UHGV virus genome: UHGV-1546769
Length of the DNA stretch: 10,201 bases
Source: a virus
Strand: one strand, 5' to 3'
The notes under the pieces are model-generated. The model ran no database searches, was not told the DNA's origin, and saw nothing but the letters and a program-made list of their open reading frames with translations. Shown here in pieces: positions 1 through 10,201 of the stretch. Positions within the stretch are counted from its first letter, which is position 1, and every line of letters begins with the position of its first letter. Made by a program: the position numbers and the translations under genes.

Positions 1-423
1 CAGTTCCGGCATTGTCACAACGTGACTGTCATCAAAACCGAGATCCCGACGCACAACAGACAACACCCAGCGGGCACAGTTATCCGTTGCCATTGATTCC
101 AGCCGTTCCGTGAACTGATCGCGCAGCTGGTTATCGCAGTGCCAGCACAGACGGATTGCGCCCGGAGCGTGTCGCATTGTGGTCATGTTCTCGCTGTGCC
201 AGTCGGAATGAGGCCACTGGCAGCCTTTTTCACGAAGTAACCAGCTTTCAAGACATTCCACGCCACCAGCACGACGGATCACTGCCTCATTGCGGAACAC
301 GGCCCGAACGGCAGGATCATCCGCCAGCGGTTGTGATGCCGCCGGAACGGCACCACTGGCGAAAGATGAATAACGCTCCGGCTCAGGCTCCAGCAGGACA
401 CGCCCCTGCATAAACAGGGGCAT
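1..423 (-). CDS. Hypothetical phage protein, 5' portion only (gene continues past the window start)
   Basis: My own reverse-complement translation of 1-423 is open throughout in the frame ending at position 1 (MPLFMQGRVLLEPEPERYSSFASGAVPAAS...RLCWHCDNQLRDQFTERLESMATDNCARWVLSVVRRDLGFDDSHVVTMPEL). It is on the same strand as the upstream operon and directly downstream of the KilA-N gene. Absent from the ORF track, probably because it has no in-window stop. Start is uncertain: ATG at 423..421, ATG at 469..467, or GTG near 495/501. The + strand ORF 156..413 is antisense to it and looks like junk. Confidence 0.4.
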   Translation of the reverse strand, partial: MPLFMQGRVLLEPEPERYSSFASGAVPAASQPLADDPAVRAVFRNEAVIRRAGGVECLESWLLREKGCQWPHSDWHSENMTTMRHAPGAIRLCWHCDNQLRDQFTERLESMATDNCARWVLSVVRRDLGFDDSHVVTMPEL

Positions 424-502
424 CAGCTCTGAACCTGGCCTGAACAATACGATCCCCATACGCGGGGCAATTTCAGGGGTCAGTAGTGCTCTCACGGTCA
501 CC

Positions 503-1300
503 TCAATGAACGGTATCGAGCAGCTTTAACAGCTCAGGGAATCGGGATTCGAAGAAATGCGGCTGCGTCTCGCGCGGATTTGCGGGACTGGTGATGTTCT
601 TGCCGAACATGCAACCTTTCGCTGTCAGCGACCAGAATTTTTTGATGTTGTTAATCGCGGTACGGCTGTATCGTTCGCGCTGCTCGACGATCCCCAGCTT
701 CGCCATCTGGTGATATGCCTGATTAGCCGTAAGGCGGATACCATACTGTTTCAGCAGTGCACTCAGCGACAGCGTAGGGCGACTTGAGCCATCAGGCGCG
801 TCAGCAGGAGCATCAATGGCATAGCGTGGTGCCAGATTCGGTAAGCCAACAGCCTCCTGGAGTTTCTGACAGGCCCCAAGCACAGATGAGTTAGACAGGT
901 TTAACTCCCGGCGCATAAAGTCCAGCAGAATCACGCCAGCCTGCATCTTGTCAGCAGCCTGCCCGGATAATTTTTCCGGTGCGCTGGTTACCATATCGAA
1001 AGTACGGATCACCTTCAGATGGAATGACGGGCTGATCCACATTGCATAGGCATACACCAGTTCTTTGCAGACATACGTCCCCTGGTTATTTCCGCCACGA
1101 CTAACGTTAACTGGCTCTATATTGACCGAGTTGCAAATCTGCAACTCGCTTATTAAACGTTCGGTTTGCTCATTGCGGAGCCAGAATGCAGGCTTATGCT
1201 TATCCTGAGAACCGGCAGCCCTGTGCAGATCGTTCAGGCTGTAACGCCCATAAGCATCACGACGAACTTCAATACCATCAATGACCATCAGATTATTCAT
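503..1300 (-). CDS. KilA-N domain protein (phage antirepressor-like, with a KilA-C/ANT-like C-terminal region)
   Basis: 265 aa. The N-terminus MNNLMVIDGIEVRRDAYGRYSLNDLHRAAG...KPAFWLRNEQTERLI matches the KilA-N pattern as I remember it. ATG at 1300..1298 is preceded by GAGGAG about 9 nt upstream; stop TGA at 505..503. Confidence 0.8.
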   Translation of the reverse strand: MNNLMVIDGIEVRRDAYGRYSLNDLHRAAGSQDKHKPAFWLRNEQTERLISELQICNSVNIEPVNVSRGGNNQGTYVCKELVYAYAMWISPSFHLKVIRTFDMVTSAPEKLSGQAADKMQAGVILLDFMRRELNLSNSSVLGACQKLQEAVGLPNLAPRYAIDAPADAPDGSSRPTLSLSALLKQYGIRLTANQAYHQMAKLGIVEQRERYSRTAINNIKKFWSLTAKGCMFGKNITSPANPRETQPHFFESRFPELLKLLDTVH

Positions 1301-1319
1301 ACTTCGTTTCTCCTCTTAA

Positions 1320-1709
1320 TCAGGCGGCTGCACCCGCCGTTTTCTCGTACTTACTGATAGTGATCTCGACCTTCCCTTCCGGGATAACCGGCCCCCACTC
1401 CACCAGCATTCTTTTCACCTGGCTGTCGTCTTCCCACACCCCCGCGTGGGTCAGGGCGTCAAACAGCGCCTTGTTATAGTTGTCCAGATCGCGGATCCGG
1501 TTATCCGGAGGAAACAACACGATCTCCACTGAAGCAGGTGCCGACGTTGGTTTCGGCAGACGACGTAACTGCTCAACTATTGCTGCGCACGCCGCGCTCT
1601 GGAATTTTCGCCCCGCCTCGCTTATCAGGCTTTTACCTACAAACGCCCCTTTGTTGGGGTGTCGCCAGTACGTGTTCACGCTGGGCGGAAAAGGCAGTAT
1701 TAGCTTCAT
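1320..1709 (-). CDS. rusA: Crossover junction endodeoxyribonuclease RusA (Holliday junction resolvase)
   Basis: 129 aa. LPFPPSVNTYWRH near the N-terminus and the acidic motif RIRDLDNYNKALFDALTHAGVWEDDSQV match the RusA family (catalytic Asp cluster DLDN). The ATG at 1709..1707 overlaps the upstream TGA at 1708..1706 (ATGA), suggesting translational coupling. Confidence 0.9.
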   Translation of the reverse strand: MKLILPFPPSVNTYWRHPNKGAFVGKSLISEAGRKFQSAACAAIVEQLRRLPKPTSAPASVEIVLFPPDNRIRDLDNYNKALFDALTHAGVWEDDSQVKRMLVEWGPVIPEGKVEITISKYEKTAGAAA

Positions 1710-2034
1710 ACTTTCAGGCCCCTCTCATGTAACCAGTGAGTTGCACGCAGCCTTGCGTTTTCCTCACCGGCAAGCAGTGAGCGGATAATCCCGACCGCCT
1801 CGCTGTCGTCGTCCTTCACCGCGGTATGAAGCGTTATCCCCCGGGCCACACCACGCTTTATCGTGATGACGCCTTTTTTCTCCAGTGCGCGAAGATGCTC
1901 CACCGCTGCATTCACCGAACGGTATCCCAGCATGGTTGCCACCTCCTGATTGGTTGGCGGAAAGCCACGCTCTTGCTGGTAAGAAATCAGCATATCCAGC
2001 ACCTGCTGCTGGCATTGAGTTAACGTCGTCATGC
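1706..2034 (-). CDS. LexA N-terminal DNA-binding-domain protein (winged HTH only, no S24 peptidase domain)
   Basis: The C-terminal 108 aa of track ORF 1706..2263, MTTLTQCQQQVLDMLISYQQERGFPPTNQEVATMLGYRSVNAAVEHLRALEKKGVITIKRGVARGITL, follows the E. coli LexA N-terminal domain pattern (LTxRQQEV.D.I...GxPPTxxEIAxxLGFRSxNAAEEHLKALxRKGVIEI..GxSRGIRL) almost position for position. I chose the internal ATG at 2034..2032 because GGAG lies about 7 nt upstream; the 77 residues upstream in the track ORF are low-complexity and overlap the methyltransferase frame. Confidence 0.6.
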
Positions 2035-2669
2035 CGCCATCTCCCTGACAAGTTTTTCTGCCTGCTGGCGAACGCCTCACCACATGCCTCAAGTTCATCG
2101 CGCCCGATGTAGCTGATTGCCGGTCCCTTCCAGGTCTTGTCGAAAACAGCAATAGCACCAGCGAAGAAAGCGCCTGTCGGCACCTGCTTCTCATCCTTCG
2201 GGATAAACCAGGCAGGCAGTTCAAAACCAATACGCCCGCGAATAAAAGCAATATGGTCCGCATCTTCCGGCCACCACACTTCGCTGGTGGCCGCTTTGAT
2301 CAGGAAAACATAGCGCCCGCCCTTATCACGCATGGCACTGGCATGTTTCATGATGTAACGCATGCCGGTGATGTATTGCCCCTCATGCTGACTGGCGCGG
2401 CTGTATGGGGGATTACCAAAGGCAGCACCTTTAAGCTCCGCAAGACGTTCTGACCAGTCATGCGCCAGCGCGTTGTCTTCCGCCGTGTAATACGCGGCAC
2501 ATTTGGCGTTATCACCGTCAGTGAACAGATCCAGAACAAACGGACCAAACAAGGTGTTAATTCCCCAGAAAATGTTGTCCGGCGTGCGCCACTGATCGCC
2601 CACTTCCTTCAGTTCATGGGCTGGTTTGTTCCGCAGTTCTACCAGCGCCTGGCAATATTTATTACTCAT
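1764..2669 (-). CDS. Phage-type DNA N6-adenine methyltransferase (Dam-like), 3' end uncertain
   Basis: The N-terminal ~190 aa carry the GDQWRTPD motif and the catalytic FGNPPYSR (NPPY/DPPY) motif of N6-adenine methyltransferases. ATG at 2669..2667 follows a GGGGG stretch. The frame stays open to 1764, but the last ~90 aa are Gly/Arg-rich low complexity (GGGNHAGIPFGECSGGASSRTGEKRRHHDKAW...) and overlap the LexA-like gene in another frame, so the true C-terminus is doubtful. Confidence 0.75.
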   Translation of the reverse strand: MSNKYCQALVELRNKPAHELKEVGDQWRTPDNIFWGINTLFGPFVLDLFTDGDNAKCAAYYTAEDNALAHDWSERLAELKGAAFGNPPYSRASQHEGQYITGMRYIMKHASAMRDKGGRYVFLIKAATSEVWWPEDADHIAFIRGRIGFELPAWFIPKDEKQVPTGAFFAGAIAVFDKTWKGPAISYIGRDELEACGEAFASRQKNLSGRWRHDDVNSMPAAGAGYADFLPARAWLSANQSGGGNHAGIPFGECSGGASSRTGEKRRHHDKAWCGPGDNASYRGEGRRQRGGRDYPLTACR

Positions 2670-2761
2670 TAAGCCCCCACGTAAAAAGCATCCGCAATGT
2701 CTCCGGAAGTACAGCCCGGATGGGCTTCAATGAATTTCTGAACGTCATTTAACAGACTCAT
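2669..2761 (-). CDS. Candidate 30-aa small protein (not in the ORF track)
   Basis: Hand translation of the minus strand gives MSLLNDVQKFIEAHPGCTSGDIADAFYVGA*. Its ATG (2761..2759) lies 2 nt after the O-like stop TGA (2766..2764), and its TAA stop (2671..2669) overlaps the methyltransferase ATG (2669..2667) as TAATG. It fills the only gap between those two genes exactly. Confidence 0.3.
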   Translation of the reverse strand: MSLLNDVQKFIEAHPGCTSGDIADAFYVGA

Positions 2762-2763
2762 GA

Positions 2764-3756
2764 TCACCCCCTGAATCCTGCCGGGATCTGGCTGTAGTCC
2801 ACGTTGTCGTAACTGGCTTTGAAGTACGGGTCTTCACGTTTTTCTGTGTGCGTGCTGACGGACGGCGATAAGCGCAGGGAAAGCTCATCCCATTTTTCCC
2901 GCAACTTCGACGGGCTGAGCACGTTACGGCACCAGAACGGATCGCGGCTGACGCGGCTGTACATCTCGCAGATTTGTTTGTGAGTACGACCATCCTGCAC
3001 ACACATCAGGCGAATTTCGTTTGCCCATGCTGTCCAGTTCGGTTCTTTGGGACGAACCACCTCGCCGTCACATTCGGCGGCCTGCTCGTACAGGGCGATG
3101 ATTTTTTTCCAGAGCCACTGTGCGCAGGTCAAATCATCCTGCGTTCCCCACTGGCGCTTTTTAGGGCTGAATACAACCGCATCAGGATGGCGAGTTAAAA
3201 ACTCCTGTTCAGCCGTTTGCGTGTCCGGTTGCGAAGCGTCCGGACGAGAAGAGGTTTTATTCTCTGTAGTAATCTCTGTTGTATTCTCTGTAAGATCATT
3301 GGGCCATTTTGACCCGATGACAGCGTGTCGTTTTGAACCAATGGATCGTGTCATTTTGCGCCCATCCATCAGGTCACTTTGACCCGATGGAGAGGTGCAT
3401 TTTGACCTGATGGATTCGTTCACTTTGACCTCTTCTAAAAGCTCACTTTCATAGTTGATCGTGTAGAAGTTGGTCATGTCACGCTTCGATTTATTGAGTT
3501 GCTCGCGACGCAAAACCCCAAGTGATTTCAGGCTTGCAAATGTGCGTTTCAGAGTGGACTCTGACCAGAACGGAAACTGCTCCAGCCACTGTTCTGTCGT
3601 GTTATAAACCCAGCGAATTCCGCCATGCTCAGTGCCTGAATTCGTTTCATTCAGCCAGTAATGAAGCTGCTGCAACACAATTGCCTCATTCAGACCAATA
3701 CGGCATGCAAGATCACGATTTATCACAATGGGCTGGGATGTCATTAACAGGCTCAT
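2764..3756 (-). CDS. Replication initiator protein, lambda O-like, with the origin embedded in the gene
   Basis: 330 aa. It sits where O sits in lambdoid phages (after cro and a cII-like gene). The N-terminal region looks like a winged-helix DNA-binding domain, the central Thr/Glu/Asn-rich linker coincides with the iteron array and AT-rich repeats, and a separate C-terminal domain follows, which mirrors lambda O architecture. ATG at 3756..3754 with GAGG 6 nt upstream. Confidence 0.8.
   Translation of the reverse strand: MSLLMTSQPIVINRDLACRIGLNEAIVLQQLHYWLNETNSGTEHGGIRWVYNTTEQWLEQFPFWSESTLKRTFASLKSLGVLRREQLNKSKRDMTNFYTINYESELLEEVKVNESIRSKCTSPSGQSDLMDGRKMTRSIGSKRHAVIGSKWPNDLTENTTEITTENKTSSRPDASQPDTQTAEQEFLTRHPDAVVFSPKKRQWGTQDDLTCAQWLWKKIIALYEQAAECDGEVVRPKEPNWTAWANEIRLMCVQDGRTHKQICEMYSRVSRDPFWCRNVLSPSKLREKWDELSLRLSPSVSTHTEKREDPYFKASYDNVDYSQIPAGFRG
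3255..3300. repeat. AT-rich segment with three ATYCTCTGT repeats next to the iterons (candidate DNA unwinding element)
   Basis: Copies at 3259-3268 (attctctgta), 3272-3280 (atctctgtt) and 3283-3292 (attctctgta) in a locally AT-rich stretch. In the direction of O transcription it lies immediately after the iterons, as the AT-rich region does in lambda ori. Confidence 0.4.
3304..3432. repeat. Replication origin iterons: six direct repeats, consensus about tCAyTTTGACCCGATGG, period about 23 bp
   Basis: Repeats read directly at 3304-3320 (ccattttgacccgatga), 3327-3344 (gtcgttttgaaccaatgg), 3350-3367 (gtcattttgcgcccatcc), 3373-3390 (gtcactttgacccgatgg), 3396-3413 (tgcattttgacctgatgg) and 3419-3432 (ttcactttgacctc). 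They lie inside the O-like coding sequence with regular spacing of about two helical turns. Confidence 0.7.
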
Positions 3757-3925
3757 GACCGACCTCTATTTCCCTGAATTTACGACGAAACTGTTCGAGC
3801 GGACTGAAGCATTCATGTTCATAGCCTTCACGGAGGTAGATAACCCGTTGTGTTTCCGGCTCCCAACGAATGACTCTGACGGGCACTCCGTAGTGATCTT
3901 TGAACCAGCGGTTAACTTGTCGCAA
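3713..3925 (-). CDS. Hypothetical protein in an alternative frame (TTG start), overlapping the ORF at 3766-4104 and the first 14 codons of the O-like gene
   Basis: 70 aa ([70 protein letters not shown]) with globular-looking composition. The start is TTG at 3925..3923, preceded by GAAGGAGA with a 7-nt spacer. It cannot be cleanly reconciled with the overlapping ORF. Confidence 0.3.
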
Positions 3926-4104
3926 AGGACTGTCTCCTTCTGCCGGTTGAAATCACCCACAGCCCACTCTGCAAAGCTGTGGGTTACAATTTCCCTGTCA
4001 CCTGGTACATTCACTGCATAGCAATACTCCACCTTCGCTTTTCCACCCGGTACAGGAAGCGCAATCAGTTGCGAGCGACGGTAGTGTGTTGTTAAACTGT
4101 TCAT
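3766..4104 (-). CDS. Hypothetical protein, translationally coupled to the CII-like gene
   Basis: 112 aa. The ATG at 4104..4102 overlaps the upstream TGA at 4103..4101 (ATGA), with GGAG about 10 nt upstream. The N-terminal half ([28 protein letters not shown]) looks protein-like; the C-terminal half is Ser/Thr/Asn-rich and overlaps the better-looking 70-aa frame. Stop TAG at 3768..3766 lies 10 nt before the O-like start. Confidence 0.45.
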
Positions 4105-4685
4105 GCGTTAGTTTCTCCACAACCAGAAGCAATCGACGCCACGACGCCCGGAGCTGCACACTCGCGGGCGTTACTCTTTTCCGGCGCACAAAAAACACGA
4201 AATAACAGTGTTAAATGCTCCTGCCACTTCGCCATTACTTGGTAGCTGTTCTCTTCGATTTGCTCACGCTCAGCCTGGTCAATAACTCCATCAGCAGTTG
4301 CCTTGCGTAAGTACTGGGAATGCTTGCCAATCCATTCTATTGACTCCATCAGCCGCTGATTAATGTCACCATTGTCAATGTCATCAATGACCACCAGCGG
4401 CACAAACACCCCATTACTACGACGGGCTATTGCATCTGTTACATGCCTGGTACCACTGGCATCCTGTAAAACCATGGCCCACTCAAGTGGAAAAATTTGA
4501 TCCCCACCGCTACGCAGTCTGTTATGCAATTGATCTTTTGCTGGGGTGATATCATCAGATTTATACAAACCAAGAATTTCTGCTGCTTCCTCATAGCCAT
4601 GAGGTAAATCAGCAATCGTTCTTCGTATTGCTGCCACCAGCCATGCTGGTTGTTTATCAACTTTCCATTCAGGTTCTTTACCCAC
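4101..4685 (-). CDS. CII-like regulatory protein (YdaT-like: CII-type N-terminal region with a C-terminal extension)
   Basis: 194 aa, second gene after cro. The segment [42 protein letters not shown] resembles the lambda CII HTH region (AEAVGVDKSQISRWKRDWIPKFSMLLAVLEWG). The start is GTG at 4685..4683 with GAGGA about 8 nt upstream. The last ~25 aa are low complexity. Confidence 0.55.
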
Positions 4686-4712
4686 GGTTAATTCCTCATT
4701 TCTGTGGTGTTT

Positions 4713-4910
4713 TTATGCCGCAGCACTGTTAGTCTTTTGATATAAAGACACGTCAACTTTCAGTTTCCCGTTAGTAATTTTTTCTAACTGGTACGCTCGG
4801 CCTTCAGGAATAATCTCAGGCCACTCTGAAACAGACGGATGCTTAATACCTAGGGCTTCGGCGGTTTTACAAACTCCGCCGAAATAATTAATCACGTCGG
4901 ATTTCCGCAT
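4713..4910 (-). CDS. Cro-like / YdaS-family HTH regulator
   Basis: 65 aa, divergent from cI across the operator region. The segment GGVCKTAEALGIKHPSVSEWPEIIPEGRAYQLEKITNGKLKV fits the YdaS/Cro-like small HTH pattern. ATG at 4910..4908 with GGGAGA about 6 nt upstream. Confidence 0.75.
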   Translation of the reverse strand: MRKSDVINYFGGVCKTAEALGIKHPSVSEWPEIIPEGRAYQLEKITNGKLKVDVSLYQKTNSAAA

Positions 4911-5005
4911 TTCTGTCTCCCGTTAAATTACGTTAAGCAGAAATGTAGGATATCCAACATGCAAATGTCAAGAATCCTACATGGGCATGTGGTAGGATTG
5001 CCTAC
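4911..5005. promoter_or_regulatory. Right operator/promoter region (oR, pR towards cro, pRM towards cI)
   Basis: An 18-bp palindrome ATGTAGGATATCCAACAT lies at 4943-4960 and a split inverted repeat ATCCTACAT-N4-ATGTGGTAGGAT at 4974-4998, with a further half-site overlapping the cI start. On the minus strand a TTGACA -35 (plus coordinates 4966-4971) and a TACATT -10 (4942-4947) with 18-bp spacing sit directly upstream of cro, and the operator overlaps the spacer and -10. Confidence 0.65.
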
Positions 5006-5659
5006 ATGATGAACATGAGTGATCGTATTCGCCAAAGGCGAAAAGAACTGAACCTGACACAACAAGCACTGGCTGATTTGACTGGTGTGAACCGTGTCAC
5101 GGTTACTGGATGGGAAAAGGACGACTACCAACCAAATGGAGCCAACCTTCAAGCCCTAGCCAACGCACTTAAATGCGATCCTCTGTGGCTTGTTAGCGGA
5201 AAAGGCTCGCCTGAACCAAAGATAAATCTAAAACCTGAAATATTCGCAGTTAAAAAAGTCCCCCTCATCTCGTGGGTTCAGGCGGGTTCATGGACAATGA
5301 CGGAGCCTGGTGTCAGGAAAGAAGATGCTGAAGAGTGGGTTTATACTACCGCCCTTGTATCAGAAATGGCATTTGCACTACGGGTCCGTGGTGATTCAAT
5401 GACCAATCCCCTCGGCTCACCATCGATACCAGAAGGTTCTATCGTTATCGTAGAGCCAGATATTATTGATACAGAGTGTATTAACGGAAAAATCGTTGTT
5501 GCCCATATCAATGGTGGGCAAGAAGCGACACTCAAAAAATTTGTTGAGGACTGGCCGAACAGGTATCTCGTCCCACTAAATCCTAACTATAAAACTATTG
5601 AATGCGGTGAGAACTGCAGAATAGTTGGTCTTGTCAAACAAGTAATAATGGATTTTTGA
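5006..5659 (+). CDS. Prophage CI-type repressor (N-terminal XRE-family HTH plus C-terminal S24 LexA-like autopeptidase domain)
   Basis: 217 aa. HTH region RRKELNLTQQALADLTGVNRVTVTGWE; candidate Ala-Gly autocleavage site in SWVQAGSW; S24 catalytic Ser motif VRGDSMTNP and Lys in ATLKKF. Three in-frame ATGs at 5006, 5009 and 5015 with only a weak AGGA upstream, as for leaderless or weakly initiated cI transcripts. Confidence 0.9.
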   Translation: MMNMSDRIRQRRKELNLTQQALADLTGVNRVTVTGWEKDDYQPNGANLQALANALKCDPLWLVSGKGSPEPKINLKPEIFAVKKVPLISWVQAGSWTMTEPGVRKEDAEEWVYTTALVSEMAFALRVRGDSMTNPLGSPSIPEGSIVIVEPDIIDTECINGKIVVAHINGGQEATLKKFVEDWPNRYLVPLNPNYKTIECGENCRIVGLVKQVIMDF

Positions 5660-5679
5660 CACATCTTCCTCACTATCGC

Positions 5680-5706
5680 AAAACCGGGGTATCCCCGGTT
5701 TTTTTA
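5680..5706 (+). terminator. Rho-independent terminator downstream of cI (potentially bidirectional)
   Basis: Perfect stem ACCGGGG (5683-5689), loop TAT, CCCCGGT (5693-5699), followed by a T7 run and preceded by an A-run. Confidence 0.7.
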
Positions 5707-5719
5707 TGAGCCTATCTTT

Positions 5720-5780
5720 TTATGTAGGATAACCAACATAAACTCTTGACACTCACATGTTGGATATCCTACATTTGTTT
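5720..5780 (+). promoter_or_regulatory. Left operator/promoter region (oL/pL)
   Basis: Two 18-bp operators: 5722-5739 (ATGTAGGATAACCAACAT) and 5757-5774 (ATGTTGGATATCCTACAT, the exact reverse complement of the oR operator at 4943-4960). They flank a TTGACA -35 at 5746-5751, with TACATT at 5770-5775 as -10 (18-bp spacer). The promoter-operator core is nearly identical to pR but on the opposite strand. Confidence 0.65.
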
Positions 5781-5933
5781 TTAGAGTTGTGGTGAATGCG
5801 CAGGCTGATGCGCGAAAGACATTGCAGCTATTGCGGAAAAGAGCTGTTCGGCGGGGCAATTAAACGCCCGTGAGAGTCTGAAATAACCGCAAGCCGGAGA
5901 TCAGCACCGGTCACCACAACAGCCACTGCTTTG

Positions 5934-5980
5934 GCGGTACCAGTTTGTACACTCGCTTCCGGCTGGTACCGCTCTTTTTA
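5934..5980 (+). terminator. Candidate intrinsic terminator or regulatory hairpin in the pL leader
   Basis: Perfect 10-bp inverted repeat GCGGTACCAG (5934-5943) and CTGGTACCGC (5964-5973) with a 20-nt loop, followed by TCTTTTTA (5974-5980). It lies in a ~340-nt untranslated leader between pL and the first substantial gene. The segment CGCTCTTTTTA also resembles a boxA element. Confidence 0.4.

Positions 5981-10201: not shown

What the first reader, a model, noticed from the sequence alone, without database searches (positions are those of the whole stretch)
1706..2034. LexA DNA-binding domain encoded alone, translationally coupled to RusA, in a prophage whose own repressor is an S24 autopeptidase
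The 108-aa product follows the LexA N-terminal winged-HTH pattern nearly position for position but has no cleavage site or S24 domain. Such a protein could bind SOS boxes without being cleavable by RecA*, or form non-functional heterodimers, either damping or re-wiring the host SOS response from inside a prophage whose induction itself depends on RecA-mediated CI cleavage. Its stop overlaps the rusA start (ATGA).
Basis: partly seen in the sequence, partly recalled or inferred. Interest (0 to 1): 0.65.

Follow-up and report, generated by a model that had tools for sequence, protein, structure and literature searches.

The report
Phage LexA DNA-binding domain without protease
A lambdoid prophage carries a small, well-conserved gene for a copy of the SOS repressor LexA's DNA-binding domain that lacks the self-cleaving part; it is very common in E. 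coli, already annotated but untested, and most plausibly acts as a damage-proof regulator of SOS-type promoters during phage induction.

Summary
A 108-aa ORF on the minus strand (1706-2032, not 2034) matches Pfam LexA_DNA_bind end to end (E=2.6e-19). It is about 50% identical to E. coli LexA residues 1-68, has no S24 domain, and its TGA overlaps the rusA ATG. The prophage repressor is a canonical HTH+S24 protein.

New findings:
- Residues 74-103 form a conserved two-helix hairpin under the same purifying selection as the DNA-binding domain (dN/dS about 0.2).
- The Ala-Gly at 88-89 is not conserved, so it is not a cleavage site.
- The gene sits in the CI-controlled early-right operon with no promoter of its own predicted. 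It should therefore be expressed on induction, not in the lysogen.
- The window contains no SOS box. In sister lineages, however, the homologue lies in operons headed by near-consensus SOS boxes, often together with a dinI-like gene.
- The gene occurs in 2222 of 5426 complete E. coli genomes and in Stx2, SfV and mEp460 phages. It is annotated "LexA family transcriptional regulator".

I found no functional study. The closest characterised precedent is GIL01 gp6, a truncated LexA homologue that activates a late promoter.

Best reading (about 0.4): a RecA-insensitive binder of SOS boxes. It is a new variant of a known kind, of moderate interest.

The parts
1706..2032 (-). LexA-like ORF, 108 aa plus TGA (LexA DNA-binding domain plus C-terminal hairpin, no S24 domain)
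   Evidence: (phrog_362, E=1.7e-59). The exact protein sequence is on at least 998 public contigs.
1829..2032 (-). Winged helix-turn-helix, aa 1-68 (helices 6-22, 28-35, 40-52; strands 56-58, 66-68)
   Evidence: AF2 model. Foldseek to 3jso gives rmsd 0.9-1.0 A at 50% identity. All 17 family-invariant residues in this part are identical in E. coli LexA.
1877..1915 (-). Recognition helix, aa 40-52 (VNAAVEHLRALEK); S39 immediately precedes it. E. coli LexA has SPNAAEEHLKALAR over aa 39-52.
   Evidence: Alignments. GIL01 gp6 has SHKTAHRYL at the corresponding position.
1724..1813 (-). Conserved C-terminal two-helix hairpin, aa 74-103 (invariant A97 and L101, aromatic residue at 100); candidate dimerisation or partner interface
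   Evidence: AF2 helices H74-88 and H93-103 with pLDDT about 90. Conservation. dN/dS is 0.19 for codons 71-106 of the 106-aa homologue versus 0.20 for the wHTH, measured in the P0128 lineage.
2041..2046 (-). Shine-Dalgarno-like AGGGAG, 8 nt upstream of the LexA-like ATG
   Evidence: Read directly from the sequence.
1706..1709 (-). ATGA stop/start overlap between the LexA-like gene and rusA
   Evidence: The same 4-nt overlap is present in 163 of 170 related loci.
1320..1709 (-). rusA (Holliday-junction resolvase)
   Evidence: PF05866, E=4.8e-15.
1764..2669 (-). Phage Dam-type N6-adenine methyltransferase ORF. It is frameshifted by a private 13-bp deletion between 2074 and 2073, so it reads 268 nt into the LexA-like ORF. 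In relatives it is 217 aa and its TGA overlaps the LexA-like ATG.
   Evidence: PF05869, E=2.6e-45, on aa 18-198. Alignment A1, annotations, and deletion not found elsewhere.
4942..4971 (-). pR-like sigma-70 promoter (TTGACA-18-TACATT) heading the cro-cII-O-MTase-LexA-like-rusA-kilA-N operon
5006..5659 (+). CI-type prophage repressor, HTH_3 plus Peptidase_S24
   Evidence: AG, GDSM and LKK motifs are visible in the translation.
503..1300 (-). KilA-N domain gene directly downstream of rusA
   Evidence: PF04383, E=3.8e-27. In about 10% of relatives an SOS box precedes this gene; the window has none.

Best explanation
The gene encodes a RecA*-insensitive surrogate LexA. It consists of a LexA-type winged-HTH with a LexA-like recognition helix, joined by a short flexible linker to a conserved two-helix hairpin. 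The hairpin replaces the S24 domain and is inferred to supply the dimerisation that an isolated LexA DNA-binding domain needs in order to repress.

The gene is transcribed from the CI-controlled early-right operon. The protein therefore appears after SOS-triggered CI cleavage (or on infection), which is exactly when host LexA is being destroyed. It is inferred to bind CTGT-N8-ACAG-type operators and re-close SOS-box promoters. Candidate targets are host SOS genes, LexA-controlled phage morons such as dinI-like genes, and LexA-controlled antirepressors of co-resident prophages. The host cannot remove it by RecA-mediated cleavage.

Shown: domain identity, absence of the S24 domain and of a conserved cleavage site, fold, conservation and selection, operon position, and the association of sister genes with SOS boxes and dinI.

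Inferred: DNA specificity, dimerisation, the repressing rather than activating direction, and the physiological targets.
For: (1) Domain identity and fold.
(2) All 17 residues that are invariant across 28 family members within aa 1-68 are identical in E. coli LexA. These include S39 and N41 in or next to the recognition helix and R64, G65 and I66 in the wing. A42, E45 and H46 are also retained in the window protein. By contrast GIL01 gp6, which binds a different palindrome, has a diverged recognition helix (PMC6182141).
(3) An isolated LexA DNA-binding domain represses sulA only when fused to a dimerising partner (LexA two-hybrid principle; PMC7595419). LexA dimerises through the C-terminal domain that is missing here (PMC3159453). 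The family instead carries a conserved helical hairpin under equal purifying selection (dN/dS 0.19 versus 0.20).
(4) Expression timing follows from operon position.
(5) In sister lineages (38-42% identity; Enterobacter, Cedecea, Klebsiella), 33 of 39 loci place the homologue downstream of a near-consensus SOS box (14-20 of 20 matches to TACTGTATATATATACAGTA). In most of these the box sits about 435-690 nt upstream of the gene; in a few it lies farther away (about 1.2-2.4 kb) or is not the only box. A DinI-family gene (PF06183, E=1.2e-23) often lies in between. This is the same box-upstream-of-gene signature seen at genuine lexA genes in the control loci L097-L176. It also places the gene in an SOS-modulating context.
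(6) A complete relative phage carries 6 exact CTGT-N8-ACAG boxes against 0.57 expected. Two of them lie upstream of its dinI-like gene, so phage-borne targets exist.
Against: - There is no SOS-like box anywhere in the 10.2-kb window, so no target is visible locally.
- LexA E44 is V here and is never E in the family. LexA R28 is N.
- In the L282 sub-lineage E45 is replaced by L, although its upstream SOS boxes are the strongest. Those boxes may therefore serve host LexA only.
- Dimerisation through the hairpin is untested. The model's pTM is 0.58, and only a monomer could be modelled.
- The strict promoter scan did not confirm promoters at the sister-lineage SOS boxes.
- The only characterised phage LexA-DBD-only protein, gp6, recognises a non-SOS site and activates transcription (PMC6182141).
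- No experimental paper on this family was found in six searches.
Confidence: 0.4

Rival explanations
1. A gp6-like, phage-specific transcription factor. Under this reading the captured LexA domain has been retargeted to an operator of the phage's own that is not an SOS box. There it would activate or repress a phage promoter, for example one timing delayed-early, late or moron genes.
For: The only characterised phage-encoded truncated LexA homologue, GIL01 gp6, does exactly this. It binds GaCACAnnTGTGaC and activates late promoter P3 (PMC6182141). The window contains no SOS box. Positions 28 and 44 differ from LexA, and position 45 varies in some lineages. Stand-alone LexA-DBD proteins are common in phage proteomes (BFVD hits).
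Against: The recognition helix is far closer to host LexA than gp6's is (SVNAAVEHL versus SPNAAEEHL versus SHKTAHRYL). Late genes in these phages are served by a Q antiterminator encoded just downstream. No conserved alternative palindrome was identified. There is no sequence relationship to gp6 beyond the shared fold.
Confidence: 0.3
2. An SOS antagonist or dominant negative. The protein would compete with host LexA at operators, or form mixed complexes on DNA, without repressing. The effect would be to raise SOS expression or to lower the induction threshold.
For: It shares the LexA DNA-binding surface. NTD-NTD contacts exist in operator-bound LexA (PMC3159453), so mixed occupancy is conceivable.
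Against: It lacks the LexA dimerisation domain, so it cannot heterodimerise in solution. It is made when LexA is already being cleaved, which leaves little to antagonise. Its co-operonic partner in sister lineages is DinI-like, a family known (my own knowledge, not checked in a paper here) for damping RecA* activity rather than boosting SOS.
Confidence: 0.07
3. A DNA-binding accessory of the neighbouring enzymes. It might act as a partner or targeting factor for the RusA resolvase, or as a controller of the upstream DNA methyltransferase, analogous to the C-proteins of restriction-modification systems.
For: The gene lies directly upstream of rusA, with a 4-nt overlap, in 163 of 170 loci, and in eight lineages down to 38% identity. 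A methyltransferase usually lies directly upstream.
Against: rusA is absent from 24 of 39 sister-lineage loci that keep the LexA-like gene. RusA homologues occur in 411 phage records against 61 with the LexA-like gene. The upstream methyltransferase belongs to three unrelated families (PF05869, PF00145, PF02086) or is absent altogether in the P0128 lineage. This fits a variable moron slot, not a fixed partner.
Confidence: 0.08
4. A decaying, functionless remnant of a captured lexA gene.
For: The architecture is truncated. In this window the upstream frameshift disturbs the gene's normal translational coupling.
Against: dN/dS is about 0.2 across 67 unique alleles, in both domains. The length is conserved at 105-118 aa across lineages that are 38-98% identical. 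The gene is present in 2222 of 5426 E. coli genomes.
Confidence: 0.02

Closest known systems
GIL01 gp6 (Bacillus thuringiensis tectivirus): a truncated LexA homologue that activates late promoter P3 (Fornelos et al. 2018, PMC6182141)
   Same: It is encoded by a temperate phage and consists of a LexA-type winged-HTH with no S24 domain. It is about 44-50% identical to the host LexA DNA-binding domain, is expressed early after SOS induction, and acts alongside host LexA.
   Different: gp6 is 66 aa and has no C-terminal hairpin. Its recognition helix is diverged (K38; SHKTAHRYL), and it binds GaCACAnnTGTGaC rather than the host SOS box. It is an activator of late genes. It shows no BLASTP similarity to the window protein, so the two are independent captures. 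The window phage uses a Q antiterminator for late genes.
Host LexA repressor (E. coli; PDB 1lea, 3jso, 1jhh)
   Same: Residues 1-68 align without gaps at about 50% identity. The fold superposes at about 1 A. Key recognition-helix and wing residues are retained.
   Different: It has no S24 autopeptidase and dimerisation domain, no conserved Ala-Gly cleavage site, and no SOS box upstream of the gene in this window. It scores below the TIGR00498 equivalog cutoff (70.5 versus 110.95).
LexA N-terminal cleavage fragment and engineered LexA-DBD fusions (bacterial LexA two-hybrid; Dmitrova 1998, as used in PMC7595419)
   Same: Each is a LexA DNA-binding domain detached from the protease domain. The fusions show that the domain plus any dimerising module gives a RecA-independent repressor of sulA.
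   Different: The natural cleavage fragment is a short-lived degradation intermediate (degraded by ClpXP and Lon; PMC3159453). The phage protein is a dedicated, selected gene with its own conserved C-terminal module, whose dimerising ability is not yet shown.
Phage and host DinI-family proteins, and GIL01 gp7 (other phage-borne SOS modulators)
   Same: They share the functional theme of phage factors that tune the host SOS response. A dinI-like gene is co-operonic with the LexA-like gene in sister lineages.
   Different: They are unrelated in sequence and mechanism. From my own knowledge, DinI acts on RecA filaments. gp7 acts by binding LexA (PMC4551915, PMC6182141). Neither works by occupying operators.

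Membership tests
Pfam PF01726 LexA_DNA_bind / PHROG 362 | Profile match above the curated threshold over the whole domain | tested here: met
   69.2 bits against a cutoff of 23.7, covering positions 1-65 of 65. phrog_362 matches at E=1.7e-59 over positions 1-106 of 106.
Pfam PF01726 LexA_DNA_bind / PHROG 362 | Winged helix-turn-helix fold (three helices plus a beta hairpin) | tested here: met
   AF2 secondary structure. The model superposes on 3jso and 1lea at 0.9-1.2 A. This is a prediction, not an experimental structure.
Bona fide LexA repressor (TIGR00498 equivalog) | C-terminal S24 peptidase domain with the Ser/Lys dyad | tested here: not met
   The protein ends at residue 108, there is no PF00717 hit, and TIGR00498 scores 70.5 against a cutoff of 110.95.
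Bona fide LexA repressor (TIGR00498 equivalog) | Conserved Ala-Gly cleavage site | tested here: not met
   A88-G89 is present in this protein but is replaced by AN, VG, ER, SG, TR, DD or DT in homologues.
Bona fide LexA repressor (TIGR00498 equivalog) | Autoregulatory SOS box upstream of the gene | tested here: not met
   The window has none. It is present in 33 of 39 sister-lineage loci and at the genuine lexA control loci.
Bona fide LexA repressor (TIGR00498 equivalog) | Specific binding to CTGT-N8-ACAG operators as a dimer | not testable with these tools
   Only residue conservation can be inferred. EMSA, SPR or DAP-seq is needed.
GIL01 gp6-type truncated LexA homologue (late-promoter activator) | Phage-encoded LexA DNA-binding domain without an S24 domain | tested here: met
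   The window protein differs in having an extra 35-40 aa hairpin.
GIL01 gp6-type truncated LexA homologue (late-promoter activator) | Sequence relationship to gp6, including the recognition-helix Lys38 | tested here: not met
   BLASTP finds no alignment at E<=100. In the MAFFT alignment, the gp6 recognition helix is SHKTAHRYL where the window protein has SVNAAVEHL, so the gp6 Lys38 is not retained.
GIL01 gp6-type truncated LexA homologue (late-promoter activator) | Binds a distinct palindrome at, and activates, a late promoter | not tested
Late control in these phages is by Q.

The most novel reading that the evidence does not exclude
Half of all E. coli strains, including Stx2-phage lysogens, may carry a phage-made, uncleavable surrogate LexA. 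On this reading it is switched on by the SOS response itself, through CI cleavage in this phage type and through SOS-box promoters alongside DinI in sister types. It then re-represses SOS-box promoters genome-wide. That would terminate the host's damage response during phage development and silence rival prophages that depend on LexA-controlled antirepressors. Such a factor would be a widespread anti-SOS and inter-prophage competition factor.
Probability: 0.25. Interest if true: 0.8.

Novelty: new variant of a known kind. Interest (0 to 1): 0.52.

Why it matters
If the protein binds SOS boxes, induced lambdoid prophages, including Stx2a, Stx2c and Stx2k converting phages, Shigella serotype-converting phages and the cdtI phage, would actively reshape the host SOS response in a way RecA cannot reverse. 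That could affect mutagenesis, antibiotic-triggered toxin and phage release, and cross-induction of other prophages.

The family also offers a natural 'LexA DNA-binding domain plus small oligomerisation module' design. This parallels the engineered LexA two-hybrid repressors.

If instead it behaves like GIL01 gp6, it would show that capture and retargeting of the host LexA domain happened independently in Gram-negative siphophages. Either outcome can be tested with simple reporter and EMSA experiments.

Tried and rejected
(1) The Ala-Gly at 88-89 as a trans-cleavable site. Rejected because it is not conserved.

(2) RusA-partner hypothesis. The adjacency is strong (163 of 170 loci), but rusA is dispensable in sister loci and RusA is far more widespread than the LexA-like gene.

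(3) Methyltransferase-controller hypothesis. The upstream methyltransferase belongs to three unrelated families or is absent.

(4) Whether the small ORF 'X' that precedes the gene in sister lineages is a detached LexA C-terminal domain. hhalign gave probability 1% and the PDB profile search found nothing.

(5) The genome-contig scan with the family alignment returned almost only genuine host lexA genes (Halomonas and others). It was useful only as a positive control for SOS boxes upstream of lexA.

(6) The viral-contig scan with P0236 found nothing, and the scan with P0265 found only 3 loci.

(7) The strict sigma-70 scan did not confirm promoters at the sister-lineage SOS boxes. It did find a terminator just upstream in L008.

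(8) Literature searches found no functional study of this enterobacterial family. The gp6 precedent surfaced only after the BFVD fold search pointed to Tectiviridae.

(9) Zhang et al. 2010 (LexA-DNA structure) is not held in the library. Statements about which residues contact bases therefore rest on my own knowledge and on alignment conservation.

Full report
**What is there**

The finding is a real ORF on the minus strand, at 1706-2032 (108 codons plus TGA). Its product matches Pfam LexA_DNA_bind over the whole profile (E=2.6e-19). It aligns without gaps to residues 2-69 of E. coli LexA (E=6.6e-16). It carries no S24 peptidase domain: the NCBIfam lexA equivalog scores 70.5 against a cutoff of 110.95. 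An AlphaFold2 model built on 28 homologues (pLDDT 84.7) superposes on the LexA-operator crystal structure 3jso at 0.9-1.0 A, with 50-51% identity over 67-69 residues.

The TGA overlaps the rusA ATG (ATGA, 1709-1706). The prophage's own repressor (5006-5659) is a canonical HTH_3 plus Peptidase_S24 protein.

After the winged-HTH (aa 1-68) comes a low-confidence linker (aa 71-75). Two confidently predicted helices follow (aa 74-88 and 93-103). This hairpin is conserved across lineages that are only 38-50% identical to the window protein. A97 and L101 are invariant, and position 100 is always aromatic. In 67 unique alleles of one lineage, dN/dS is 0.19 for the hairpin and 0.20 for the DNA-binding domain. 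Both parts are therefore functional.

The dipeptide A88-G89 aligns with the LexA cleavage site A84-G85. It is replaced by AN, VG, ER, SG, TR or DT in homologues, so it is a relic and not a cleavage site.

All 17 residues that are invariant in the family within aa 1-68 are identical in E. coli LexA. These include S39, N41, R64, G65 and I66. The window protein also keeps A42, E45 and H46. LexA E44 is V here and R28 is N.

**Context and expression**

The gene lies in one minus-strand block: cro (4910-4713), cII-like, a 112-aa ORF, an O-like replication gene, a Dam-type methyltransferase, the LexA-like gene, rusA and a KilA-N gene. A pR-like promoter sits at 4971..4942, facing the divergent cI. 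The scan found no minus-strand promoter-like site between pR and the site at 1319..1292 just upstream of the KilA-N gene.

By analogy with lambda's nin region, the gene should be silent in the lysogen and expressed after CI cleavage or on infection. This is an inference from gene order.

**How common it is, and is it known?**

The 327-bp gene is present at 90% identity or more in 2222 of 5426 complete E. coli genomes, with up to 4 copies per genome. The exact protein is on at least 998 contigs. It occurs in 61 phage records, including Stx2a, Stx2c and Stx2k converting phages, SfII, SfIV, SfV, the cdtI phage and mEp460. It is annotated 'LexA family transcriptional regulator', 'LexA-like protein' or 'transcriptional repressor', and belongs to PHROG 362. 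Stand-alone LexA-domain proteins are also common in other phage proteomes (BFVD).

Six literature searches found no functional study of the enterobacterial family. One precedent has been characterised: GIL01 gp6. This 66-aa truncated LexA homologue of a Bacillus tectivirus binds GaCACAnnTGTGaC and activates the late promoter P3 (PMC6182141). gp6 shows no BLASTP similarity to the window protein. Its recognition helix is diverged: SHKTAHRYL, against SVNAAVEHL here and SPNAAEEHL in E. coli LexA.

**Synteny**

In eight lineages down to 38% identity, the gene lies just upstream of rusA, directly so in six. In two lineages another ORF intervenes: a reverse-strand ORF in L003 and the 67-aa ORF 'Y67' in L094. 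In 163 of 170 loci the 4-nt overlap is kept.

The slot upstream holds methyltransferases of three unrelated families, or nothing. rusA is absent from 24 of 39 sister-lineage loci that keep the LexA-like gene. RusA homologues occur in 411 phage records against 61 for the LexA-like gene.

The linkage therefore reflects nin-region gene order and translational economy. It is not a dedicated partnership with RusA or with the methyltransferase.

**The most informative comparative result**

In a sister lineage from Enterobacter, Cedecea and Klebsiella, 33 of 39 loci carry a near-consensus SOS box. Examples are TACTGTATATATATACAGTA (20 of 20) and TACTGTTTATTTATACAGTA (18 of 20). In most of these loci the box lies about 435-690 nt upstream of the LexA-like gene, at the head of the following array:

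- SOS box
- a DinI-family gene (PF06183, E=1.2e-23), present in about half of these loci
- a conserved 75-101-aa ORF of unknown function ('X')
- the LexA-like gene
- a 67-aa ORF ('Y67')
- rusA, in some loci
- a DUF968 gene, followed where the flanks were examined (L008, L094) by a Q-type antiterminator gene

 The arms of the box are kept while the spacer varies between loci. In L008 a terminator-like hairpin precedes the box.

Genuine lexA genes recovered as controls show the expected boxes 10-50 nt upstream. About 10% of E. coli-type relatives have an SOS box between rusA and the KilA-N gene. A complete relative phage has 6 exact boxes against 0.57 expected, two of them upstream of its dinI-like gene.

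The window itself has none. The best 20-mer matches 12 of 20 consensus positions, and sites with 13 or more matches are 0 observed against 2.15 expected.

In both architectures the gene is wired to come on when the SOS response fires: through CI cleavage here, and through LexA cleavage in the sister lineage. In the sister lineage it travels with DinI, which from my own knowledge is an SOS-damping factor.

**Mechanism**

An isolated LexA DNA-binding domain does not repress unless it is joined to a dimerising module. This is the basis of the LexA two-hybrid system (PMC7595419). LexA's own dimerisation resides in the missing C-terminal domain (PMC3159453).

The most economical reading is that the conserved hairpin supplies oligomerisation. 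The protein would then be a RecA*-proof surrogate LexA that re-closes SOS-box promoters during induced lytic growth. I put this at about 0.4.

The main rival, at about 0.3, is a gp6-like phage-specific regulator with an operator of its own. The only experimental precedent and the lack of a local SOS box favour this rival. The LexA-like recognition helix and the presence of Q for late control count against it.

Three other readings are less likely:
- An antagonist or heterodimer model (about 0.07). The protein lacks the dimerisation domain and is made when LexA is already disappearing.
- An accessory to RusA or the methyltransferase (about 0.08). The variable synteny argues against it.
- A dead remnant (about 0.02). 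The selection data exclude it.

**Peculiarity of this window**

A 13-bp deletion between positions 2074 and 2073 frameshifts the methyltransferase after its catalytic domain. Its ORF now runs to 1764, overlapping 268 nt of the LexA-like gene. In relatives, the methyltransferase TGA overlaps the LexA-like ATG. The deletion was found in none of the 49 loci where this junction could be located. All 1378 E. coli genomes with a full-length match to the 81-nt junction query also lack it. The LexA-like gene keeps an AGGGAG Shine-Dalgarno sequence 8 nt upstream of its ATG, but read-through ribosomes may affect its translation. The yfdN/PerC gene found in most relatives is also missing.

**Verdict**

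The element belongs to an already annotated, very common phage gene family. Its architecture (LexA domain plus conserved hairpin) and its SOS-linked wiring make it a new variant of the 'truncated phage LexA homologue' kind, whose only studied member is GIL01 gp6. Its function remains untested. Interest is moderate, at 0.52.

Noticed in passing
window 2073-2074 (within ORF 1764-2669, minus strand): A 13-bp deletion (CTTTCTGGCGCAG in relatives) frameshifts the phage Dam methyltransferase after its catalytic domain. The ORF becomes 301 aa instead of 217 and overlaps 268 nt of the LexA-like gene in another frame. The deletion was absent from all 49 loci where the junction could be located and from all 1378 E. 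coli genomes with a full-length match to the junction query.
   Followed up: yes
window 2670-2763: The yfdN/PerC-family gene (489 bp) that lies between the O-like gene and the methyltransferase in most relatives is absent here. Only a 94-bp gap remains. A minority of E. coli genomes share this shorter arrangement.
   Followed up: partly
L260-L286, L293, L094, L008, L257-L259 (e.g. L282:1839-4558): Sister-lineage operon with this order: near-consensus SOS box, then a possibly UmuD-like 109-aa ORF with its own SOS box (judged by eye from its GFPSPA motif; no Pfam hit), a dinI-like gene, conserved ORF 'X' (75-101 aa, no Pfam hit), the LexA-like gene, a 67-aa ORF, optionally rusA, and DUF968; a Q-type antiterminator gene follows in L008 and L094. 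X is not detectably related to the LexA C-terminal domain.
   Followed up: partly
L013:4767-4782 (also L014, L015, L036, L057, L059, L073, L088): In about 10% of E. coli-type relatives a strong SOS box (TACTGTATTTATGAACAGTG, 16 of 20) lies between rusA and the KilA-N gene. This suggests a LexA-controlled KilA-N or antirepressor-like gene. The window has only a 19-nt gap there and no box.
   Followed up: partly
L096 (phage phiSTEC1575-Stx2k): 169-184, 45313-45328, 45341-45356: The complete relative phage has 6 exact CTGT-N8-ACAG boxes against 0.57 expected. Two are in tandem upstream of a DinI-like gene next to the integrase. One lies upstream of a DUF4065 gene.
   Followed up: partly
L095:27-521 (P0154); also P0127, P0134, P0141, P0145, P0149, P0157, P0161: Some proteins carry two tandem LexA_DNA_bind domains and no S24 domain (about 140-350 aa). 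These are possible single-chain pseudo-dimers of the LexA domain, found in metagenomes.
   Followed up: no
window 6545-10130 (plus strand): The early-left block encodes a YfdQ-like protein, a YfdR-like 5'-deoxynucleotidase (phrog_318), a PAPS-reductase-like protein (phrog_424) and a DpdA-like queuine tRNA-ribosyltransferase (phrog_887, E=1.1e-103). This gene set is typical of phage 7-deazaguanine DNA modification.
   Followed up: no
P0022, P0092, P0098, P0252, P0282 (database proteins): Several database entries fuse Dam or RusA fragments to the LexA-like domain. Their sequences look like products of frameshifts or deletions at the overlapping gene junctions, not genuine fusion proteins.
   Followed up: partly

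Follow-up and report, generated by a model that had tools for sequence, protein, structure and literature searches.

The long reading frame of a prophage Dam-family methyltransferase very probably reflects a 13-bp frameshifting deletion

Phage-encoded adenine methyltransferases and the gene in the window

M.EcoVT2Dam, the 175-amino-acid (aa) product of orf32 in phage VT2-Sakai, has been reported to be specific for GATC (PMC6602927, citing earlier cloning work). VT2-Sakai is a lambdoid Stx phage, and this orphan enzyme is encoded in its nin/early region. A different methyltransferase, M.EcoPA8orf6770P/M.EcoGV, is of the MT-A70 type and belongs to an Stx prophage. It methylates 16S rRNA when bound to PNB-2, and the authors of that study suggest that its C-terminal region may matter for partner binding (PMC10810198). 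Much closer to the gene considered here is WP_000066917.1 of Escherichia coli KGu016, a protein of 217 aa. It represents the phage N-6-adenine-methyltransferase found in E. coli lambdoid prophages and in Stx2a- and Stx2c-converting and related phages, for example, QIW91720.1 of phage Lys8385Vzw and WCJ00146.1 of phage phiSTEC1575-Stx2k.

We analyzed a 10,201-nucleotide stretch of the viral genome UHGV-1546769, here called the window. A program-made list of its open reading frames (ORFs) contains a frame of 301 aa on the minus strand, at 1764..2669. The Pfam model PF05869 (Dam) matched residues 18 to 198 of its translation with an E value of 2.6e-45, scoring 154.6 bits against a cutoff of 28.1 and covering profile positions 3 to 167 of 169. 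The NCBIfam equivalog TIGR01712 (phage_N6A_met) was matched over its entire length (positions 1 to 165 of 165) by residues 14 to 197, with 254.3 bits against a cutoff of 97.05. The protein contains GDQWRTPD at residues 24 to 31, with DQWRTP at 25 to 30, and GNPPYSR at residues 85 to 91, with NPPY at 86 to 89. In an alignment of 17 sequences from five genera, NPPY, which corresponds to motif IV, (D/N)PPY, and the W-x-TP motif (DQWRTP) were invariant. Judged by these matches, the Dam domain that defines the family is complete in the 301-aa product. A preliminary description of this DNA had reported the same ORF on the same strand, with both motifs, a tail, and an overlap with a LexA-like gene, all of which we recovered. 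Its outline of a catalytic core in roughly the first 190 codons, followed by about 300 nt without a stop, agrees well with a domain at residues 18 to 198 and a tail of 303 nt.

Similarly to the window protein, VT2-Sakai orf32 matched PF05869 (E value of 6.4e-65) and has both the NPPY motif IV and the W-x-TP motif, and both enzymes are orphans. However, M.EcoVT2Dam is shorter, ends with the catalytic domain, and is only 31% identical to the window protein over 144 aligned residues. Because identity is only 31%, its specificity is not transferable with certainty to the window enzyme, for which recognition of GATC is plausible. GATC sites were neither depleted nor enriched in the window (37 observed versus 40.5 expected). 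M.EcoGV resembles the window protein in being a prophage enzyme with a DNA adenine methyltransferase annotation. The two are set apart by family description: M.EcoGV is an MT-A70 enzyme (PMC10810198), whereas the window protein matched only PF05869 in Pfam. M.EcoGV serves as a caution that a "Dam" annotation in Stx phages is no guarantee of a DNA substrate.

None of the genes neighboring dam (O-like, PerC remnant, LexA-like, RusA, and KilA-N) matched a restriction-enzyme family. Likewise, no restriction enzyme was found in two annotated relatives (L132 and L133) across the region that covers the window up to about 9.3 kb. By this adjacency, the Dam-family enzyme is predicted to be an orphan (solitary) methyltransferase. 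The earlier call of an orphan Dam-type methyltransferase is thus supported both by PF05869/TIGR01712 membership and by neighbors without a restriction-enzyme family match. The anti-restriction or replication-timing function proposed along with it would be a candidate role.

The 13-bp deletion and the native C terminus

Many lambdoid phages and prophages of E. coli, Stx2a- and Stx2c-converting phages among them, are 96 to 98% identical to this region of the window at the DNA level. Codons 1 to 200 of the Dam ORF (2070..2669, minus strand), to which the Pfam and TIGR01712 matches belong, encode a sequence identical to that of WP_000066917.1 of E. coli KGu016 (200/200 residues). The two genes also occupy the same place in the operon, between the O-like gene and the LexA-like, RusA, and KilA-N genes. 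The proteins diverge after Phe200. WP_000066917.1 ends in ...AFLAQVRQQAEKLVREMAA*, and its TGA stop codon overlaps the LexA-like ATG as ATGA. In the window protein, the final 17 residues and the ATGA-coupled stop are missing, and 101 residues read out of frame take their place. In homologous phages, Dam has 217 aa and ends in ...GEAFLAQVRQQAEKLVREMAA*, with a 4-nt overlap with the LexA-like gene, and the RusA and KilA-N genes come next. The translation of one intact homologue (L001:2008-2661) ends in ...EKLVREMAA*.

It had been proposed to examine where the homologues terminate. From viral contigs carrying the intact 27-mer, 120 were taken, 108 of which were scorable at the 3' end. The Dam protein was exactly 217 aa long in 103 of these 108 contigs, and the ATGA stop/start overlap was present in 107. 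The next gene was LexA-like in 100 contigs and RusA directly in 7. In Salmonella relatives (88% aa identity), Dam is also 217 aa long, with RusA directly after it.

All 16 in-frame homologues, from E. coli, Salmonella, Cronobacter, Atlantibacter, and Enterobacter, kept AF[LIM][AS]Q[VI]R..A..L after Phe200. The native C-terminal helix (AFLAQ(I/V)R..AE.L, followed by a stop or a genus-specific extension) is not present in the window protein; the conserved segment (FLAQIRREAERL) has been lost from its product. The Pfam and TIGR models do not extend to this segment, so its loss leaves family membership untouched; it does mark the allele as damaged. Genuine C-terminal extensions were found in Cronobacter, Atlantibacter, Enterobacter, and some Salmonella, giving proteins of 285 to 416 aa. 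They come after the conserved helix AFLAQIRREAERL, and their sequence is unrelated to the window tail. Proteins of Cronobacter and Atlantibacter with 90% query coverage were considered as homologues of the tail and rejected, their extensions being real but unrelated and located C-terminal to the conserved helix.

The lesion was located by aligning the window with E. coli prophages and with phages in MAFFT and BLAST. The window lacks 13 bp that are present in all close homologues, and the junction lies at 2071..2074 (minus strand). On the coding strand, homologues read GCGTT[TCTGGCGCAGGTT]CGCC, and the window reads GCGTTCGCC. In codons, the closest relative (L132) has GAG GCG TTT CTG GCG CAG GTT CGC C, and the window has GAG GCG TTC GCC. 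The deletion hits Dam codons 200 to 204 and removes the final 17 residues from the frame. The closest relative carries the GCG allele and reads GCGTTTCTGGCGCAGGTTCGCC, in which a 3-nt GTT direct repeat flanks the deleted 13 nt. Owing to this GTT/GTT microhomology, the exact breakpoint is ambiguous within these bases. The GCC allele has no flanking direct repeat.

Since 13 equals 1 modulo 3, the Dam frame is left after Phe200 and the normal TGA is missed. The third frame of the window still spells out the ancestral ending ...QQAEKLVREMAA*. The TGA of this ending, now out of frame, lies at 2029..2031 (minus strand), where it overlaps the ATG at 2030-2032 as ATGA. Ribosomes would leave the Dam frame after Phe200 and bypass the TGA that overlaps the LexA-like ATG. 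Reading would then go on in the +1 frame, stop-free by chance, up to the TGA at 1764-1766, giving a product of 301 aa. RNA folding at the junction and at the LexA-like start gave z-scores of 0.03 and -0.23 against shuffled sequences, and no regulatory element was seen at either site.

The preliminary description had offered a lost stop codon, through an indel or a sequencing error, as one of two explanations. The comparison bears this out, with homologues of 217 aa whose TGA overlaps the next ATG and a window without their 13 bp. The lesion also falls inside the interval (2030-2110) that had been suggested for resequencing. With high confidence, we identify the gene as that of an ordinary orphan N6-adenine methyltransferase (217 aa) from a lambdoid E. 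coli prophage, altered by a 13-bp frameshifting deletion. Both the gene family and the gene are already known, and a lesion or an assembly error of this type is ordinary.

The out-of-frame tail, as delimited by frame comparison with the intact homologue L001, occupies 1764..2069 (minus strand) and consists of 101 codons (303 nt) after residue 200 plus the TGA stop. In sequence, it corresponds to the final 17 codons of Dam and most of the LexA-like gene, translated in the +1 frame. It is Gly/Ala/Arg-rich (Gly, 17%; Ala and Arg, 13% each; Ser, 9%), has a pI of 10.0, and overlaps the LexA-like gene, which is read in another frame, by 269 nt. It matched no Pfam family and no PHROG. From the frame comparison, we conclude that the last 101 residues of the predicted 301-aa product are +1-frame nonsense and not a real protein domain, and the tail is probably disordered or unstructured. 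AlphaFold returned mean pLDDT values of 35 for the 301-aa protein and 34.5 for the 217-aa wild type, using alignments of 16 to 17 sequences each, values too low for either model to be of use. By sequence, no significant relative of known structure was found in the PDB (best E value of 0.75).

Origin of the long reading frames

A long ORF could also be a selected architecture: Dam might have a functional C-terminal extension rich in Gly and Arg, or the +1 frame of Dam and the LexA-like gene might be a true overlapping gene. In intact phages, this frame has no stop codon over a stretch of 182 codons, which starts at Dam codon 124 and takes in almost all of the LexA-like gene; in Salmonella relatives, the open stretch measures 138 codons. 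Parts of the window tail also recur in about 20 database proteins, 274 to 324 aa long. However, a long ORF will result from every indel in the stop-free stretch that puts reading into the +1 frame, and the long variants enter the tail at different codons via different lesions. A cluster of 22 sequences at 90% identity contained forms of 274, 301, 305, and 324 aa, to which parts of the tail were common. The frameshifted alleles P0008 (301 aa), P0003/P0009 (305 aa), and P0031 (274 aa) and the 324-aa forms use the same +1 frame as the window and largely the same Gly/Arg-rich tail, ending in ...DYPLTACR. Their lesions are at other codons, and the junction of the window is unique. A 1-nt deletion at codon 178 was present in 11 contigs, named E. 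coli strains among them, and another 13-bp deletion, at codons 189 to 193, was present in two SRA runs. The 324-aa forms need a second shift, at an A6 run, to regain the LexA frame. The other long variants (274 to 324 aa) are thus independent lesions and not a conserved architecture.

The substitution pattern between E. coli and Salmonella also argues against selection on the long frame. Codons with a synonymous change in the Dam frame were at least as frequent inside the overlap (38/95) as outside it (36/122). In the overlapped part, 42 of 53 nucleotide differences fell at Dam third positions, and the +1 translation was 52% identical, compared with 91% for Dam. No purifying selection on the +1 frame and no sign of dual coding were thus seen in this comparison, and an overlapping +1-frame gene is rejected on this pattern. 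Some genera do have real C-terminal extensions on Dam, as described above, but these are unrelated and follow the very helix that the window has lost. Moreover, the tail matches no family, and the LexA-like gene is absent from the Salmonella relatives. We consider a selected architecture to be extremely improbable. The genuine long overlapping arrangement that had been proposed as the other explanation is rejected, as the allele is a singleton, the other long forms are different indels, and the +1 frame is not under purifying selection. Genuine overlap is limited to the ancestral 4-nt ATGA.

The rarity of the allele bears on whether the deletion is real. In 5,426 complete E. coli genomes, an 80-nt query spanning the junction was matched over its full length 854 times. 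Every match had the 13 additional bp, with a span of 93 nt and 86% identity, and the deletion junction was seen in none. A 24-nt junction sequence had no exact match in genome_contigs, viral_contigs, or metagenome_contigs, and the intact local sequence was present in at least 120 viral contigs. The exact 301-aa protein was found on one contig only, the ENA metagenome scaffold COST17-1_SAMEA4545295_METAG-scaffold_2797 (12,650 bp). The cluster of the 217-aa protein has 3,007 members.

An allele recorded once, on a metagenome scaffold, and found in none of the other collections searched is what a metagenome assembly or consensus error might produce, in which case the organism would carry the normal 217-aa gene. 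E. coli strains often have several related copies of the module, in up to 4 places per genome, and these can confuse assemblers. However, the contig is otherwise clean. Over 7.7 kb aligned to E. coli KGu016 at 98.5% identity, it shows just one further indel, which is intergenic and 1 nt long, so errors are not widespread in this contig. In addition, the loss of 13 nt between 3-nt direct repeats is typical of replication slippage and unlike a homopolymer-type error. Comparable frameshift alleles are real and have been sequenced repeatedly, also from isolates, as seen for the other 13-bp deletion, in two SRA runs, and the 1-nt deletion, in 11 contigs. Assembly error is a possible but rather doubtful explanation, and we regard the deletion as more likely to be a real mutation. 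Slippage at the GTT...GTT microhomology in a resident prophage may have generated it. Whether the deletion is real or an artifact, the tail does not belong to the protein by design.

Neighboring genes, annotation, and possible consequences

The gene order is cro-like, YmfL-like, O-like with iterons, PerC remnant, Dam, LexA-like, RusA, and KilA-N. The Dam gene is part of the rightward early operon, downstream of the cro-like, YmfL-like, and O-like genes, and the gene for a CI-type S24 repressor (5006..5659) is on the opposite strand. Directly after Dam, the LexA-like gene (1706..2032, minus strand) is intact and encodes 108 aa. The protein matched PF01726 (E value of 2.7e-19) and contains the LexA DNA-binding domain only, without an S24 peptidase domain. 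It is identical to WP_000210187.1 at 106 of 108 residues, and its true start is the ATG at 2032. A Shine-Dalgarno-like AGGGAG, 8 nt upstream of this ATG, is intact. The gene for the RusA Holliday-junction resolvase follows at 1320..1709 (minus strand; PF05866, E value of 4.8e-15), in ATGA overlap with the LexA-like stop.

Upstream of Dam, a 30-aa remnant of a PerC/YfdN gene lies at 2669..2761 (minus strand), and its TAA overlaps the Dam ATG by 1 nt. It comprises the first 26 residues plus YVGA* and differs from the gene in phages Lys8385Vzw and phiSTEC1575-Stx2k by a 396-bp in-frame deletion. The same remnant is common to many E. coli prophages, where RefSeq labels it a pseudogene. The O-like gene (2764..3756, minus strand) contains five tandem direct repeats of about 23 bp at 3297-3412, with the core CAYTTTGACCYGATG and a spacing of 23 to 24 bp. 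By their arrangement, these look like origin iterons inside a replication-initiator gene, as in lambda O. A single A at position 7483 of the window, shortly before the start of yfdR (5'-deoxynucleotidase), is not present in E. coli KGu016. Because of this extra base, the ORF at 7435..8034 is N-terminally longer than the annotated yfdR.

The boundaries of the tightly overlapped PerC-Dam-LexA-like operon are repeatedly broken or fused in databases. In a public protein collection, in-frame PerC-Dam fusions of 380 to 382 aa occur in up to 28 contigs, and in-frame Dam-LexA-like fusions of 292 and 324 aa also occur. In Salmonella prophages (L124-L127), which have PerC, Dam, and RusA but no LexA-like gene, the stop codon of Dam overlaps the start codon of RusA. 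Of the 108 E. coli-type viral contigs, 7 also lack the LexA-like gene. In view of its absence from the Salmonella relatives, this gene behaves like a module that can be inserted between Dam and RusA. The gene calls on the source metagenome scaffold (L003), at 3001-3906 and 3961-4350, omit the intact 108-aa LexA-like gene; it is uncalled because the frameshifted 301-aa ORF covers it. The phage records PP925833, NC_049941, and PP925821, among others, label the Dam gene as "phosphoadenosine phosphosulfate reductase." The PHROG family phrog_33262 has 495 positions, of which the Dam domain matches 283-489, and the mislabel likely stems from this family, whose name describes its other half. In the window, an ORF at 8025..8903 (plus strand) sits where relatives annotate a gene of the PAPS-reductase family.

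The catalytic capacity of the 301-aa product may survive, since the Pfam/TIGR domain is complete and the 175-aa M.EcoVT2Dam ends with the same domain, although the helix shared by five genera is gone and a basic tail has been added. Stop/start coupling to the LexA-like gene would be lost because ribosomes would now read through the LexA-like start in the wrong frame. That the deletion is real and a Dam-tail fusion is expressed with consequences for the prophage seems very unlikely. If this were nevertheless true, wrong-frame read-through could lower or uncouple the expression of the small, repressor-like LexA-like protein, and the basic tail could alter the DNA binding or the stability of the Dam enzyme. 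On the same unlikely reading, the unusually long open +1 frame might repeatedly supply the phage module with new protein variants.

The finding opens no new biological question, and its main value lies in annotation. A gene caller that takes the 301-aa ORF at face value outputs a long methyltransferase that is spurious and, on the source contig, also loses the intact LexA-like gene beneath it. Once the lesion is recognized, the standard picture returns, namely, a 217-aa orphan Dam-family enzyme that is translationally coupled to a LexA-like protein and RusA. It should be noted that a +1-shifting indel anywhere in the stop-free stretch, which takes in the last approximately 95 Dam codons, leads to a long chimeric protein. 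A chance stop-free alternative frame thereby turns small indels into domain-like long tails that recur in databases.

Follow-up and report, generated by a model that had tools for sequence, protein, structure and literature searches.

The window analysed here is a stretch of 10,201 nucleotides from the virus genome UHGV-1546769, and the short open reading frame (ORF) under study sits in the early-right operon of a lambdoid prophage. Read along the minus strand, the gene order is Cro, CII-like, O-like, the 30-codon ORF, Dam, LexA-like, RusA and KilA-N (Table 1). The first-pass annotation of this DNA had described an ORF of this length wedged between an O-like gene and a methyltransferase gene without giving its strand, which is minus, and both of the neighbours it named were borne out by profile matches (phrog_391 upstream and PF05869 downstream). 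The O-like protein had no match in Pfam or NCBIfam. In the early-left region, a 182-aa ORF on the plus strand (window 5931-6479), flanked by the genes for the CI-like repressor and for YfdQ (DUF2303), had no Pfam match.

Table 1. Positions of the 30-codon ORF, its signals and the surrounding genes in the window.
Feature	Position	Strand	Remarks
CI-like repressor	5006-5659	+	
Cro	4713-4910	-	
CII-like	4101-4685	-	
O-like replication initiation protein, 330 aa	2764..3756	-	phrog_391 'replication initiation O-like', E=1.3e-101
GGGGG Shine-Dalgarno-like run	2767..2771	-	5 nt 5' of the remnant ATG; inherited from yfdN
Remnant ORF, GTG form, 32 aa	2669..2767	-	GTG, taken by PGAP as the yfdN start, overlaps the TGA of the O-like gene (GTGA)
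30-codon remnant ORF, ATG form + TAA	2669..2761	-	YfdN residues 3-28 fused to 161-164 (164-aa GTG numbering)
Deletion junction GCTTTT/TACGTG (minus-strand reading)	2683..2684	.	396 bp of yfdN missing
GGGGG Shine-Dalgarno-like run	2674..2678	-	4 nt 5' of the Dam ATG; within the last yfdN codons, spared by the deletion
Phage Dam N6-adenine methyltransferase	1764..2669	-	PF05869, E=2.6e-45; 301 aa instead of 217
LexA-DNA-binding-domain protein, next operon gene	1706..2032	-	PF01726, E=2.6e-19

The ORF is packed as a gene of an operon would be. The TGA of the O-like gene (2766-2764) is followed by two bases (TC) and then by the ATG of the ORF (2761-2759), from which 30 sense codons (MSLLNDVQKFIEAHPGCTSGDIADAFYVGA) run to a TAA (2671-2669) whose last A also opens the Dam ATG (2669-2667). 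The arrangement is TGA-TC-ATG on the upstream side and TAATG on the downstream side, and each ATG is preceded by a G-run, at a distance of 5 nt for the ORF and 4 nt for Dam; an alternative GTG start lies at 2767-2765. The start 2 nt past the O-like stop and the overlap of the TAA with the methyltransferase ATG, on which the first-pass annotation had built its case, are therefore both present in the sequence as described. The upstream context of the start is conserved across 66 copies of the same allele, which are treated below. We also considered an RNA element over the ORF and rejected it, given that there were no Rfam matches in the whole window and that the local fold had a z-score of -0.26.

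We compared window positions 2450-3000 with phage and E. coli genome collections by megablast and obtained mostly two-piece matches, which spanned ~947 bp instead of 551; the gene found between the O-like gene and dam in the matched loci was yfdN, also named 'PerC family transcriptional regulator'. Three related loci were taken for alignment with the window. Aligned with yfdN of the K-12-type and C288 prophages, the window has an in-frame gap of exactly 396 bp (132 codons) inside the 495-bp gene, and the flanks of this gap are identical and gap-free on both sides. Read from the GTG, the ORF consists of YfdN residues 1-28, residues 161-164 (YVGA) and the native stop, with codons 29-160 gone, and the last 15 nt of yfdN, including the Shine-Dalgarno run of dam, are left intact. 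It lies where the full-length gene lies, between the O-like gene and dam, and both of its ends align with that gene without gaps, which shows its descent from yfdN. Profile searches against PHROGs agree with this placement: the ORF product matches phrog_23071 (E=5.7e-13) and phrog_1324 (E=4.2e-11), in both cases through its N-terminal amino acids 2-28 only.

Because the deletion spared both ends of the gene, yfdN itself is the source of the start 2 nt past the O-like stop, of the Shine-Dalgarno run and of the TAATG overlap, and these alignments show that the packing of the ORF is inherited by descent from yfdN and is not a product of chance. We regard it as highly probable that the 30-codon ORF is a pseudogene-like remnant of yfdN and not a small gene of its own. 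The proposal of a real, translationally coupled small gene thus stands in one part and falls in another: the coding and coupling architecture is genuine (start, Shine-Dalgarno run and stop/start overlaps), but the signals belong to the 164-codon yfdN. Stops or frameshifts at homologous positions in related prophages, which the first-pass annotation had named as evidence against the frame, were not encountered, but only because the relatives have at that position a far longer gene that is read in the same frame.

Of the two forms, the long one is clearly the ancestor from which the short one derives. The opposite polarity, in which yfdN arose through a 396-bp insertion into a small ORF, draws only on the fact that both forms have identical ends, and it is effectively refuted by several observations: such an 'insert' would have to start partway through a winged-helix fold and run to 4 codons short of the stop, the long form is conserved full-length across genera at 67-85% identity, and the short form has a single junction, shows essentially no divergence and was found in none of the GTDB species-representative genomes in a scan for the junction. 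As to how the deletion came about, the junction (window 2684|2683) has a microhomology of only ~1 nt; we therefore rejected a repeat-mediated deletion and favour a single illegitimate-recombination event. One such event would have taken out 396 bp (codons 29-160) in frame and thereby fused codons 1-28 of yfdN to its last four codons and native stop, leaving a remnant that keeps the yfdN ribosome-binding site, the start beside the O-like stop and the TAATG overlap with dam. Since one identical junction with almost no microhomology is found throughout, we infer that the deletion occurred once and that the allele then spread among lambdoid prophages through homologous recombination of its flanks.

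What the deletion removed can be judged from the domains of the full-length protein. Full-length YfdN matches PF06069 (PerC) at amino acids 100-151 (E=7.8e-09), a domain that lies wholly inside the deleted segment, and the 32-aa remnant has no Pfam match. On the 172-position profile phrog_1324 ('transcriptional activator'), full-length YfdN aligns at positions 14-166 and the remnant at positions 14-40. We gathered YfdN homologues, aligned 18 of full length that came from E. coli, Salmonella, Hafnia and Citrobacter (69-94% identity), and predicted the structure. The AF2 model of YfdN (mean pLDDT 76.7) has an N-terminal domain with pLDDT of ~86-90, composed of H1 (2-15), H2 (21-27), H3 (33-46) and a beta-hairpin wing (49-62), followed by a C-terminal part with a disordered linker (65-85) and a three-helix bundle (92-150) that represents the PerC domain. 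In a Foldseek search of the N-terminal domain against the PDB, the top matches were nearly all winged-helix DNA-binding domains (SmtB/ArsR, MarR, BlaI/MecI, PadR and Fur/PerR; ~60 residues at 1.6-3 Å), with weak E-values of 2e-3 at best. Sub-threshold MarR-type sequence matches over amino acids 7-70 (BilQ in NCBIfam, and PHROGs) were also detected, and PGAP gives the name 'MarR family' to another truncated yfdN copy, which agrees with a winged helix. The N-terminal 95 amino acids of YfdN had no Pfam match at E<=10, and full-length YfdN had no match among PDB sequences.

The YfdN-derived part of the remnant ends at residue 28, after H2, and the predicted H3 and wing that complete a winged helix are missing. 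In the 18-member alignment, the columns S41, K42, L43, R44, R48, V49, G55, R59 and H60, all beyond the junction, are invariant. Mapped onto the model, the deletion takes away the recognition helix and the wing, then the linker and all of the PerC domain, and the remnant keeps only helices 1-2. Neither folding nor DNA binding is likely for a peptide in which these two helices of an interrupted winged helix are joined to YVGA. Judging from the signals that the remnant retains, translation into such a peptide of 30-32 amino acids probably continues, although this product would have no DNA-binding fold and no function of its own.

Several homologues depart from the 164-aa form in other ways. Some proteins of 120-127 aa cover 99-100% of the query at ~73% identity (P0100, P0104, P0107 and P0108), probably reflecting shorter linkers, and a few yfdN copies in IMG/VR carry premature stops at codons 109, 111 or 115; these length variants and premature-stop copies indicate that yfdN decays in more than one way. 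A homologue from Citrobacter freundii (P0135) has the C-terminal tail '...DDVNTMPAAGAGYADFLP', which is nearly identical to the out-of-frame tail of the frameshifted Dam ORF in the window ('DDVNSMPAAGAGYADFLP', ~2030-1980, minus strand). The peptide that the two tails share comes from reading the start of the LexA-like gene in another frame, which suggests that in the genome of P0135 yfdN directly abuts the LexA-like gene and has lost its own stop.

To follow the deletion allele across genomes we used a 40-nt junction probe for which megablast seeding was possible only across the junction. Of the 5426 complete E. coli genomes, 116 matched this probe (122 places) and 2588 matched a separate probe for the deleted segment (3233 places); the deletion allele accordingly accounts for ~3.6% of places, and ~96% hold the 164-codon gene. 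The E. coli backgrounds of the deletion allele include O157:H7, O111:H8, O103:H2, O91:H21, ETEC, UPEC, and poultry and cattle isolates, and the allele is found at differing chromosomal positions and 3' of different replication genes. Phage cdtI, in its deposited genome, has the identical junction, as do 62 contigs of IMG/VR. The exact 30-aa peptide occurs on 108 contigs in the protein collection, as a 'hypothetical protein' in records of E. coli and Salmonella enterica. E. coli EC02 (NZ_CM169499.1) carries the deletion allele (3919468-3919507) together with full-length yfdN (2858234-2858628) in different prophages, which means that the two forms can co-reside.

These records also bear on whether the ORF was unannotated, as the first-pass annotation had it. 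That description fits the cdtI record, in which the authors left the ORF unannotated, but RefSeq/PGAP has a pseudogene feature in all four of the deletion-allele loci considered (4/4), and the peptide has been deposited under the name given above. The pseudogene features, for example ASE18_RS27590 of strain YD786, have the same sequence and junction as the remnant and are worded 'hypothetical protein; incomplete; partial in the middle of a contig; missing C-terminus'. The feature is already known and already flagged by RefSeq, and there is nothing new in kind about it. The sole refinement offered by our analysis is that the lesion is an internal in-frame deletion retaining both termini, and not a C-terminal truncation: PGAP says that the C-terminus is missing, whereas the remnant actually keeps the native last four codons and the stop.

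We examined selection on the remnant in 66 copies of the deletion allele, comprising the window, five annotated loci and 60 IMG/VR contigs, chosen by an exact match to 20 nt at the junction, and compared them with 115 full-length yfdN copies. All 66 have an intact 30-codon frame and start, and they fall into eight haplotypes. The variable sites are nt 9, 12, 45 and 48, which are synonymous, nt 18 (D6E), and nt 89 (A30D, in two copies); the variants at nt 9, 12, 18, 45 and 48 also segregate among the 115 full-length copies. Within the first 78 nt (codons 1-26), the 66 copies have no change that is private to the deletion allele relative to the 115. Since full-length yfdN segregates for every variant seen in codons 1-26, the copies give no evidence that selection acts on the remnant itself. 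The comparison indicates that in these 78 nt the deletion allele carries polymorphism which is either ancestral or brought in by recombination, and which selection on full-length YfdN has shaped. A dN/dS-style test of the remnant was dropped, as the two sets share all variants in the 78 nt and leave no post-deletion signal. With no substitutions private to the deletion allele and a sample conditioned on the exact 20-nt junction, neutrality and constraint are not distinguishable from these data. Rare variants in the protein cluster, each from a single contig (C17R in an invariant column, L3I in a nearly invariant one, and L4M), hint at relaxed constraint.

The same data were considered in light of a bona fide small gene, that is, a functional 30-aa microprotein that might modulate replication or host functions, or that might interfere with full-length YfdN through helices 1-2. 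An intact frame in 66 of 66 copies, a widespread allele (E. coli, Salmonella-labelled records and cdtI) and an exactly in-frame deletion are points also expected of a retained functional ORF, and the intact start, the Shine-Dalgarno run, the stop-start overlap, the many backgrounds and the genomes that hold both alleles, such as EC02, can be read in the same way. However, the ORF stems from a single deletion within a two-domain gene, with one junction and a winged helix cut after helix 2; it is a minority allele alongside the long form; it matched no independent small-protein family; all of its variation in the first 78 nt is common to the parent gene; and the rare variants C17R and L3I fall in columns of the full-length family that do not vary or hardly vary, respectively. 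We consider a functional microprotein very unlikely. In particular, nothing supports the first-pass suggestion of a small protein modulating replication or host functions, in that the ORF is a minority, internal in-frame deletion allele of yfdN with one shared junction.

A second possibility is that the in-frame deletion has been kept by selection in cis, with translation to the native TAA needed for coupling into dam and the downstream genes. The O-like gene, yfdN, dam, the lexA-like gene and rusA are linked by overlapping stops and starts, and the deletion amounts to exactly 132 codons while sparing the last 15 nt with the dam Shine-Dalgarno run. In phage SfV (U82619.2), furthermore, -35/-10 signals for dam are annotated at 1076-1102 of the locus used here, in the 3' part of orf40 (yfdN). 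As these signals lie within the deleted 396 bp, the putative internal dam promoter would be lost in the deletion allele and dam would rely on upstream transcription and translation; in the window we found no promoter-like site and no minus-strand terminator adjoining the remnant. Nevertheless, the promoter in the SfV record is annotated but unverified; the deletion happened once, so that an in-frame outcome has a chance of 1 in 3 and there are no independent deletions for comparison; and dam is itself frameshifted in this window, such that coupling into dam is not being preserved here. We therefore find a selected role in cis unlikely, though less so than a functional microprotein. For a pseudogene-like remnant of yfdN, coupling of translation into dam probably persists as a by-product, given the retained overlap: ribosomes ending at the remnant TAA would reinitiate on dam, and the deletion may be tolerated for this reason.

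The Dam lesion is a separate feature of this window. Relative to two related loci, the dam gene has a 13-bp deletion near its 3' end (window 2064-2081, junction 2074|2073), and the resulting frameshift makes the ORF read out of frame across the LexA-like gene, the start of which normally overlaps the Dam stop (ATGA). A probe across the 2074|2073 junction had a full-length match in none of the 5426 complete E. coli genomes, and the lesion is either private to the source of this genome or a sequencing or assembly error.

Local recombination is evident around the remnant. None of the complete E. coli genomes has the window intact; the best matches cover 84-89% of its length at 98.5% identity. Strain YD786 agrees fully with the window (100% identity) in the 551 bp around the remnant but is only 97.6% identical over the surrounding 5.9 kb, a difference that we attribute to local recombination. 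In many phages and genomes whose replication gene is a different one, the match begins only at query position 162 (window ~2839, inside the 3' end of the O-like gene), which indicates that the last ~75 nt of the O-like gene together with yfdN and dam form a module common to different replication modules; window ~2839 marks a mosaic recombination boundary.

The closest known entity is YfdN itself, encoded in the CPS-53 (KpLE1) cryptic prophage of E. coli K-12, with orthologues in SfV (orf40) and SfII and under the RefSeq name 'PerC family transcriptional regulator'. The remnant shares with YfdN the slot between the O-like gene and dam, the start region, the Shine-Dalgarno run, the last four codons and the TAATG, and its first 26-28 codons are identical to those of the sampled E. 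coli copies or differ only at D6E. Unlike YfdN, it has none of residues 29-160, which make up the recognition helix and wing of the winged-helix domain, the linker and the PerC domain in full. Parent yfdN belongs to the same Pfam family (PF06069) as the regulators PerC of EPEC and Pch, the PerC homologue of EHEC prophages, and like the EHEC Pch regulators it is prophage-borne; in contrast to both, the remnant contains no part of the PerC domain. YfdN has been called 'the K12 unique PerC homologue' (PMC5931665), and only passing mentions of its function, such as that one, were found in the literature; the PchE papers make no statement on whether PchD or PchE are of the YfdN type. The remnant is a pseudogene of the PerC/YfdN family, and not a functional member of it.

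These results serve mainly as a caution: a tiny ORF may fit perfectly into an operon, with an abutting stop, a TAATG overlap and a good Shine-Dalgarno run, and this is still no evidence that it is a new small gene, since an in-frame internal deletion of a larger gene gives exactly that picture. Comparison with relatives settles the choice between a small gene and a deletion remnant in one step. It also reveals that the RefSeq wording 'missing C-terminus' is slightly inaccurate, as both termini are present. We see only a slim chance that the allele is not neutral, either as a microprotein (helices 1-2, for instance interfering with a co-resident YfdN) or as an adaptive loss of a PerC-type regulator that keeps the coupling to dam; if that were so, its spread over E. 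coli pathotypes, Salmonella-labelled records and cdtI would reflect selection. For the prophages themselves, the finding means that a PerC-type regulator is evidently dispensable enough for a null allele to circulate at a few percent among lambdoid prophages.

Follow-up and report, generated by a model that had tools for sequence, protein, structure and literature searches.

How does a temperate phage that encodes a replication initiator and no helicase loader bring the replicative helicase to its origin? The question is raised by a stretch of 10,201 nucleotides from the virus genome UHGV-1546769 (the window), which is part of an Escherichia coli lambdoid prophage with 98% identity to phage mEp460_4F5 and belongs to the mEp460 / SfII / e14-like group of such prophages. 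The initiator gene of the window carries an array of repeats within its own reading frame, and neither the Pfam nor the PHROG search of every sizeable open reading frame (ORF) of the window detected a P-, DnaC- or DnaB-like gene. The locus is probably best read as a lambda-type origin with a solo initiator that recruits the host DnaB-DnaC via a DnaT-type tail.

The initiator gene (2764-3756, minus strand; 330 aa) lies in the rightward early operon, which starts with a cro-like gene (4713-4910, minus strand; Pfam P22_Cro, E 8e-22) and continues with a cII-like gene (4101-4685, minus strand; Pfam Phage_CP76 (CII)) and a ymfM-like gene (3766-4104, minus strand) placed between the cII-like gene and the initiator. 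A cI-like repressor (Pfam annotation) is encoded on the plus strand at 5006-5659. Lambda has its initiator at the same point of the early right operon, behind cro and cII. Over its full length the protein matched PHROG 391 'replication initiation O-like' (E 1e-101), Pfam provided no family for it, and its gene was 98% identical to a gene of mEp460_4F5 labelled 'Primosomal protein I'; in databases the same gene is inconsistently labelled 'O protein', 'primosomal protein I' or 'helix-turn-helix protein'. The genes that follow are, as listed in the first-pass annotation, a 30-aa ORF, a Dam methyltransferase, a protein with a LexA DNA-binding domain and RusA, and then a KilA-N protein. The 30-aa ORF (2672-2764, minus strand) aligned with PHROGs 23071 and 1324 over no more than their first 26 residues. 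Its intact relative, a Pfam PerC member of 161-164 aa, stands after the initiator in related genomes, and relative to mEp460_4F5 the window carries a 395-bp deletion at 2684 by which this PerC/YfdN gene is cut; the ORF is the remnant of a PerC/YfdN-like gene and not a loader.

[quoted passage not shown] Its top Foldseek matches were the N-domain of staphylococcal plasmid RepA (4pql, 4pt7, 5kbj) and DnaD-N (2v79), all of them weak (E 5e-3 to 0.14, TM about 0.55 on target), and PHROG 'DnaD-like helicase loader' families matched the initiator over residues 2-170. Phage_rep_O (PF04492), which is present in other members of the C-domain family of this initiator, gave no Pfam match in the N-terminus even at E up to 10. 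The description of the gene as O-like, given at first reading, holds only for the C-terminal half, the N-terminal domain being a different winged helix. The C-terminal helical domain (residues 179-296; 2869-3222, minus strand) is homologous to the C-terminal domain of lambda O (33% identity over 148 aa, E 1e-26, BLASTP) and keeps the motifs WG..DL, PNW..WAN.IRLM and FW..N.LSP.KLR.KW. It is followed by a tail (residues 297-330; 2767-2868, minus strand), which is predicted to be flexible because its pLDDT is low and which ends in SQIPAGFRG (2767-2793).

This terminal peptide is identical in 8/9 residues to the end of E. coli DnaT (SQIPPGFRG), whereas lambda O ends in ...LDLTNTDWIYGVDL. In the initiator of the relative HannyBb the last 20 aa matched DnaT at 14/20 positions (E 9e-8), corresponding to positions 160-179 of NCBIfam DnaT. 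The residues I, P, G, F, R and G of the IPxGFRG motif were invariant in 16 DnaT proteins, and nothing else in DnaT beyond the folded core is as well conserved as the tail. Outside the C-terminus neither BLASTP nor the NCBIfam DnaT model detected similarity between the initiator and DnaT, whether to the N-terminal oligomerisation domain or to the acidic PriB-binding linker. Full homology of the initiator C-domain to the DnaT C-domain (PF17948), a three-helix bundle that binds ssDNA, was considered as well and is unsupported: the PDB sequence search was empty, there was no Pfam match, and the hhalign probability of the C-domain profile was 34% against DnaT alone (85 columns) and 56% against the DnaT profile over just 43 columns, namely the last helix plus the tail.

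The tails of O-type initiators were surveyed in 80 prophage loci from different species, using a profile made from 7 sequences. A P homologue followed the initiator in 24/24 loci with a WNxxEAW-type tail, 14/14 with the lambda-type NTDW tail and 3/3 with the Aeromonas-type tail (41/41 in total), and in 0/18 loci with a DnaT-type tail, counts that are not independent because many of the loci are related prophages. A DnaC homologue was found directly downstream at 3/18 DnaT-tail loci compared with 0/62 other loci. Among the O-type initiators surveyed the kind of tail thus predicts the P gene perfectly, and DnaC homologues occur only with the DnaT-type tail. On the tree of the C-domain core, tails changed between the DnaT type and other types at least 4 times, only about 4 such changes being inferred in all, P was gained or lost at least 6 times, and in every locus on this tree the DnaT-type tail was paired with an absent P gene. 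At the P-encoding loci the tail class followed the N-terminal third of P: a tree of that third needs 2 changes of tail class, trees of the remaining thirds need 8-10, and the random expectation is about 14. Because the tail-coding end adjoins or overlaps the gene downstream, physical linkage in mosaic phage genomes, instead of protein-protein contact, could explain part of both the association of tail and loader and the way in which tail class follows the N-terminal third of P.

When viral contigs were scanned without bias for ORFs that end in IPPGFRG-stop, only initiator-like proteins were recovered, with at least four C-domain types. Where downstream sequence was available (n=69), the next gene encoded a DnaC homologue in 35 cases, P in 0 and DnaB in 0. 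The ORFs of 411-445 aa that follow some of the DnaT-tail initiators were considered as DnaB-type helicases and rejected, as Pfam gives a ParB-like HTH instead. In the Rac prophage YdaU ends in ...SLPDSAIPPGFRG and the DnaC-like YdaV comes next, and E. coli dnaT sits directly upstream of dnaC, just as DnaC homologues adjoin some of the tail-bearing initiators. A literature search on YdaU together with DnaT found nothing.

On balance these comparisons tip towards the DnaT-type tail as the recruiting element for the host helicase. DnaC as its direct partner is a more tentative proposal, to which we give somewhat less than an even chance: 15/18 DnaT-tail loci are without a DnaC gene, so that the link comes from a minority of loci and from the YdaU-YdaV and DnaT-DnaC analogies. 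From the evidence at hand we infer the following course of events. Transcription from the cro-side early promoter would produce the two-domain initiator, whose N-terminal winged-helix domain, probably as dimers, would bind six abutting, dyad-symmetric 23-bp iterons. The nucleoprotein complex on the iterons would destabilise a neighbouring A-rich block of 3 x 12 bp, and the tail would dock host DnaB-DnaC at the opened origin, DnaC being the most probable point of contact. In this way the initiator would be origin binder and 'DnaT-like' adaptor at once. The first-pass annotation had proposed that the C-terminal domain may reach the host helicase by a different route from that of lambda; the lambda-O-type C-domain with a tail of the DnaT type, rather than of a P-associated type, lends indirect support to this proposal.

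The tail might instead recruit the restart primosome (PriA or PriA-PriB) and not DnaC. The initiator would open the origin, PriA would be docked by the tail, and DnaB-DnaC would then be loaded in the normal way by PriA-PriB-DnaT, as for phage Mu, phiX174 or ColE1-type plasmids. An acidic residue followed by I-P-x-G-F in the tail bears a loose resemblance to the C-terminal tip of SSB, which binds PriA, and the pronounced conservation of the tail in DnaT would suit such a role. Moreover, in structures of the preprimosome a C-terminal domain of DnaT docks directly on PriA via a conserved hydrophobic interface (PMC13377028), and dependence on restart proteins is known for some phages and plasmids (PMC5778457). 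However, the former study does not place the extreme tail in the PriA interface. Since PriA is near-universal, docking of PriA also leaves unexplained why tail-bearing initiators are frequently followed by a DnaC homologue of their own and never by P, and it does not account for the dnaT-dnaC and ydaU-ydaV gene pairs. We regard recruitment of the restart primosome as unlikely.

It is improbable that the tail is irrelevant to helicase loading, being possibly a degradation or regulatory tag, and that the folded C-domain contacts DnaB or DnaA helps, on the model of iteron plasmids such as pSC101, R6K and P1. The solo Rep initiators of these plasmids recruit host DnaB-DnaC alone, without a loader of their own, and the predicted N-domain fold of the window initiator resembles, at weak Foldseek scores, those of plasmid RepA_N and DnaD-N. 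Plasmid origins usually also carry DnaA boxes. The putative origin of the window and its surroundings, in contrast, contain none: no match to TTWTNCACA was found near 3255-3435, and the sole exact match in the window is at 8026, as chance predicts. DnaA-box-dependent, plasmid-like initiation is thus unsupported, and GATC is not enriched. Sister prophages use the same folded C-domain (up to 73% identity) together with P, the tail switching with the presence or absence of P, and the same tail occurs on at least four unrelated initiator C-domains, which speaks for a function of the tail itself. Initiators are listed in PMC6391071. Apart from the DnaA boxes these plasmids share with the window the combination of a single initiator and iterons with the helicase and loader of the host, and so do 'initiator-only' phage modules. 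Such a type was reportedly included by Weigel and Seitz in 2006 in their classification of temperate-phage replication modules; a literature search for the phrase 'initiator-solo' gave no match.

Returning to recruitment of DnaB-DnaC by the tail, one close likeness is to E. coli DnaT (primosomal protein i) itself, which has the same type of C-terminal peptide (...PDxxIPxGFRG) and is, like the window initiator, a proposed adaptor between a DNA-bound complex and DnaB-DnaC. The window initiator differs from DnaT in that it is without the DnaT N-terminal domain and would recognise a specific duplex origin rather than a fork bound by PriA-PriB. Among the DUF1376 initiators, YdaU of Rac is likewise a prophage initiator-type protein, with the ending ...PDSAIPPGFRG, and its gene has the same operon position, after the cro-like ydaS and the cII-like ydaT. 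In contrast to the window initiator it consists of DUF1376 and another C-domain, with no significant similarity beyond the tail, and Rac has its own DnaC-like ATPase, YdaV, where the window phage has none. A third comparable system is DopC of Cellvibrionales and Oceanospirillales (Brezellec et al., 2017; PMC5509034), an O-like protein in which a DnaT C-terminal motif takes the place of the lambda-type C-domain features. It has a P-like gene as its partner, so that DnaT-like C-termini are not strictly exclusive of P. Like the window initiator, DopC of the DopC-DopE pair is a chimera of O and DnaT, and it has already been linked to helicase handling (PMC5509034). Unlike the window initiator, it is chromosomal and domesticated, is without iterons and has its P-like partner; it is also reported to have the fold of the DnaT C-domain, whereas the window initiator keeps the lambda-O C-domain and is DnaT-like in the tail only.

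How the helicase is acquired is the interesting part of this locus, as no phage loader is present and the initiator ends in the invariant DnaT peptide. A recent cryo-EM study of the preprimosome (PMC13377028; 2026, Nat Commun) called it unknown how DnaT recruits DnaB/DnaC and proposed the N-terminal domain of DnaT, not the tail, for this role. For this question, which is open according to that study as to how the PriA-PriB-DnaT preprimosome recruits DnaB-DnaC, the pattern described here nominates a peptide of 7-20 residues. With more doubt than confidence we suggest that ...(D)xxIPxGFRG may provide a DnaC-type loader or DnaB6-DnaC6 with a portable docking motif that has been exchanged among phage and prophage initiators. 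On this suggestion the motif would be shared by at least four or five unrelated families, namely the lambda-O C-domain, YdaU/DUF1376, DnaT-C-domain, 'replisome organiser' and Phg_2220_C-like types. If it is true, the motif would be what has been missing to explain how E. coli DnaT passes DnaB-DnaC to the restart primosome, and the tail of O-type initiators would be an interchangeable 'plug' that chooses the loader, be it P, the DnaC of the phage itself or host DnaC. DnaT-DnaC might then descend from a phage initiator-loader pair. The type of tail could also serve the annotation of replication strategy and host-factor dependence in lambdoid prophages.

Recruitment by the tail presupposes that the phage has no loader of its own, and use of the host DnaB-DnaC system without one is likely. 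The first-pass annotation had noted that no P-, DnaC- or DnaB-like gene follows in the operon and had named a loader encoded just outside the window as the contrary case. Searches by phmmer with lambda P, DnaC, DnaB and their phage homologues gave no match in the window, in the complete 42.9-kb genome of mEp460_4F5, in the fetched parts of SfII, SKA5, HannyBb and ev081 or in 1.0 Mb from 80 related viral contigs; the annotated genome of SfII lists no loader. A loader elsewhere in the phage genome, for which the window as about 10 kb of a ~40-kb prophage would leave room, is very improbable given that the complete mEp460_4F5 genome, the SfII annotation and the 80 contigs contain none, the searches having covered homologues of P, DnaC and DnaB. 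The ymfM-like gene was also considered as a hidden loader. It belongs to no family of known function, and such a role is unlikely, as HannyBb and ev081 have the same initiator type without a ymfM-like gene.

The origin to which the helicase would be brought comprises six contiguous 23-bp iterons (3297-3435, minus strand) inside the initiator gene. The repeat finder placed the units at 3297-3319, 3321-3343, 3344-3366, 3367-3389, 3390-3412 and 3413-3435, i.e., at spacings of 24, 23, 23, 23 and 23 bp, and TRF also gave a period of 23. The autocorrelation at lag 23 over 3297-3435 was 0.58 compared with a maximum of 0.46 in 20,000 shuffles (maximum taken over lags 8-44). Six direct repeats with this period had been described in the initiator gene from the first reading of the sequence and are confirmed; within the span then proposed for the origin, 3255-3432, the six iterons are in place, with the end of the array at 3435 rather than 3432. 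The consensus on the coding strand, CATCGGGTCA-AAA-TGACCCGATG, forms a perfect inverted repeat of 10 bp centred on AAA. Because a period of 23 bp is no multiple of 3, the repeat belongs to the DNA and not to the protein. The array is the strongest periodic signal in the whole window, where nothing else is comparable. A count of the iteron-core motif over the whole window with 2 mismatches allowed (10 matches vs 5.9 expected) was uninformative, and the iteron evidence rests on clustering and phase rather than on motif count. A seventh iteron at 3436-3458 was rejected, its core being degenerate and without conservation in HannyBb or ev081.

In the direction of transcription the iterons are followed, still within the initiator ORF, by an A-rich, A+T-rich block of three 12-bp repeats (3258-3293, minus strand), the presumed DNA-unwinding element. 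On the plus strand the units read TATTCTCTGTAG, TAATCTCTGTTG and TATTCTCTGTAA. Three repeats had been reported downstream of the iterons before, in accordance with this result, and their motif, given then as ATYCTCTGT, is slightly amended here to the common core WTCTCTGT. The coding strand of 3255-3296 has 52% A and a moderate 71% A+T, an A-rich strand bias close to that of the unwinding region of lambda (57% A and 74% A+T), and the lowest GC content in the initiator gene (32.5%) falls at 3260-3299. That the block reaches only this A+T content counts against the origin model; near-complete melting of the roughly 40-bp DUE of lambda is cited in PMC12661323. The block is identical to that of HannyBb at 42/42 nt, whereas the whole genes are about 78% identical, and it is also present in L042, where it stands after a third, unrelated type of iteron.

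The iterons encode residues 108-154 and the whole ori-coding stretch residues 108-167, overlapping the AF2-disordered linker (residues 117-160, pLDDT below 50) between two confident domains. Compared with HannyBb (71% amino acid identity), third codon positions were 85% identical in the iterons, 100% in the 12-mer block and 44-50% in the domain-coding parts. The layout resembles that of the lambda ori with O and P and of the Stx phages 933W and P27, in which the origin is likewise found midway through the initiator gene. In lambda, too, dyad-symmetric iterons with a central A-tract are followed downstream by an A-rich, A+T-rich block, and the Stx phages have six iterons, the same number as the window (PMC7466680). 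The window differs from lambda in the N-domain, which is not Phage_rep_O, in the sequence of the iterons and their abutting 23-bp spacing, and in the missing P gene. The first-pass comparison to the lambda ori-in-O layout is upheld by the dyad iterons, the A-rich block downstream, the linker-coding position, the conservation at the DNA level and the co-variation of iterons and N-domain.

This co-variation was assessed in 80 viral contigs with a near-identical C-domain, three N-domain types being counted in 78 of them; as the first viral-contig search gave only near-identical relatives, this sample informs the co-variation and not tail diversity. The window-type N-domain was accompanied by window-type iterons in 14/14 contigs, the SfII-type N-domain by a different iteron with a 15-bp period in 63/63, and a third N-domain, in one contig, by a third iteron type with a 23-bp period. 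Iteron type and N-terminal DNA-binding domain are thus exchanged as a unit on a nearly invariable C-domain, and relatives sharing the N-domain keep the iterons, a comparison that the first-pass annotation had called for.

It is well supported by these comparisons that array and block behave like a real ori of lambda type within its own initiator gene, which very probably is a functional, initiator-dependent origin. That the repeats are no origin and instead a by-product of a low-complexity linker or of recombination, in a prophage that is defective or replicates from elsewhere, is scarcely credible: the 12-bp repeats fit the reading frame, coding for TENTTEITTENK, and the deletions of 395 bp and 13 bp in neighbouring genes mean that this particular copy may be decaying, but the 23-bp period is out of frame, the iteron units are dyad-symmetric, silent sites are conserved, three iteron types co-vary with three N-domains, the window has no other comparable periodic signal, and the same module occurs in relatives whose database entries are phage genomes, several of them giving a host name and an isolation source. 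The origin itself would be ordinary lambdoid biology, and it provides a clean example of three exchangeable cassettes of N-domain and iterons on one C-domain.

The window derives from a lambdoid prophage of E. coli, of which it represents the immunity and early region. By megablast it matched Escherichia virus mEp460_4F5 (98% identity across the initiator region) and, in part, the Shigella phages SfII and SfIV, the coliphages SKA5, Kati and PhiR29, and others; of 5426 complete E. coli genomes, 4245 contained some part of the window and 14 at least 80% of it. Genes were assigned using Pfam and PHROGs. A cI-like repressor gene (5006-5659) lies on the plus strand, and the minus strand carries cro-like (4713-4910), cII/YmfL-like (4101-4685) and ymfM-like (3766-4104) genes, the initiator gene (2764-3756), a 30-aa ORF (2672-2764) and genes for a Dam methyltransferase (1764-2669), a LexA-DNA-binding-domain protein (1706-2032), RusA (1320-1709) and a KilA-N protein (503-1300). 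The opposite arm holds yfdQ/yfdR-type, PAPS-reductase-like and queuine-tRNA-ribosyltransferase-like genes.

The first-pass annotation had described, inside the initiator gene, six direct repeats at a 23-bp period followed by an A+T-rich block with three further repeats. A repeat finder located all six (starts at 3297, 3321, 3344, 3367, 3390 and 3413), TRF returned the same period, three 12-bp repeats occupy 3258-3293, and on the coding (minus) strand the iterons do precede the 12-mers. The lag-23 autocorrelation was 0.58, 20,000 shuffles reached no more than 0.46 whatever the lag, and an autocorrelation scan of the window found no other periodic signal near 0.58. Since the 23-bp period is out of frame, the repeat is selected at the DNA rather than the protein level. 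The consensus of the window units and those of the related phage HannyBb, CATCGGGTCA-AAA-TGACCCGATG, is a perfect 10-bp inverted repeat flanking an A-tract, a design shared with lambda, where O dimers bind iterons that likewise center on an A-tract; an origin located in O and containing four or six iterons is textbook knowledge (PMC7466680). The coding strand of the 12-mer block is 52% A and 71% A+T and resembles in its A-rich bias the lambda unwinding region (57% A, 74% A+T), which melts almost completely at initiation (cited in PMC12661323). Just past the 12-mer block, as transcription runs, lies a perfect 10-bp palindrome, CGTCCGGACG (3236-3245), reminiscent of the one flanking the A+T-rich region of lambda; about 10 such palindromes are expected by chance per 10 kb, so that CGTCCGGACG alone is not significant.

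The origin encodes residues 108-167 of the initiator, and AlphaFold modeled the N-domain (10-118) and the C-domain (179-296) with confidence and predicted the linker that separates them (residues 117-160) to be disordered. In the comparison with the HannyBb initiator (71% protein identity), third-codon identity reached 85% in the iterons and 100% in the 12-mer block (42/42 nt), as against 50% for the N-domain and 44% for the C-domain. SfII and SKA5 encode an almost identical C-domain with an unrelated N-domain (HTH_36), and their iterons are unlike those of the window and have a 15-bp period. Among 80 viral contigs encoding the C-domain, window-type iterons were found in all 14 with the window's N-domain and SfII-type iterons in all 63 with the SfII-type N-domain. 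Another of these contigs, L042 (5826-6812), combines a third N-domain with iterons of a third kind (five units, 23-bp period, GGGAAACCC core), followed by exactly the window's three 12-mers and the C-domain. The exchangeable units are therefore two, N-domain with iterons and 12-mers with C-domain, and the arrangement in L042 places the recombination joint after the iterons and before the 12-mers.

The initiator matched PHROG 391 ('replication initiation O-like') along its full length and no Pfam or NCBIfam family. Its N-domain is a predicted winged helix, for which the nearest structures, all weak matches, were the N-domains of staphylococcal plasmid RepA and DnaD. The C-domain is homologous to that of lambda O (33% identity over 148 aa, E-value 1e-26) and belongs to a very large family (2689 representatives at an E-value of 1e-3 or below) in which it is joined to HTH_36, Phage_rep_O, DUF1376, DnaD_N and other N-domains; its confident model (pLDDT 87) had no significant neighbor among solved structures.

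The first-pass annotation had also reported that no helicase loader follows the initiator, a reading that a loader gene just outside the window would refute. Pfam and PHROGs identified neither a helicase nor a loader among the window ORFs, and phmmer searches with lambda P, E. coli DnaC and DnaB, and phage P and DnaC homologs, which cover known families and would let loaders of unrecognised families escape, found no homolog of any of these proteins in the window, the complete mEp460_4F5 genome, the fetched parts of SfII, SKA5, HannyBb and ev081 (HannyBb and ev081 also lack the ymfM-like gene), or 1.0 Mb of the 80 viral contigs. These searches thus revealed no loader gene beyond the window that would contradict the first-pass annotation.

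The initiator ends in SQIPAGFRG, compared with SQIPPGFRG in E. coli DnaT. The last 20 residues of the HannyBb initiator equal those of DnaT at 14 positions (E-value 9e-8) and match the end of the NCBIfam DnaT model; residues I173, P174, G176, F177, R178 and G179 are invariant across 16 DnaT proteins. Profile and structure comparisons gave no convincing extension of this similarity into the folded C-domain.

Tails were classified in 80 prophage loci from different species encoding the C-domain, and loaders were sought within 7 kb on either side using mechanically called ORFs. A P homolog follows in all 24 loci with the tail ...HWNSxEAWExxL, all 14 with the lambda-type tail ...NTDWIxG and all three of the Aeromonas type, none of which has a DnaC homolog; every one of the 18 loci with a DnaT-type tail lacks a P gene and three are followed by a DnaC homolog (Pfam IstB_IS21), and the 19 with a long ...AWxxIWxQ extension have neither, the loci behind these counts not being phylogenetically independent. 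DnaC homologs were confined to loci with the DnaT-type tail, and of two further loci with unclassified tails one was followed by P and one had no loader. Tail type predicts the putative loader in this sample; linkage of the tail-coding end to the next gene may have inflated the associations. On a neighbor-joining tree of the C-domain core, a DnaT-type tail was exchanged for another type, or the reverse, at least four times and P was gained or lost at least six times, and sister proteins with up to 73% core identity differ in both tail and presence of P. Among P-encoding loci, with separate trees for each third of P, tail class needs two changes on the N-terminal one and eight and 10 on the other two (about 14 at random), a comparison confounded by the adjacency of the O tail and P coding regions. 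Classically the C-terminal part of O contacts P, which fits this co-variation.

The initiators with the long extension form a fifth O-type class (350-390 aa, ending ...AWxxIWxQxxEQ...) in prophages of Proteus, Providencia, Morganella, Sodalis, Edwardsiella and Acerihabitans (L112, L114-L123, L125, L134, L140, L143, L148, L153, L154 and L156). P, DnaC and DnaB homologs were absent within 7 kb, and the class is a putative further loader-less solution.

Viral contigs were also scanned for ORFs ending in IPPGFRG-stop, which recovered initiator-like proteins only: 31 with a lambda-O C-domain, 13 of the YdaU/DUF1376 type, six with a true DnaT-like C-domain and DUF1376 or other N-domains, and 30 with 'replisome-organiser'-like or Phg_2220_C-like C-domains. 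Where downstream sequence was available, a DnaC homolog followed in 35 of 69 cases and P or DnaB in none. The tail is apparently portable between initiators. YdaU of the Rac prophage, which ends in ...VNTVSLPDSAIPPGFRG and precedes the DnaC-like YdaV, shares the tail and nothing else with the window initiator; in E. coli, dnaT is immediately upstream of dnaC. In L174, L227, L242, L234 and L218 (viral contigs), initiator-like proteins carry the tail and, joined to DUF1376 or another N-domain, a C-domain that is clearly DnaT-like (GKF...DW.PD.DF...AA.WG...FxxYW.AEGK..HH.QWQQKLARS.Q). DnaT, like DnaC, may have been derived from a phage replication module.

All functional statements made here are inferred from sequence. 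The origin would act like that of lambda through strand opening, and the initiator would next recruit the host DnaB-DnaC complex via its DnaT-type tail, most likely by contact with DnaC. The same tail might instead recruit PriA or PriB, which we consider unlikely, and direct contact of the C-domain with DnaB, in the manner of iteron plasmids, appears somewhat less probable still. No DnaA boxes were found near the origin, and this absence together with the association with DnaC favors recruitment of DnaB-DnaC by the tail over both of these readings, and likewise over a loader of an unrecognised kind.

The name 'primosomal protein I' is already attached to these genes in databases. In DopC, Brezellec et al. 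(2017) reported an O-like protein that bears a DnaT C-terminal motif and is encoded beside a P-like gene, and they likened O-P to DnaT-DnaC (PMC5509034), and the 2026 preprimosome structures left the recruitment of DnaB-DnaC by DnaT unexplained, their authors proposing the N-domain (PMC13377028). The literature searched held no description of the tail as a separate portable motif, of its exclusive pairing with DnaC-type over P-type loaders, or of loader-less O-type initiators using it. 'Initiator-only' modules have reportedly been described by Weigel & Seitz.

The 30-aa ORF is what remains, at the 5' end, of a PerC/YfdN-like gene (161-164 aa in relatives), and 395 bp of mEp460_4F5 are missing from the window with the junction at 2684. 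A 13-bp deletion relative to mEp460_4F5 at 2073/2074 causes a frameshift near the 3' end of dam, which lengthens the ORF from the 217 aa of relatives to 301 aa and makes it overlap the LexA-DNA-binding-domain gene. Together the two deletions suggest early decay of this prophage copy. A 70-aa ORF (3713-3925, minus strand) in another frame overlaps the ymfM-like gene at its end and the initiator gene at its start and matches PHROG 1343 over its full length (E-value 5e-34); it could represent a gene overlapping both, or an alternative annotation in other phages. In the leftward operon the PAPS-reductase-like gene (8025-8903) is located about 300 bp upstream of the queuine-tRNA-ribosyltransferase-like (DpdA-type) gene (9213-10130) with one small ORF (8900-9373) in between, a pair that we presume may form a phage 7-deazaguanine DNA-modification module.

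Follow-up and report, generated by a model that had tools for sequence, protein, structure and literature searches.

The DNA analysed here is a stretch of 10,201 nucleotides from the virus genome UHGV-1546769 (the window), in which the genes of interest lie on the minus strand. Their order is that of K-12, ymfK-ymfT-ymfL-ymfM-O (cI-like repressor, cro-like, ymfL, O-like), and the setting would be the early rightward operon (cro - ymfL - ymfM - O) of e14-like lambdoid prophages. Two reading frames share part of this operon, referred to below as frame Y (ymfM) and frame D (a DUF4222 gene). The features of the locus, from upstream to downstream, are the following.

4942..4971 (-): PR-like promoter match upstream of the cro-like gene; a 10/12 consensus match only
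4101..4685 (-): ymfL-type CII-like regulator gene; NCBIfam NF041471 YmfL family, 181 bits, and Pfam Phage_CP76
3766..4104 (-): ymfM (frame Y), 112 aa, ATG start; from the ORF list, phrog_1170 and homology to K-12 b1148
3926..4104 (-): YmfM N-terminal module outside the overlap, ~59 codons; evolves like protein
3940-3933 (-): SD-like motif GAAGGAGA for the DUF4222 start, within the ymfM coding sequence; read from the sequence
3713..3925 (-): DUF4222 gene (frame D), 70 aa, TTG start; Pfam PF13973 match
3766..3925 (-): dual-coding stretch of 160 nt common to the ymfM and DUF4222 ORFs
3754..3768 (-): ymfM/O junction, TAG AGG TCG GTC ATG; read from the sequence
2764..3756 (-): O-like replication initiator gene; phrog_391 'replication initiation O-like', E=1.3e-101

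An earlier note on this DNA had reported two ORFs in different frames that overlap by about 160 nt between CII-like and O-like genes; the overlap is correct to the base (3766-3925), and both flanking genes were accurately described. The 160 nt comprise YmfM codons 60-112 with the stop codon, and DUF4222 codons 1-53 with the first base of codon 54, such that each YmfM codon in the overlap combines the last two bases of one DUF4222 codon with the first base of the following one. The 70-aa ORF begins 179 nt downstream of the 112-aa start and, as 179 mod 3 = 2, reads in frame -1 with respect to ymfM. It has the TTG start that had been proposed for it, the ribosome-binding site said to precede that start is GAAGGAGA, 7 nt upstream, and its end overlaps the start of the O-like gene by the expected 44 nt (3713-3756).

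The junctions on either side of ymfM are tight. The ymfL ORF, called identically by PGAP in the identical locus of E. coli KGu016, ends with a TGA (4103-4101) that overlaps the ymfM ATG (4104-4102) as ATGA, as read from the sequence. At the other end, the ymfM stop (3768-3766) is followed by an SD-like AGAGG and the O-like ATG (3756-3754), which lies in the same frame as ymfM after a gap of 9 nt. Within the O-like gene, iteron-like 23-nt repeats occupy 3297-3436. The PR-like match is the sole promoter-like site found between 3500 and 5100, although a promoter scan is weak evidence, and is presumed to be the source of one cro-ymfL-ymfM/DUF4222-O transcript; the same weak scan revealed no promoter-like site from ymfL to DUF4222 that could serve as an internal promoter for DUF4222. 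A search of the whole window against Rfam gave no match. Elsewhere in the window, a 13-nt deletion has introduced a real frameshift into a Dam methylase gene.

The two proteins and their distribution

On sequence comparison, the 112-aa ORF is the same gene as ymfM/SfiC of e14-type prophages. The window's ymfM (339 nt) differs from K-12 ymfM by 5 nt and 4 aa, with residues 1-91 identical; the phrog_1170 match spans YmfM positions 1-112 (E=1.2e-69), and the K-12 gene, b1148 of e14, is annotated in NC_000913.3 as 'cell division inhibitor YmfM' (SfiC). Pfam and NCBIfam profiles gave no match to YmfM. The N-terminal half, which the earlier note took for real protein, behaves as such: its median NG86 dN/dS is 0.14-0.27, and its polymorphisms within the e14 type comprise 18 synonymous and 5 nonsynonymous changes. 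AF2 models this module with moderate confidence as three strands and one helix, while the mean pLDDT of the whole YmfM model is 48.7. The module occurs in several types, all opening with a similar MNSL-type sequence when translations are compared by eye.

The 70-aa ORF, also judged protein-like from its sequence, is a full-length member of Pfam DUF4222. It matches PF13973 with 66.5 bits (E=1.5e-18) against a gathering threshold of 27 bits, with residues 2-53 on profile positions 3-52/53, and PGAP calls exactly this ORF in the identical KGu016 locus; its entries named 'DUF4222 domain-containing protein' include WP_001250270.1 and WP_001250269.1. The 145 DUF4222 homologues display a protein-like conservation pattern, with 16 residues invariant across 27 of them; distant members beyond the best 120 matches of a protein search were gathered by tblastn on phage records and by IMG/VR scans. 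With a dN/dS of 0.06-0.07, DUF4222 is the constrained frame of the overlap. Its AF2 model reaches a pLDDT of ~90 over residues 11-50, and the predicted fold is a small beta-barrel of Tudor/SH3-like type.

The same two-frame arrangement recurs in more than 10 genera, in 138 loci counted as unique sequences; as these are related, the count overstates their independence. E. coli KGu016 (100% across the 701-nt query), K-12, SfII, mEp460 and PhiR49 all share it unchanged. All 31 genome loci (from Citrobacter, Enterobacter, Raoultella, Kosakonia, Pantoea, Mixta and others) keep frame Y open over D, as do loci in which D is only 40-47% identical to that of the window. A natural allele (L044) has GTA for GTT at V4 of DUF4222 (window base 3914 on the plus strand), which is silent in D and shortens YmfM to 63 aa. 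A nonsense allele of the Y tail occurs in 1 IMG/VR contig as compared with at least 120 contigs carrying the wild-type 30-mer, and the 112-aa Y is intact in 114 of the 114 readable contigs of the latter kind. In the 138 unique loci, the DUF4222 start at profile position 1 is ATG (71), TTG (42) or GTG (25), and 132 of them have an SD-like motif at -17 to -4 of this start, inside differing types of the YmfM N-terminal module. Across loci the 3' end of DUF4222 lies 11-92 nt within the O-like gene. The family description of DUF4222 is silent on the location that is usual in the lineages examined here, inside ymfM in the other frame, and a literature search found no paper naming ymfM and DUF4222 together.

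Stop codons and amino-acid constraint in the ymfM tail

The expected number of stops in frame Y was obtained by resampling synonymous codons with the DUF4222 protein and the local codon usage held fixed. Such recodings leave the Y frame open in only ~4.6% of cases (P(open)=0.046; 2.2 stops expected per sequence), and therefore the co-occurrence of the two frames is far beyond chance: 137 unique sequences harbor 0 stops in frame Y over D as compared with 305 expected. The control frame shows 3.6 stops with 3.3 expected. An internal negative control is provided by Serratia-type loci that have no ymfM upstream, which carry 3.17 stops per sequence (2.83 expected); for the L153 type the values are 1.67 and 1.54.

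The avoidance is visible codon by codon. Wherever the choice of a synonymous codon risks a stop in the other frame, the codons used end in pyrimidine only. The strict risk codons 4, 18 and 28 have undergone 21 third-position changes, none of them to a purine, whereas 86 of 159 changes at non-risk 4-fold codons cross the purine/pyrimidine boundary (0.46^21 = 8e-8); this event-based test relies on an approximate NJ tree from ~170 nt. Neighboring codons also covary, in that GTR encodes V16 only where codon 17 begins with C (Fisher p=0.006), ATA encodes I19 only before C, and CTG encodes L31 only before C. The D+1 frame is also free of stops in some lineages that have no in-frame ymfM, namely the Providencia type, L136-140, L141/142/172, Yersinia YeP1 and L203, which may reflect inertia after recombination or another cause.

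The amino-acid sequence of the tail presents a different picture. The C-terminal half of the 112-aa ORF had been described as resembling off-frame translation, and the data agree: AF2 assigns a pLDDT below 40 to YmfM residues 64-112, which predicts disorder, and the naive dN/dS of the tail in the overlap is 2.2-2.9. Polymorphisms in the overlap are synonymous in D and nonsynonymous in Y in 13 of 14 cases, as are all 4 differences between the window and K-12. In dNN/dNS estimates of the OLGenie style, the NS and NN classes fall here on the first and second positions of DUF4222 codons, whose constraint differs in any case, and therefore 4-fold sites were compared with those of flanking genes instead. 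No slowing of DUF4222 4-fold sites relative to flanking coding sequence was detected; divergence in the overlap is equal or higher (0.069/0.064, 0.30/0.15, 0.56/0.37 and 0.60/0.47, for overlap and for flanking non-overlapped ymfM and upstream gene, respectively). The synonymous-site analysis suggested in the earlier note yields stop avoidance in frame Y and none of the slowing that amino-acid constraint in the second frame would bring. Because the 4-fold sites are unslowed and the polymorphisms are almost all Y-nonsynonymous, the constraint on the ymfM tail is on openness of the frame only. A non-coding RNA was rejected as a reading of the overlap, given that the 4-fold sites vary freely and that Rfam has no match in the window.

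Competing explanations and a possible link to the O-like gene

The arrangement is very likely a genuine and conserved overlap, in different frames, between two genes that are each translated on their own, with selection for translation through the ymfM tail. The earlier note had offered three options without choosing among them (a nested gene, a frameshift that split an ancestral gene, and programmed frameshifting), of which only the nested gene fares well: the 138 unique loci keep both frames together, and each of their DUF4222 genes has a start of its own. A pair of half-genes in neighboring frames is the classical signature of a pseudogene, whether made by mutation or by sequencing error, and the Dam methylase gene offers a genuine case in the same window. 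For the present locus this origin is nevertheless extremely improbable, as the same arrangement recurs in KGu016, K-12, SfII, mEp460, PhiR49 and the 138 unique loci. Alignment to relatives, proposed as a check for one continuous ORF, revealed no lineage that has one, bar a few sporadic assembly variants; distant relatives also lack an unbroken version, and in Serratia, Providencia and Yersinia phages DUF4222 stands alone as a separate gene with its own start.

Programmed -1 ribosomal frameshifting would fuse the YmfM N-terminal module to DUF4222 in a protein of ~118 aa, besides or in place of the separate products. Frame D has the required -1 position relative to ymfM and is open for 27 nt upstream of the TTG in the window type (0-117 nt across loci), and a few assemblies (P0015, P0016, P0151 and P0106) do contain fused proteins of 102-119 aa built in precisely this way. 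These fused forms are, however, mostly read-level assemblies whose junctions differ, as with sporadic indels. Of the 138 sequences, 117 lack an X XXY YYZ heptamer in the fusion-capable interval, the window type among them, and no such heptamer is conserved, in line with what the earlier note had observed for a canonical slippery heptamer; a conserved homopolymer run is also missing from the interval. Moreover, D never lacks a start codon of its own, is preceded by the SD-like motif in 132 of 138, and stands behind unrelated genes elsewhere, such as KilA-N in Serratia phage BZS1. Frameshifting is thus a very remote prospect.

A more serious competitor, though still improbable, holds that DUF4222 alone is real in the overlap, that the true upstream product is the YmfM module of ~59 aa and that the 53-codon extension is a functionless historical run-on. 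The off-frame look of the tail (its naive dN/dS, unslowed 4-fold sites and predicted disorder) fits this idea, as does the absence of ymfM from PGAP calls. Stand-alone N-terminal modules of 53-69 aa also occur in Yersinia, Providencia and L141-type phages, a truncated YmfM of 63 aa is frequent enough to form its own PHROG family (phrog_20047), and D+1 is open in some of the lineages without in-frame ymfM. A run-on does not account for 0 stops where 305 are expected, for frequent changes at risk codons that never create the stop-forming purine, or for the covariation of neighboring codons, and lineages truly without ymfM carry stops at the neutral rate. Inertia is also hard to reconcile with frames that remain open at 40-47% D identity, when 4-fold sites are ~60% different.

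The preferred reading, two genes with a selected open frame, can be laid out as a mechanism. Gene D would be the older and sequence-constrained partner, translated from within ymfM by means of an SD-like motif and a start codon that belong to it. Gene Y would consist of a real N-terminal module of ~59 aa, in interchangeable types, and a tail of ~53 aa that arose by overprinting as the +1-frame reading of DUF4222. Selection would clear every stop from frame Y while leaving the amino-acid sequence of the tail itself unconserved. Both products are probably made.

With stops purged from frame Y, ribosomes that initiate at ymfM would reach the stop 9 nt before the O-like ATG, which would sit over the SD-like purine run of the O-like gene. 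A termination-reinitiation chain from ymfL to ymfM to O would then deliver ribosomes to the O start, and coupling to O translation is, we infer, the leading reason for the open frame. In ~115 of the 138 loci, whose O-like genes include several unrelated kinds, the Y stop lies in-frame and 3-9 nt before the O ATG. Where the genes are serial, as checked for Serratia, Providencia and Yersinia, and likewise in the L145 type, this place is taken by the D stop, which forms an ATGA with the O ATG, so that each arrangement examined has an ORF that ends at the O start. D codon 53 is a conserved NTA that gives the Y stop; its conservation could be owed to the SD-like purine run TA[GA]AGG and not to the stop. 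In L145/L117-type loci the D stop is already on the O ATG and frame Y is nonetheless open; therefore, O coupling alone does not explain everything. The main alternative to O coupling is a sequence-independent role of the disordered tail in YmfM itself. A search of the ribosome-profiling literature found no mention of ymfM.

Termination-reinitiation coupling in polycistronic operons occurs at ATGA and TAANNNATG junctions. The present operon resembles such systems in the ymfL/ymfM ATGA and in the ymfM stop, which falls within an SD-like purine run, 9 nt ahead of the O ATG. Unlike the usual coupling, it would need a passenger frame of 53 codons over another gene. Overprinted pairs of phage genes include lambda Rz/Rz1 and the overlapping genes of phiX174, and in overprinted regions the younger frame is typically odd in composition, predicted to be disordered and weakly constrained. 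As in those pairs, two proteins share one DNA stretch in different frames. The overlap is staggered and three-way instead of fully nested, with ymfM overlapping DUF4222 and DUF4222 overlapping O, and in contrast with Rz/Rz1- and phiX174-type pairs the younger frame is constrained only against stops and ends at the ribosome-binding site of the next gene.

SfiC and the annotation of the locus

The ymfM gene of K-12 has been reported to be SfiC, an SOS-associated cell division inhibitor, and cells expressing the K-12 ymfM ORF from pBAD24 are reported to become filamentous, with the formation of Z-rings blocked (Ansari et al., bioRxiv 10.1101/2020.11.19.390815). The literature treats ymfM as a simple stand-alone ORF, whereas here its 53 C-terminal codons prove to be a conserved DUF4222 gene read in the +1 frame. 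By coordinates, the K-12 ymfM ORF includes the SD-like motif of DUF4222, its TTG and 53 of 59 codons. Therefore, pBAD24-ymfM carries most of DUF4222 and ymfM deletions remove most of it, and thus the published phenotype is not assignable to YmfM, to the N-terminal module or to DUF4222. On this sequence evidence, the identity of SfiC is confounded by the presence of DUF4222 within the ymfM ORF. A bolder proposal, which we consider rather unlikely as it stands, is that the SfiC phenotype comes wholly or partly from the DUF4222 beta-barrel and, separately, that the YmfM tail is a 'passenger' frame ferrying ribosomes to the O start. If true, a 53-codon extension would be selected for being translated and not for its encoded content.

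Annotation of the locus is split, with curated K-12 and phage records carrying ymfM only and PGAP carrying DUF4222 only. The gene omitted from curated annotation is the better conserved one, the NCBI pipeline drops ymfM, and the label 'cell division inhibitor' in K-12 rests on over-expression and deletion of a two-gene ORF. Studies of SfiC and of prophage-induced filamentation, as well as pangenome and annotation comparisons, all face a two-gene locus. The overlap also provides a clean natural case in which selection against stops is separable from selection on amino-acid sequence, and it bears on the origin of overprinted genes and on the translation coupling of replication genes in phage early operons.

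Identity and annotation of the two reading frames

The locus is the early region of a lambdoid prophage, encoded on the minus strand with the cI repressor gene on the plus strand. The features are as follows.

5006-5659, plus strand: LexA-like cI repressor
4713-4910, minus strand: P22-Cro-like gene
4101-4685, minus strand: YmfL-family CII-like gene
3766-4104, minus strand: 112-aa ORF, ATG start
3713-3925, minus strand: 70-aa ORF, TTG start
2764-3756, minus strand: O-like replication gene

The 112-aa ORF is ymfM. Over 701 nt (window 3600-4300), the sequence matches that of E. coli KGu016 at 100% identity, and ymfM of the K-12 prophage e14 differs from that of the window at 5 of 339 nt. In MG1655 (NC_000913.3), b1148 bears the annotation 'cell division inhibitor YmfM'. 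This annotation goes back to Ansari et al. (bioRxiv 10.1101/2020.11.19.390815), in which the ymfM ORF in pBAD24 led to Z-ring loss and filamentation and was equated with sfiC. The 70-aa ORF is unambiguously a DUF4222 protein (66.5 bits against the Pfam model; cutoff, 27). Many of its 145 homologues are exactly 70 aa long with 61-84% identity (Citrobacter, Klebsiella, Salmonella, Enterobacter, and others), and their conservation pattern is protein-like. The frame of this ORF is -1 relative to ymfM, with which it shares 160 nt; GAAGGAGA (3940-3933) lies 7 nt 5' of its TTG, and 44 nt of its 3' end are common to the O-like ORF.

The annotation of the two genes is mutually exclusive between databases. 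GenBank phage records and curated K-12 carry ymfM alone; RefSeq/PGAP genomes, including K-12 derivatives and the identical KGu016 locus, carry the DUF4222 gene alone, leaving ∼175 bp 3' of ymfL unannotated. PHROGs places the frames in two separate families of unknown function, and the literature search found no paper that names ymfM and DUF4222 together.

Other features of the region include a third-frame 66-aa GTG ORF across the ymfL/ymfM junction (3998-4198, minus strand). Two mis-called database proteins, P0075 and P0207, start with the same off-frame peptide, which we take to be a by-product of the conserved junction sequence and no gene. The O-like gene contains five to six copies of an iteron-like direct repeat of ∼23 nt (3297-3436; core CATTTTGACC) and three 12-nt repeats (3258-3293), which together resemble an origin of the lambda type lying within the initiator gene.

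Conservation of the two-frame arrangement

Loci were gathered from 31 genomes (one per species), from IMG/VR (160 loci), and from several annotated phages and assembly contigs. De-duplication left 172 unique loci, 138 of which harbor a ymfM-type ORF. In every one of the 138, the ymfM frame continues through DUF4222 over 160-175 nt, and DUF4222 starts at profile position 1 with ATG (71), TTG (42), or GTG (25). An SD-like motif precedes this start by 4-17 nt in 132 of the 138, inside the coding sequence of differing YmfM N-terminal types. The arrangement is kept even where DUF4222 is 40-47% identical to that of the window. Phages at a greater distance carry DUF4222 as a gene of its own: it is annotated as DUF4222 3' of a KilA-N gene in Serratia phage BZS1, and lies 3' of a YmfM-N-like gene of 69 aa in a Providencia phage and of 53 aa in Yersinia phage YeP1.

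The earlier note had described the pair correctly in every element (two ORFs, overlap of about 160 nt, -1 frame, TTG, ribosome-binding site, and 44-nt overlap with O). Two of the origins it offered do not hold. A frameshift splitting one ancestral gene predicts relatives with a continuous ORF, and the alignment it proposed revealed no single ymfM-DUF4222 gene in any lineage compared. A few database proteins of 102-119 aa (P0015, P0016, P0151, and P0106; Logan/ENA assemblies) do combine the N-terminal module of YmfM and DUF4222 in a single frame, as a -1 frameshift would; they come mainly from read-level assemblies, their junctions differ, and sporadic indels or assembly errors are the probable cause. 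For programmed frameshifting, an X XXY YYZ heptamer is absent from 117 of the 138 sequences, and no such heptamer is conserved. The conserved two-frame loci, the DUF4222 start codons, the stand-alone DUF4222 genes, and the lack of a conserved heptamer thus lead us to reject a split gene, a sequencing error, and programmed frameshifting.

Unlike the ymfM/DUF4222 overlap, a real frameshift elsewhere in the window is strain-specific. Around 2073, close to where the Dam methylase gene ends, 13 nt are missing relative to KGu016, so the ORF (1764-2669, minus strand) encodes 301 aa instead of 217 aa and runs through the next gene. The terminal ∼100 aa of this product translate that gene, a LexA-family gene of 108 aa, out of frame. 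The affected stretch also holds an ORF at 1706-2263 (minus strand).

Constraint on the two frames

Within the overlap, a YmfM codon takes its first two bases from positions 2 and 3 of a DUF4222 codon and its third from position 1 of the next; hence every DUF4222 wobble change alters a YmfM second position. Substitution rates differ between the frames.

NG86 dN/dS
Overlap, DUF4222 frame: 0.06-0.07
Overlap, ymfM frame: 2.2-2.9
ymfM non-overlapped N-terminal 59 codons: 0.14-0.27 (median)

In a set of 42 e14-type sequences, the overlap holds 14 polymorphisms, of which 13 leave DUF4222 unchanged and alter YmfM; of the 23 located 5' of the overlap, 18 are silent in YmfM. All four overlap differences between the window and K-12 are DUF4222-silent and alter the YmfM tail. 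The synonymous-site analysis proposed in the earlier note detected no slowing of DUF4222 4-fold sites in the overlap relative to non-overlapped ymfM or the upstream gene.

4-fold divergence, pairs binned by YmfM N-terminal amino-acid identity (overlap; non-overlapped ymfM)
0.95 or more: 0.069; 0.064
0.85-0.95: 0.30; 0.15
0.70-0.85: 0.56; 0.37
0.55-0.70: 0.60; 0.47

Together, the dN/dS, polymorphism, and 4-fold data bear out the view that the C-terminal half of YmfM is off-frame-like at the amino-acid level.

The openness of the ymfM frame is a separate matter. Stops are possible only at DUF4222 NTA or NTG codons preceding a codon that starts with A or G. Resampling of synonymous codons according to their usage in 245 flanking ORFs yielded an open ymfM frame in 4.6% of cases (range 1-13%) and an expectation of 2.2 stops per sequence; the third frame, used as a control, has 3.6 stops against 3.3 expected. 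The 137 unique ymfM-linked sequences contain no stops, against 305 expected. Codon usage at individual positions displays the same avoidance.

DUF4222 codon usage
V/L4 (risk, next codon starts with A): GTT, CTC, or CTT; never GTG, CTG, or TTR; GTA in one allele
V18 (risk): GTC or GTT only
V28 (risk): GTT or GTC only
V14 (non-risk): GTG 24, GTC 19, GTA 3, GTT 3

On the NJ tree, none of 21 third-position changes at the three strict risk codons is to a purine, and 86 of 159 changes at non-risk 4-fold codons cross the purine/pyrimidine boundary (0.46^21 = 8e-8). Neighbouring codons covary in ways that avoid stops: V16 is GTR solely where codon 17 begins with C (Fisher p=0.006), I19 is ATA solely before C, and L31 is CTG solely before C and CTC where R32 is AGR. 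Lineages that lack an upstream ymfM have stops at the neutral rate, both in Serratia-type loci (3.17 per sequence observed, 2.83 expected) and in L153-type loci (1.67 and 1.54). Stop avoidance, codon usage, covariation, and the ymfM-less lineages thus identify selection on the openness of the ymfM frame, with none detectable on the residues of the tail.

A single natural nonsense allele was found (L044/L206; IMGVR_UViG_2563366891_000011), in which DUF4222-silent V4 GTT to GTA shortens YmfM to 63 aa. It occurs in one IMG/VR contig; the wild-type 30-mer is present in at least 120, and all 114 readable ones among these have the intact 112-aa ORF. The 63-aa family phrog_20047 shows that some deposited phages carry truncated YmfM forms of this kind.

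Stops are likewise absent from the +1 frame of DUF4222, the one used by ymfM elsewhere, in several lineages that lack an in-frame ymfM (Providencia type, L136-140, L141/142/172, YeP1, and L203; loci L121, L124, L136-L142, L163, L172, L193, and L203), where 1.2-2.5 stops are expected per sequence; the joint chance is ∼1e-4 if the lineages are independent. Inertia after mosaic recombination would be the simplest explanation, and a further constraint may be an alternative. The Providencia-type loci (L124, L163, and L193) contain a 55-aa ATG ORF in this frame, wholly inside DUF4222, with a hydrophobic, membrane-helix-like N-terminus (MKMLIISIAFIWISGVFAFASYVM...); their YmfM-N-like gene uses the third frame and terminates where DUF4222 begins. 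In Salmonella phage ST64B (L123, sb41) and Stx-phage hits H83-H96, the ymfM-type frame crosses DUF4222 with no stop and continues into a Rha/antirepressor-like gene; the whole is annotated as a single long ORF (385 aa in ST64B), with DUF4222 unannotated.

Proposed coupling to the O-like gene and the SfiC phenotype

The ymfL stop and ymfM start overlap as ATGA. The ymfM stop, TAG (3768-3766), lies 9 nt 5' of the O-like ATG (3756-3754) in the same frame, inside the SD-like AGAGG of the O-like gene. The spacing is 3-9 nt in about 115 of 138 loci, which include several unrelated O-like genes, all with their start at the same conserved cATGAGc. In loci with this spacing, DUF4222 ends 11-92 nt inside O, so ribosomes translating it would pass over the O start site with no halt there. 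In the Serratia, Providencia, and Yersinia serial lineages and in L145-type loci, the DUF4222 stop overlaps the O ATG as ATGA. Some ORF, ymfM or DUF4222, therefore ends at the O start in all arrangements examined.

This geometry suggests translational coupling of ymfL, ymfM, and O. Ribosomes initiating at ymfM would have to reach the O start, and an early stop codon in the tail would break the link between translation of the replication gene and the upstream operon. Equally compatible is a disordered, Ser/Thr/Ala-rich tail with a sequence-independent role in YmfM itself. A caveat to coupling is that L145-type loci keep the ymfM frame open although DUF4222 could supply it; the conserved NTA at DUF4222 codon 53 could also be kept by the SD-like run of O instead of the stop.

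Overlapping out-of-frame gene pairs with an overprinted, disordered younger frame, situated in translationally coupled operons, are well known in phages. The ymfM/DUF4222 pair is of the same kind, and the mechanism has precedents; it is unusual in that the second frame displays a stop-avoidance constraint only and ends exactly at the ribosome-binding site of the next gene. Our searches found no description of the pair, and databases disagree on which gene exists.

The K-12 ymfM ORF (1203822-1204160) contains the DUF4222 SD-like motif, the TTG, and 53 of 59 codons, essentially the entire Pfam domain. The pBAD24-ymfM insert, the library clones of the earlier screens, and ymfM deletions are confounded for this reason. 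On this reading of the K-12 sequence, such clones and deletions would leave three candidates unseparated: full-length YmfM, the N-terminal module, and a slightly truncated DUF4222. A contribution of DUF4222 to the Z-ring block is possible, though less likely than not. The overlap touches a named gene of E. coli K-12 for which a phenotype has been published, and the SfiC question is open to direct test by mutations silent in one frame.

Follow-up and report, generated by a model that had tools for sequence, protein, structure and literature searches.

A phage repressor gene flanked by near-identical, oppositely facing promoter-operator cores raises two questions: what kind of switch it belongs to and which immunity specificity it would confer. 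We addressed these in a window of 10,201 nt of viral DNA, in which a first-pass annotation made from the letters alone had recognized the immunity cassette of a lambdoid prophage. That identification stands, as a repressor with HTH_3 and Peptidase_S24 domains lies between a leftward promoter facing cro and a rightward, early-left promoter. Sequence comparison makes it very probable that the region is a lambdoid lysis-lysogeny switch on the plan of P22 immC, with a different operator specificity.

The repressor gene, cI (5006..5659, plus strand), encodes 217 aa with Pfam matches to HTH_3 (1.1e-15) and Peptidase_S24 (3.7e-25). Its N-terminal domain (residues 4-66) matches the P22 C2 structures 1adr, 3jxb and 2r1j with E values of 4e-14 to 6e-14, and the protein is 44% identical to P22 C2 over 207 residues (E 2e-55). 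The match to lambda CI (3bdn, 7e-25) is aligned across the Ala-Gly site, the Ser and the Lys. Across 19 homologues, no change occurs at the Ala93-Gly94 cleavage site, Ser131 or Lys177/178. Asn44, the equivalent of P22 N46, is present in a P-N-G motif.

Divergently from cI, on the minus strand, lies cro (4713..4910; 65 aa), a member of the P22_Cro family (Pfam PF14549, 7.6e-22) that matches the P22 Cro structure 1rzs with an E value of 7e-12 and has a GGGAG Shine-Dalgarno sequence 6 nt 5′ of its ATG. The second gene of this pR operon (4101..4685, minus strand) encodes a CII-like activator of the YmfL/Phage_CP76 type (Pfam PF06892, 1.3e-6; PHROG 101, "CII-like transcriptional activator," 3.4e-62); the E. 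coli KE54 annotation places it in the YmfL family. An O-like replication initiator (2764-3756, minus strand) lies downstream of both. A divergent cro beside cI, followed by cII-like and replication genes, is the gene order of a lambdoid switch.

Operator copies and promoters on the two sides of cI

The 18-bp sequence ATGTAGGATATCCAACAT at 4943..4960, which we call OR1, recurs as its exact reverse complement, ATGTTGGATATCCTACAT (OL1), at 5757..5774, as first noted from the letters. A palindrome noted at 5722..5739, ATGTAGGATAACCAACAT (OL2), proved to be another copy, matching OR1 at 17 of 18 positions. When we ran the motif search that the first-pass annotation had suggested, operator 18-mers were confined to the flanks of cI: these three are the only matches with up to 3 mismatches in the 10.2-kb window (0.00 expected, 200 shuffles), and the whole 50-kb phage Lys8385Vzw, which has the same cassette, contains the same three copies only. 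Searching with the half-site ATGTWGGAT, allowing up to 1 mismatch, gave seven matches in the window, all within the two intergenic regions and 0 elsewhere.

The predicted repressor operator consensus is ATGTWGG-ATAT-CCWACAT (18 bp). The sites have outer bases at positions 2-7 and 12-17 and an A/T-rich 4-bp centre (ATAT, ATAA, GAAT or ATTG). The LexA box has the consensus CTGT-N8-ACAG, which the operator does not fit, and we rejected this identification. The P22 operators are likewise 18-bp palindromes with an A/T-rich 4-bp centre; in P22 the repressor contacts positions 2-7 and 12-17, and the uncontacted, A/T-favouring centre is read through N46 (PMC4267663). By extension, the contacted bases here would be the same ones, and OR1 matches at 12/12 of them. 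A literature search with four operator 13-mers found no paper containing any of them, so the operator sequence of this cassette is apparently undescribed.

Each 18-bp copy nearest an early gene sits within a promoter, and the earlier description of these promoters was accurate: TTGACA-N18-TACATT occurs at 4971..4942 on the minus strand (pR) and at 5746..5775 on the plus strand (pL), each scoring 10/12 to consensus in a promoter scan, with 27 of 30 bases identical from -35 through -10. Both promoters have a suboptimal 18-bp spacer and lie inside a 40-nt inverted repeat (4934-4973 and 5744-5783, 85%). At pR, TTGACA occupies 4971-4966 and TACATT 4947-4942, and OR1 spans the spacer and the first 5 bp of the -10 element; transcription is predicted to start at ~4935 and read into cro. 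This layout is kept in 20 related loci, which include loci from Trabulsiella, Enterobacter, Pantoea, Erwinia, Proteus, Morganella, Rahnella, Kluyvera and Kosakonia. At pL, OL1 sits in the same way, over the spacer and 5 bp at the start of the -10 element. This promoter is colinear with the annotated P22 PL, and its predicted start at ~5782-5784 would send transcription into yfdP, yfdQ and onward.

The mirror arrangement would arise because pR shares the promoter-operator layout of pL, in which the -10 hexamer TACATT is built on the TACAT end of the operator. Only the CCTACAT half followed by T yields TACATT, so the same operator sense is forced at both promoters, and the operators face each other in mirror orientation.

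OL2 lies upstream of the pL -35 element, with its centre 35 bp from that of OL1, and the 17-bp gap between the two sites is kept in 11 of the 12 related loci inspected and in P22. Upstream of OL2, we found nothing operator-like that could serve as a third OL site; the position equivalent to P22 OL3, 29 bp upstream, is occupied by the cI intrinsic terminator (5680..5705, plus strand), whose 10-nt arms pair perfectly around a 3-nt loop, AAAACCGGGG-TAT-CCCCGGTTTT, with a T run after the stem. In related loci, too, an equivalent hairpin lies after cI.

Three predicted sites at OR and a candidate cI maintenance promoter

Between OR1 and cI, two further sites can be placed. OR2, ATGTCAAGAATCCTACAT (4965..4982), is a weak site centred 22 bp from OR1, with a perfect right half, an exact half-site at 4974-4982, and a left half that overlaps the pR -35 element; it matches at 13/18 positions overall and 9/12 of the contacted positions. 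OR3, TGGTAGGATTGCCTACAT (4990..5007), has its centre 25 bp from that of OR2 and reaches two bases into the cI ATG; a repeat search listed it as a 72% copy, and it matches at 11/12 of the contacted positions. The OR2 block is kept in the 20 related loci, and OR3 is the most conserved block across them. It may be that ATGTCAAGA, the left half of OR2, is kept only as the carrier of the pR -35 hexamer, in which case OR2 rests on its one perfect half-site and its conserved position.

This three-site layout differs from the one first described, in which each side of cI had two operators and the second left-hand one was a split inverted repeat at 4974-4998. The repeat is there as sequence: AATCCTACATG and CATGTgGTAGGATT form an imperfect inverted repeat, and both arms contain good half-sites. 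Yet one arm belongs to 4965-4982, as its right half, and the other to 4990-5007, as its left half; each pairs with an outer partner to make these two 18-bp units. The arms also stand tail-to-tail, their ATGT ends facing over a 7-bp gap, whereas the three strong sites are head-to-head. In the 20 related loci, the length of this gap (7-8 bp) and its sequence vary, whereas both 18-bp blocks are kept, and P22 shows a three-site arrangement too. We therefore regard it as very improbable that the split repeat is bound as one unit, with two operators per side, and we place three sites at OR and two at OL. The broader proposal, that further sites on both sides would allow several repressor dimers to bind, agrees with the five predicted sites, whose positions are kept in relatives: the three OR blocks recur at fixed spacing in the 20 loci, from at least 10 genera, and the two OL blocks are kept in the 12 of these 20 also inspected downstream of cI.

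Several features had gone unmentioned in the first-pass annotation: the position of OR3 over the cI start codon, a PRM-like promoter within OR2 and OR3, and the parallel with P22 immC. The candidate PRM (4970..4998, plus strand) consists of a -35 element AAGAAT (4970-4975), a 17-bp spacer and a -10 element TAGGAT (4993-4998). Its hexamers fall at positions 6-11 of OR2 and 4-9 of OR3, registers identical to those of the annotated P22 PRM, which reads AGGAAT-N17-TAAGAT compared to AAGAAT-N17-TAGGAT here. Based on this homology, the predicted start is ~5004-5006, which would make the cI mRNA leaderless or nearly so, as the lambda cI mRNA is. In the Morganella locus L034, only the first cI ATG is present. 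We rejected a PRM of lambda geometry (OR2 centre at -42), since transcription would then start at ~5015, where the Met codon is unconserved.

We also considered a cI maintenance start further upstream, in which TACAT(G/T) in OR2 acts as the -10 element, the mRNA has a ~16-nt leader with AGGA (4994-4997) as its Shine-Dalgarno sequence, and occupancy of OR1 and OR2 represses cI rather than permitting it. In favour of this start are the position of the AGGA, 8 nt 5′ of the ATG; several relatives in which OR2 ends on the right in TACATT (the pR and pL -10 hexamer); and the very poor match (2/6 to consensus) of the P22-like -35 element, AAGAAT inside OR2. Against this, the window has TACATG, without the invariant final T, and the candidate -35 element would be CCAACA. 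In P22, the closest characterized relative, the RM transcript, whose mapped start is 4 nt ahead of the c2 ATG, comes from hexamers in the registers of the candidate PRM. Moreover, a promoter repressed whenever OR1 and OR2 are filled could not maintain lysogeny. We thus consider the upstream start unlikely and favour the P22-like PRM.

With PRM so placed, we propose the following working model. CI dimers are predicted to bind the 18-bp operators. OR1, the strong site, would block the -10 element and spacer of pR; OR2, the weak neighbour 22 bp along and on roughly the same face of the helix, would be filled cooperatively, masking the pR -35 element, and occupancy of both would shut off cro, cII and replication. 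Since OR3 overlaps both the cI start codon and the PRM -10 element, cI would be turned off when repressor is abundant. On the other side, OL1 would block the -10 element and spacer of pL, with OL2 35 bp upstream, just past the cI terminator. Cro presumably binds the same sites in a different order of preference, and the repressor would be inactivated by RecA-stimulated self-cleavage at Ala93-Gly94, leading to prophage induction.

Cooperative repressor binding and contact between OL and OR across 814 bp are plausible by analogy, since the C-terminal domain of cI is homologous to that of lambda CI, with the Ser/Lys dyad and the Ala-Gly cleavage site in common, and the OR1-OL1 distance of 814 bp compares to 819 bp in P22. 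The 35 bp between OL2 and OL1 amount to ~3.3 helical turns, a non-integral number, and simple lambda-style side-by-side cooperativity is therefore not self-evident there. OR2 would be centred ~30 bp upstream of the predicted PRM start compared to 42 bp in lambda, so activation of PRM by the lambda type of sigma contact cannot be assumed.

Relation to P22 immC and other switches

The likeness to P22 extends to the arrangement of the sites. Operator centres at OR are spaced 23/25 bp in P22 and 22/25 bp here, OR3 adjoins the repressor ATG in both, OL2 and OL1 are 35 bp apart in both, and OL1 contributes 5 bp of the PL -10 element in both (P22 PL is TTGACC-N17-TAAATT). The cassette thus has the N-terminal homology, the 18-bp operators, the OR and OL spacing, and the PRM and PL placement of the P22 c2 type. 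The analogy is incomplete, however, since P22 PR lies one operator further in: it has OR2 in its spacer and OR1 over the start site, whereas pR here has OR1 in the spacer and -10 element and OR2 over the -35 element. A P22-like pR with its -35 element in the gap between OR2 and OR3 was rejected, as we found no TTGACA-like hexamer there and nothing conserved in relatives. P22 also has a third OL site, absent here; its c1 gene is replaced by a cII-like gene of the CP76/YmfL family; and the early-left operon begins with a structured RNA, without P22 gene 24 (N) or nutL.

With respect to specificity, the P22 half-site ATTTAAG differs from ATGTWGG at two contacted positions per half-site (3 and 6), and the recognition helix SNVAISQ differs from NRVTVTG at 4 of 7 residues. 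Because both the half-site and the recognition helix are different, this cassette is predicted to be heteroimmune with P22. The ATTTAAG half-site that would give it the specificity of P22 or phage 21 is not what we found. We infer from these comparisons that the cassette probably represents a different immunity type within the P22 c2-type structural family.

Changes in half-site accompany changes in recognition helix among the related loci: NRVTVTG pairs with ATGTWGGAT, SRVSVTK with AGGTAAC, S(P/A)SAVTQ with AGTAAG, and, in P22, SNVAISQ with ATTTAAG. The mEp390 repressor and those of the 61%-identity group in Enterobacter, Kluyvera and Kosakonia are only ~60% identical to cI here and have the same recognition helix, GVNRVTVTGWE. 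They share the three-plus-two operator layout, with a nearly identical OR3 (TGGTAGGATTGCCTACATG), an OR1 of ATAGTAGGATATCTTACAT, and pR hexamers TTGACC and TACTAT, and cross-immunity with this group is possible.

Compared to lambda, OR is likewise tripartite and lies between divergent cI and cro genes, with an OR1-OR3 centre span of 47 bp here and ~47 bp in lambda, and OR1 lies at about -17 relative to pR in both. Lambda operators are 17 bp and unrelated in sequence, whereas those here are 18 bp and go with a P22-type N-terminal domain. Lambda has OL1-3 compared to two OL sites here, its OL-OR distance is 2.3-2.4 kb compared to 0.8 kb here, where rexAB is absent from between the two, and its N has no counterpart. 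The Stx phages 933W and BAA2326, studied by the Koudelka laboratory, have CI-type repressors that control Stx-converting phages, as here. Their repressors are at best ~34-36% identical to cI, and their operators are unrelated in sequence to those here; the BAA2326 OR is tripartite (PMC5977221), and its sites (e.g., ATAACTGTGCGTAATG) are weakly symmetric, unlike the strongly palindromic ones here.

We found the cassette type at ≥99% identity in 136 of 5,426 complete E. coli genomes. It is also present at ≥99% identity in phages Lys8385Vzw, vB_EcoM-720R4 and SKA5; the carriers at this identity include the Stx1 phage Lys8385Vzw and three Stx2c phages. Lys8385Vzw is reported to have been induced from its host, and its authors state that CI, Cro and CII are absent (PMC7946995); we find all three in its genome, labelled "LexA family repressor," "hypothetical protein" and "DNA-binding protein."

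This distribution also bears on whether the repeats might be left over from recombination or duplication, in a prophage undergoing decay, and no longer serve as operators. The window has at least one damaged gene, dam, frameshifted by a 13-bp deletion, and the region is highly mosaic. By contrast, cI, cro and the cII-like gene are all intact, essentially the same cassette (≥99% identical) occurs in sequenced phages and in the 136 complete E. coli genomes, and the site positions are kept across genera while co-varying with the repressor recognition helix. We consider decay so improbable as an explanation that it can be set aside in favour of a maintained operator set.

The cassette is an ordinary, well-understood kind of switch with its own operator sequence, and it leaves the general picture of lambdoid switches unchanged. 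Its operator set would define the predicted immunity specificity of a prophage type also represented among Stx1- and Stx2c-converting phages, in which the repressor-operator set governs prophage induction and hence toxin release. The helix and half-site pairs form a natural series on the scaffold of P22 C2, for which co-crystal structures are known, and should be useful for work on DNA-recognition specificity.

A structured RNA predicted at the start of the early-left transcript

In lambda and P22, the early-left operon involves N and nut, a feature not general to lambdoid phages. We did not find this module here: no plus-strand ORF of at least 40 aa lies wholly between pL (5775) and yfdP (6117) that could encode an N-type antiterminator. 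N was reported absent from Lys8385Vzw by its authors (PMC7946995), and HK022 is also without N (PMC9378689), so a missing N does not exclude membership among lambdoid switches.

Instead, the first RNA made from pL would be a tRNA-shaped structured element (5786..5920, plus strand) that begins 3-5 nt after the predicted start. A 7-bp closing stem, P1, pairs 5788-5794 with 5912-5918 and is followed by a 3-nt linker, AAU, and then by P2 (5798-5813), a 5-bp hairpin with the invariant loop GGCUGA. After P2 comes a variable domain that ranges from 30 to 200 nt across copies, and then P4 (5893-5911), a 5-bp hairpin with the loop AGAUCAGCA that directly adjoins the 3′ strand of P1. The two conserved loops are complementary (GCUGA/UCAGC). 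The pL leader folds far better than shuffled sequences (z -4.7), each conserved core of the element occurs in at least 120 IMG/VR contigs, and the stems covary. Between the element and yfdP, the minimum free energy fold contains a terminator-like hairpin (5933..5979, plus strand), GCGGTACCAG ... CTGGTACCGC, followed by TCTTTTT; among 165 distinct contexts of the element, 37 have a similar hairpin and T run after it.

We compared the element and the leader to known RNAs. Rfam gave no family at gathering thresholds anywhere in the window, only chance miRNA matches at E values up to 5 within 5700-6560, and no match for the element in four other loci; a literature search with the core sequences found no paper containing them. 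ARAGORN finds no tRNA or tmRNA in the window, and the T4 stable RNAs C and D, read directly, share no core with the element. The HK022 put antiterminator was likewise rejected, since the leader resembles nothing in sequence within HK022 22-30 kb, and putL, read directly, is unrelated to it. The AgvB and AsxR anti-sRNAs are 51-60 nt long and lie at the pR′ moron site (PMC4104026), and we rejected this identity as well.

Our tentative reading, which we offer as a possibility and no firmer, is that pL opens onto a widespread, apparently undescribed family of phage RNAs in place of an N/nut module. Should the element function as an early RNA, it could take the place of N as an antiterminator that needs no protein or, alternatively, mimic a tRNA to counter host defence or the translation machinery; it would then be the very first phage product made when pL is derepressed. 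The RNA element at pL may matter more than the switch itself.

Genes, operators and promoters of the immunity cassette

The product of cI (5006-5659, + strand) contains HTH_3 and Peptidase_S24 domains. Alignments match its N-terminal domain to P22 C2 (1adr, 4e-14) and its C-terminal domain to lambda CI (3bdn, 7e-25), including the VQAG cleavage site, the GDSM serine and the KK lysine; over its full length, the protein is 44% identical to P22 C2. Divergent from cI, cro (4713-4910, − strand) encodes a 65-aa protein of the P22_Cro family and is followed by genes for a CII-like activator (CP76/YmfL family) and an O-like replication initiator. Downstream of cI, a perfect terminator hairpin (5680-5705) precedes a rightward promoter into yfdP, yfdQ, an HD hydrolase gene and further genes. 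These identities bear out the first-pass annotation of a cI-type immunity cassette of a lambdoid prophage and, together with gene order around cI, identify the left promoter as the counterpart of pR and the right one as that of pL.

As that annotation also proposed, the 18-bp operators on either side of cI are exact reverse complements: the reverse complement of OL1 (5757-5774) is the 18-mer ATGTAGGATATCCAACAT, present at OR1 (4943-4960). A further site of this type with one base changed is OL2 (5722-5739). The suggested motif search returned only these three sites flanking cI at ≤3 mismatches in the window, compared to none in 200 dinucleotide-preserving shuffles, and in Lys8385Vzw, a complete phage genome with this cassette, the only full matches are likewise the three flanking cI. 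The half-site ATGTWGGAT (≤1 mismatch) occurs seven times in the window, always within the two intergenic regions that flank cI.

The claim of near-identical promoters on the two sides was also confirmed. A promoter scan identified TTGACA-N18-TACATT at both pR (4971..4942, − strand) and pL (5746..5775, + strand), each matching the consensus at 10/12 positions, with 27/30 bases identical between the cores from −35 to −10. Both cores lie within a 40-nt inverted repeat (4934-4973/5744-5783, 85%). The operator pair takes its exact-reverse-complement orientation from the −10 element, as only CCTACAT followed by T yields TACATT.

A second operator had been proposed on each side, which holds for OL2 and fails for the split inverted repeat at 4974-4998. 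The ATGT ends of its arms, ATCCTACAT and TGGTAGGAT, point toward each other, unlike in the three strong sites, and this is the wrong dimer geometry. We therefore rejected the repeat as a single operator; each arm instead forms an 18-bp unit with its outer partner. These units are OR2 (4965-4982, ATGTCAAGAATCCTACAT), whose right half is perfect and whose left half carries the pR −35, and OR3 (4990-5007, TGGTAGGATTGCCTACAT), which was also recovered as a 72% copy in the repeat search. When scoring was limited to positions 2-7 and 12-17, those contacted by P22 repressor (PMC4267663), OR1, OL1 and OL2 scored 12/12, OR3 11/12 and OR2 9/12. Center-to-center distances are 22 bp (OR1-OR2), 25 bp (OR2-OR3) and 35 bp (OL2-OL1). 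The earlier interpretation thus identified the correct kind of system but misplaced the second left operator, and it lacked OR3, PRM and the relationship to P22.

Comparison with P22 and predicted operator specificity

The proposed comparison with known lambdoid operator sets identified P22 as the closest parallel in layout, with a different half-site. We compared the window to the P22 record, read in the c2 orientation, in which annotation covers the operator regions of OR and OL, the promoters PR, PRM and PL, and the 5′ terminus of the RM transcript. OR centers are spaced 23 and 25 bp apart in P22 and 22 and 25 bp in the window, and OR3 abuts the repressor ATG in P22 whereas it overlaps it by 2 nt in the window. 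The candidate PRM has its −35 at OR2 positions 6-11 (AGGAAT in P22, AAGAAT in the window) and its −10 at OR3 positions 4-9 (TAAGAT and TAGGAT, respectively), with a 17-bp spacer in both. The repressor transcript is annotated to start 4 nt before the ATG in P22 and is predicted to start at ~5004, 2 nt before the ATG, in the window. The OR2 center lies only ~30 bp upstream of the predicted PRM start, as in the P22 annotation, compared to 42 bp in lambda.

On the other side of cI, PL is TTGACC-N17-TAAATT in P22 and TTGACA-N18-TACATT in the window, and in both, the final 13 spacer bp together with 5 bp of the −10 lie in OL1. OL2 and OL1 centers are 35 bp apart in both, and OR1 and OL1 are separated by 819 bp in P22 and 814 bp in the window; OL3 is present in P22 and absent from the window. 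In P22, OR2 falls in the spacer of the annotated PR and OR1 covers its start site, whereas pR in the window repeats the pL layout. This copying, the "mirror" of the first-pass annotation, is common to all relatives in a 20-locus comparison.

A protein search with the repressor returned hundreds of homologues at 50-86% identity, and a locus scan using one genome per species yielded 63 loci. Across 20 loci from at least 10 genera, the cro-cI spacer contains three conserved blocks at the OR1, OR2 and OR3 positions separated by variable sequence, the most conserved being OR3, TGGTAGGATTGCCTACATG. Of 12 loci inspected 3′ of cI, 11 have an operator, 6 nt, TTGACAC, 4 nt and a second operator followed by T, giving the same 17-bp OL2-OL1 gap as the window. 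Half-site and recognition helix vary together: GVNRVTVTGWE pairs with ATGT(A/T)(G/A)GAT, GVSRVSVTKWE with AGGTAAC, GVS(P/A)SAVTQWE with AGTAAG, and the P22 helix GVSNVAISQWE with ATTTAAG. Of the indirect evidence available, this co-variation argues most strongly that the predicted operators are the repressor's targets.

Sequence analysis shows the gene identities and the positions, conservation and co-variation with the repressor of the sites, and homology with P22 and lambda suggests how the switch may operate. Repressor dimers on OR1 and OR2 would occlude pR, and repressor at OL1 would occlude pL. Occupancy of OR3 would occlude PRM and the start of cI, resulting in negative autoregulation; Cro would share the repressor's sites, and prophage induction would proceed via RecA-dependent cleavage at Ala93-Gly94. 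Stimulation of PRM by OR2 occupancy is uncertain, as is OL2-OL1 cooperation, since 35 bp corresponds to ~3.3 helical turns. OL-OR looping has been asserted in a review for 434, lambda and P22 (PMC5977221); by analogy it might connect OL and OR in this cassette, which we regard as uncertain.

Distribution and annotation

The 1.4-kb cassette is present at ≥99% identity in 136 complete E. coli genomes and in six sequenced phages (three Stx2c phages, the Stx1 phage Lys8385Vzw, vB_EcoM-720R4 and SKA5). In these records, the repressor is labelled "LexA family protein" or "repressor protein cI" and cro "hypothetical protein". According to the paper on Lys8385Vzw, this phage lacks CI, Cro, CII, CIII and N (PMC7946995). 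Its genome (MT225100) carries the cI/cro/cII-like cassette at 99.4% identity, with the genes labelled "LexA family repressor", "hypothetical protein" and "DNA-binding protein"; on this evidence, the statement is wrong for CI, Cro and CII. An ORF search found no N-like ORF in the 335-nt pL leader. A search of the accessible literature found the operator sequence in no paper. We therefore consider the cassette an ordinary lambdoid switch of new specificity, a new and uncharacterised immunity type in a class of systems that is very well known.

A tRNA-shaped RNA in the pL leader and other features of the window

The pL leader folds far better than shuffled sequences (z −4.7). Its first sequence downstream of the predicted pL start is a structured RNA element (5786-5920, + strand) with a 7-bp closing stem (5788-5794/5912-5918), an AAU linker, a 5-bp 5′ hairpin with loop GGCUGA (5798-5813), a variable domain, and a 5-bp 3′ hairpin with loop AGAUCAGCA (5893-5911) that is immediately adjacent to the closing stem's 3′ strand. 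This arrangement of stem, short linker, hairpin, variable domain and stem-abutting hairpin gives a tRNA-like outline. For covariation, each helix was evaluated on copies detected by schemes that do not use that helix. The seven closing-stem positions are paired in 91-98% of copies, compared to 57% at the next position; positions 4-7 show several pair types, and the mean run is 7.5 pairs compared to 5.4 with shuffled partners. Compensatory changes occur at four of the 5 bp of the 5′ hairpin, whose loop is GGCUGA in 41/43 copies and GACUGA in 2/43, and GCCGG/CCGGC in the 3′ hairpin becomes GCAGG/CCUGC in some copies. The two conserved loops are complementary (GCUGA/UCAGC), with little variation in either in our samples.

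The element is widespread, with at least 120 IMG/VR contigs matching its 5′ core (22 nt) and at least 120 matching its 3′ core (23 nt). At 98.5% identity, it is also found beside tRNA genes of P1-like phages. In one Klebsiella phage, tandem copies precede a cluster of tRNA genes, and another carries it downstream of a gene for an HNH endonuclease. Across 165 distinct contexts, the first feature 3′ of the element is a terminator-like hairpin in 37 and a Shine-Dalgarno sequence with start codon in 33; a tRNA gene lies within 600 nt of 25/196 copies, on the same strand in 24 of those 25. We found no Rfam 15 match and no ARAGORN tRNA or tmRNA call, and sequence comparison led us to reject HK022 put; AgvB/AsxR was also rejected. 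A literature search found the core sequences in no paper, and the element may have been described under another name.

A 7-mer at the closing stem's 3′ strand (5915-5921, CACAACA) equals the published target consensus of the GcvB sRNA R1 seed (PMC4104026), which at this length may easily be chance. Beside tRNA genes, the element alternates with a second hairpin module (closing stem GGUAAGrGyA...UrCyCUUAyC), unannotated in the records of two phage loci that carry the element, RCS47 (L071; 2420-2500, 2640-2700) and KlebP_265 (L073; 1300-1420, 1540-1610). In RCS47 this module contains a canonical T-arm, GGGTTCGAATCCC.

Between the element and yfdP (6117) lie a terminator-like hairpin (5933-5979, + strand), with a 10-bp GC-rich stem followed by TCTTTTT, and a second hairpin (5982-6068, + strand) with a ~25-bp stem. 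Similarity to mEp460, Stx2a phages, cdtI and SfV starts at 5782-5786, the predicted pL start, forming a sharp mosaic junction. The leader itself is modular: 5786-5921 is common to P1-like phages and ~5932-6120 to SfV, cdtI and ST64B, and vB_EcoM-720R4 has 714 bp in place of 5872-5933.

The pL operon encodes a PAPS-reductase-like protein (8025-8903, + strand) and a queuine tRNA-ribosyltransferase-like protein (9375-10130, + strand; PHROG 887, 2.9e-103). Pairs of this type have been linked to the modification of phage DNA by 7-deazaguanine. The module is missing from the otherwise colinear prophage of E. coli KE54, similarity to which ends at 8032. Compared to KE54, the phage Dam methyltransferase gene dam (2016-2669, − strand) carries a 13-bp deletion at ~2074 that puts its 3′ end out of frame, and the ORF consequently runs over the following gene as far as 1764. 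Located between dam and rusA in the pR operon, 1706-2032 (− strand) encodes a 108-aa protein consisting of a LexA DNA-binding domain only (PF01726, 2.6e-19), without the S24 peptidase domain.
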